Position numbers and translations under genes: made by a program. This document shows, piece by piece, positions 1 through 64,000 of a stretch of DNA of 64,000 bases. The notes beneath the pieces were generated by a model that did not search any database, was not told where the DNA came from, and worked only from the letters and a program-made list of their open reading frames with translations. The stretch's first letter is position 1, and every line of letters begins with the position of its first letter. Source of the DNA: Anaeramoeba ignava BMAN (lineage: Eukaryota > Protista > Anaeramoebae); assembly GCA_028826165.1 (NCBI GenBank), contig JAPDFW010000006.1:1-64000 (forward strand), in the 5' to 3' direction.

Positions 1-3000
1 TTTACCTTTATGTATTAGTAAAACTTATTCATAAACTCTAATCCTTCTTCTAAGGTGATGTATGTCTAACTTTAAATCAATTTATTTCAATGGCCAGATG
101 AAAATATCTTAAATTCAAAATTTCTTTCTTCCATCATCAATCCTAAGGAAAATTTCATTCAATATCATATTTAAATAAAACGATAAATTATACTCATGTG
201 ACACTTAGGCATTTACAGTTAGATTGAAATAATGAATGTTTAACTAAAATATTCAAATATTAATCAATTTCATCTATTTTCTGTTTTCTAAATAGCTCTA
301 CAAATGAATAACATTTAAATCACTACTACGAATTAAGTAATTATTCAGAAATGATTGAGATCTCTTTTCTTTATCATTTGCACTCAATAGACATCATTTC
401 ATCTCAAAAGAATTCCAATCTTCAAGTCTGCAATTTCGTCTCCAAATTGTGATCTCTACTTTACAGGAAGAAATCACGATCATAAACTTTAATTCATTTA
501 TGTCCTTCTCGAAACGAGAAATTATCTGTCGTTTATTAATCCTATTAACTTGGATGAAGCTTGTTCTTATTCTGTAAAAGATATATTGAAGAAGTGTGCT
601 AACACAATTAAAACCCAGATTCATTTCCTCCAAAATGAATCAAGTATTGTGTGTATTGTAATTGGACTGATCAACAGGAGTGAAAGAATTAGCTTGGTAT
701 AGTATGTGAAAGCCTTTGTGATCATGCCTTTGAGGATCATCCTGCATGCCGTTCTCTGCTGTTTGGATATTACACGGCAAATTCTCATATTCTATCCTCC
801 ATTCCAGCACAAGGGCAAAAGGATAGAAATGATTTGATTAATAAAGAAAAGATCTATTATAAACTCTCTCATATTAAAAGTATTCATTTACACAGCTTGA
901 GTCATTTGGTTTTACGTACCATGGACATTACTTTGAGAAAATAGCAGAAATGAGACACCAAATCAAAAGACGTGCTAAAAGAAAGCTAGAGGAAGACAGC
1001 AGACAAACATGAAAGAAAGGAAAAGGAAGGAAAGTTAAATGGGAAAAGAAAATTAATATTGATGAGAGCAGTTGTGATGGTCGTAGGATAAACAACAAAT
1101 CAAGATCTAAGATAAAGATAAAATCAAAACATAAATCTAAAGCCATAAATCTAAATGCAATCAAAAGCGCAAATCTAAAGATAAATCGCAAAACCTATAA
1201 ATCTATATATATAACATATAAACACAAATCTAAACATAAATAAAACATAAGTCCAAAATCTAAACGCCAATCAAAACATAAGTCAAACATAAGTCAAAAC
1301 AGAGAGAGAAGGAATCCATGAACAGTATATACAAAAGTAAGCAACAAATATGCCTTAAATTTGGATCTCTTACATTTACAATCTGAAGCATAGATATCAA
1401 ATTATTATTTTAATAGCCAATAGCCAACTGAATCCTGGAATTTACAACTTGGGAGAGAGGAATCATTTTATCTTTGATTCAACCAATCATGTATCATTTT
1501 CCAAATTCTTTACTACTACTTTGATTCAGGAAATTTGATAAGTTAGATCAAACTAATCCATGGTAGTACTGACCATGAATGATTATTCACCCATATCTGC
1601 CTCACTGGTAGTTCAACGCGGTCATCGAAATAAGAATACAGGTGAGTCTTTAATATTAAACCACATCTTCTCTAGATAAATCAAGCTTATTCGACCAAAC
1701 CAAGTATATGTAAATGGAAGCAAGTTACATAGCAATGTGTGGATAGAAAGTACTTTCTGCATGTTTATTTAGTTTGAAGATGAGAATGCACCCTCAAATT
1801 GTTAATTTGTATATGGGTACTCGATGAAAGAGAATTTGGAATAAGAAGGTTGTAATCAACAACTCGTTGAGAAGAAGACCCAAATTTGAGAATCTCCAAA
1901 TTCATTAGTGAATCATTCTTGTTCCGGTTGAGGATTTAAATAAATATTAAAATCCTCAGAAATATTATAAAACATTTCTTATATAAGTACCTATCGTGTG
2001 CTTTTCATTTTATAAATGTATTCAAATAAAAAAAAACAGAAACAAAAAAAAAACAAAATAAAAACAGAAACAGAAATAGAAACAAAAACAAAAACAAAAT
2101 AGAAAAGAATCAAAATCAAAATCAAAATCAAAATCAAAAATCAAAATCAAATCAAATCTTAATAAAAAATCAAAATCAAATCGTAAAAATCAAAATCAAA
2201 ATTCAAAATCAAAATCAAAAAATCAAAATCAAAAAAAATCAAAATCAAAAATCAAAATCAAAATCAAATCAAAATCAAAATCAAAATCGTATTCAAAATC
2301 AAAAAAATCTAAATCTAAATCAAAATCAAAATAAAAATCAAAATCGTCAATTGTTCAAATCTAAAAAATCAAATAATTTATTTTTCCAATTTTTATCAGT
2401 TAATCCATCAAAATTAAATTATGAAATGAATTAAAAATTTTTGTAAAATTTGTTTCAAACTATAGAATAATAAACAAAAAAACAAAAACAAAAACAAAAA
2501 CAAAATCCAAGAAGACAAATACAATAAGACATATTTGCAAACAGAATTATTTGTAAATTTGGAACCCAAGTAAATATTCCATCAGGATTATATATGATTT
2601 TCTGAAAAAAAAATGGAATTTATATCAAGATTTATATCATTTAATGGTTAAATTGTTGAATTTATTTTATAAAAACAAAATGATTCCTTTTTTAAATATT
2701 TCATTCTTTAAAAGAAAAATTGGTTTGATTTCATCTGGCCAATGATTTTTATTCAAGTATTCAAATGAATTTGAACAAAATTCTTAAAATTTATTCAAAA
2801 TTTATTATTAATTTTACAAAAATCTGATCATATTGGAAAAAGAAAAAGAAAAGAAAAAGAAAAACGAAGAAAATTTTTGATTTTTTTTTGCTTTAAAATT
2901 TTTCATTTAAAATCAACTATATTTACTATCAATTTAATAGATACTATTCTCAAATATCTGAGATTTCACTTTAAAACAGAGAAATTCAATCATATATTGA

Positions 3001-3179
3001 TTTTGTTGTTATTTTAGTATCAATTGAAAAAGTTTTGAAGATTTAAAAATTGGGAAAGGAAATAATAGATTTGAAATACAACGCAAATAACTCGTAAATT
3101 ATCAAGCAAAATAGAAATGAAAACTCAAAAATAATAACAAGCTTTTTTTTTTTATTAAATTTTATTAAATTTTATTTCT

Positions 3180-3900
3180 TTTCCGGGAGCAATTTTTTTG
3201 CATATGACTAAAAGAAAAGGACCGAGAAACATTTTCAACTTTATTCATTTAACCAGAAAAGGATCCAATGAATTCCTTATTATTATTTATTGATTTCCCA
3301 GGAATATATTCAAAGAATTATGATTTTTAGTTCAATTTCAATTTTTGCAAATTATAAACAAATTCAATTTTTGCTTCCATCTTTAATATTCACAAGGGCA
3401 TTTTAGCATGTTTCCCAAATCGGAAACAGGAAAAAGACTTGAAAGGAAGAATGAAATTTCCGAATATTAATTAATTCTGGTAATCAGGAATTAGAGTTTG
3501 ATAACTGGATTGTTGATGAAATGGTGACTTGTGATGAAAATGATCCAAGATTGCCTTTGAAATATCCTATTATACTTCTGAAAAATCCAAGAAAAATGCC
3601 AATATTCAGGGAATCTTCTCGAGAAAGCAATCTTTCAAGCTGTAAACATGGGAAGAGATTATTGATTATTTTAGCAATGCTTTTGAAAAATTTGGAAATT
3701 TGGAATAAAAAATCGCACTTTTAAATTCCATTATTGATTTTTATGGGAAAGAAATTATCATTTTGAAAACAAACCTTGCATTTGGCTATTTCCAAACAAA
3801 ATTTTCAAACAAAAAGTTGATAAATTTTCGTGGATTGAAGGAAGGGAAATTGTAAATGAAATTTAATGGAAACAAAAATCAAGTTTTGAGTAAAATTTTT
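3180..3900 (+). pseudogene. Fragmented coding-like sequence (unpolished gene or pseudogene), product unknown
   Basis: Short protein-like pieces in alternating frames (WIVDEMVTCDENDPRLPLKYP; LLEKAIFQAVNMGRD; KVDKFSWIEGREIVNE), with no continuous ORF. Confidence 0.3.
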
Positions 3901-4233
3901 CAAATTTTGGAAGTTTTGAAACAAATTGAGAAACAAAAACCTTTTCATTATCTTTTATAATAAATCAACTTGTTTTTCTTCCTTATGAATTGTTTGTTAA
4001 CAAGAACCAAATTTTAGATTTGATTTAAATTTAGATTTAGATTTTTGAATTTTAAATCTTTAAATGAAGAATTTCCACAAATTGATAATTTAATACAAGA
4101 AAATAACAACAATGATAATGATAATGATAATTTAAATGAAATTAAAAAGAAGAAATAAATTTTTTTTTTGGAATGTCTTCGTTAAAAATTCTTTTTAATT
4201 TTTCTTTTCAATTTTCTAATTTTTCTTTTTAAA

Positions 4234-4704
4234 ATGGATTCAAATTTAGATTCAAATTTAGATTTTAATTTAAATGAAGAATTATTTGAATTATCAAAAA
4301 TTCAGAAAAAGCGAAAATTTTTAAAACAATAAGAGTTGAATCAAATTCAAAAAAAAATTTCAATTCCAACTTTAATAACAGGTCCAAAAGGAATTCGTTA
4401 TATTAAAAGAAATTTTCCAAATCAAATCAAACCAAAACTTGAAGGTGAAGGAAATGAAAAAGAGGATTTACAAATTTTTCTTAAATTTTATCAAGATTGG
4501 GCTTATGAATTAGCTCCAAATTTTGATTTCTATGATTTTTCAAAAACTATAATTCATTTTGGTCAAAGAATATCTGTTATTTCTGAAATGGAATCAATGG
4601 AATCAACTAAAATAGAGGAAGAACCAAAGAAATCTGAAAAGAAATCTGAAAAGAAATCTGAAAATCAATTTCAAAATCAATTTCAAAATCAATTTATCCA
4701 ATAA
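4234..4704 (+). CDS. TIPIN: TIPIN/Csm3/Swi3 replication fork protection protein (one in-frame TAA at 4330-4332)
   Basis: LITGPKGIRYIKRNF...LEGEGNEKEDLQIFLKFYQDWAYELAPNFDFYDF matches the Swi3/Csm3 domain pattern. ATG at 4234 (aaaATG) is in frame with ORF 4336-4704 apart from one TAA. Confidence 0.75.
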
Positions 4705-4951
4705 ATCCATTTCCAAATGAATTTATTTTTAAATATTTTTTTTCCAAAAAGTTGATTCAATTCAATTCAATATTTAATATTTAATTCAATTCAATTCAAT
4801 TCAAAATTCAATATTTAATTCAATATTTAATATTTAATATTCAATTCTATCCAATATTTAATTCAATTCAATATTTAAAATGCAAAATGCAAAATGCAAA
4901 ATGAAAAATTCAAATAAATTAAATCGATAATTTTTAATCTAATATAGTTTC

Positions 4952-7813
4952 TTATTGACTCTTCTCATGAAATTTAAACCAAATATGCTTTAAAGCATTT
5001 TCTGGAGTAATTCTTTTTTCAGGTTCCCATTCCAAACAAGAAGAAACAAAATGAAGAAAAAGAGAATTAGAAGGAAGATGGAGAATAGAACAAAGTTTTT
5101 TCGAAGAGGGTTTATGAAGTAATCCTCTTGAATTAGGGAAAATAATTGGAGAATAATCATCGTTAAAAAAATATTTGCTACGGGTTCCTTTTTGAATAAA
5201 TTCTTTTGAAGGAACACCAATTACTTGCATAATAAGAAGTAGTTGTTCTTGTTCTGATTCTCCTGGAAAAAGTGGTAAACCAGTAAAAAGTTCAACAAGT
5301 AAACATCCTAAAGACCAAATATCAATAGGAAGTCCATATTTCATCCCCAAAATAACTTCAGGAGAACGATAAAATCTGGATTGAATATAAGTGTAAATTG
5401 TGTTATTTTCAAAGCAACTACTTCCAAAATCAATCAATTTAATTTCATTATTTTTCATTTTTATCAATACATTTTCTGGTTTTATATCACAATGTATTAT
5501 TTTTCTTTTGAAAGAATATTCATTGATTTTAAAAGTTGATTTGCGACTTCTTTTACAAACTGAATATTTAATCCTCTAAAATGATTTTGTTTTAATAATA
5601 TCAAATAAATTTGGTCCAAGAAGTTCAAATACAATACATAAATGACCTCGAAAATTGAAAGAATGATAAATTTCAACAATGTTTTTGTTACTTCCTTTCC
5701 CACAAGATTTGATGTATTTTAATATCTCAATTTCAATTTTGCCTTGATTATATAATTTTTTTCTATTGCGAATAATTTTGATTGCAACTTGTGAATTATA
5801 AATTTTGTGATCCTTGCATAAAATAACTTGTCCAAATGCTCCTCTTCCAAGAATTTTCAAAATTTCATATCGATAAAAAATATGATCTCCAATTATACAT
5901 TTATAAAATCCCTTTGAATCATTGAAATTGTTTTCCATCTTCATTAATTTATTTCCCAAGAAATAAACCTTGCAGTATTGAATTATTTCATGTTTTTCAA
6001 ATTCTGTAAGTTGATTTAATATTTTTATATTTGGTTTTTGTTTACTTGTCAATATTGGTTTTCGAAATTTTGTTTGAATTTGAATTTGATTATGATTTTG
6101 ATTTTGATTTTGATTTTGAATTTGAATTTGAATTTGATTTTGATTATGAATTTGATTTAAATTTAAATTTAAATTTTGATTTTGATTTTGATTTTGATTT
6201 TGATTTTGATTTTGATTTTGATTTTGATTTTGGATTTGAATTTGAATTTGATTTTGATTTTGATTTTGATTTTGATTTTGATTATTTTCTTTTTTGGAAG
6301 GGATTATAAGATTAATTTTGTGAGCCACAATACAAGGATTATTTTTATTCAATTTATTTTGATTATTTTTATTTTGATTATTTTGATTAAATTCATTTTG
6401 ATTATTTTTATTCAATTTAATTTGATTATTTTGATTAAATTTATTTTGATTATTTTTATTTAATTCATTTTGATTATTTTTATTAAATTTAATTTGATTA
6501 TTTTTATTCAATTTATTTTGATTATTTTTATTTTGATTATTTTGATTAAATTCATTTTGATTATTTTTATTCAATTTATTTTGATTATTTGGATTTTGAT
6601 TAAATTGATTATTTGGATTGAATTTATTTTGATTATTTGGATTGAATTTATTTTGATTATTTTTATTGAATTTATTTTGATTATTTGGATTTTGATTAAA
6701 TTGATTATTTGGATTGAATTTATTTTGATTATTTTGATTCAATTTAATTTGATTATTTTTATTGAATTTATTTTGATTATTTTTATTCAATTTAATTTGA
6801 TTATTTGGATTCAATTTATTTTGATTATTTTTATTCAATTTAATTTGATTATTTTTATTCAATTTAATTTGATTATTTTTATTCAATTTATTTTGATTAT
6901 TTTTATTTAATTTAATTTGATTATTTTGATTGAATTTAATTTGATTATTTTGATTATTTTGATTATTTGGATTAAATTTAATTTGATTATTTTTATTCAA
7001 TTTATTTTGATTATTTTGATTAAATTTAATTTGATTATTTTGATTATTTTTATTTTGATTATTTTTATTCAATTTAATTTGATTATTTTTATTTAATTTA
7101 TTTTGATTATTTTTATTCAATTTAATTTGATTATTTTTATTTAATTTAATTTGATTATTTTGATTATTTTGATTATTTGGATTAAATTTAATTTGATTAT
7201 TTTGATTATTTGGATTCAATTCATTTTGATTATTTTTATTCAATTTAAATTGATTATTTGGATTATTTTTATTCAATTTAATTTGATTATTTTTATTTTG
7301 ATTATTTTTATTCAATTTAATTTGATTATTTTTATTTAATTTAATTTGATTATTTGGATTAAATTTATTTTGATTATTTTGATTATTTTTATTCAATTTA
7401 ATTTGATTATTTTTATTTAATTTATTTTGATTATTTTGATTGAATTTAATTTGATTATTTTTATTTAATTCATTTTGATTATTTGAATTATTTTGATTTA
7501 TTTTAACTTTAAACCGAGGTTGATAAATTCTACAAATCCTTGAAAAAGTTGTTTTGTTTTGAGGTTCAAATTTGTTTTTGATTTGATTTTCTTCTAAATT
7601 TTGTTTTTTATCTAAATTATTTTCTTGATTTATAATTGTTTTCTTGATTTTTTGAGAGAAAACTTTCTTATTTTTATTATCAAATGGATTAATGTTTTTT
7701 TTTGAGAATTTTGGAAATTTATTTTCAATTAAATTTTGATTTATTTTGTTTTTCTTTTTCAAATTTTCTTGATTTATTTCTTGATTCATTTCTTGAAAAT
7801 ATTTTTTTGACAT
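4952..7813 (-). CDS. DYRK2: Class II DYRK (DYRK2-like) dual-specificity kinase with a long N/Q-rich N-terminus; two compensating 1-nt frameshifts in A-runs near 5590 and 5500
   Basis: NAPA-like LTEFEKHEIIQYCKVYFLG, DH box (DSKGFYKCIIGDHIFYRYE), GRGAFGQV, VAIK, HCDIKPEN after frame repair, DFGSSC, and YTYIQSRFYRSPE activation loop. Joins ORFs 5576-7813, 5497-5703 and 4952-5467. Confidence 0.9.
6340..7490 (-). repeat. Coding minisatellite of ~24 nt (NKNNQIKL/NQNNQNKF variants) in the DYRK N-terminus
   Basis: Tandem degenerate copies of tttgattatttttattcaatttaa and variants. Confidence 0.9.
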
Positions 7814-8007
7814 TTAAAAAAGAAAAATTTGGAATAAAAAATGAAAACAAAGAAAACAAAAAATTTTGATCAAAAAACAAACAAACAAAAAACAAAACAA
7901 AACAAAAAACAAAACAAAACAAAAAACAAATCTTTTCAAAGTCGAATGTAAAAAAGCTAATTTTAAAACAAAAAAAAAACAAGAAGAGATTTTGACGTTT
8001 TTATTAT

Positions 8008-10218
8008 TTAAAGTTTTCTGGCTAAAATTAAGTATTGTAAATATAAAGAAGGAAAGAAAACAAAAGAAGAGACAATAGAAGTATAAATATGAAAAATTCC
8101 TTTTATTCTAAGATATAAAATTAAGGAGAACAATCCAAAAGCAATTCCAACAGAACAAGAAATGATAAAAACTAAATAATCTGTGCGAGAAAAATATGAA
8201 GAATGGCGAATAATACAAACAAAAATTGTACCAATTATCGGATAAATTGATAGAAATATAAGTGGAATAAATACTCCTTTATATGATGGGTTTTCTGTTT
8301 GTGATTCATAAATTGAAAATGCTTTAATAATTGAAATAAAAACAAGCAAAAGTCCAGCCATTACATAAAAAACAAATAATACGAAAATATGTATGTCTCT
8401 TTCGAAAATATCTAAAATTCAAATTAAATATTAAAATAAATATTTAAAATAAATATTAAAATTAAATATTTAAATAAATTTTAAAATAATTAAAATAAAT
8501 ATTAAAATAAAATTTAAATTAAATATTAAATAAATATTAAAATAAATATTAAAATAAATATTAAATTAAATATTAAAATTAAATATTTAAATAAAATTTA
8601 AAATAAATATTAAATAAATTTAAAATTAAATATTAAATAAATTTAAAATTAAATATTAAATTAAATATTAAAATAAATATTAAAATAAATATTAAAATAA
8701 ATATTAAATTAAATATTTAATTTTTCTTTATTTCCTTACTTGGTTCATTGTATAAAAATATTGACCATAAAATTATTAAAGTAAATGTAGCCAATCCAAA
8801 AGGGCTTAATATCCACCATTTTGAAATTGAGAAATTTTGATCCAATTTCAATGAAATAAAAAGAAAAAATAAAGTTAAAAATCCTGAACAAGTAATTATT
8901 CCTTGTAAAAGATATTTTTCAGTATTTCTTGAATAACTTGTATAATATTCCATTGAACTCCAAACAAAAAACAAAAGAGAAGAATAAAGCCAAGGAAAAA
9001 GCAAAATTTCCAATTAAAAATAGAATATGAAACATCAAATTTAAGAGCAAAAATAAAGAAGGTAATACTAATAGTGATAAAACAAGAGTTTTCTCAATTA
9101 ATTTAATAGCATAATCGTCTTTTAATTGTTCTTATTTGTCTTTTTGAATTCTTCTGCTTTTTGTTGACGAAGATAATTTTTGTGCTTGAATATATTTCTT
9201 CATTTGATCAACAACAAGTTTTTGGTTCTTTATTAATTTTATCAATAGTTCTTTTGAAATTGAAGTTGAAATATTTGAATTTGGATGATAATTTTCATCT
9301 TTTTCAATACTTCGAAAATGTTCTTGGATTCCTAAAGTTCCTGATATTTTGAAGTTGGTTGTTGTATATGGAGAATAATAATAATAACCACTTTGATAAT
9401 CCTTTGTTACTGTTTGAAAATCTAATTCGGATCCATGATTCCTTATTATATTTTTCCAAAGTTGCCAATCATCATGAATACGATTAAAGTTTCTGCATGT
9501 AAAAGCACAATTTATTAAATTTTTGGGTAAAAGGTATGAAAAAATTTCTAGAACAACTTTTTTTATTTTAATTTTAATTTTAATTTTAATTTTAATTTTA
9601 ATTTTAATTTTAATTTCAATTTTAATTTTTGATTTTAATTATAATTTCAATTTTAATTTTAATATTAATTTTAATATCAATTTTAATATTAATTTGGATT
9701 TTAATTTTAATTTCAAATTTTAATTTTAATTTTAATTTTAAATTTTAATTTTAAATTTTAATTTTAATTTTGATTTTAATTTTAATTTTAATTTTAATTT
9801 TAATTTTAATTTTAATATTAATATTAATTTTAATATTAATTTTAATATTAATTTTAATTTTAATTTTAATTTTTAATTTTTAATTTTAATTTTAATTTTA
9901 ATTTTAATTTTAATTTTAATTTTAATTTTAATTTTAATTTTAATTTTAATTTTAATTTTAATTTTAATTTTTAATTTTAATTTTAATTTTAATTATAATT
10001 TTTAATTTTAATTTTAATTTTAATTTAGATTTTAATTTTAATCTACTTTCATCAGGAAGTTCTTCAAATAAATTTTCATTTACAAATTCTTGTTGTCTTT
10101 TTTGATTAAAATTTTGATTTTGATTGTTTTGTTGTTGAGATTTTGAAGCATTTAAAAGATCAAATTTTGAAAAGAAAAAAACTCTTTTTAATTCATCTTC
10201 ATTAATATCTCTTGTCAT
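8008..10218 (-). CDS. F-box protein with a C-terminal multi-pass (TMEM185/TMEM203-like) membrane region; 3 exons, with frame errors near 9000-9180
   Basis: Exons 10218-10047, 9556-8740 and 8411-8008 (GT-AG). Splicing gives LFEELPDE|IVLEIFSYLLPKNLINCAFTCRNFNRIHDDWQLWK (F-box). Downstream hydrophobic helices carry ISLKLDQNFSISKWWILSPF and SYKGVFIPL. Confidence 0.65.
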
Positions 10219-10511
10219 GTAATTTAATTTTAAATTTAATTTTAATTCAATTTATAATGGAAAATGAAAAGAAGAATAAAAGGGAAAAATGAAAAAAATG
10301 AAAAAGAAAAAAAACGTTTTTTTTTATTCTTTTATTTAAAAAAAAAAATATTGAAATAATCTTTTAGAAAAATGAATCATTTTTTTATTTTTTATTTATT
10401 TAAAAAAAATTTTTTTTATTTTTTTTTTTTCATTTTTTTTTCTTTTTCCTTTTAAAATAGATAAAATTGAATATAAAACATTTACATTTACATTTAAAAT
10501 AGAAATTAAAA

Positions 10512-13500
10512 ATGGGAAGAAGAAAACAGAAAAAACCAGTTATTGAATCAAAATATCTTACAAGAGGACAAGCACTTAGAAAATTACAATTATCTTTAAC
10601 AGAATTTCGGTATTAAATTATTTAGAAAATTATATATAAAATTATTTATAAAATTAAATATAAAATTAAATATAAAATTAAATATAAAATTATATATAAA
10701 ATTATTTATAAAATTATTAATAAAATTAAATATAAAATTATTTATTAAATTATATATAAAATTAATTATAAAATTAATTATAAAATTAAATATAAAATTA
10801 TTAATAAAATTAAATATAAAATTAATTATTAAATTAAATATAAAATTATTTATTAAATTATTTATTAAATTAATTATAAAATTATTTATAAAATTATTTA
10901 CAAAATTAAATATAAAATTATTTATAAAATTATTTTATATAATTATTTATAAAATTATTTATAAAATTATTTATAAAATTATTTATAAAATTAATTATAA
11001 AATTATTTATGAAATTATTATTAAAATTATTTATAAAATTATTTATAAAATTAATTATAAAATTATTTATAAAATTATTTTATAAAATTAAATATAAAAT
11101 TATATATAAAATTATTTATAAAATTATTTATAAAATTAAATATAAAATTATTTATAATATTAATTATAAAATTAATTATAAAATTAAATATAAAATTATT
11201 TATAAAATTATTAATAAAATTATTTATAAAATTATTTATAAAATTATTTATAAAATTATTTATAAAATTATTTATAAAATTATTTATAAAATTATTTATT
11301 AAATTATTTATAAAATTATTTATAAAATTAAATATAAAATTAATTATAAAATTAATTATAAAATTAATTATAAAATTAATTATAAAATTAATTATAAAAT
11401 TATTTATAAAATTAATTATAAAATTATTTATAAAATTATTTATAAAATTATTTATAAAATTAAATATAAAATTAATTATAAAATTATTTATAAAATTATT
11501 TATAAAATTAATTATAAAATTATTTATAAAATTATTTATAAAATTAAATATAAAATTAATTATAAAATTATTTATAAAATTAATTATAAAATTATATATA
11601 AAATTATTTTATAAAATTATTAATAAAATTATTTATAAAATTATTAATAAAATTATTTTATAAAATTATTTATAAAATTAAATATAAAATTATTAATAAA
11701 ATTAAATATAAAATTAATTATAAAATTATTTATAAATTTAAATATAAAATTAAATATAAAATTATTAATAAAAATTATTTATAAAATTAATTATAAATTT
11801 ATTTATGAAATTATTTATAAAATTATTAATAAAATTATATATAAAATTAAATATAAAATTATTTTATAAAATTAAATATAAAATTAAATATAAAATTAAA
11901 TATAAAATTATATATAAAATTAAATATAAAATTAAATATAAAATTATTAATAAAAATTATTTATAAAATTATATATAAAATTAAATATAAAATTATTTAT
12001 AAAATTATTTATAAAATTAAATATAAAAATTATTTATAAAATTATTTATAAAATTATTTATAAAATTATTTATAAAATTATTTATAAAATTATTTATAAA
12101 ATTAATTATAAAATTAAATATAAAATTAATTATAAAATTATTTATAAAATTATTTATAAAATTATTAATAAAATTATTTATAAAATTAAATATAAAATTA
12201 ATTATAAAATTATTTTATAAATTAAATATAAAATTATTTATAAAATTAAATATAAAATTATTTATAAAATTATTTATAAAATTAAATATAAAATTATTTA
12301 TAAAATTATTTATAAAATTAAATATAAAAATTATTTATAAAATTATTTATAAAATTATTTATAAAATTAATTATAAAATTATTTATAAATTAAATATAAA
12401 ATTAATTATAAAATTATTTATAAAATTATTTATAAAATTATTTATAAAATTATTTATAAAATTAAATATAAAATTAAATATAAAATTAAATATAAAATTA
12501 TTTATAAAATTATTAATAAAATTATTTATAAAATTATTTATAAATTAAATTATAAAATTAATTATAAAATTATTTATAAAATTATTTATAAAATTATTTA
12601 TAAAATTAAATATAAAATTATTTATAAAATTATTTATAAAATTAAATATAAAATTATTTATAAAATTATTAGTCGATTATGCATATTAAAAGGAATATTC
12701 CCAAGACAACCAAAGAAAAAAGGATCAGGAAAAGTTTATTATAGTATTAAAGATATCAAATTTTTATCGCACGAACCAATCATTAAAAAATTTCGAGAAT
12801 TCAACAGTTTTTACAAGAAAATTAAAAAAGCAATTGGAAAAAAAGAATTTCAAAAAATTAAATCGATGGAATCTAATTTACCAACATACACATTGCATCA
12901 CATTGTAAAGGAAAGATATCCAACATTCATTGACGCACTTCGTGATTTAGACGATTGCATAACATTGATTTCGTTATTCGCAATTCTTCCATCTAGTTCA
13001 ATGGTTCCAGCAAATCGAACACAAAACTGTCAAAAACTTTATTGCGAATTTTTGAATTATATCATCAAAACACATTCTTTAAGAAAAGTCTTTGTATCAA
13101 TCAAAGGCATCTATTTTCAAGTGGAAATTAAAAGCCAATTAATAACTTGGATTACTCCTCATCAATTTACTCAACATCCTCCTAAAAATATTGATTTTAG
13201 AGTAATGCTTACTTTTTTGGAACTTTATGAAGCCATTTTAAAATTTGTGAATCATGAACTATTTTATTCAATTAATCTTCGATATCCTCCTGAATTCGAT
13301 CAAGAAAAACTTTCAAATGGAGATCTTTTAGGAGCATTAATTCTTTTAAATGAAAATGAAAATGAAAATGAAAATGAAAATCAAAATGAAAATCAAATTG
13401 AAAATGAAAATGAAAATGAAAATCAAATTGAAAATCAAAAATTAATGAGAGAAAGAATTAAAACTCTTGAACAAAAATTAATCTCAGTCGAAAAAAATGA

Positions 13501-14594
13501 AGCGATAAATGTACAAAATGAAGAGAAAAATCAAAAAGAAAATCAAGGTTTAGATCAAGAAGTTGAACAAAATTTTTTCCAAAAAATGGAAGAAGATGAA
13601 GATGAATCAACAAGAAAGCAATATAAACAAGCACAAAAACAAAGAAGCAGAAAAGTTATTTATGGGAATTTATTTGAAGGAAAAATTTTTTATTTGAATA
13701 GAGAAGTAATTTTTTTTTTTAAAAAAAAAAAGAAAAAGAGGAAAGTTATGGAAAAATAATTCATTTGTTTTATTTCTTTGAAATTAACAAAAGGTTCCAA
13801 GACTTCCGCTTGAATTTGTTATCAGAAGTTTTGGTGGTAAAGTTGGTTGGCAAGGAGAAGGAAGTGAATTTGGGGAAAATGATGAAAAAATAACACATCA
13901 AATTGTGGATCGTAAAAGAATTGATAGAAGATTCATTTCAAGAGCTTATATCCAACCACAATGGGCTTTTGATAGTGTTAATGAGCTCATCTTACTTCCT
14001 GTTGAGGATTATGCTCCAGAAGTAAAGCCTCCTCACCATTTATCTCCTTTTGTTAAAGATCATATTGTCGGTTATATTCCAAAAAGAAGAGAAGAACTAA
14101 TTTCATTAAAATCATTTAGAAATTCATCCAAAAAAAAAAAATCAAATCTTAAAAATCAAAATCAAAATCAAAATCAAAATCAAAATCAAAATCAAGAAGA
14201 ACTTGAAAAAAATTACGCTCAAGAATTAGAAAATGAATTCAAAGGAATTACTTATTCTCAACTTGAAGAACAAAAAAAGAACAAAACAAACTTTCAAGAA
14301 GTTGAAATTGAAGGAAATGAAAAATCAATTTTATCTAAAACTCAATTAGAAAATCAAATCCGAAATAAACAACCAAAAAAAACATCTGTTTTTGATCAAA
14401 ATGATGAGAAAACTCAATTAGCTAAAGCTGTTATGACAAGAAAACAAAGAATTGCTTTTAATAAAGCTCAAAGAATATCTTCAAAAAAACAAAATTCTAT
14501 TGATAGATTAATTAATAAAAGAGTTGCTTTTGAAATTGAAAATCAAGATGAAGAAGATATAAAGAAAAGAAAAACCAAATCAAAACAAAAATAA
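10512..14594 (+). CDS. PES1: Pescadillo/Nop7 ribosome biogenesis factor (BRCT domain); 3 exons
   Basis: Exons 10512-10609, 12673-13705 and 13794-14594. YLTRGQALRKLQLSLTEFR|RLCILKGIFPR, IVKERYPTFIDALRDLDD, YIQPQWAFDSVN, PPHHLSPF. Confidence 0.96.
10612..12670 (+). repeat. 12-nt satellite (TATAAAATTATT and variants) filling Pescadillo intron 1 (10610-12672)
   Basis: Continuous tandem array between the GT donor at 10610 and the AG acceptor at 12671-12672. Confidence 0.95.
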
Positions 14595-14828
14595 TAAAAA
14601 ATAAATCAAATAAAGAAATAAAGAAATAAAGAAATAAAGAAATAAATTTTATTATCTTTACTTGTTTTCAAGTTATTTTTATTTAGGAAAAATTAAGATT
14701 CTTCAAAATTAATTTCTTGAAAACAAAAAAAAAAGAGAAAAAAAAAAGAAAAAAAAAAAGAAAAAAAAAAGAGGAATTAGGGATTTCTTTTTTTTTTTTT
14801 GCTTATTAAAAAACTTTTTTTTGCTTTT

Positions 14829-17800
14829 TCATTTCTTTGATTGTTCTTGTTGAATATATTGTACAATTAACTTTAGTTGACCCATTTTCAAAGTTTTCGC
14901 CAAACGATTTCGAATAAAATTATCACCTAAAACTTTATAGATATCAATAAAAGTGAAAACAACAGCTTTTCTAACCAACGGACTTGAATGGTCCAAATAA
15001 TCCTTTAAAGTGGAATAAACATCATTCAATTTTTCCTCAAGTTGTTCTTTAGAAATCAAAGTGCTTAATTTGCCAAAAAAAGTGATGCTTGATAATAAAA
15101 CATGGTTATCATTACTTGATAAATAAGGTTTGATAACAAATGCGATTTGTGAAGGTTCGAAAGCAGGAAACATTGATAAAATAATTCTGTTATTTTCTGC
15201 GAAGTTCTCTTCATCCAAACCTTTGCAAGCCCTGAAAAACTCTCGAAGAAGATCTCCAGTGCATAATTGGAAATATGTTAATTGATTTTTTGCTAATTTT
15301 GTTATTACTGTTAGAATTTCTTGTTGGAAATTTTGATCTGATTTTGATGCTAAGAAGGAATTCATCAAATGGAATAAAATTGTTGTAAAACTTCGACTCC
15401 AAACCTCCTCAGTATTTGATTCTGAATATTGAATGATTTGATCAAGAGATTCTTTGTGTTGATCAGGATTTGATAATGCAAGTATAATTTTTTGCACTTT
15501 CAAATCAATTTCACGAAATTCGTTTTCTTTTTCTTTTTCTTTTTCTTTTTCATTTTCATTTATATTTTCATTTTCATTTTCATTATCATTTTCATTATCA
15601 TTTTCATTTTCATTTTCATTATCATTTATATTTTCAATTATTTCAACTGATTTTGGTTTTGATTTTAGTTTTGGTTTTGATTTTGATATTGATTTTGATT
15701 TTGATTTCAATTTTTGCTTTAATTTTACTTGAGAATTTGATTTTGTTTTGAGTTTTGATTTTTCCAATTTAATTTCCTCAATCAAAGGCAAAAACAATTT
15801 CTGAGTTTGATTATTTTGAGATTTAATTTGTTTCATTAAATCAGGTTCGTTTTTTTCAAGAATTATTTGGAGGAGTTTTTTGCATTTTGGTTTTGCTTTA
15901 GTTGATTTTGTCTTGAGAAGGGACTTGATCATGAGGATGACATCCTTTGTTGTATTTTGCTCTTCGAAGCAGTTATCTGAGTTAGAACGAAGACTAAGAA
16001 TCATTTCCTGGACAACATTTGGCTTATAATTTGAGGGTATTTTTTCGTATGCTTTTGTTAGCGCGGGAATTAAAACCGAGTTTGAAAAGCAAGAACGGAT
16101 CATGTCCATATTTTCTGTTATTTTTTCCTTCTCAGTTTCCTTTGTGGTGTTTAACGGAATCAATATGACCAGAATGGAGACCAAATATTGATCAAAATTA
16201 AGTGTATAATTGTCGATCAATTCCTTGAGAACTTGGAGCGACAGAACCTTTAATTTTGAGTTAGAATCTGCAAACATTCTTGAAATAGCAGTGATGACAT
16301 TTTTGAATATTTTTTTGTTTGTGAGCTCGGGACGATCGTCTTGCTTGGAAATCTCAAGCAGTTGATGCAAAGCATTGCTTTTTGTTGGCCAATCCCGAGA
16401 GTTCAATTGCGTTATCAGCACCTTCATGTCCTTTTCTGGCTTGGTATTTACGGTTTTTCCAGAAGAACTGTCGCTTTTCAGTGATTTTTGGATTGTCGGT
16501 TTTAGGATCTTTGATTTCTGCTTTGGATTCTCTTTCTTTTTTTCAGTCAATTTTCCCAAATTTGTTTTTGTTAATAAATTTTTAGTCGAAACCTTCTTTT
16601 GGATTTTGACAGTTTTTTTAGGGGAACTTGGACGCAAAGTAGTTGTTGGCGCATTCAATGGTTTTGTATTGAAGGCGCCGAGTTTTGTTTTGTTTTGCAG
16701 ACGGAGAACAGACTGTTTGTTGACCAAACTTCGACTTCTTTTTGGATCAGGTTTTTTTTTTTGGGTCGAAGATTTTTGAAGCGGTTCAATCAAAGTGAAA
16801 AACTTGTTTCTTGGGTTATTTTCAGGGTGTTTTTGAGCAAGGATTGTGGAACGTAAGTTCTGCTTTAATTTGAGGAAGATTTCCTTGGATCGCTGTGGAA
16901 AATGCTTGGAGAATTCCCAAAAGCATCTTCTCCCCAAAACACTAATTTTTTCCGAATTACTTGAAACCAAGATAATAATTGAGTCTTCAATTTCTTGCAC
17001 TTTTGGCGAGAGATCCTCTTTTGAATAGTTTTTGATGATCACTCTGTTGTATTCTGCGCAGAATTCCTTCAACGGCCCGTCTTCTTCTTTCGATATAATT
17101 TCCTGTAAAATTGACGTGATTTCAATTGATATTGTTTTATTCACTACTTGTTTAATTGCGCTATCTGCGCATTCAGAAATCACTGGGTTTGTTGATAAAA
17201 GAATTTCAAGCAAGACAAAGAAAATCTCATCCTCAACAATCGGCGCAAAGTCTTCCTCAAGCTTGCGCGCGAAATGCGATATTAAAAAACATGTGTGCTT
17301 CACAATTCCCTTCAATTCTTCCTTTAATAAGTTGCAAAATATACTTTTGAATTTTCCTAATGTTTCTATTAATGTTTCGCTAAAATCCGTAATTGTATTT
17401 CCGTTTAAAATTTTGTGGAATTGAAGGATATTATGTTTTCTTGTTTCCCAATCGTTTGATTGCAAGTTTTGATAAAATTCATCTAGTTTTTTTTGCAAGT
17501 TTTCTTTATTTTCAAACTAATTTTTATTTTTTAAAAAAAAAAATTTTATAAAAAAAAAAAATTTAATTAAAAAAAAATAAACAAGAATAAATTAAAGAAA
17601 ATAAATAAAGAAAATATTATAAATTATATTATTTTTAGTTTTGGTTTTACATTCATAGGATCATATTTTTCTCCAACTTGATTCCAATCAACATCAACTA
17701 GTTTTTTTTTCTTTTGAACTGATTTTGTTTTTTTCACAACTAAAATTTTAATTAATAAAATAAAATTTAAATTAATAAAATAAAATTTTAATTAATAAAA

Positions 17801-17870
17801 TAAAATTTAAATTAATAAAATAAAAAATTAGAATAGAATAAGAAAATAAACCTCGAATATGTTTGCTCAT
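14829..17870 (-). CDS. CLASP: CLASP/Stu1 family TOG/HEAT microtubule-associated protein; 3 exons
   Basis: Exons 17870-17852, 17739-17651 and 17516-14829. DWETR..., GRRCFWEFSKHFPQRS (CLASP_N), a basic S/T linker, a second TOG (DWPTK), and C-terminal VRKAVVF...QLKLIVQYI typical of the CLASP C-terminus. Confidence 0.85.
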
Positions 17871-18323
17871 TTAACAAATAAAATTAAAGAAAATAAATTT
17901 AATTGAAAAAATAGAAAGAAATTAAAAGTAAATTTAAATTTAAAGAAAAAGAAAAAAATGAAATTTAAATTTAAAAAAATTTTTATTTTCTTTTTTTTTT
18001 CTTTTTTAAAAAATCTGTCAAAAACAAAAACAACAAAAACAACAACAAAAACAACAAAATAAGTTTTTTAATTTATTATTAAATCTATTATTAAATTTAT
18101 TATTTAAATTATTATTAAATTTATTATTAAATTTATTATTAAACTTATTATTAAAATTATTATTAAACTTATTATTAAAATTATTTTGGAATTTATTATT
18201 TAAATTATTATTAAAATTATTATTAAATCTATTATTAAAATTATTTTGGAATTTATTATTAAATTTATTATTAAATTATTATTTAAATTATTATTAAATT
18301 TATTATTAAATTTATTTTGGAAT

Positions 18324-19278
18324 TTATTTTTTAATTGGACGAAGTTTAATTTTAAGGAAATTTTGATTTTCATTAACTAAATATTCTTGTTTTTTATCAG
18401 GATTTAATTTATTATAAAAATCAATAATAAATTTTTCTTGACTTTCTGTTTCAATACTTCCATTTCTTTTTTCTCTAACTAATTCAATTGCTTCTTTTCC
18501 TCCAAATCCAAGTTTTGCAATAAGATAACAAGCTAAAGCTGTTCCTGTTCTTCCTTTTCCTCCAAAACAATGAACAACAACAGCTTCATTTTTTTGGATT
18601 ACTTCATCCATTTGATCTGTAAGTTCAATCATTTGTTTAATAGAAATTGTAGATCTATCTGCCCAATTAATTAATATTGATTGAAGATTTGTTTTTTCAA
18701 ACATATCAAGTGGAGGACACATATATTCTATTTATTATTTTAAAATTAAAATTAAAATTAGAGTCAAAATTAAAATCAAAATTAAAATTAAAATTAAAAT
18801 CAAAATTTAAAATCAAAATTAAAATTAAAATTAAAATTAAAATTAAAATTAAAATTAAAATTAAAATTAAAATTAAAATTAAAATTAAAATTAAAATTAA
18901 AATTAAAATTAAAATTAAAATTAAAATTAAAATTAAAATTGGAATTAAAATTAAATTTAGAATTAAAATTAAAATTAAAATTAAAATTAAAATTAAAATC
19001 AAAATTAAAATTAATATTAAAATTAAAATTAAAATTAATTTACCTTCAATACAAGAAACAACTAAACCAACTCCATATTTATCTTTTAAAGTAATAAATT
19101 GTTCTAGAAAACAAGGAAAACCCATTCCAGCTAATTTATTTTCAACAACCCAAGAAAAGAAAAAAGGTTCTGGTTGTGGTTGTTTATTTCTTAAAAAAGC
19201 AATTTTATTTGATTTTGCAATTTCATAAAGACTTCCTCTTTTACTTTCTTCTTTTTGAGATTTTGATTTAATTTCCAT
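18324..19278 (-). CDS. Dual-specificity/Cys-based protein phosphatase, DUSP23/CDC14-like; 2 exons
   Basis: Exons 19278-19044 and 18727-18324. FSWVVENKLAGMGFP, catalytic HCFGGKGRTG, AIELVREKRNGSIETESQ. The intron is (AATTTT)n on the sense strand. Confidence 0.88.
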
Positions 19279-19362
19279 TTTTTTAAAAAAAAAAGAAAAA
19301 AAAATGATTTTTTTCAATTTTTGATTTTCATTTTTTTTTAAATTAAAAAATTAAAAATTAAA

Positions 19363-20112
19363 ATGAATTTCCAAAATTATCTTAATCTATGCGATTTTAA
19401 ACAGAAAATTCCTGATGATATAAAATTAAATAATATAATTTCTGAAATAAAAAAACAACCAACAAAAATTTTAAATTCTGAAGAAATTAATCAACTTTAT
19501 TATTATGAAATACCTGAACAAACAAATGATGGAGTGTGTTCGAGATCAGGAAAACTAGCAAAAGAGAAATTCAATTTAGCAAAAGTTATTTTTGATAAAA
19601 ATATCGAAGCTAATGATCAAGAAAGCACACTAGCCAATAATCCAAATACACAAAGATTATGGAAATTAAATCAATCATTAAAATCACTTAAAGAAATAAT
19701 TGGAAATGGAGCTGATTGGGCAGGTATTTATCGAATAATCAAAAGCGATTCAGATGATCCTTTTCTGATCAAAGAAGCTTATTATGGAGAACCAAGTCGT
19801 CCAATTTTCCCACTTGATCAAGACTTCCAAAAAAGAAGTAATAATTCTTATGTTGCAACTCATGGAAAATGTAGAATTTTGAATGATATTGATTCAATTA
19901 TTGAGAATCAAGATTCAGATGCTATTTATTATATGTGTTCTGCAAAAGTTAAAAGTGAACTTTGTTCCCCTATTTTTTTTAATCATCAAATTGTTGGAAT
20001 TATTGATGTTGAATCTTGGCAAAAAAATTATTTTAATCTTGAAAGAATTTTGCAAGTTATGAAATTTTGTTTTGATTTAGGTGAAGAAAATATTTTTTTG
20101 AAACAAAATTAA
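19363..20112 (+). CDS. GAF-domain protein related to free methionine-R-sulfoxide reductase (MsrC/YebR superfamily), bacterial type, intronless
   Basis: DWAGIYR, AYYGEPSRPIFPL, SNNSYVA, YYMCSAKVKSELCSPI, IVGIIDVES...F. Confidence 0.8.
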   Translation: MNFQNYLNLCDFKQKIPDDIKLNNIISEIKKQPTKILNSEEINQLYYYEIPEQTNDGVCSRSGKLAKEKFNLAKVIFDKNIEANDQESTLANNPNTQRLWKLNQSLKSLKEIIGNGADWAGIYRIIKSDSDDPFLIKEAYYGEPSRPIFPLDQDFQKRSNNSYVATHGKCRILNDIDSIIENQDSDAIYYMCSAKVKSELCSPIFFNHQIVGIIDVESWQKNYFNLERILQVMKFCFDLGEENIFLKQN

Positions 20113-20430
20113 AATTAAAATCAAAATTAAAATCAAAATTAAAATTAAAATTAAAATTAAAATCAAAATAAAAATCAAAATTAAAATTAAAATTAAAATT
20201 AAAATAAAAATAAAAATTAAAATTAAAATCAAAATTAAAATTAAAATTAAAATTAAAATAAAAATCAAAATTAAAATTAAAATTAAAATAAAAATCAAAA
20301 TCAAATTTTTTTTGTGTGTGAATTTTTGAATTGAAAAATAAAATTGAAAATATTTGAATTAAAAAAGAAAAATAAAATTGAAAATATTTGAATTGAAAAA
20401 TAAAATTGAAAAGAAGTCCATTTCTCTTTT

Positions 20431-23400
20431 TTAATATTTTGAAGTTCTTGGATCTGTGTAAGTAAAGGCTCCTGTCATTTTGTTTTGGAAACAAACTCTT
20501 CCTGTTTGATCTTTTATTTGAACCCAACCTTGAGGAAGACTTGATTGGTTTGTATTACCAGTAAATGAAAAATTAGCTTGGAATTGTTGTTGATTATTTC
20601 CATATCCAAATTGTTGATTATATCCAAATTGTTGATTTCCAAATTGGTTTTGTTGTTGATCTTTTTGTTTTGGTTGATTTGGTTGTTGTTGTTGATTATA
20701 TCCATATGCAAATTGTTGATTATATCCAAATTGATTTTGTTGTTGATTTTGTTGTTGATTTTGTTGTTGATCTTTTTGTTTTGGTTGTTGTTGTTGATTT
20801 GGTTGTGGTTGATTATATCCATATGCAAATTGTTGATTATATCCAAATTGATTTTGCTGTTGATTTTGTTGTTGATCTTGTTGTTGATCTTTTTGTTTTG
20901 GTTGTTGTTGTTGATTTGGTTGTTGTTGATTAAATCCATATGCAAATTGTTGATTATATCCAAATTGGTTTTGTTGTTGATTTTGTTGTTGATTTTGTTG
21001 TTGATCTTTTTGTTTTGGTTGATTTGGTTGTTGTTGATTTGGTTGTTGTTGATTATATCCATATGCAAATTGTTGATTATATCCAAATTGGTTTTGTTGT
21101 TGATTTGCTTGATTTGCTTGATTTGGTTGTTGAAATTGATTAAATCCATATCCATATTGTTGATTAAATTCATTTTGGTTTTGTTGGTTGGTATCTTTTT
21201 CTTTTTTTGATTTTTGTTCTTGATTTTGTTCTTGATTTTGTTCTTGATTTTCATCTTGATTTTGTTCTTGATTTTCATCTTGATTTTCATCTTCATCATC
21301 TTGTTGCCACATTTGGAATTGTCTTTCAAGTTCATCTTGATCCATTTCATCATTTTCAACAATTTCTTGATTTTCTTGTTGATTTTCTTGTTGATTTTCT
21401 TGTTGATTTTCTTGTTGTTGTTCTTGTTGATTTTCTTGTTGATTTTCTTGTTGTTGAGCTTCATTTTGAATTTGTTGAGCTTCATTTTGAATTTGTTGAG
21501 CTTCATTTTGAATTTGTTGAGCTTCATTTTGAATTTGTTGATTTTCATCTTCAATTTGTTCTTGATTTTCATCTTCATCATCTTGTTGCCACATTTGGAA
21601 TTGTCTTTCAAGTTCATCTTGATCCATTTCATCATTTTCAACAACTTCTTGATTTTCTTGTTGTTGTTCTTGTTGTTCTTCTTGTTGATTTTCTTGTTGA
21701 TTTTCTTGTTGTTCTTGATTTTCTTGTTGTTGTTCTTGTTGTTCTTGTTGATTTTCTTGTTGATTTTCTTGATTTTCTTGATTTTCTTGTTGTTGTTCTT
21801 GTTGTTCTTGATTTTCTTGTTGATTTTCTTGTTGTTCTTGATTTTGTTCTTGATTTTCATCTTGATTTTGTTCTTGATTTTGAATTTCTTGATTTTCATC
21901 TTGATTTTCATCTTCATCATCTTGTTGCCACATTTGGAATTGTCTTTCAAGTTCATCTTGATCCATTTCATCATTTTCAACAACTTCTTGATTTTCTTGT
22001 TGATTTTCTTGTTGTTCTTGATTTTCTTGTTGATTTTCTTGTTGATTTTCTTGATTTTCTTGTTGATTTTCTTGTTGATTTTCTTGTTGATTTTCTTGTT
22101 GTTCTGAATTTTCTGTTAATCCCATTTGTTGAAATTGATTAATAACTTGTTGTTGGCCAGTCATTGACTGTTGAACACCTTGCTGTTGACCATAAAGATT
22201 TGGTAAATTATTCATTGGTTGAATTCCAAGTGAATTTGACTCCATTTGATTTATCGTATTTGGATCTTGAATATTTTGATTCATCATATTTGGATCTTGA
22301 ATATTTTGATTTATCATATTTGGATCTTGAATATTTTGATTTATCATATTTGGATCTTGAATATTTTGATTTATCATATTTGGATCTTGAATATTTTGAT
22401 TTATCATATTTGGATCTTGAATATTTTGATTTATCATATTTGGATCTTGAATATTTTGATTTATCATATTTGGATCTTGAATATTGGGTAATTCATTGAT
22501 CCCACTTTGTATTCCTATATTAGTTGGCGTAGTCTTTTCTATTTGGAAAGCAAACCCTTTTTTAACTTATTTTGGTGGACCTCCTTTACCTTTTTCTGGA
22601 TAACTATTCCAAATAGAAAATAAATAAAAAATCGAAATGAATATAAAAAAATAGATTTCATTTACAAAATAGAAATTTATACTCTTTTGGAGTATATCCG
22701 GATTGCAAACGAACTGATCCTCCAGTAATTCCTTTTTCTGTGTTTTTGCCTCCAATCATTTGTGCAAATTGTGGGATATTAAGAACATTTATTTTTCCTT
22801 TAATATTACCAGTCACTTTTCCCGAATTGTAAATTTCTGTATCTAAATCGATTTGGAGTTGTTCTGTTATTTCATTAAGTTTGATTTTAATCTGGAATTT
22901 TTTTAAAAAAATTCATTTTCAATAATAAAATTAAGTTCTTTTTTTTTTCCAGTTTAATTTAAATAATAAATTTACTTCACAATCTCCAATAATTTCTGGT
23001 GATTCTCTATTCTCATGATAAAGTGTTATAATTAATTTCCCATCAAGAATATCTTGGAGTGTTGCTGGGAAAAAGAGTTTAGATGTATCTTTCCAATTTG
23101 CTTCTGTAACTCCACGAATTGTTTCTGTTTTTTTTTTCAGATCCGATCTTAATTTAAATTTAATTATAATTTTTGATTTTAAATTTGAATAATAATTTTG
23201 ATTTTAAATTTTTTACTTGGTTGAAAAATAATATTCTAAATAAATATCAGAAGTTCCATTTTGAAATTTTCCAACAACATTAGAAACTGAAATATCTTCA
23301 AAAAATATACTAACTTCTGATTGTTGAATCATTTCTGCATTAAATTGAATTCTACCAGCTGGTTTTCCTCTTAAACGAAGTAAATAATCAATACTTACTG

Positions 23401-24962
23401 GACCAGTTGCAAGATCCCATAAATTTAAAGAAAATGAACCCATTGATTCAGCTTTTTTGATTTTATTCCAATCAAAACAATCAATTTTAAGAATTTTCGA
23501 AATCATTCTTTCTGCAGAATGTGTTTCATATGTAAAATCGGCATTGAATTTCCATTTTGGTTCAAGTGCTTAAATATAAATATAAATATAAATATTTAAA
23601 ATATAAATATAAATATAAATATAAATATTTAAAATAATATAAATATAAATATTTAAAATAATATAAATATAAATATTTAAAATATAAATATTTAAAATAT
23701 AAATATTTAAAATATAAATATTTAAAATATAAATATTTAAAATATAAATATTTAAAATATAAATATTTAAAATATAAATATTTAAAATAATATAAAAAAT
23801 ATAAATATTTAAAAAATAATATAAATATAAATATTTAAAATAATATAAATATAAATATTTAAAATAATATAAATATAAATATTTTAAAATAATATATAAA
23901 TATAAAATATTTAAAATAATATAAATATAAATATTTAAAAATAATATAAATATAAAATATAAATATAAAATATAAATATAAATATAAATATTTAAAAATA
24001 TAAATATAAATATAAATATAAATATAAATATAAATATAAATATTTTAAAATATAAATATAAATATAAAAATATAAAAAATATAAATATAAATATTTAATA
24101 TAAATATAAATATAAATATTTAAATATAAATATAAATATAAAATATTTTAAAATAATATAAATAGAAAATATAAAATATATAAATAAAACAAAAATAAAA
24201 ATAAAAATATAAAATATAAAAATATAAATATAAATATTTAATTATAAATTTCTAATTATAAAAATATAAATAAATACAAAATATAAAAAATAAAAAATAT
24301 AAAAAATATAAATATAAATATAAATATAAATATAAATATAAATATAAATATAAATATAAATTATAATTATAAATATAAATATAAATATTTAAATTATAAA
24401 TTTAAAATATAAATATAAATATAAATATAAATATTTAAAATAATATAAATATAAATATTTAAAATAATATAAATATAAATATTTAAAATAATATAAATAT
24501 AAATATTTAAAATAATATAAATATAAAATATAATTATAAATATTAATATAAATATAAATATAAATATAAATATAAATATTTAAAATAATATAAATATAAA
24601 TATTTAAAATATAAATATAAATATAAATATAAATATAAATAATATAAATATAAATATAAATATAAATATAAATATAAATATAAATATAAATATAAATATT
24701 TAAATATAAATTTAATTATAATTTTTTGGAAAATACTTTTTTTAATAACTTCTGTTTGAAATCTCTTAACAGAATCGAAAGAAATTTTTAAAAAAGGATC
24801 ACTTGTCCCACCACTTAAAAAAAAAATGATTAAAAAATAAAAACGAAAAATTTGCTTTTCTTTTGTTTTTTAATTAAATAAATAAAATTTAATATACCGG
24901 TCACAAGCATTTAAACCAGTTCCAACAAAATTAGTTAATTTAACTGTAAAAGAAGCAATCAT
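20431..24962 (-). CDS. C2-C2 domain protein with a long Q/N/E repeat region and C-terminal WW domain; about 6 exons
   Basis: Exons 24962-24898, 24813-24737, 23568-23217, 23147-22976, 22891-22683 and ~22603-20431 (frame break near 22500-22570). LNACDRGGTSDPFLKF...TLEPKW...IDCFDWNKI (C2), GTSDIYLEY (second C2), LPQGWVQIKDQTGRVCFQNKMTGAFTYTDPR (WW). Confidence 0.75.
22245..22485 (-). repeat. 30-nt coding tandem repeat (MINQNIQDPN, about 8 copies)
   Basis: Near-perfect copies of tggatcttgaatattttgatttatcatatt. Confidence 0.95.
23572..24720. repeat. (AAATAT)n-based satellite filling an intron of the C2-WW gene
   Basis: Tandem aaatat/aaatatttaaaat between the acceptor at 23569-23570 and the donor at 24735-24736. 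Confidence 0.9.
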
Positions 24963-27004
24963 AATTTGGGAATGAGAAAATGAAAAAAAAAAAATGAAAA
25001 AAAAAATTTAAATTAAAAAAAAGGAGAAAAAAAAAATTAAAATGGGGAAAAATTTGATTTAAATAAAATGTGGTAATTTGAATTAAAAAAGATTTAAATT
25101 AAATGTGGTAATTTGAATTATTAATTTAAATTGGATTTTAATTAAATTGAAATTTTAAAAAAATTTTCTTTTTGTTTATTTAATTAAGGAAAAATTTTTT
25201 TATTTTTATTTGCTTTATTTTTTTATTGGTTCGGTTTCCGGTTGATAACTCCCAATTTTAATAAGACATTATAATAAACCTCCCAGTCAAACTACTGCTC
25301 TTTTTTGTTTTTTGTTGATATGAAATGTCACATCTTTTTTTTCTTTTTTATTTTTTATTTTTTTCTTTTTATTTTTTAATTAAAATTATCTCAAAACAAT
25401 TCCAATCTGAAAATGAAAGATAAGTGAGAATAGGAATCAGAATCAAAAAAGAATTCAAAATGGAAGAAAAAAGGAAAAAAACCAAAATCACAAAAAGATC
25501 ACTTTTCAAGGGTTTTCACTTATGGAACATTTCAAATCAAAGGAGGGATTGATCACCATTTTGACAGATTTATATGAAAAAAATTTAGATCTTCATTTTA
25601 ATTAAGTCCCAAATCGAAGTACAGAAAATAAATAAAAATAACATGTTTTGAATTCAACAGAAAAACAAGGAATCAAGTTGAATGTGAAAAATTCAATTCT
25701 TAATGAACAAATTTTTCTCAACTATACTTTTCCCTTTAAATTTTTTTCTCCAAATTCCCAAATCCAGAAAACTCCATTTTGTTTCAATATTTCATTGTAA
25801 ATTATTAGTTGTTAAACGATTAATTAATTTCTCTCAATTCTGATCTCATTTTCCCAACATATTTTCACATAATCAACTAAATATGGAAAAGACTTTCAAA
25901 AATTACAATAAGGAGATTCTCAAATAGAAGCTAATCAAAATATTAGCTCTTTGTTTAATTTCTTCGCGAGAAATATTCTTCTTCTCTTTGTAAAATCAAA
26001 AATCAAGTGATTATACCCATTTCTCTACTTTCTGGTGATTTCAAATCTATTGCAATTTGGCCAAATGTAATCAATTCTTCACAGAATTCAGACAGAAAGA
26101 ACATCCAAATCAATCTAAATATATCATCAATATTCCCTTTTTCTTTTATATCATATCGATCTTTAATCAAATTCTTATAGTATTCTTAATTCTCTTGGTT
26201 ATTACTACTCGAAACAATTTCTTGTCCAAGATTCTGATCTTTCGTTTGCTTTTGATTTTTTCTTTGGTAAATTATTTAGAATCCAAATATAATCACAGTT
26301 TCAATTGGGAAAGATGGATCTTAAGCCAAATAATCCCTCTTACTTTTCTTTAGGTTTTATCCAAATTCAAAGCCACTGTATATTATCGATCTAATTGTTT
26401 AGATCAAAAAACAATCTTCCAATTCAGATTGGGAATTTTGAGATCTTATCTTTGGCACAAAAATTCCAAAAAAAAATTTTTGAAATGGAAAGAATTAGTA
26501 AATTTTTAGATCAAAATCATGATCCAGAAATCATTCCCTCTTTCTATATTTCCAAAAAAAGAAATTAAAAAAAAATAACTTAAAAAACAAAAAGAAAAAA
26601 AAGTCAAAAAAAAAGTAAAAAAAAAATTTAATTCCGGACTTCAATTTTTCCATTTTTCCTTTTTTTGGTTTGGCCTGAAATCGAAAATAGAAATAATTTT
26701 ATTTTTTAATTTTTTTTTATTAATTTTTTTTATTCATTTTGACGGCAAATACAACCGGAAACGGAACCATTTTATTTTTTCTTTTTTCTTTGATCATTTT
26801 CTTCTTTTTTTTTTTTCATTTTTTTTTTTTCATTTTTTTAAATTCAATTTCTTTTCTTGTTTCTTTTAATTGTTTTTCATTCTCTTCTTTTTTATTACAA
26901 TTCTTTATTTTTTTTTGTGTGTTTAATTTTCGCTTCTTTTTTTTTTTACGATCAAAAAACAAAAAAACAACAACAAACAAAAAAACAAAAGAAAAAAAAC
27001 AAAT

Positions 27005-30000
27005 ATGAACGCATTTGCCATTTTTAAAAAAAAACATTTGATAATAACGATTTTAATAATAATAATACAAGTGACTTTAACAACAAGTGAAGGAATACGA
27101 ACGAATAAACACGAGACAAATAAGTCAACGGAAGAAGAAAAACTTTTTGCAATTGTTGGATGTAATCGATATGTAGCAACATATGGAAGTGATTTTGGGA
27201 ATAATTGCGATCATGATGATCATCCTTGCGCAACAATTTCACGAGCAGTTTCTAAAGCATCTCAAAACGATGTTATTTGTGTGTTTTCAGGCACTTATTA
27301 TCTTCAAAACCCTATTTATATTAATGATAAAATTGTTACTATTCGTTCTCTTGATTCTTATCTTACTACTTTTATTGATGGTGGAAATTCTCATTCTTGT
27401 GTTGGTATTTATACTACTGATGATCATTATCCTGTTAGTTTTCAAGGCTTTACTTTCCAAAATTGCAAATATGCTGATTCTACAAACTGTATGTTTTTCT
27501 ATTAAAATTAAAATTAAAATCAAAATTAAAATTATAATTAAAATTAAAATTTAAAATCAAAATTAAAATTAAAATTAAAATTAAAATTAAAATTAAAATT
27601 AATATTAAAATTAAAATTAAAAATTAAAATTAAAAATTAAAATTAAAATTAAAATTAAAATTAAAATTAAAATTAAAATTAAAATTAAAATTAAAATTAA
27701 AATTAAAATTAAAATTAAAATTAAAATTAAAATTAAAATTAAAATTAAAATTAAAAATTAAAATTAAAATTAAAATTAAAATTAAAATTAAAATTAAAAT
27801 TAAAATTAAAATTAAAATTAAAATTAAAAATTCAAAACTTAAAATTAAAATTAAAATTAAAATTAAAATTAAAATTAAAATTAAAATTAAAATTAAAATT
27901 AAAATTAAAATTAAAATTAAAATTAAAATTAAAATTAAAATTAAAATTAAAACTAAAATTAAAATTAAAATTAAAATTAAAATTAAAATTAAAATTAAAA
28001 TTAAAATTAAAATTAAAATTAAAATTAAAAATTAAAATTAAAATTAAAATTAAAATTAAAATTAAAATTAAAATTAAAATTAAAATTAAAATTAAAATTA
28101 AAATTAAAATTAAAATTAAAATTAAAATTAAAATTAAAATTAAAATTAAAATTAAAATTAAAATTAAAATTAAAATTAAAATTAAAATTAAAATTAAAAT
28201 TAAAATTAAAATTAAAATCAAAATTAAAATTAAAATTAAAATAAAAATTAATATTAAAATTAAAAATCAAAAATTAAAATTAATTTATAAAATTAAAATT
28301 AAAATTAAAATTAAAATCAAAATTAAAATTAAAATTAAAATTAAAATTAAAATTAAAATTAAAATTAATATTAAAATTAAAATTAAAATTAATATTAAAA
28401 TTAAAATAAAAATTAATATTAAAATTAATTTATAAAATTAAAATTAATTTATAAAATTAAAATTAAAATTAAAATTAAAATTAAAATTGATTAGTTCAAG
28501 GAGGAGCTATAAATTTATATTGTACACAAAACGGAGCATCACATGAATTTCAAAATTGTATGATTGATGATAATTATGGGAATAAAGGAGGAGGTATATT
28601 TGATAAAGGATGCGATTTAATACTTGATAATGTGGAAATTCATGATAATCAAGCAGTATATGCAGGAGGAGGATTCTATTGTCAAAATCAATCTGATTAT
28701 ACACCAAAATTAACAATAACAGACTCCAAAATTTTTTCAAATACACTTACATCAGGAGTAGGAAGTAATGTTTATAATTATGAATCAGGATGTGAAATGG
28801 ATAATGGAACTAATATTGAAAATTGTGGAACTTGTGAAGGTGATGCAACTTGCAATATTTCAGGAATTTGTGTTTGTTTCCCAGGTTCTTATCAATATAA
28901 TACTACTTATTGTATTGATTGCCAAGCAGGGTATTATAGTTCAGAATATAATTCACCAACATGTACACCTTGTAGTGAAAATTACTATTCTGAATCAAGT
29001 GCACCCGAATGTATTCCATGTCCATATTTAACAACTTCTTCACAAGGTATTTAATAGAATTAAAATCAAAATTCATTTTATATTTAAAATCAAAATCAAA
29101 ATTCATTTTATATTTAAAATCAAAATCAAAATTCATTTTATATTTAAAATTAAAATCAAAATTCATTTTATATTTAAAATCAAAATTCATTTTATATTTA
29201 AAATAAATTCATTTTATATTTAAAATCAAAATTCATTTTATATTTAAAATCAAAATTCATTTTATATTTAAAATTAAAATCAAAATTCATTTTATATTTA
29301 AAATTAAAATTCATTTTATATTTAAAATTAAAATTCATTTTATATTTAAAATTCATTTTATATTTAAAATTAAAATTCATTTTATATTTAAAATTAAAAT
29401 TCATTTTATATTTAAAATTAAAATTCATTTTATATTTAAAATCAAAATTCATTTTATATTTAAAATCAAAATTCATTTTATATTTAAAAAAAAAGGTGCA
29501 AGTCAATGTACTCCACCAGCTATTACAAATTTTGCAACAACAAATTTAACATCAACAAGTATTGCAATGTTTTGGGATGCATCTCAACCATTTGAAGTAG
29601 ATGAATACCAATTAAATTTTACATACATAAACGGATCAAACATTTATAACATCGAGCCAATAACACAATACACACTTTCAGGTTTACTCTCAGGAATCTA
29701 CACAATGAAAATAAGAGGATACAACTCACAAGGATATGGGCCATGGACTTCAGAATTACAAATTGCAACATTAACCGCAGAAATGCCAAGCCCACCTCAA
29801 TTAACAGCTATCAATTTGACCTCGACATCATGGGAAGTTATCTGGAGTGAACCCTATAATGGAGGCCAGGAAATCACTACTTATGAAATCTCTTACCAAT
29901 ACAATGAAACTTATACTGTTGTCATAAACACAACAAATCTCACTTATACAGCAACAAACCTTCTTTCAGGAGAATATGATGTTTATGCAAAAACATATAC

Positions 30001-33000
30001 AAGTAATTTTGTCAGCAATACTTCAACAACAAAAGCTTGGACAAATCCTGCAGAACCACCAAGCACAATGGATCCTGTTTTTAGTTTAGGGAACACATCA
30101 ACATCAATTTATTTTGGATGGAATCCACCAGCATACAGTGGAGGAAAGACACTTACCAAATATCAAATCTCACTTGAAGGAAAAACACCAACTTCAATTA
30201 TTGACGTCTCAATTTTGAATTTAACATATAATTCAACGAATCTTTATTCCGGTTCTTATATGGTTTCTATCCGCGCTTACTCGGACAATATCTCCCTTGC
30301 TGATTGGAGTGAGCCAACAAACCTCTCAACACTTCCGCCTGTTGAACCTGATCAAATCAGCAGTTTCCAAAACCAGACTTCAACAACTTGGATCGAAATC
30401 TCGTGGGATACACCTTTCTTTGGCGGTTCGGCTTTGCTCGGGTATTATGTCCAATATCAAATTTGTGGAGATAGCAGTTGGGGAGAACAGAATCTTACTG
30501 CATCTCAAAAAAGTTTCAATTTGACAGATATTCATAACGGCACCTATTGTTTCGTTGTTTTTGCTTTTAACGCTGTTGGAAACGCAACAGGAGCCGATAT
30601 AAGCTTATCAACATTAATGCCAGTTCAACCTGGAATAATAGATACAATTTACAAGGTGAGTGGAACACAATTCAGTATTGAAATTGGGTGGATAGAGCCT
30701 GAATTTGATGGAGGATTGCCGATAGAAAACTACACAATTTACTACGGATTAACAACAGTTGGCCTAAGTCAGATAAACACAGCAAATACAACAACGTCGT
30801 ATAATTTGACAGGTCTTGTTTCTGATAGTCTTTATTATATTAAGATTGCAGCAAATACTATGGAGTATTCTGGAGCTGCAAGTTCGTTTTTCAACTTCAC
30901 AACAAACACATCATCTGTACCAAGTCAGATAACTAATCTCACAAAGGTCAATGCAACACCCATTTCGATCTACCTTTGTTTGGGATGCTCCTGCTAGCAA
31001 TGGAGGAATGGATCTTATTAATTATTATTTTTCATATGAATTAGAATCTTCAACAATCATTTTTTCGAATAAAACCTTACTTCCTCCAGATAAAACGGAT
31101 TACAATCTCACTGTGGATTACTCGGGAGAATACAAAATGAGGATCACATCAATCAACGGCAACGGACAAGCGCTTTGGTCAGATTATTTTTATTATAGCA
31201 CAGAAAACGCTGTTGGACCAAGCGCAGTTGTAAATCTAACAGCAAACAACACAGATTCGTTCTCTATCAAATTAGATTGGGAAACTCCAGTCTACAACGG
31301 AGGAGCGAGTATTGAGGCATACACGGCAGAAATTGTATGGAGTACTGATCCAAATGTAAACTACTCAATCACAACAATCTCGACTTCTGTTTTTTTCACA
31401 TCCCTCTATTTCGGTCAGTACGAAATCAGTGTTTGGGCAACAAATGCAGCTGGAGATGGAGAGTTGAATCAGATGAACTTTTCTCTTCCAGATATTCCTG
31501 GATCTGTTCCTGGCGAGGTTTTGAATCTCATTCAAACAAACGCTTATTACACCTCCTTCACAGTTTCTTGGGATGCTGCGTTCGATAATGGCGCTCCTAT
31601 TCTTACTTACTATCTCAACATCAAAGAGCTACAACGCAACTACACTTGGTACAATACCTCTGTTTCACCTACACAGCTGACATTTACAGATGAGCCCATT
31701 CTTAGTGGTTCTTATGGTGTCTATGTCATTGCTGAAAACAGATTCGGAAACTCGACAGATACCTTCCGTATGGCAAACACATTGTCTTCAACTGTTCCTG
31801 CTCAAATGAGTGATATCAATGCCACATCAAACTCATCCATCTCTTTCAATGTCACATGGACAGATCCGAATAACGGTGGCAGCTTGATTACTGGATATCT
31901 CCTCAATTACACTCTTCTTGAGACTTCTGCTTCTTTTATTAAGACGATTGACGTTGGCACTTTTGAATACACTGTAACGGATGTTTTATCTGGCAATTAT
32001 TCCATTTGCATGAAAGCAATTAACATCAATGGGGAAAGTAATTTCTGGAGCAATGTGGTTGATGTTGAAACACTCCCACCAACATATCCAACAAGCATTG
32101 TCGGTTTTGATTCAATCGCAACACGAACATCATTGAACATAAGTTGGATTGGCCCAGAAAGCAACGGAGGAGCAGAGGTTACTGGATATTACGTTGCATA
32201 TGAAATATCTCCAACAAGCAAAGAAAAGTATCGAAAAACAACGGATGCAAAAAATTTGGGACTTTCATACAATTTCACTGCACAACCGAAACTGGATTTA
32301 GAAGGCTTACTCACACAAACCTTCTACACATTTACTGTCATTGCCACCAACTCATTCTACAACGGAACAGCAACCGAATTCGAAGCAAGCACTGCGCAAT
32401 ATGCTCCTGCTCAAATCAAAGGCGTTGTATTAAAAGGCGTGACATCAACATCGCTGACAATCGGTTGGGATGATCCAAACGACAGCGAGATCACCGGATA
32501 CAACATCTCAATCAACGGAACAGTTGTGCTAACAATTGAGGCCGCATCGCAATTTCTGGCAACAGTAACAGACCTTGAACCAGCAGTATATTATGCTGTT
32601 GCAGTTTGCGCATTTGTCGGCAATTACACAGGCAATTACAGCGAACCTCTTGAAGTGGTTACTGATCCTGATGTTCCAGGTCCAGTCAGCTCAATGAGTC
32701 TTGACAGCAGCACAGATAATTCTCTCACAATCAAATGGAGTGCTGCAAATCCCAATGGAAAACCTATTGAATACTATCTTGTCAACGCAACGGACGGAAG
32801 TTCTCAGCCGCTTCTTGCATATCCAGTCTCCACAAAAACAACATTTGCAAATCTGAAGGCATCCACAAAATACTATTTCACAATCACCGCTCACAACTCA
32901 ATCGGCGACAGCGAAACTTCCCCGCAACAAGACTTCTCCACAAAAGCAAAACTCAACGTGGGATTGATTGCAGGTCTCACAGTCTCGTTGTGCTCAGTCG

Positions 33001-34640
33001 GAATCATCATTGCAGTTATCGTTGTCTGGAAAAGAAAAGCACCAAAAATTCCGAAATTGCCCCCGCCTCCAGATTTTACACCTTTCATGTACGGGACTAT
33101 TTACGAGGCAGAATTTTCCGACGAAGAAAAACAGAAAATCGAAGGCATGGCAGATCTCAAGGAGATCATCGTAGATCCTGAACTGGATCTTGTAAAAGCA
33201 CTTTTCCGAGTTGTTCGTCCATCAGACGCAGATTCACTTTGCAGAGCAACCACTTTCCTTCTTGAAGGAGACGGCAAAGAAACAGGACTCGATCTCATCA
33301 AATACACAATACGCAAAGAAACAAACGAGATCATTGATCCAACAACGCTTTTCCGAAGCAACAGTTTTGCAAGTAAGCTTCTTGGTGTCTATTCAAAGCT
33401 TTACGGATTACCGTATTTGTACCGGACAATTGCTTTTGAGATTTTCATGATTTGCCAAGAACTAACGGATCCTGTTGAGGTTGACGAGCGCAAGCTTCAA
33501 GACGTCAAAGAAGATGTTGATCTTGAAGATCCTGACATCAATTCTATTGATGTGAATAAATGGCGACTTTTAGTTTCCGGTCAAAAAATTCTTCATCGTA
33601 TTTGCAAGTCAGCTTCTCGTACTCCTGTTCAATTCAAGGAGATCAGCCGAGAACTTCAACAACGTATTTCCTATAAGTTTCCTGACTCAAGAGATCTTGC
33701 TGTTGGATCGTTCTTCTTTCTTAGGTTTATTTGTCCTTCTATTATTGCTCCTGATGCTTATGGTTTGGTTTCTTCTGCTCCAAGTGATACTGCAAGAAGG
33801 CATCTTGTTCTTGTTGCAAAAACTCTTCAGAATGTTGCTAATGGAACCAAGTTTAAAGAAGAGAGTTTGGAGGATCTTTCTATTTTTATATCTGCTAATA
33901 AACAAAAAGCATATGATGTACAAATTCAATTAAAATCAAAATTAATTTAAAATTCATTTATAAAATTCAATTAAAATCAAAATTAAAATTCAAATTAAAA
34001 TTCAATTAAAATTCATTTATAAAATCCAATTAAAATTAAAATCAAAATTAAAATTAAATTATAAAATTAAAATTAAAATTACAATTAAAATTCATTTATA
34101 AAATTAAAATTAAAATTCATTTATAAAATTAAAATTCATTTATAATTCAATTAAAATTAAAATTAAAATTAAAATTCAATTATAAAATTCATTTTATAAA
34201 ATTAAAATTAAAATTAAAATTAAAATTAAAATTAAAATTAAAATTAAAATTAAAATTCATTTATAAAATTAAAATTAAATTTAAAATTCAATTATAAAAT
34301 TCATTTATAAAATTCAAATTAAAATTAAAATTCATTTAAAATTCATTTATAAAATTAAAATTCAATTATAAAATTCATTTATAAAATTAAATTTATTTTC
34401 TTTATTTAGTTCTTCGACCAAATAGCTCAACCTGTTGAAAGAACTGAAGAGGTGGCTCAAATTCAAATTCCTAAAAATGTTCTTGATAGTTCTCTTGCTG
34501 TTTTTCACAGATTTATTTCTTTCCATAAAGATCGACTTTTGGAAGATCTTGAAGAAAATGATCCAGATTTAAAAGCAAAGTTAATTCCAATAATAGAAAG
34601 AATTGGAGAACCAATCAAACGTCAAAAAACAAAGATTTAA
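27005..34640 (+). CDS. Single-pass receptor RasGAP: signal peptide, pectin-lyase/POMP-like beta-helix, Cys-rich TNFR/ephrin-like region, 12 fibronectin type III repeats, TM helix, cytoplasmic RasGAP (about 1,895 aa); 4 exons, 1-nt insertion at ~30971
   Basis: Exons 27005-27488, 28495-29046, 29496-33917 and 34410-34640, all GT-AG and phase-compatible. HPCATISRAV, GGAI/GGGI/AGGGF, CQAGYYS...CTPCSENYYS, 12 W..P..xGG FN3 cores, TM GLIAGLTVSLCSVGIIIAVIVVW-KRK, arginine finger LFRSNS, FFFLRFICPSIIAP, LVAKTLQNVANG. Confidence 0.9.
27505..28488 (+). repeat. (AAAATT)n microsatellite filling intron 1 of the receptor RasGAP
   Basis: Near-perfect hexamer array of about 1 kb. Confidence 0.95.
29058..29487 (+). 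repeat. 24-30-nt minisatellite (AAAATTCATTTTATATTTAAAATC) filling intron 2 of the receptor RasGAP
   Basis: Tandem copies visible between the donor at 29047 and the acceptor at 29495. Confidence 0.92.
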
Positions 34641-34740
34641 TTTTGTTGTTTTCCTTGTTTTCCTTGTTTTCTTTTTCTTTTTCTTTTTCTTTTAAAAAAC
34701 AAAAGAAAAACAAATTAAAAAACAAAAACAAAAAAAAAAC

Positions 34741-34786
34741 TTTTTTCATTTTTCATTTTTCATTTTTTTCATTTTTTTCATTTTTA
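34741..34786 (+). promoter_or_regulatory. Tandem TTTCATTT (Inr-like) motifs upstream of VPS29
   Basis: Five TCATT copies in a T tract 35-80 nt before the ATG at 34822. The same arrangement precedes other genes. Confidence 0.45.
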
Positions 34787-34821
34787 AAAAAATAAAAATA
34801 ATTATAAAAATAATTATAAAA

Positions 34822-36908
34822 ATGATTGTTCTTATTATTGGAGATATTCATATTCCTTATAAATCAAGTGAAATTCCAGAAAAATTTAAAAATCTTTTTC
34901 AACAAGGCAAAATTGATTATTTGATTTGTACAGGAAATTTAACAACAAAATCAACACTTGATTATTTAAAAACAATTACAAAAGAAATATATATTGCTCG
35001 AGGTGATTCTGATGATGATGTAGATTATTATTTAATAAATAAATTAATAAATAATTTAATAAATAAATTAATAAATAAATTAATAAATTAATAAATAAAT
35101 AAATAAATAAATTAATAAATAAATTAATAAATATAAATTAATAAATAAATTAATAAATAAATTAATAAATAATTTAATAAATAAATTAATAAATAAATTA
35201 ATAAATAAATTAATAAATAAATTAATAAATAAATTAATAAATAAATTAATAAATAAATTAATAAATAAATTAATAAATAAATTAATAAATAAATTAATAA
35301 ATAAATTAATAAATAAATTAATAAATTAATAAATAAATTAATAAATAAATTAATAAATAAATTAATAAATAAATTAATAAATAAATTAATAAATAAATTA
35401 ATAAATAATTTAATAAATAAATTAATAAATAAATTAATAAATAAATTTAAAAATAAATAAATTAATAAATAATTTAATAAATAAATTAATAAATAAATTA
35501 ATAAATAAATAAATTAATAAATAAATTAATAAATAAATTTAATAAATAAATTAATAAATAAATTAATAAATAAATTAATAAATAAATTAATAAAATAAAT
35601 AAATTAATAAATAAATAATTTAATAAATAAATTAATAAAATAAATTAATAAATAAATTAATAAATAAATTTAATAAATAAATTAATAAATAAATTAATAA
35701 ATAAATTAATAAATAAATTAATAAATAAATTAATAAATAAATTAATAAAAATTAATAAATAAATTAATAAATAAATTAATAAATAAATTAATAAATAAAT
35801 TAATAAATAAATTAATAAATAAATTAATAAATAAATTAATAAATAAATTAATAAATTAATAAATAAATTAATAAATAAATTAATAAATAATTTAATAAAT
35901 AAATTAATAAATAAATTAATAAATAAATTAATAAATAATTTAATAAATAAATTAATAAATAAATTAATAAATAAATTAATAAATAATTTAATAAATAAAT
36001 TAATAAATAAATTAATAAATAAATTTTTAATAAATAAATAATAAAAATTTAATAAATAAATTAATAAATAAATTAATAAATAAATTAATAAATAAATTAA
36101 TAAATAAAATAAATAAATTAATAAATAAATTAATAAATAAATAAATTAATAAATAAATTAATAAATAAATAAATTAATAAATAAATTAATAAATAAATTA
36201 ATAAATAAATTAATAAATAATTTAATAAATAAATTAATAAATAAATTAATAAATAAATTAATAAATAAAAATTTAAATAAAAATAAATTAAATAAATTAA
36301 TAAATAAATTAATAAATAAATTAATAAATAATTTAATAAATAAATTAATAAATAAATTAATAAAAATAAATAAATTAATAAATAAATTAATAAATAAATT
36401 TAAATAAATTAATAAATAAATTAATAAATAAATTCAATAAATAAAATTTAATAAATAAATTTCAATAAATAAATTAATAAATAAATTTAAATAAATAAAT
36501 AAATTAATAAATAATTTAATAAATAATTAATAAATTAATAAATAAATTAATAAATAAATTAATAAATAATAAATAAATTAATAAATAAATTAATAAATAA
36601 ATTAATAAATAAAAATAAATAAATTAATAAATAAATTAATAAATAAATTAATAAATAAATTAATAAATAAATTAATAAATAAATAATTTAATAAATAATT
36701 AATAAATAAATTAATAAATTAATAAATAAATTAATAAATAAATTAATAAATAAATTAATAAATAAAAATAAATAAATTAATAAAAAATTAATAAATAAAT
36801 TAATAAATTAATAAATAAATTAATAAATAAATTAATAAATAAAAATAAATAAATAAATAAATTAATAAATAAATAAATAAATTAATAAATAAAATAAAAA
36901 TAAATTAA

Positions 36909-36943
<35 letters not shown>

Positions 36944-38311
36944 ATAAATAAATTAATAAATAAATTAATTAATAAATTAATAAATTAATAAATAAAAATT
37001 TAATAAATAAATTAATAAATAAATTAATAAATAAATTAATAAATAAATTAATAAATAAATTAATTAATAAATAAATTAATAAATAAATTAATAAATAAAT
37101 AAATTAATAAATAAATTAATAAATAAATTAATAAATAAATTAATAAATAAATTAATAAATAAATTAATAAATAAATTAATAAATAAATTAATAAATAAAT
37201 TAATAAATAAATAAATTAATAAATAAATTAATAAATAAATAAATTAATAAAAATAAATAAAAAATAAATAAATAAATAAATAAATAATAAATTAATAAAT
37301 AAATTAATAAAATAAATAAATAAATAAATTAATAAATAAAATAAATAAATAAATTTAATAAAATAAAATTAATAAATAAATAAATAAATAAATTAAAAAA
37401 AAAAATTAATAAATAATAAATAAAAATAAATAAATTAATAAATAAATAAAATAAATAAATTAATAAATAAATTAATAAATAAATTAATAAATAAATTAAT
37501 AAATAAATAAATAAATAAATTAATAAATAATTTAATAAATAAAAAAATAATAAATAAATTTAATAAATAAATTAATAAATAAATTAATAAATAAATTAAT
37601 AAATAAATAAAAATAAATAATAAATAAATTAATAAATAAATTAATAAATAAATTAATAAATAAATTAATAAATAATTTAATAAATAAATTAATAAATAAA
37701 TTAATAAATAATTTAATAAATAAATAAATAAATTAATAAATAAATTTAATAAATAAATTAATAAATAAATTAATAAATAAATTAATAAATAAATTAATAA
37801 ATAATTTAATAAATAAATTAATAAATAAATTAATAAATAAATTAATAAATAATTTAATAAATAAATTAATAAATAAATTTAATAAATAAATTAATAAATA
37901 AATTAATAAATAAATAAATATTTAATAAATAATTTTTGGAAATAGGAACTTGGATTTGAATTAGAAAATTCATTACAAATTGAATCATTTAAAATTGGAT
38001 TAATTCATGGGCATCAAGTAGTTCCTTGGGATGATTCAAAAACATTATCAATTTTCCAAAAAAAAATGGGAACTGATATTCTTATTTATGGAAATACACA
38101 CGAAAGCAAAGTTTTTAAATTAGAAGAAAAACTTTATATTAATCCAGGTTCTTTAACAGGAGCTTATCATCCAACTCAATTAGATACAATCCCTTCTTTT
38201 GTTGTTTTGGATATCCAAAAAGATTCTTTAACTTCTTATATTTACAAACTTAAAGATGGTGAAGTTAATGTTGAGAAATTTACTCACAAAAAAGAACCTT
38301 TAAATAATTAA
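34822..38311 (+). CDS. VPS29: Retromer subunit VPS29; 2 exons
   Basis: Exons 34822-35019 and 37946-38311. MIVLIIGDIHIP...ICTGNL...ARGDSD, IGLIHGHQVVPW, DILIYGNTH, INPGSLTGA, PSFVVLDI. Confidence 0.96.
35030..37932 (+). repeat. 12-nt satellite (AATAAATAAATT) filling the 2.9-kb VPS29 intron (35020-37945)
   Basis: Continuous tandem array with almost no G or C. Confidence 0.95.
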
Positions 38312-38535
38312 TTTCTTCTTTTTTTTTTTGCTTTTTTTTAATTCGATTTGATTTCTTTGCTTTTTTTTTTTTACAAATTCAAAAAATTTTTAAAAAATTT
38401 TAATTAATTAATTAATTAATAAATAAAAAAGAAAGATTTGATGAAATAAAATTTTTTTCCATTTTTCTTTTTTTTTTTCTTTTTATCTTTTTTCTTTTTT
38501 TCTTTTCTTTTTGGCTTTTTAGGGATTTTTCTAAA

Positions 38536-41500
38536 ATGATAAAGTGTTGTGGAGTTCCATTGTATGATAAACGAAAAAAAAGGTGTAGAAGATTAAAATC
38601 ACCAGTAAAATAAAAATCAAATTAAAAATTCAAATTAAAAAATTCAAATTAAAAAATTAAAATTAAAAAAATCAAATTAAAAAATCAAATTAAAAAAATT
38701 TTTTTTTCTTCATCAAAAATCGATCAATTAAAAAAAAAAAAAACAAAATTAATTAATTAAAAAAAATAACACGTTGAAAAAATAGTATTTACTTGATTTA
38801 GTTAGTGATAGAGTAAAGAGTAGATTATTAACAATTACTATTTTCCTTTCTGTGTTTACTTTTGCTGGTTATACTTTATTTTGGGAAGTTATGCATAGAC
38901 CAACTAATTTAGCAACAGCTCCTTATAAACCAACAAAAGTATTTTCTAATTTCAATAAATTCAACATTTCAATAATTCAAAAATTTTTTCTTTTTTTTCC
39001 TTTTTTGATCATAGATTACAGTTTTAAAAAGTCCTTCTTCTCAAGCAACAGTAGGAGTTCCTTTTACCACTCAACCAAGTGTAAATTAAAATTAAAATCA
39101 AAATCAAAATCAAAATCAAAATTAAATTCAAAATCAAAATTAAAATCAAAATCAAAAATTAAAATCTAAATCAAATTCAAAATCAAAATCAAAATCAAAA
39201 TCAAAATCAAAATCAAAATCAAAATCAAAATTAAAATTAAAATTAAAATCAAAATTAAAATCAAAATTAAAATCAAAATTAAAATCAAATTCAAAATTAA
39301 AATCAAAATCAAAATCAAAATCAAAATTAAAATTCAAAATCAAAATTAAAATCAAAATCAAAATCAAAATCAAAATCAAAATCAAAATCAAAATTCAAAT
39401 TCAAAATTAAAATTAAAATTAAAATAAAAATCAAATTCAAAATCAAAATTAAAATTTAAAAAAATAGGTTCAAGTTTATGGCCAAGATGGAACAATGGGA
39501 GTTCAAGGAGTAGAAGTTATTGCGAAAGCATATTATTATGATCCAAGTCTTACAAAAAGATTTGAAGGAGCTTCTTTAGATGATGTATTATCTCCTGATT
39601 ATATTGAAGCAAATGTATCTTTATCAACAATGAATCAACTTAAAATTTATCAACCCATTCTTTCAGGAGATACAGTTGCTTATTCAAATGAAGTATTTTT
39701 CAAACTGTTTTTTTTTAAAAAATAAATTGAAAAAATAAATTGAAAAAAATAAATAGGAAGGAATTGTTAATTTTGATAACTTATCATTTGTTGCTGGATA
39801 TCCTGGAATAAATACAATTTATTTTGAATCTGAAGGTATTTTATCAGCTACAGAAGTTCTTGTTACTCTTAAAGGATCTGGTATTTTATTTTAAATTGAA
39901 AAAATCATTCAATTGAATTAAATTAAATTATTTTTTTTTTTTTTTGATTCAAAAATTTAGTTTCTTCTATTGAATTTAGTTCTAATCCTCCTCAAAATAT
40001 ATCAATGGATGAAACAACTCAAGTTCAATCAATTTATGCTACAATCAAAGATACTGTAGGTGAACCTTTATCAGGAAAATTTATGACTTTGTTTGCTTTA
40101 AATGATTTGGATATTTTTGGAGATTTTATGAACCAAAGATTTTGTAATTCAAATTAAAAAAAAAATCTTTTCAATTCAATTCTCAAAATTAAAAAAAAAA
40201 CAATTTAGATTGGATGTCAACTCATATTTTAGGTCCATCTGATGAGGATGGAATTATTAATGTAGATTTGAATATAACAGGAACAAATACAAAAACTTTA
40301 TTTTTTCAAGTTGCTTGTGAAGGAAATTTATTAAATTGGGTTTATTCTGAAAATAATATTTATCAACCAACTAAAGTTATCTCAAATGGTTTATACAAAA
40401 AAAATTATAAAAATTAAAAAATTCAAAATCAAAATTAAAATCAAAATCAAAATCAAAATTAAAATCAAATCAAAATCAAATTCAAAAATTTCCTTCTTTT
40501 TTTTCTAGTTGAATCTGTTTTGATTCTTCAACAACCTTCTCCAAATATTATTTTCGAAAATGAAACATTTTCAATTCAACCAGTTGTCCAAGTTTTGGAT
40601 TCAAATGGTAAAGAAAAATCATCCAAATCTAAAATAAAATAAATTCATTTTTGATTTTTATTTGATTTTTATTTTAGGAACTGGAATTGCTGGAAAAAGA
40701 GTTTTTGCAATGATTTCAACTCAATTAGATTCAACTCTTCCATATTTTATTTCTGATTTATCTGATCAAGAAACAAAAAGTTTAATCAATCCAATAAGTT
40801 CAGAAACTGATTCTGATGGAAAGTAAAAAAAATTTTAAAGGAAAAAAAATTAATAACAAGAAAGCAAAAAAAAATTTATTCTTTTCTTTTTTGATTTTAT
40901 TTGATTTTATTTTAATTTAGAGCAACATTCCAAAATCTTGCTTTTTCGATAGATGGAAAAACCAATGAAAATAAATCATTTGCAATTTCATTTGTTTGTG
41001 ATGGAATTTCTTCAGATCCAACAAATGATATTACTGTTAAATCAAAAGTAGATCATCTTGAAGTTTTAGGGAATTCATTTAATTTTTCAGACTTATTTAA
41101 TACAGATGAAGAATGGCCTCCTGGAGCTCAATTTATAGGTCAAGTTGGCTTGATGAATCCTTCTTTACAAATTCGTGTTTTAGATTCTGATGGAAATGGT
41201 GTTTCTGGAAAAGTTCCTCATTTTAGAACTGTTAATATTAATGATACAAATGATTCACTTATTGTTATCCAAACTATTGATACAGTCTCAGAGTAATCCA
41301 AAACCAAAAATAAAATTAAAATCAAAAATAAAATCAAAACCAAAAATAAAATCAAAATCAAAATTAAAATCAAAAATTAAAATTAAAATCAAAACCAAAA
41401 ATAAAATCAAAATCAAAATTAAAATCAAAATTAAAATCAAAAATCAAAATTAAAATTAAAACCAAAATTAAAATTAAAATTAAAATCAATTAAAAATCAA

Positions 41501-44500
41501 AATCAAAATTAAAATTAAAATCAATATTAAATTAAAATCAATATCAATATCAAAATTAAAATCAAAATCAAAATTAAAATTAAAATCAAAATCAAAATTA
41601 AAATTAAAATCAAAATCAAAATCAAAATTAATTTCCTGAATAGTTTGGATGGGATTTTTAGTACACAAGTTCTTGGTCGTTCTGGACCAAATGGAACAAC
41701 TTATTTCAGAATAGAAGTTACTATTGATGATGTTCCACACATTCTTAATTTTACTTTTAATTTAACAGTTTTTGCTTGGAATGCAACAACAAGTGATCAA
41801 ACATCATGCAGAATAGTTGAAATTTTAACAGAAATTCCAACATCTATTGAATCAGGAACAGATATAGGACCAATAACAGTTCAAATTTTTGATTTTGCAA
41901 GAAGACCTGTGAGTGGAAATGATATGTATATTCTTTTAACAACTCCTGCCAATGTATTATTAACATATTTTCCTTATTGGTTTGATTCAGCAACTACTGA
42001 TTCAACTGGAACTGCAGTTATTAGTAGTTTGATTATTGAAGGGTATTTAAATTTTCAAAAGAATTATTCTTATTCTTATTCTTATTTTTATTCTTATTTT
42101 TATTCTTATTTTTATTCTTATTTTTATTCTTATTCTTATTCTTATTTTTATTCTTATTCTTATTCTTATTCTTATTTTTATTCTTATTTTTATTCTTATT
42201 CTTATTCTTATTTTTATTTTTATTTTTATTCTTATTCTTATTTTTATTCTTATTTTTATTCTTATTCTTATTTTTATTTTTATTTTTATTTTTATTCTTA
42301 TTCTTATTTTTATTCTTATTCTTATTCTTATTCTTATTTTTATTCTTATTCTTATTTTTATTCTTATTCTTATTCTTATTCTTATTCTTATTCTTATTCT
42401 TATTCTTATTTTTATTCTTATTTTTATTTTTATTCTTATTCTTATTCTTATTTTTATTCTTATTCTTATTCTTATTCTTATTCTTATTCTTATTCTTATT
42501 CTTATTTTTATTTTCATTCTCATTCTTATTTTTATATAATATCACTGGAACATTTGCTATTTCAGCAGCTTATGATAGATATTATGAATGTTATTCAAAT
42601 GAAATTAAAATTGATATAAGAACTCCTGTTACTCAAATGGAATTATTACAAGCTCCTCAACAATCTTATGCAACAGAATATTTCAAACATTCAAATTTTG
42701 AAGTAAAATTAAAATCAAAATCAAAATCAAAATTAAAATCAAAATTAAAATTAAAATTAAAATCAAAATCAAAAATTATAAATTTTAGTTAAAAGCTTTA
42801 GATAAATATGGAAATCCTGTTTCTGGAAAAACTGCAGTATTTTACCTTTATTCATATCCTACTTATGTTGCTCAAGAAATTTTAGATGCATTTTTAACAT
42901 GGGGTTCAGAATCAGTTCAAGTTAATAATGCAATAACAAATGGAAGACAATTTTTTGGAATTCAAACAGAATCAACAACAGATTCAAATGGTTTTATTGA
43001 CAAAAAAAAAGAATAAAAGAAGAAATTTAATCAAATATTTATTAGATCCCTTTATGAACCTTTCTTTTTCAGTTGATGGAAAATTTATGAAAAGGAATTG
43101 TTACATTTGAAAATTTTTATATTTACAAAAATTCAAAATCAAAATCAAAATTCTTTTTTTACAGTTGATGGAAAAATTAAAATTTGAAAATTAAAATTAA
43201 AATTAAAATTAAAATTGAAATTTTCAAAATCAAAATTATTGGTAAGCAAAAATCAAAATCAAAATCAAAATCAAAATCAAAATCAAAATCATTTATTAAA
43301 ATCAAAATCATTTATTAAAATCATTTATTAAAATCAAAATCAAAATTCAAAATTAAAATCAAAATTAAAATTAAAATTAAAATTAAAATTAAAATCAAAA
43401 TTAAAATTAAAATTAAAATTAAAATTAAAATTAAAATCAAAATCAAAATTAAAATCAAAATCAAAATTAAAATTAAAATTAAAATTAAAATTATGAAATA
43501 GCTGAATATCTTCTTGTTATTCAGAATGCCTCTTCTTCAACTATAACATTAAACGAACCTTGGGATTATGTTCCTCAACTTGTACTATTAGATAGCAAAT
43601 ACAACGAAATAGATCTTCAAAGAGTAAAATTAAAAACATATATTGAAGGATTAAATGAAGATGAGTATATAATAACTTTTGATTGTGGAGATGAACACAC
43701 AAGTGAATCACCAACAAATGATTGCTATTCATATTCATACACATCAAGTAGTGTCATGTATTTTTACAATTTCCAAATCATAGAATTTTCATCACCGAAT
43801 CCTTGTTTCCAGATTTACTTTGTATTTGCGGAGGGAGAACCTTATGAATTGTATTCAGGATTAAGTGAAGTGTATTGTATCGAAAATTACATCACAAGTG
43901 TTACTGCTCTATCTGATGTTTCAGCTTATACAACTGTGGATACTTACACTCAATCAGCTTCTATTCTTCAAACTGAAACTCTTCTTGGAACTGCCATTCA
44001 AGGACTTGAACCTAATGTGGATGTTGTTGATAAACCCCCTGGTTTTGCAGATTGCACTTTTCAATGGCAGTATTTCGCAACGGATTCTTTAGGACAATCT
44101 TACTTATGGATTGAATTGTTTGATGGATGTGTTACAGGAAGATATAGTTTTATAGCTTCACTTGGAGGAGTTAATGCGTAAGAAATGATTAAAATCAAAA
44201 TTAAAATCAAAATCAAAATCAAAATCAAAATCAAAATTAAAATTGAAATCAAAATCAAAATCAAAATTAAAATTAAATAATTGAAATCAAAATAATTGAA
44301 ATTAAAATAATTCAAATTAAAATTAAAATTAAAATTAAAATTAAATAATTGAAATCAAAATAATTGAAATTAAAATCAAAATTAAAATAATTCAAATCAA
44401 AATCAAAATTCAAATTAAAAAATTCAAATCAAAAAATCAAAATTAAAATAATTGGAATTAAAATTCTGTTTTTTTTTTAGTTCGACTCTTTTCTATATTG

Positions 44501-47248
44501 ATTTAACAGATCAAGCTAAATATATCGAAATTGTTCAATACGAAAACAATACTTCAGTTGATGCAATAGTTGGTGAGTTTATTCCACAATCTTTTGAAGT
44601 TGTTGTGAAGATTTATACACTAGCAGCATTGAATGGAAAATCAGTTACAGCATTTATTTCTGGAGTAAATAAAAAATAAAAAAGAAAAAAGAATTTAGAT
44701 TAAAAAATCCTTTCAAATTAATTGATATTTTTTCTTTTTTATTTTTGTGATTGGAATTCATTTCAATTAGTATAATAACTCGAGTTCTGAAAATGTTTGT
44801 TCTGATGAAGCAACAGTCCCTGATTATACAAATGTGACTCTTGACGCATATCATGCAACTGAAATTACAACCTCAAATCAATTTTTATTACTATTTCAAT
44901 ATTATGGAACAGAATCAAGCGTAGGAACTGCAGTGTTTAATCTATTGAAATTCACATCAGGAAAAAGTGGATTTTATTGTGTTAAATTCAAGGTGGAAGA
45001 TATTGTAACTTCAAGTGGAATTGTAATGAATGTAATCAATAATGTAACCGAAGTGGCAATAGTGAAACAACCATCAAATAAAGTAAAATATTTGAAAAAG
45101 AAAAGAAAAGAAAAAAAAATTTTTTTCAATAACATGAAATGATTGAATTAAAATATTTTTCAAAAATGAAAAAAAAAAAAAAAGGTGAAAACAGGACATC
45201 GTTTTGATCAACAACCCTTAATCAAAATTTATGATAATGGAATAGGATTAGCAAATCGATCAATAACTGTTGGATTTTATCATGAATGCATTGGAGCTTC
45301 AATTACATACAATGACAATCCGATAACAGATCCGAACGGAGAATATCAATTTTGGGATCTAACAATATCAGGAACAGGAGGAACATGTCAACTTGTATTT
45401 ATTTCACAAGGAATAGCATCTGATCCATCAAGCAAGTTCAACATCATCGGATTGTCAGAACCCTCATTCCAATATATTGGGAAATGGAAGTCAATCATTG
45501 CGTTGACTGTTCTTGCTTTTGTTCCCTTGTTCTTCTTCAACGAAGCAAATACTTCAACTTGGTTTTTGGTTGTTGGATTGTTGGCTTGCGCAATCCCAGA
45601 GTTTTTCGGTTATGTAGCATTGGAAAAGCTTTCTTTCCAACAGAATCAAGATGGCGAGAATTCATACTTGAGATTGATCACTTCAATGTTTATCATTTGC
45701 ATCAATATTCTTGTTATTTTGTTTGCTTGGAATATGGTGGAAGGATTTATGAAAAAAAAGAATTGGCAATTTTATGATAAAAAAAAACTTGCTTCGCAAA
45801 AATTTGTCAAATATTTGTTGCAAAAAAATGAGGACATGGTCTTTTCAGCTGAATTACCTGATGTGGATCTTTATGATTCTCCAAATGAAAGCAATTCAGA
45901 AATTGAACTTGATAATTTTGGAAACAAAGTGAAAAAAGAGAAGGAGTATATTACACACAAGAAAACAATCGAAATCAAAAACGAGGTCATGGATTCGTTC
46001 TCAGACATGATGTTGAGCTCAAGAAACCGATTCATTTCTTGGATAATGCCAAAGCAAAAAACAGCACACTCAAAATTCGAACCTTCATTTTCATTCTTTT
46101 ATCCACAAAGATTAATTCTTGCTGCATGTTTAACAATTCTGCTGCTGATCTACTTCCTTGCAGGCGCGTTTCTTCTTGTCGAGTGGTTTGTGTTCTATCT
46201 GAAAAAATGGCGCGAGGACATTTTGGGCTATCAAAGTAGAATAGATTACATCATCGCGCTAATCAACGAATCCATTCTTGAGACAGTTACTCAATCAAGC
46301 TCCTTGAATCCTGCGAAGATCAATTACATCCCAGACTCAATAGAAACCATCTTCAAGGCCTCTCAGACACAGGTTGACCGACTGATTAGCATTGTGAAGT
46401 TCTCTGGGAGGTTCACTGGCATCATGCTATTTTTGATATTTTTATTTGTTTGGTGGTTGATTTTCAGATTATATCGCCGTAGAATCATGTGGCTTAGACA
46501 AGGAGTAAGATTTACTAAGAGAAAGCCAAATACAGGAAAGGCCACATCGTTTCCCGGTCTTACAGCGGCTACATTTATATACGGATTTGTGGCGCTTTGG
46601 GTGATCACAACTGCAATCATTATTGTTCTTCTTTTCTTCCCTTTTTTCAACGTTCTTTGGTTCGTTTTCAGATGGATTTTCTATACTTTTATGATCGGTT
46701 TTTTCGTGATGAAAATGTGGGAGTTTTTTCTCTTACTCTTTATCAATAGAAACTCAGTTACAAAGCTAAGATGCTTTTCAACCGCAGAATTCATTTGGAC
46801 TTTCCTCAATTTTGTTTATGGAGTCGCATTTGCTTCTGCACGCATCTTTAGGGTGCTCTACTTCACGCTATTCCATTTCATCAGAGTTGATCTCGATACT
46901 TTGCATAACATCTCCTTCCTTAAAAGAGCTTATAGATCATATGTCGGAATGATTTATATGGACCATATTCATAATAACCCAATCCGTTTGTGTTTTGGAA
47001 ATATGCTTGAAAGAAAAAATTTAAAAAAATCAATTGCAAAACTTGATCTAGCAAACAAAAGTTCTGATTTTTCTCCCGAATTCCCAAATGATAAACCTAA
47101 AAATAACCAAGATTTTGTTGAAGAAAAACAGGATTTGATTCTTCAACAAAAAGTAAAAAGTCGGTTTTTGTTTTTGATTACAATCTCAAGAAACAAAAAT
47201 TTGATTAATTCTCGTCAAAGAAATCTTCAAATTTCTCAAAAAAATTGA
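38536..47248 (+). CDS. STRA6/RBP-receptor-like polytopic membrane protein with an N-terminal signal anchor and a long ectodomain of invasin/Ig-like repeats (about 1,900 aa, about 18 exons)
   Basis: Phase-compatible exons: 38536-38604, 38786-38938, 39015-39080, 39468-39692, 39757-39880, 39961-40143, 40209-40388, 40509-40607, 40678-40822, 40921-41292, 41644-42042, ~42540-42702, 42789-42990, an unresolved piece ~43040-43240, 43502-44178, 44481-44664, 44771-45082, 45185-47248. Repeated QPS..F..QP.V.V.D..G...GK / TD..G...F..L units. The last exon has FFYPQRLI, YRRRIMWLRQG, FIRVD, AYRSYVGMIYMDHIHNNP and RFLFLITISRNKNL. Confidence 0.75.
42065..42530 (+). repeat. (TATTCT/TATTTT)n microsatellite filling an intron of the STRA6-like gene
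   Basis: Hexamer array following the donor at 42043. Confidence 0.92.
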
Positions 47249-47344
47249 ATTTCCAAAATTCATTTCTTTTTGTTGTTTTTTCTTTTCCTTTTTTTTTTTT
47301 TGTTCTCTTTTCAATCCAAAAAGAAAATCCAAAAAAAAAAAAAT

Positions 47345-47378
47345 TTTTTTCATTTTTTTTCATTTTTTTTCATTTAAA
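47345..47378 (+). promoter_or_regulatory. Triple TTTTCATTT (Inr-like) motif directly upstream of the BTB-TLDc start
   Basis: tttttttcattttttttcattttttttcatttaaaATG. Confidence 0.45.
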
Positions 47379-48881
47379 ATGGAAACTTATTCAAATTTAG
47401 AAAAACTCTCAAATGATTTAAAAAATTTATTCCAAAACCAAAAACAAAAACAAAGCAAAAACCAAAATCAAAACCAAGAAGAAAGTCATTTTGATTTTGA
47501 AATAATTTCTGAACAAGATCAAATTTCATTTAAAACTCATAAATCAATTCTTTCTTCAAGAAGTGAATATTTTAAAACTCTTTTCAATTCAAAAATGTCA
47601 GAATATCAAGAAAAAATTACTTTAACTGATATTCCAAGTCCAACTCTATTTGCAATTCTGAATTATTTTTATTCAGGAAAAATTGAAATTAATTTAGAAA
47701 ATGCGATTGAAATTTTAATTTTTGCTTCAAGATATTTAATTGATGAATTAATAGAAACTTCTTCTTACTTTATCAAAAACAATTTGCAAATGCAAACTAT
47801 TGTTGATGTTCTTAATTTATCTGAGGAAATGAGTTTAAATCAATTATTGGAATTTTGTTATCAATTTATTTCAGAAAATTTTTACGAATTTATCAAAACT
47901 TCATTTTTTCTTGAACTTGAAGAAAATCATCTAAATTCAATTCTATCAAATGATAAAATTTTCACAAACGAATTTGAAACTTTCCAATCAATAATCAAAT
48001 GGGGAAAACATAAATCAAATATCAATAAAGAAAAAGAGAATCAAAAACTTGATAATCAAGAAAGAGAGCAATTACAAGATAAAATTTCAAGTCTTGTTGA
48101 TAAAATCAGATTTATTGACTTCTCAAAAAAGGAAATTGCCAAAACTTTGAAAGAAGAATTAATTCCAAAACAAATTTCACAAAAATTAATGAACTTTCTC
48201 ATTCTGAAAAACGAAAAAGATCAAGGAGAATTGAGTCAATTTATTCAAAAAGAAACTGAAGATCCGAAATCATTGATCTTCAAAGAAAGATATAAATTTG
48301 ATTCAGAAATTATTCAAGAAAAAGGATATGTGAACAAATTAAAAAAATGGATAAATGATAATCGTTTTTTTTTCAAAATGAAAAAAGGATTTTCAGCAAA
48401 AAAAGATGGATTTGATTGCAAAAAATGGCATGATATTTGTGATAATAAAGGAAAAACATTAGTTATTATCAAAACAAAAGATAATTTTATTTTTGGAGGA
48501 TTTACTCAAATTGGATTTACAACTGATAAATCAAAATGGAGAGAAGATTCTCACTATTTTGAAGATGGATGGATTACTGATCCAAATTCCTTTATTTTTT
48601 CATTAAGAAATGACAAGAACGATAGAAAATCAGAAAAATTTTCAATTAAACAAACCCAAGATAACTTTGCTGTTTATTATAACTACTCAAATAAAGGTCC
48701 AACATTTGGAAAGGGAAATGATTTTATTTTAAATTCTAATCTACAACATGGTTATTCAAATTTTGGTTATACTTACAATCTTCCTAAGGGATTTGATTAT
48801 GATACAAAAGAATCAAGAGGTTATTTAGCTGGTTCTTATGATTCTTGGGAAGTTGATGAACTTGAAACTTATTTCATTTAA
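47379..48881 (+). CDS. BTB/POZ-BACK-TLDc domain protein, intronless
   Basis: FKTHKSILSSRSEYFKTLF...YFYSGKI (BTB), FLELEENHLNSILSND..NEFETFQSIIKW (BACK), KDGFDCKKWHDICDNKGKTLVIIKTKDNFIFGGFT...GPTFG...VDELETY (TLDc). Confidence 0.93.
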   Translation: METYSNLEKLSNDLKNLFQNQKQKQSKNQNQNQEESHFDFEIISEQDQISFKTHKSILSSRSEYFKTLFNSKMSEYQEKITLTDIPSPTLFAILNYFYSGKIEINLENAIEILIFASRYLIDELIETSSYFIKNNLQMQTIVDVLNLSEEMSLNQLLEFCYQFISENFYEFIKTSFFLELEENHLNSILSNDKIFTNEFETFQSIIKWGKHKSNINKEKENQKLDNQEREQLQDKISSLVDKIRFIDFSKKEIAKTLKEELIPKQISQKLMNFLILKNEKDQGELSQFIQKETEDPKSLIFKERYKFDSEIIQEKGYVNKLKKWINDNRFFFKMKKGFSAKKDGFDCKKWHDICDNKGKTLVIIKTKDNFIFGGFTQIGFTTDKSKWREDSHYFEDGWITDPNSFIFSLRNDKNDRKSEKFSIKQTQDNFAVYYNYSNKGPTFGKGNDFILNSNLQHGYSNFGYTYNLPKGFDYDTKESRGYLAGSYDSWEVDELETYFI

Positions 48882-49184
48882 TTTCAAATTTTTTAAATCA
48901 AATTAAAAAATTTTTCAATTTCATTCCAATTTTATTTTTTGAAATGAAAAAAAAAAAATCAAATAAAATTTTTGGATTAATTTTCTCTTATTCTTTTTAA
49001 AGTTTCAAATGCATTTTGAGATAAAATATATTTTTGTGCATCTTCACCATTTGATTCTAAAGTAAGAAAAGGATTTGTTCTACGTTTTCTTTCCTTATTA
49101 TTAATAGGTATTTTCTTTTGAGAATTTTGATTAATTAATTGAGATAATTTTGGATTTGCAAAAGATCTTCGAGATTTATTTTTT

Positions 49185-51893
49185 TCATTCTGAGGAAAAA
49201 AGGTTTGAATTTTGATTTAAATTTTCATTTTCATTTAAATTTTCATTTGAATTTTGATTTTGATTTTGATTTGGATTTTCATTTAAAATTTGATTTGAAT
49301 TTTGATTTAAATTTTGATTTGAATTTTGATTTGAATTTTGATTTAAAATTTGCTTTTCTTCATTCTTCTTTTTTAAAATCAATTTTTCTATTTTTTCTGC
49401 TAATTCATTTAATCCAGTTTTAGAAGCTATTAGTAATGCAATTCCTAACGATTTTTGGAAATGAAACTCTTTGCAAACTTCCCAAGCTTTTATATTGTTT
49501 CGAGTTTTACAATAAATATCATATTGGCGAACTAATAATGAATCCGTTTCAATCCATCTTGTTTTTTGCTTTTGTGGATCTGAGTTAAATTGTTCCTTTG
49601 ATTCCATTACTTTTTCAAGAATCAGTTCTTGAAGTAAATCTGAATCCTCCATTTGGCCGGAAATTGGAACAGATAGTTTCAAAGATGTGATTATTGGTTT
49701 TTTCATTGCTGAAGGAAAGGTATCTTTTGCAGAAAGAAGAATTCCATAAAATTCATTAGATGAAAGTCCAATTGGCCAATATTTCCCACCATCTTTTTGA
49801 TCAATAAATTTACGGGAATCCAAAACAGGAATAAATTGATATCCGAACCAATTATTTGACAAAACTCGCAATATTCCCAAACTATCGAAAGTAGAGAAAA
49901 GATTGCTTGAGGAAAACCCAATCCATGCAAGTTTTGACTTTGGTGATATTGAAATAAGTGATTCATGAATTTTGGATCTTGTTTCCATATCAAGGAGTTG
50001 AAATTTCAAATTATGAGTTTCATTTCCATAAACAACGCTGAGAAGATTTTCACCGTTTGAAACAATAGAGAGAATTGGGCCAGGAATTGATAAAACAAAG
50101 AACTCTCGTCCTGTTGAAGAAAACAGACGAAGAAAGTTCAAATTAGTTGCAACCGCAATAAATTTTTTGGCACAAGCAATAGAAACTGCCGATTCTGGAG
50201 AATCCAAGCTCAATCTCCATTCCTCATTTGTCGGCCACTGATTCAAAGGTTTGTATTGAATAAGATCCATTCTTGAGTCTTCTTGATCGTTCTGAGAAGA
50301 AGAACCTGCAAAAAGCACTCCATAATGAGAAAGAGTTGCAAGTCCAACATTGTTTCTATTATTCAATCGAAAAGAACGATGTCTTGTTTGGTCATTAAAT
50401 TCAACATCCAAAATTGAGAGTTCTTCTTCGTCAATTGAGATGATTGATCCTGTCATGTTCCAGGCAAGATAACGTCTTGTATTCGATTCAAACGGAGTAG
50501 AACTTGTTTGGAATGGTTTCATTATTTGTGAGATATCTTGTGAATTTTGCCATTCTTTCCATTTCTTTGTATTTGTAATCTGGTGAATTCTTTTGAATAT
50601 TTCATGCATATTATCATTTGTAACTTCTTCAAAATCATATTCACCTCCACCATTGTTATCACTATCCATTTCAATATCATCGATATCATCAATATCATCA
50701 CCATCAGATAAAACGTTGACAGTCTCATCTTCTGATACATTAATTGCATCCAAATCAGCATATTCATTATCACTATCTTCAACAACTTCTTCCTCAATAT
50801 TCTTTTCTATTTCTTTTTCCTTTTTCTTTTCTATTTCTTTTTCCTTCTTTTTCTTCTTTTTCTTGTTTTCTTTTTTTTTTTCTAATACATTTTTCCAAGT
50901 TCCAAGTTTTCCATTACAATCCAAAATATAACAAGTTTTACTTTTGGGTGTGCCCCATCCAAATCCTACAATCTTTGTGTTATGAGCAAAATGATTAATC
51001 TCTTTCCCTGATCTTATCTTCCAAATTGTGATTTCTTTTTGATCCTCGCTTAAGGTTGCAATATATTTTGAATCAATTGAAATTCCCAGAATCAAAAAAG
51101 TATGTTTTGAAGGCTTCTTGATTGTCTTTATTTTTTCCCAAGAATCTCTTGACACAATATTTACGCAGTTGTTTTCTAGATCAGGTACGCAAATAAAGTC
51201 TCCTGTTGGGCTCCAAATTGCTCCAAATTTTCCGTTACTTGAAAATTGATGTTTTGAATTGTTTTCAAATTTTTGGATACTTTTTAAATCATTTTCAGTG
51301 AAGATTTGAGTTGTTCCATTGAATTCTGTTGTTGAAAAATATTTTCCTTTTGGATCGTAAGCAACTTTTGAAACAATTGATTCAAAAGAAGAAATTTCTT
51401 TGAATTCTTTTGGATTTTCAATGTTAATAATTCTAATTTTAGTTTCATTAAAACTCATTATAATATTTTGAGAATTTGAATCAAAATCAATAGAATTTAT
51501 TGGAAGATTTTTTCTTGCTAAAGTTGAATGATAAGAAAGGTCTTTTGAATTATAAAGATGAACTTCTGAATTTTTTGTTCCACAAGCAATAATTTGAGAC
51601 TTTATTTTATTTCATTTTCAAAAATATTATTTTTTTAATTTAAATTTTATAATTGAATAATTTTATATTTATTTTACATTTTTTGATAAAGCAAAACATT
51701 GAATTCCACTTTGAAGTTTAATTTGATTTGTTGAATTTTTTAAATTTTTTAAATGAAAACTTTTTAAAGAACCATCTAAATTACAAGTTAAAATATGTTT
51801 TTGAGAAATATTTAATAGAATATCTGAAGCATTTTTTTCATGAACATTATTCCATTCAATTTGAGAATTAAGATTAAAATTTTGATTTAACAT
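49185..51893 (-). CDS. WDHD1: CTF4/Mcl1/AND-1 (WDHD1) replisome hub; 2 exons; the C-terminus probably extends to ~48950 past a homopolymer frame error at ~49195
   Basis: Exons 51893-51678 and 51599-49185. N-terminal WD40 blades, acidic linker, PFQTSSTP...RRYLAWNMTG, FIAVATNLNFLRLFS, LAWIGFS...FDSLGILR (SepB/Mcl1 middle domain). Confidence 0.88.
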
Positions 51894-52069
51894 TTTAAAA
51901 GAAAAAATAAAAATTAAAAAAGAAAAAAATAATAAAATAATTATTTCTTTTTGTTTTGTTGTTTTTTTTTTTATAAACGTTAAATTTTTAATTTTTAATT
52001 AAAAAGAAAAAAATTAATTAAAAAAAAATTAACGAATCATTATTAAAAAAGAAAAAAAGAAAAAAATAA

Positions 52070-53652
52070 TTTTTGGATTTGATTTTGTTCCACTTTTTGA
52101 TTTTGATTTTAATTTTAATTTTAAATTTGTTTTTAATTTTGAATTTGAATTTAATTTTAATTTTGATTTTGATTTAGATTTTGATTTTGATTTTGATTTT
52201 GATTTTGATTTTGATTTTGATTTTGGTTTTGATTTTGATTTTGATTTGATTTTTATTTTTGATTTTGATTTTGATTTTGATTTTGTTCCACTTTTTGAAT
52301 TTAATTTTGATTTTGAAATAAATTTTGATTTTGAAATAAATTTTGATTTTAATTTTGATTTTAATTTTGATTTTAATTTTGAATTTAGATTTAGATTTTG
52401 ATTTTGATTTTGATTTTGATTTTGATTTTGATTTTGATTTTGAATTTTGATTTTGATTTTGATTTTGATTTTGATTTTGATTTTGATTTTGAATTTGATT
52501 TTGATTTTGATTTTGAATTTGATTTTGATTTTGATTTTGTTCGACTTTTTGAATTTGATTTGATTTTGAATTTGAATTTGATTTTGAATTTGATTTTGAT
52601 TTTCATTTTCAATTTGATTTTGAATTTAGATTTAGATTTTGATTTTGATTTTGATTTTGATTTTGATTTTGATTTTGATTTTGATTTTGATTTTGATTTT
52701 GATTTTGATTTTGAATTTGATTTTGATTTTGATTTTAAATTTGATTTTGAATTTGAATTTGAATTTGATTTTGATTTTGATTTTAAATTTGATTTTGATT
52801 TTATTTTTAATTTGATTTTGATTTTGATTTTGTTCCACTTTTTGAATTTAATTTTGATTTTGAAATAAATTTTGATTTTAATTTTGATTTTAATTTTGAT
52901 TTTAATTTTAATTTTAATTTTGATTTTGATTTTGATTTTGATTTTGATTTTGATTTTGAATTTGATTTTGAATTTAATTTTGATTTTGATTTTGAATTTG
53001 AATTTGATTTTGATTTTGAATTTGAATTTGATTTTGATTTTAGTTTTGATTTTAATTTTTGATTTTGATTTTGATTTTGATTTTTGATTTTGATTTTGAA
53101 TTTTAAATTTTAATTTTGAATTTTAATTTTTGAATTTAATTTTGATTTTGAATTTTCAATTTGATTTTAATTTTAATTTTGATTTTGAATTTAAATTTAA
53201 TTTTGAAATTTTAATTTTGAATTTGAATTTTGATTTTGATTTTGAATTTGAATTTGATTTTGAATTTTGATTTTTGAATTTGATTTTAATTTTAATTTTG
53301 AATTTTGATTTTGATTTTGATTTTGATTTTGATTTTTTGATTTTGATTTTAATTTTGATTTTTGATTTTTGATTTTTAATTTTGATTTTGATTTTGATTT
53401 TGATTTTGATTTTTAATTTTGATTTTGATTTTGATTTTGATTTTGATTTTGAATTTTGATTTTGATTTTGATTTTAATTTTGATTTTGATTTTGATTTTG
53501 ATTTTGAATTTTGATTTTGATTTTGATTTTGAATTTTGATTTTGATTTTGATTTTGAATTTTAATTTTGATTTTGATTTTGATTTTGATTTTGATTTTGA
53601 ATTTTGATTTTGATTTTAATTTTAATTTTGATTTTGATTTTTAATTTTGATT
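52070..53652. repeat. Intergenic (GATTTT)n-type array with a recurring embedded TTGTTCCACTTTTTGA unit
   Basis: About 1.6 kb hexamer array between the SAC9-like stop and the CTF4 promoter. Embedded unit near 52085, 52283, 52537 (variant) and 52830. Confidence 0.9.
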
Positions 53653-56600
53653 TTAGAAAATTGATATTTTTCCAGGAACTAAAGAAGTAGAATCATAACT
53701 TGAAAGAAAAGAAAAAATACAACAATTTCCAAAAATTGGATCAAAATCTTCAAATTCATAAAGAAGAACAGTAGAATGAGGAACTCTTGGAATACAATAT
53801 TTACTTTCAAAAACAACAACATTTTGGGAAGAAGTGATTTGAAGAGAAACTTCATGAGCTTGAGAATTACAACCATCATCTCCATGTTGAACAACATAAT
53901 AAAAACCGGATAATTTTGATTCTTCAAACATAATTTTCAATTCCTTTTGTTCTTGTTTGTATTCCAATGAATTTGTTTTAATAAGTCCTTTTTTTGGAAC
54001 TGCTTTCATTGTGAATTCTTGTTGAATACTTAATTGTTGAGTATTTTCAATTGGAATTTTGTTAAATAATTTAACTCCTGTTATTACAATTCGACCCAAA
54101 TGGAGTTTTGCATTTTTTGCTAATTTATTTGTTTGTCTTTGTTTTTCATTAACAGGAATTGTTAATATTAATGAGACAATTTGGAAAGGTTTTTTCGTTT
54201 CAAATGTATAAACAAAACGTGAAAATGGCTCAATAAATCCAATTTCTGATTCTGATAATTCATTTCCAATTTTATCTTCATTTTCTTTTAAATTTACTTC
54301 TTGATTTGATTTGGATTTGGATTTGTATTTAAGATTTTTATCTAAATCCCAAACACCAATCGGGAAAATATCAGGGAAATTATTTCCACACACAATATCA
54401 ATTTTGGGAACATCAAAAGAATTATATCCAAGTGAATCAACATCCAAATAAATTTTTTTCAGAATTGTTTGAGTTTCCAATGCAATCATAATTTCAACTT
54501 TTTGCTCATTAATTGGAGCATACCAAAATTCATTTTCAAATGAGTTTATATCAAATAAAATTGATTGAATTGGAAGTGAATCTAAATCTGTTGGAACATG
54601 TGATAAAATAAATGCTCTTGGAAATTTTGTTACAATTTCTATATTTTCATTTTCATTTTGATCTTCATTTTGATTTTGATTTTCATTTAATTTTTGATTT
54701 TCATTTTCATTTTCATTTTCTAAAATTTCTTTTCTCATTAAATCAATTCCATTTTCTTTTCCTTCCTTCTTTTCATTCCATGTTTTTTTTTGAAGATCTT
54801 CCATTGTACTTGCGAGAAATTGAATTGATTGTCTTTTTTTTCTTATTCTCGAATTTTTTTTTGATTGGAATATTTTCACTTTTTCATAAATTTTGTTTTG
54901 TTTTTTTAAAATTGATTCACATGAATCACATACTTTAAAAGAAGAATCATCAAAATATTCAAGAATCTTTGTTTTTTTTTTTTTAAAATGAATAAATAAA
55001 AATAAAAATAAATAAAATAAAGATGTTTAAATTTGAAATTATTATTCATACTTTTTGATTAGTTTGAGAAACGCAATTTCCACAAAATAATTTCCCACAA
55101 TATTCACATTGAAAATTAATATTTAAGTCTTGTTTTTCACATTTTCGATTTGCACATTTCCTTTGATTTTTTGAATCAATTTCAGAATATTTATTATATA
55201 ATTCTTGCAATTTTTTTTTAATTTCCTCCTTATTAAATCTTTTAATATGATTTTCCACATCAAATTGTCTCAATTCTTCTTCATCAACTTCACAACAATG
55301 AAGAATTAATCTATTTCTTTCTTTTTTTGTTAATTCAAATGTGTATCTAATTTCCTCCAATTTTAAACAATCTAAAAATGAAATTTGTGATTCTTTGCTT
55401 TTTTTTAAGTGATCTATTTTTTCATTTACTGATTTTTGATAAAATTTCATTTGGATAATTTGGTTTGTTGGTTTCAATTTTGCAAGTTCATCTTTTGCTT
55501 GTTTTTTTCTTTTTTTTTTTGATTTTTTTTTCGCTTCATTTTGATTTTGATTTTGAATTTCAATTTGATTTTGATTTTGATTTTGATTTTTATCAAGAAA
55601 TTGAAAATCATCATTTTTATCAAGAAATTGAAAATCATCATTTTCATCAAATGAAGGCTTATCTTTATTTTGATTTTGATTTTCAATTTGATTTTGATTT
55701 TCAATTTGATTTTCATTTTCAATTTTAATTTGATTTTTATTTTCATTTTCATTTTCATTTTCATTTTCAATTTGATTTTGATTTTTATTTTGATTTTTAT
55801 TTTGATTTTGATTTTCAATTTGATTTTCAATTTGATTTTCAATTTGATTTTCAATTTCATTTTTAATTTCATTTTTAATTTGATTTTCATTTTCATTTTC
55901 ATTTTCATTTTCATTTTCATTTTCATTTTCATTTTCATTTTCGGAATAATTCAAATTTTCATTGTTTTCAATTTTTTCATCAAATAAATCATCTGAAGTA
56001 ATTTGATCTTCACTTTCTGATTCTGAAAGAAAATCATTTGAATCAGTAAATTCAAATTTGGGTTCATCTAAAATTTCATCTTGGTTTTTATTGTGCATTT
56101 TTTCTACATAATCATCTTCAAATTGATTTCTTTCAATATTTAGAAGAGTTTCTTCACTAATTTTTCTGTTTCTAAAAGTATTCAATGTAATCATCTTGAT
56201 TTTCTCTGCATTTGGGTTTTTCTCAAATAAAAAGATGTTATTGAAATAATTTTCAGGATGAACAACTTCTTCAAGATGTTGAATATAATTTTCTGTTTCC
56301 TTTTCTCTCAACTTTTTTTCTGATTGTTTTGGTGATCCAAAATTAGGCATTTTTCCAAAAATATCAATTTTTCCAATCGCTAATTTTTTTGATTCCTTTC
56401 TTTGTATTTGTTCTGAAAATTTTATATAAACCAAACGTTGAATTTTTTGTTTTTTTGTATTATTTGTTTGATTTTCTTTCATAGATTGCGAATAAGAATC
56501 TATTCTATAATATAATTTTGTTCCGTTATTGCATTTTGGAATTGGTTGATGATGATAAACAATATTCATTTTTTTAATATAATTCCCAGTATAAACATCA

Positions 56601-59600
56601 ATAAAAGAAGGATAATGAGCATTTGCTTCATTTCTTATTGTTAAGCATATTTCTGTGATTATAATTGGTTTACTGAGACAGATTTGGATCTAATTATTAT
56701 AGTAATTATCATAAATATTATAAATATTCAAATTTTTTAAATATATTTTTATTTTTCAATATTTAATTGTACATCAATAAAAGGAAGATCAGCTGGAAAA
56801 TAACAAATTGAAAATGGATCATAAAGAATTTGCTCAATATTACCATCAGGATCTGGAAATATTTTTTCATAAGATGGACTACTTAAACACCATGTTGGAT
56901 AATCAGAAACCAATTGAATTTTTTCAAATTCACCTGAATCATTAGTTAAAGAAGTAAAAAACTTTTTCTTTTTCAAACCAAGAAAAAGTTCATATTGAGA
57001 TTGTCTTGTTTTATCATGAGCCACATTTTGATACCTTCTCATTAAAACAATAAGTTTGTTGTTTGGAGCACTTGATAAACTTGTAGAATAGTCTCTAATC
57101 ATTGCTGTATGCATAGCTTGTGAAGATGTATAAAGAAATGATGAAATATCCCCAAGATTCACAAACAGTTTTGCTAAATATTCCAAAATTGAAGAAGAAA
57201 TTAATTCCCGAATTTGCTTTAAATCCATTTTGAAACATTGCCATTTTTGTGAATCTAAATTCTTTGTTAATCCCCATCCTAATCTTCTACACATTTCTGC
57301 TACAACTTGATTTATAATAACTATTTTTTTTTTGAATTTTTTTTGTTAAGCAAAAAATCTTTTTTTTTAATTTGAATTATCAATTATAAATTATACAAAA
57401 AGTTCCTAAATTTGTTCTATCTAAAGAATCTGCACAATTATATCTATGAATTCCTGTTTGTTTTGTAATTGATTTAAAGAAAGCAAATTGTCCATTTGGA
57501 CAAAACACTGAATTTATTTCAAAATTATCAACTTCATTATCATTTTCATTATCATTATCATTTTCATTATCATTTTCATTATCAAGATCAATTTCAATAT
57601 CATTATCATTAAAACCAGTTGAATCAATTAAAATAATTTCTCCAGAATTCAAATCGTAAGTTTGAAAAGATTTATAAACCTTTTCCCATAATTTCTCAAT
57701 TGTTTTTGTTTTTCCTTTTGATTTCAATTTATGATGCCAATCAAAACTAATAATTGAAAGATCACTATCAACGAAATTTTTGACGTACTCAATACCTTTT
57801 TCATAATATTGGCTTAATTGAACTTCAACATCACTTGGTTGAGATTTAAGAAAATTAACGCATGTTATATTTTTGACTTGTAATCTTTCAATTACTCTCT
57901 GAAAATAAACATCTGATAAACTAAATGGATCTTCTTTAATTATAAATTGTGGTTCTGATAATGAACTTTTCAAAGAAGTTTTCCATTTTAAAGGAACAGT
58001 TCCTCTTCTAAATAAATAAGAATACCAACTTGTAATTCCGTTGTTTGTTTTCATCATTATAATATCGCATTCCATTTCATTTCCAGCTTCTGTTATAATT
58101 TAAATTAATATATTTAAATCAATATTTAAATCAATTTTTAAATCAATATTTAAATCAATTTTTAAATCAATATTTTAAATCAATTTTTAAATCAATTTTT
58201 AAATCAATTTTTAAATCAATATTTAAATCAATATTTAAATCAATATTAAATCAATATTTAAATTAATATTTAAATTAATATTTAAATCAATATTTTAATC
58301 AATATTTTAAATTAATATTTAAATTAATATTTAAATCAATTTTTAAATCAATATTTAAATTAATTATTTAAATCAATATTTAAATCAAATATTTAAATCA
58401 ATATTTAAATCAAATATTTAAATCAATATTTAAATCAATATTTTAAATCAATATTTTTAATCAATATTTTAAATCAATATTTTAAATCAATATTTTAAAT
58501 CAATATTTAAATCAATATTTAAATCAATATTTAAATCAATATTTAAATCAATATTTAAATCAATATTTAAATAAATATATTTAAATCAATATTTAAATCA
58601 ATTTTTAAATCAATTTTTAAAATAATATTTAAATCAATATTTTAAATAAATATTTAAATTAATATTTAAATTAATATTTAAATCAATATTTAAATCAATA
58701 TTTAAAATCAATATTTAAATCAATATTTAAATCAATATTTAAATCAATATTTAAAATCAATATTTAAAAAATATTTAAATCAATATTTAAATAAATATTT
58801 AAATCAATTTTTAAATCAATATTTAAATCAATATTTAAATCAAATATATTTAAATCAATATTTAAATCAATATTTAAATCAAATATTTAAATCAATATTT
58901 AAATCAATATTTTAAATCAATATTTAAATCAATATTTAAATCAATATTTAAATCAATATTTAAATCAATATTTAAATCAATATTTAAATCAATATTTAAA
59001 TCAATATTTAAATCAATATTTTTAAATCAATATTTTAAATCAATATTTTAAATCAATTTTTAAATCAATATTTAAATCAATATTTTAAATCAATATATTT
59101 AAATCAATATTTAAATCAATATTTAAATAAATATTTAAATCAATATTTAAATCAATATTTAAATCAATATTTAAATCAAATATTTAAATCAAATATTTAA
59201 ATCAAATATTTAAATCAATATTAAAATCAATATTTAAATCAATATTTTAAATCAATATTTTAAATTAATATTTAAATTAATATTTAAATAAATATTTTAA
59301 ATAAATATTTAATCAATATTTAAATCAATATTTAAATTAATATTTAAATTAATATTTTAAATCAATATTTAAATCAATATTTAAATCAATATTTTTAAAT
59401 CAATATTTAAATCAATATTTAAATCAATATTTAAATCAATATTTAAATCAATATTTAAATCAATATTTAAATTAATATTTAAATTAATATTTAAATCAAT
59501 ATTTAAATCAATATTTAAATTAATATTTTAAATCAATATTTAAATTAATATTTAAATTAATATTTTAAATCAATATTTTAAATCAATATTAAATCAATAT

Positions 59601-61403
59601 TTTTAAATCAATATTTAAATCAATAATTAAATCAATATTTATATGATTCAAACCTCCTTTTTCATTTAATCCTCTTGCATAATATCTTGTTCCTGGATTT
59701 AAATTTGTTTTTTTAGATAATAAAATCATATTCATTTCTTCTTGATTTTTTTTTGATTGATCTCCATTTTGATTTGCTAAAACAAATGAACTTTGAGCAA
59801 ATCCTTGAAGCATAACAATACACCAACGACCTAAACCTAATTCTTCAAAACTTTTTCTGAAAGGAAGATTCCAACAAAAATTTGGATCATAACTAGAATA
59901 ATATTTATTTTAATATTTATTTGAATAATATTATTTTGAATATTATTTATTTGAATATTTATTTTGAATATTTATTTTGAATATTTAATATTTATTTGAA
60001 TATTTATTAATTTGAATATTTATTTTGAATATTTATTTGAATATTTATTTTGAATATTTAATTTGAATATTTATTTTGAATATTTATTTGAATATTTATT
60101 TGAATATTAATTTGAATATTTTTTATTATTTGAATATTATTTATTTTGAATATTTATTAATTTGAATATTTATTTTGAATATTATTTATTTGAATATTTA
60201 TTTGAATATTTTTTATTATTTGAATATTATTTATTATTTGAATATTTATTTTGAATATTATTAATTTGAATATTTATTTATTTGATTATTTATTTTGAAT
60301 ATTTTTTATTTTTACTCTTCAATAGAATAAGGAGATGGGAATGGATGAGTAACATCTAACGTTTCTGAAAAATAATGAAAATTATCTACTAAAAATCCCA
60401 TCATTGTATCAACATTTTTTTGAGTATTTCTTTTTTTGAAAATTTTTTTAAATTTTGATTTTTTTGGATTTTTTTAAATTTATTGTTTACTTATTTTGTG
60501 GTGTAAGATAAGAAAGTGGAACTTTAATCCAATGAGTTGATTCAATTACTGATATTTGATGTCCACCATAAAATTGAGCATTTGGTTGTATCTTTTTAAT
60601 TTTAATTTATATTTTAATTTTAATTTTAGTTTTAATTTTAATTTTAATTTTAAATTTATATTTTTAATTTATATTTTAATTTTAATTTTGATTTTAATTT
60701 AATTTTTAATTTTAATTTGATTTTAATTTTAATTTTAATTTTAAATTTAATTTTTATTTTAATTTTAATTTTAATTTTAATTATAATTTTAATTTTAAAT
60801 TTAATTTTGATTTTAATTTAATTTTAATTTGAATTTTAATTTTAAATTTTAATTTTAATTTGAATTTGATTTTTTCAATCACTTTTGTAGCAATAAGAAT
60901 TAAACCAAGTGAACCAATAACAATATAACCAATTAAAGCATCTGCTCTATATGTTTGTTTAATTATATATTGATTTCGACGAACTAAAAAATCTTGTGCA
61001 CTTTCTTCAGAAGAAAAAAGATCAAATCCTTGAATTCCTGAATATTTTAAAGTTCCTACAATTGGGTCAATAGTTAAAATTTGTGTATCTTTTCTTGTAG
61101 ATAAAGAAGATAAAATAAACTAAAAGAAAATTTTAATTTATTTTAAATGGAAAATTTGTTTTAATTGAAAAAATTTTTTTTTTTTACATATTTATTTGAT
61201 GTAGTTTGAATGACTAAATGAGTTGTTTTTCTTTCTATTTTCCAATTATTCTCTTGATTATTTTCTTTTTGATTTTGATTTCTTTTTTGCTTTTGAATTT
61301 CATTTTCATTTTGATTTTCATTTTCAATTTGAATTTCATTTTCAATTTCATTTTGATTTTGATTTTGATTTTCAATTAAATTTAAATCTTGATTTGGATT
61401 CAT
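53653..61403 (-). CDS. SAC9: SAC9-like phosphoinositide phosphatase with a degenerate FYVE-like zinc finger; 9 exons
   Basis: Exons 61403-61188, 61119-60883, 60591-60491, 60429-60316, 59892-59654, 58089-57397, 57320-56773, 56689-55052 and 54966-53653. SLSTRKDTQILTIDPIVGTLKYSG (SAC9 N-terminus), NPGTRYYARGLN, GNEMEC, RRGTVPLKW, catalytic RYNCADSLDRTN, LYTSSQAMHT, RRYQN. Confidence 0.88.
58100..59640. repeat. 12-nt satellite (TAAATCAATATT) filling SAC9-like intron 59653-58090
   Basis: Continuous tandem array of about 1.5 kb. Confidence 0.95.
59900..60305. repeat. 12-13-nt satellite (TTTGAATATTTA) filling SAC9-like intron 60315-59893
   Basis: Tandem array with a unit different from that of the neighbouring intron. 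Confidence 0.9.
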
Positions 61404-61555
61404 AATAAAAATTTTAAATAAAATTTTTTTGTTTATTTTGTGTTTAAAAAAAAAATGAAAAAAATGAAAAATGAAAAAAATTAAAAAATTATTTTTTCCG
61501 TTTATTTTTTTTTAGTTTTATTAAATGTGTTTATTTGGTAATTGTTGCGGTAAAA

Positions 61556-64000
61556 ATGCAAGGGAAAAGAAAAAGAAAAAGAAAAAAAGAAAGAAGCTCT
61601 TTATATAAAACAAATTAAGAGTTCTATTCAACCAAAAACATCTAAAAAATTTGAACAACTTTTCAAAAAATCCAAATATAAAAGAATAATAATAAAATAT
61701 TTTCTATCTTTCTTAAGATTATCGATTATAAATAATTCACCAGATTGTTTTCAAATTATATTTGAAAATGTTCAAAATCAAAATAAATTTCAACCTCAAT
61801 CAAAATTTGATAATAAAAATATTCTTGCATTTATTTGTAAACAAAAAAGAGTTTCTGTTTGTGAAAAATTTTTGGAAATTACAAAAAATCAAAATATCAC
61901 AGACTTAATTTTTCAAAAAGATCATCAAGGGAAATCAGCTTTATTTTATGCAATGGAATCAACAGAAATGAAAAATATTGTTAGTTATTTATTAAAGAGA
62001 TTAGGAATTATGATAAATTTTCAGGAAAATGAAAATGAAGATGAAAATCAAATTGAAAATCAAATTCAAATTGAAAATCAAAATGAAAATCAAAATCAAA
62101 TTCAAATTGAAAATCAAATTGATAATCAAAATCAAAATCAAATTCAAAATGAAAATCAAATTGAAAATCAAAATCAAAATAATCAAAATCAAATTCAAAT
62201 TGAAAATCAAAATAATCAAAATCAAAATCAAAATAATCAAAATGAAAATCAAAATAATCAAAATAATCAAAATAATCAAAATCTCAAAGATTACATTTAT
62301 GAAATCATAAACACTTCCATTTCTGTTAATAATACTTTCTACTTGAAACAATTTATCAAAGAAAAATATACTTTATTAGGTTTTAATCCAAATCATTATC
62401 CTCCTCTTTATTTTGCTGCTTATCATGATTTACTTAATGAATTTATACTTCTTCGAACAAATAATACACCAGAAATTCAAGTAGGAAATACTTTAATTCC
62501 TGTTTTCCACTTTATTTGCTCAGATGGAGAGATATTAAATTCTTTAATGAAAAATAAGAATTCTACAAAAAATATTCCTTCCAAAAAATCTGATTTAAAA
62601 ATTATTGAATATCTTTATAAAGAGAACAAAGAAGTGATTAATCAAAAATTTAATTCTCAATTACCTTTGCATTTAGCAACTCAATTTGGAAGAGGAGATG
62701 TTATTAAATGGTTAATTTCTCATGAAGCTAATATAAATGATATTGATGATTATCAAAAAAAACCAAAAGATTATATCCAAGAATTTTGGAAAAATTGTGA
62801 AGATATTTCAAATTTTTCAAAAGTAAAAGCCATTTTAAACGATGAACAAGATTATGAAGAAGATGTAAATGATTTTTTAAAAGAAAGGGAAAATAGGGAG
62901 AAAGAATTATCAGAAATCATAAATGAATTACTCCAAAAAGTAATTTTCTTTTTCAAAATTCACAATAATTTCTCAATAGAAAAGAAAAAAAATTATTTTG
63001 GAAATTTATCTAATATTTTTCATCTTATTTTTAATATCATTTAATAGGAGAATATCAACCAATCATTAAAAAATAATCCACAATTCCAAACATTCCAAAA
63101 AATTAGAACAGTAAATTTATAATCATTTATTTTTTTCTTTTGAAAGAAAAAAACTCATTCAATTTAAAACAAAACAATTAATTTTTTTTTTTCAAAAAGG
63201 AATTTCAAGAAAAAGAAACAAATCAAAAAAATAAATTTAATCCATTTTTGGAAGAAATTTTTTCATTCAAATCATTATTTCAAGATAGTTTATATATTCA
63301 AGAAGGAATTTTTGAAACTCAAAACCAAAAACCTCTTTGGTTAATTTGTTCAAAACCAAGAGATGATTTCGAAAATTATTTAGAAACTCTTTCTCAAGTT
63401 AATGAAATAACTGGAATATCAGAATTTGTTGTCTTTTTGTTCATTTCTTCAAATAAGAATTTAAAATCAAATGAAAATTTAGAAAATAATTCAGAAAATA
63501 ATTTAGAAAATAATTTAGAAAATAATTCAGAAAATAATTCAGAAAATAATTCAGAAAATGATTTAAATATTTGTTTAGCTTTTCGGAAAAACAAAACACT
63601 TAAATCATCTAAAACGAAAATTTTTTCAAAAAATTTCAAACAAAAAGTTTGCGAAAAATTAATAGATATTGTTGGTGAATTACATTCCAAAAATATTGTT
63701 TATGGATTTTTGAATCCTCATTCAATTTATCTTGATTTGAAAAATTTTGGAGTTCAATTACAACCATTAATTTTTCCAAAAAACTTTATTGTTCCTGAAT
63801 TTATTCGACTTAATCAAGCAGATTATAAAGCTCCAGAACTCTTAGTCCCGTTTCCTCAGATAAAAGCTTCATCAGATGTTTATTCATTAGGAAAAATATT
63901 TTTGGAACTTTTCTCTAAAATTCCACTTCCTGAAAAAATTGATACTCCTTTTATTAGAGAAGAAGTTCCTAAAAAATTTGTTGATGTTGTTTCTCAATGT
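61556..64000 (+). CDS. Ankyrin-repeat protein with a C-terminal kinase-like (pseudokinase) domain; runs off the window end
   Basis: Exons ~61556-62939 (1-nt frame error in the A-run near 61565-61590), 63048-63110 and 63200->64000. GKSALFYA, PPLYFAA, PLHLATQFGRGDVIKWLISHEANIN (ankyrin). LHSKNIVYGFLNPHSI, YKAPELL, SSDVYSLGKIFLEL (kinase C-lobe). Confidence 0.75.

Follow-up and report, generated by a model that had tools for sequence, protein, structure and literature searches.

A probable single gene for a polytopic surface protein with Ig-like repeats and a STRA6-like membrane module in Anaeramoeba ignava

STRA6 is the vitamin A receptor of animals and is usually described as animal-specific. 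The protein consists of nine transmembrane (TM) helices, five of them at its N-terminal end, and one intramembrane helix, with the N-terminus located outside (so also in UniProt); the same architecture was reportedly described by Chen et al. in 2016. One or two STRA6 loci are known in vertebrates, the vertebrate paralogue being STRA6L/RBPR2.

The window analyzed here, a stretch of 64,000 nucleotides from contig JAPDFW010000006.1 of Anaeramoeba ignava BMAN, contains a single gene at 38536-47248 on the forward strand whose last exon encodes a STRA6-like module (Table 1). In the splice model, 17 exons form a frame of 1,858 codons without a stop, and the GT..AG borders are canonical at all 16 introns. 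Because stops are very frequent in a genome of 20-30% G+C, a chance origin of this frame is far excluded. The predicted product is a polytopic membrane protein of about 1,860 aa. A VPS29-like ORF upstream stops at 38311 and therefore leaves no space for further 5' exons. The peptides that the initial annotation had quoted for this gene were all found in place: MIKCCG..KRKKRCRR begins at 38536, while VLKSPSSQATVGVPFTTQPS/VQVY, ILQQPSP..FSIQPVVQVLDSNG/TGIAGKRV and IVKQPSNK/VKTGHRF.. cross the junctions of exons 3/4, 8/9 and 16/17, respectively (slashes mark splice borders).

Table 1. Features of the STRA6-like gene, in window coordinates.
Feature	Position	Strand	Description
Exon 1	38536..38604	+	Start codon; basic Cys-bearing N-terminus MIKCCGVPLYDKRKKRCRRLKSP, predicted cytosolic; counterpart in P0002, MRKCCGI.VYNKQTKTCGKLRSP
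Exon 2	38786..38938	+	Juxtamembrane motif LDLxxDRV+xR, then N-terminal membrane helix TM0
Exons 3-13	39015..42990	+	Ig-like repeats 1-6, model residues 77-749; from splice model, repeat HMM and P0002 collinearity
Exons 3-8	39015-39080, 39468-39692, 39757-39880, 39961-40143, 40209-40388, 40509-40607	+	
Exons 9-13	40678-40822, 40921-41292, 41644-42042, 42579-42702, 42789-42990	+	
Intron 11	42043..42578	+	Filled by about 79 copies of TTATTC
Decayed small exon	43091..43190	+	Remnant of paralogue exon for residues 770-809
Exon 14	43502..44177	+	225-residue Cys-containing beta-rich ectodomain region
Exons 15, 16	44481-44664, 44771-45082	+	With first 99 codons of exon 17 (44481..45481 overall), last two Ig-like repeats, membrane-adjacent
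Exon 17 (last)	45185-47248	+	687 codons; tail FIRVD..AYRSYVGMIYMDHIHNNP..RFLFLITISRNKNL
Membrane module	45482..46874	+	From hydropathy, AF2 helices and profile alignment to 5sy1_A
Pfam PF14752 RBP_receptor match	46019..47218	+	Profile positions 220-604 of 605
C-terminal amphipathic helix	47150..47221	+	KVKSRFLFLITISRNKNLINSRQR; same position as STRA6 CaMBP2 in family-profile alignment
Stop codon	47246..47248	+	

The public annotation implies a different structure, namely two independent genes, the upstream one for an Ig-repeat protein, secreted or anchored, and the other for a STRA6-like protein: the NCBI protein M0811_13931 (P0001, 1,167 aa) starts at 42637 and covers only 42637-47245, and the 17-exon model ends with all of it. 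However, the exon that contains the NCBI start Met is open further upstream, the Met itself lies midway through an Ig repeat, and a protein starting there would have neither signal nor anchor for its extracellular Ig array. The joined arrangement, moreover, recurs in a paralogue of the same genome, in a transcript-derived ORF of that paralogue and in orthologous groups of other phyla. The paralogue, P0002 (M0811_01983, 1,890 aa), is 63% identical to the window protein over its full length, exon 1 included, and shares its domain arrangement from the N-terminal motif through the C-terminal helix. By tblastn, P0002 matched every window exon in order, and all 16 window introns coincide with introns of P0002. 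The transcript-derived 'complete' ORF (P0151, 1,913 aa) has the same N-terminus and carries its STRA6 domain at 1518-1902. The stop-free model, the collinear paralogue and the common introns thus confirm that upstream exons and STRA6-like tail belong to the same gene, as initially proposed, and we regard two separate genes as very improbable.

Compared to P0002, the window copy has one intron fewer (the paralogue intron at residue 585), its introns are swollen with hexamer microsatellites, it is 14 residues short at the exon 11/12 junction, and the exon that encodes P0002 residues 770-809 is missing. The shortening at the junction coincides with a changed splice site: the ancestral acceptor of intron 11 (42535-42536) is TT instead of AG, the paralogue reading tttag/ATATAATATT where the window reads ttttt/ATATAATATC, and the next in-frame acceptor is gatag/A at 42578. 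In the remnant of the missing exon, GIVTFENFYIY is still readable, and inserted AAAATC and a shift of frame separate it from ..VDGK; the remnant is left out of both the NCBI model and the 17-exon model, and the exon is present at the paralogue locus. These blemishes would fit a decaying or already split paralogue in which splicing after exon 11 fails or shifts frame; the locus would then produce no more than a shortened Ig protein, or a STRA6-like protein truncated at its 5' end and starting at Met 42637 as in the NCBI model. The lost AG, nearer cag acceptors whose use, as read from the sequence, would lead out of frame to a stop, and the frameshifted, microsatellite-invaded exon all point in this direction, as does the result of the protein searches, which found a transcript-derived ORF for the paralogue and none for the window copy. 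Against decay, 1,858 codons across 17 exons have stayed open in a very AT-rich genome, the in-frame acceptor tgatag/A lies 42 nt downstream and matches the local TAG consensus, and a chain of nine Ig domains usually tolerates the partial loss of one. The frame also remains open across the skipped 42 bases (42537-42578, (Y)NITGTFAISAAYDR), which resemble the paralogue; this points to a recent change, or to an error in base calling beside the microsatellite. We consider decay of the locus unlikely and retain the single-gene model.

The claim that the C-terminal module is a STRA6/RBP_receptor homologue held up in Pfam, in profile comparison with solved STRA6 and in fold. The last exon matched PF14752 RBP_receptor with E 2.3e-11 (43.6 bits, cut-off 25), and a genome search returned the same coordinates. 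A single-sequence search against solved STRA6 gave nothing at E 1; a family profile of 32 sequences, with the window protein as first row, matched zebrafish STRA6 (5sy1_A) with E 5.8e-36, aligning 5sy1_A residues 229-296 and 341-659. An AF2 model of the membrane module (pLDDT 72) had 5sy1_A as the sole Foldseek match below E 1e-3 (E 1.3e-5, with a TM-score of only 0.40). In VIA, 5sy1_A was likewise the top match, with Z 14.3 over 427 aligned residues (rmsd 7.7 A), followed by a match of Z 11.6 on 127 residues; since Z values of about 13-14 alone are weak for helical bundles, the weight of this result lies in its uniqueness together with the sequence evidence. The membrane module is homologous to STRA6 in sequence and fold.

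According to hydropathy, the ectodomain is followed by seven hydrophobic helices and then one more long hydrophobic helix. The predicted order is TM1-3, a loop of about 113 aa (predicted cytosolic), TM4, a helical hairpin of about 65 aa (predicted extracellular), TM5, TM6, TM7 and the long helix. Together with the AF2 model this amounts to TM0, seven TM helices and the extra long hydrophobic helix, the five C-terminal helices corresponding to STRA6; we read TM4-7 and the last long helix as STRA6 TM6-9 and the intramembrane helix. At the N-terminal end, exon 2 encodes the hydrophobic anchor TM0 (LLTITIFLSVFTFAGYTLFW, hydropathy peak at residues 37-56), which we read as a type II signal anchor. 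The preceding LDLxxDRV+xR motif is kept in the Anaeramoeba paralogues, in Pelomyxa P0043 and in the metagenomic P0045, and motif and TM0 together are conserved as far as Pelomyxa. At the other end, the initial annotation had noted a putative calmodulin-binding helix as in STRA6. This assignment stands at the level of the family, whose profile matched the 29-residue STRA6 CaMBP2 peptide (5k8q_B) with E 8.5e-5, but not for the key residues of the window copy: its helix reads SRFLFLITISRNKNL and lacks the residues W, Y and N-P that zebrafish STRA6 has there. The motif of this helix varies among the relatives. No usable single-exon gene for a canonical calmodulin came up in the A. ignava genome.

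The ectodomain spans about 1,190 aa, in which 21 N-x-S/T sequons and 8-9 Ig-like repeats were counted. A repeat HMM resolved nine units: six matches at residues 77-201, 221-312, 339-449, 493-566, 599-675 and 698-749, a weak one on exon 14 (791-849), and the last two repeats at 1029-1148 and 1164-1253 with E 6e-13 and 6e-25. For the exon 14 region no Pfam match was obtained; an atlas feature search gave leads only, toward Ig_SMCHD1_6th/Big_1 clusters. In residues 1-600 of P0001 and seven upstream/ectodomain exons, neither Big_1 (PF02369), Invasin_D3 (PF09134) nor any other Pfam family matched at E up to 1. The Luapelamoeba protein P0156 matched Big_1 with 35.2 bits (cut-off 34.9). Two repeats (P0001 residues 335-575) were modelled by AF2 as two beta-sandwiches (pLDDT 81.7), for which the best Foldseek matches, with E 1e-6 to 6e-5, were InvE (5n40), intimin D0-D1 (6tpl/6tqd), FdeC (4e9l), InvD (5ldy) and invasin (1cwv), with generic Ig domains (titin, RAGE) close behind. 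In phmmer searches, P0001 residues 422-569 matched bacterial repeat proteins. Two of the multi-repeat matches were traced, the Sphingobacteriaceae MAG protein P0006 and P0005, and the one scanned, P0005, carries Big_1, Invasin_D3 and CarboxypepD_reg. Repeat HMM and structural matches bear out the earlier description of the ectodomain as an array of invasin/intimin-type Ig domains.

The fusion of both parts is not peculiar to this locus. It proved to be the standard arrangement of a family that has at least 22 PF14752 loci in the A. ignava genome and is common to Amoebozoa, an apusomonad and diplonemids: proteins in which Ig repeats precede a STRA6-like domain at the C-terminus were also seen in A. 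flamelloides, Pelomyxa, Luapelamoeba, Clastostelium, Ceratiomyxa and Thecamonas as well as in the diplonemids Sulcionema and Lacrimia. We assign the window protein to this family of 'long' STRA6-like proteins, which we regard as old and pan-eukaryotic.

Our overall reading, to which we give slightly better than even odds (about 0.55), is a single gene for a polytopic surface protein consisting of an Ig array and a STRA6-like module, whose topology and ligand transfer we infer. Positive-inside charges and STRA6 topology would place both termini in the cytosol and the Ig array outside the cell, as a loop anchored in the membrane at each end. In this view, TM0 and TM1-3 match STRA6 TM2-5, and the ectodomain would occupy the place of the short TM2-TM3 loop. 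By analogy to STRA6, the membrane module may dimerize and form a lipophilic cleft open outward and sideways into the bilayer, through which a hydrophobic small molecule could move, at no cost in energy, between the membrane and a partner bound by the Ig array. The C-terminal helices might bind a calmodulin-like regulator. Such a transport mechanism would be taken over from animal STRA6 by homology alone. RBP-bound retinol is an unlikely ligand, and lipid uptake with an adhesin-like capture arm scavenging from bacteria, as first suggested, would be a purely conjectural role.

Alternatively, the protein may be an adhesion or signalling receptor whose Ig array binds a surface (prey, symbiont, substrate or another cell), while the STRA6-like module, coupled to calmodulin-like proteins or kinases, serves as transducer or anchor and not as a conduit. 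The similarity of the ectodomain to bacterial adhesin stalks is consistent with this role, expansion to at least 22 loci is typical for recognition receptors, the C-terminal helices and the conserved motif of the predicted cytosolic N-terminus could be signalling modules, and animal STRA6 has also been reported to signal via JAK2/STAT5. However, conservation within the family is highest in the membrane helices and in the R.D...GY.SY...DH..NNP segment, which STRA6 also has, and this speaks for a preserved molecular activity of the membrane module itself. We view a pure receptor as possible but rather doubtful. The receptor and ligand-conduit roles are not mutually exclusive.

Returning to the single-gene, ligand-transferring protein, one may speculate, with little confidence, that the doubly anchored Ig-array-plus-STRA6 form is ancestral in eukaryotes and that the more than 20 Anaeramoeba copies mediate exchange of hydrophobic metabolites with bacteria. 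If so, animal STRA6 would have arisen from this form by shortening, with a soluble carrier (RBP) taking the place of the built-in extracellular capture arm, and Anaeramoeba would exchange lipids, quinones or sterol-like molecules with bacteria at the cell or symbiosome surface without energy input.

In comparison with known systems, the window protein shares with STRA6 a YPQRL-type TM6, the W..F..YR.RI...R.G segment past TM7, the F.R.D...GY.SY...NNP segment and, as a family, the helix RW.L..TL..NP.L. Animal STRA6, in contrast, has about 670 aa and a short extracellular N-terminus, to which the window protein adds a predicted cytosolic N-terminus, TM0 and a 1,190-aa Ig array; three predicted helices (plus TM0) precede its long cytosolic loop where STRA6 has five, and an RBP-type ligand would not be expected for it. 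With invasin, intimin, InvD/InvE, FdeC and other Big_1/Invasin_D3 proteins it has in common tandem beta-sandwich domains of about 95 aa and the repeat signature Q-P-x-V-x-V-x-D..G-N/x...T-D-x-x-G. Unlike the inverse-autotransporter adhesins, it has no beta-barrel anchor, LysM or C-type lectin tip, its gene is eukaryotic and intron-bearing, its repeats stay below every Pfam Ig threshold, and its Ig array is predicted to be held by membrane helices at both ends. The long STRA6-like proteins of Anaeramoeba, Pelomyxa, Luapelamoeba and Thecamonas have the same arrangement as the window protein, from the N-terminal motif to the C-terminal helix.

The gene at 38536-47248 was modelled as 17 exons whose joined reading frame (5,577 bases, 1,858 codons) contains no stop and whose 16 introns are all canonical GT..AG, mostly of the form GTAWWT...TAG. 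The public protein from this gene, M0811_13931, is identical to the C-terminal 1,167 residues of the model. Its start methionine, at 42637, is internal to an exon whose frame stays open farther upstream, and the public gene model is short by 691 residues at the 5' end. An exhaustive search with M0811_13931 yielded a paralogue from contig C82 of the same genome, M0811_01983 (1,890 aa; E 0). Since the match was confined to residues 810-1886 of the paralogue, approximately 800 more N-terminal residues were implied for the window gene. By tblastn of the paralogue against the window, the proposed exons were all matched collinearly, beginning with exon 2 and running to the stop, and a global alignment of the two proteins was 63% identical over the full length, exon 1 included (window MIKCCGVPLYDKRKKRCRRLKSP, paralogue MRKCCGI-VYNKQTKTCGKLRSP). 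Mapping of the paralogue to the locus that encodes it placed each of the 16 window introns within one residue of a paralogue intron; that locus has two introns beyond the 16 held in common. The intron at paralogue residue 585 (locus L008, C82:915800-925799) has no counterpart in window exon 11 and represents a gain or loss between the paralogues.

In the 90% cluster of M0811_01983 is P0151 (1,913 aa), an ORF that derives from a transcript in the EukProt transcriptome of A. ignava and is flagged as complete. For the window copy, protein word-index searches within length windows found no transcript-derived ORF, a result that is not firm. Database searches were performed with single exons or with M0811_13931 or M0811_01983 as joined queries; the joined 1,858-aa translation was used only for the ORF check, the paralogue alignment, hydropathy and the repeat HMM. 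Taken together, the paralogue comparison and the transcript of the sister gene support the joined arrangement of Ig repeats and STRA6-like module, and 38536-47248 appears to hold one gene and not two. The initial annotation, all of whose quoted peptides were found in the window sequence, had likewise placed the upstream exons in this gene.

The window copy has two blemishes. Where exons 11 and 12 meet, the paralogue reads GG/gtaaat...tttag/ATATAATATT, with an intron of only 59 bases, whereas the window reads ttttt/ATATAATATC at 42532-42536: the ancestral AG is gone, and the lost acceptor lies where a (TTATTC)n array of 472 bases ends. The next in-frame acceptor, tgatag/A at 42578, matches the local TAG consensus and preserves the frame; its use loses 14 residues, (Y)NITGTFAISAAYDR, whose codons are still open and which resemble those of the paralogue. 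Use of the nearer cag acceptors would result in a frame shift leading to a stop. Translation of the TTATTC array as coding sequence was rejected, as the reading frames on either side disagree. The second blemish affects a small exon of the paralogue (residues 770-809), of which the window keeps only a remnant at about 43091-43190, consisting of GIVTFENFYIY, an AAAATC insertion, a frameshift and VDGK; this decayed exon is omitted from both the NCBI and the 17-exon model. The two blemishes could represent tolerated losses in a nine-domain chain, base-calling errors beside microsatellites or the onset of decay. Hexamer microsatellites (AAATCA, CAAAAT, TTATTC, AAAATT) have expanded five of the 16 introns, which measure 300-540 bases.

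Features of the STRA6-like gene and its surroundings (window positions unless residues are stated)
Feature	Position	Remarks
VPS29-like ORF	38066-38311	Metallophos_2 (E 4.5e-7); ends 225 bases 5' of the STRA6-like start codon
Hexamer-microsatellite introns	39083-39455, 41299-41628, 42064-42535, 43173-43493, 44235-44462	
BTB + BACK + TLDc gene	47379-48881	Intronless, 500 aa; begins 131 bases past the STRA6-like stop
Ig-like units	Model residues 77-201, 221-312, 339-449, 493-566, 599-675	Repeat HMM
Ig-like unit, truncated	Model residues 698-749	Repeat HMM
Ig-like unit, weak	Model residues 791-849	Repeat HMM
Ig-like units	Model residues 1029-1148, 1164-1253	Repeat HMM

Anaeramoeba ignava is a protist classified in Metamonada; it is free-living and anaerobic. 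The DNA of the window has a G+C content of 20-30%, with local stretches near 0-5%, and its genes are separated from their neighbours by short spacing. The ORF upstream of the STRA6-like gene seems to be the final exon of a VPS29-like gene. Directly 5' of the latter is a 2.9-kb tandem array of pure A+T (35032-37932; (AATA)n / (TTAATAAATAAA)n, G+C <1%).

Translation of the last exon matched the Pfam RBP_receptor family (PF14752) with an E-value of 2.3e-11 and 43.6 bits (cut-off 25), covering profile positions 220-604 of 605. A single-sequence search of PDB sequences was blank, and STRA6 was reached by the family profile only. With this profile, built from 32 members with the window protein as row 1, zebrafish STRA6 (5sy1_A) was matched at E 5.8e-36 over residues 341-659 and, more weakly, over 229-296. 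An AlphaFold model of M0811_13931 residues 560-1167 (pLDDT 72, pTM 0.66) gave STRA6 as the sole Foldseek match below E 1e-3 (E 1.3e-5, probability 1.00, TM 0.40), and VIA-align likewise placed STRA6 in the top row (Z 14.3, 427 residues, rmsd 7.7 Å). For a helical protein such a fold score would by itself be modest; together with the sequence matches it makes homology to STRA6 secure. The resemblance that the initial annotation noted in the C-terminal portion was confirmed by both profile and structure.

According to hydropathy and the model, the module begins with three helices (TM1-TM3), which a cytosolic loop of about 113 aa joins to TM4; an extracellular helical hairpin then leads to TM5-TM7, after which come one more long hydrophobic helix and, finally, cytosolic helices. 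From the profile alignment and loop lengths, TM4-TM7 and the last hydrophobic helix are equated with STRA6 TM6-TM9 and its intramembrane helix. Based on the known topology of STRA6, TM1-TM3 would correspond to STRA6 TM3-TM5, and TM0, the N-terminal hydrophobic helix encoded in exon 2, to STRA6 TM2. TM0 has 20 residues and is preceded by 36 mostly basic residues with a Cys-Cys pair. Within the segment ahead of the helix, P-x-[FIL]-LD[LF]-x-x-D-R-V-R-x-R is shared by Anaeramoeba paralogues, Pelomyxa schiedti and one metagenomic protein. Because of these basic residues and the conserved motif, a cleaved signal peptide was rejected; segment and helix together look like a functional portion of the membrane domain. 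A predicted complex of exon 2 with the STRA6-like module scored 0.00, which speaks neither for nor against packing of TM0 into the bundle.

A repeat HMM, iterated from the last repeat across eight family proteins, identified nine units in the 17-exon model (see table), with the consensus ..QPS....G..F..QPVVQL.D..GN.V...G..VTA......TD..G.A.F..L.I.G..G.YTL.F. Residues 422-569 of M0811_13931 match dozens of multi-repeat proteins, two of which were traced, a Sphingobacteriaceae MAG protein and P0005, the latter comprising CarboxypepD_reg, Invasin_D3, Big_1, Big_2 and He_PIG domains. In the repeats of the window protein Pfam found no Ig family, and the expected relationship to Big_1/invasin was not borne out at this level. 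It did emerge from structure: an AlphaFold model of M0811_13931 residues 335-575 consists of two beta-sandwiches (pLDDT 81.7), and its top Foldseek matches were InvE, intimin D0-D1 and D00-D0, FdeC, InvD and invasin, with generic Ig domains close behind. An Ig-repeat profile searched against the PDB gave one marginal match only (5mfi_A, E 0.0017), which was taken as spurious. The exon 14 region (225 residues) is beta-rich and contains cysteines, and an atlas search of it provided leads only. The ectodomain carries 21 N-glycosylation sequons and, following topology rules, the Ig array would be extracellular and tethered at both ends.

A six-frame search of the A. ignava genome with PF14752 revealed at least 22 loci, 21 of 22 matches exceeding the cut-off. 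Many are located in open frames of 1,200-1,650 aa, and three occur within 17 kb on contig C23 (28896-45633). Proteins of 1,300-3,250 aa in which the repeat HMM detects 4-10 Ig units ahead of a C-terminal STRA6-like domain were found in A. ignava and A. flamelloides, in Pelomyxa and Luapelamoeba, in the apusomonad Thecamonas trahens and in the diplonemids Sulcionema and Lacrimia. Fewer units were detected in Clastostelium (three; 1,297 aa) and Ceratiomyxa (two; 906 aa). Short family matches without Ig units, some of which may be fragments, include one cryptophyte and one dinoflagellate sequence. Given its occurrence across these protist lineages, the fusion is ancient and widespread and no local invention. 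One A. ignava member with Ig units and STRA6-like domain, KAJ5068224.1 (2,009 aa), carries the NCBI name 'RNA polymerase iii transcription initiation factor b', probably due to misannotation or a merged gene model.

By analogy with STRA6, the module would form a dimer with a lipophilic cleft opening outward and to the bilayer, and may allow energy-free passage of a hydrophobic small molecule, while the Ig array may serve to hold or space an extracellular donor. The basis of this analogy reportedly lies in work by Chen et al. in 2016 and by Kawaguchi et al. The main alternative is a receptor for adhesion or signalling, a role that may coexist with transfer of hydrophobic molecules. Contact-dependent scavenging from bacteria, suggested as one example in the initial annotation, is compatible with the data as a hypothetical role of this protein. 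The C-terminal helices might place the module under control of a calmodulin-like protein. The family profile matched the 29-residue STRA6 CaMBP2 peptide (5k8q_B) at E 8.5e-5, and the C-terminal helix KVKSRFLFLITISRNKNL lies at the position of a 14-residue stretch of STRA6 with its hydrophobic spacing retained. However, in contrast to zebrafish CaMBP2, the window helix lacks the W, the Y and the N-P, so that the calmodulin-binding helix named in the initial annotation holds for the family profile but not for these residues of the window copy. Among the EF-hand loci inspected in A. ignava (the strongest, on C74, C78, C104 and C105), no single-exon canonical calmodulin occurred; the products of two (L004, L005) are calmodulin-like but divergent, at about 140 aa, and the others are two-EF-hand exons.

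PF14752 tags are already present on these proteins in public databases, and one cryptophyte entry is automatically named 'Receptor for retinol uptake STRA6'. Full-text literature searches, including on Dictyostelium and protists, yielded no study of non-animal STRA6 or PF14752 members, and the paper describing the Anaeramoeba genome (PMC11550330) is silent on STRA6, retinol, Ig-like and invasin. The expressed paralogue M0811_01983 is a notable candidate for structural and biochemical study. STRA6 has been termed animal-specific in one paper. Our results show that true STRA6 homologues occur in Metamonada, Amoebozoa, apusomonads and diplonemids, that the protist homologues bear a giant adhesin-like ectodomain, and that a single free-living anaerobe has more than 20 STRA6-like copies. 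The protist family thereby offers a concrete entry to the role of the STRA6 fold prior to retinoid signalling.
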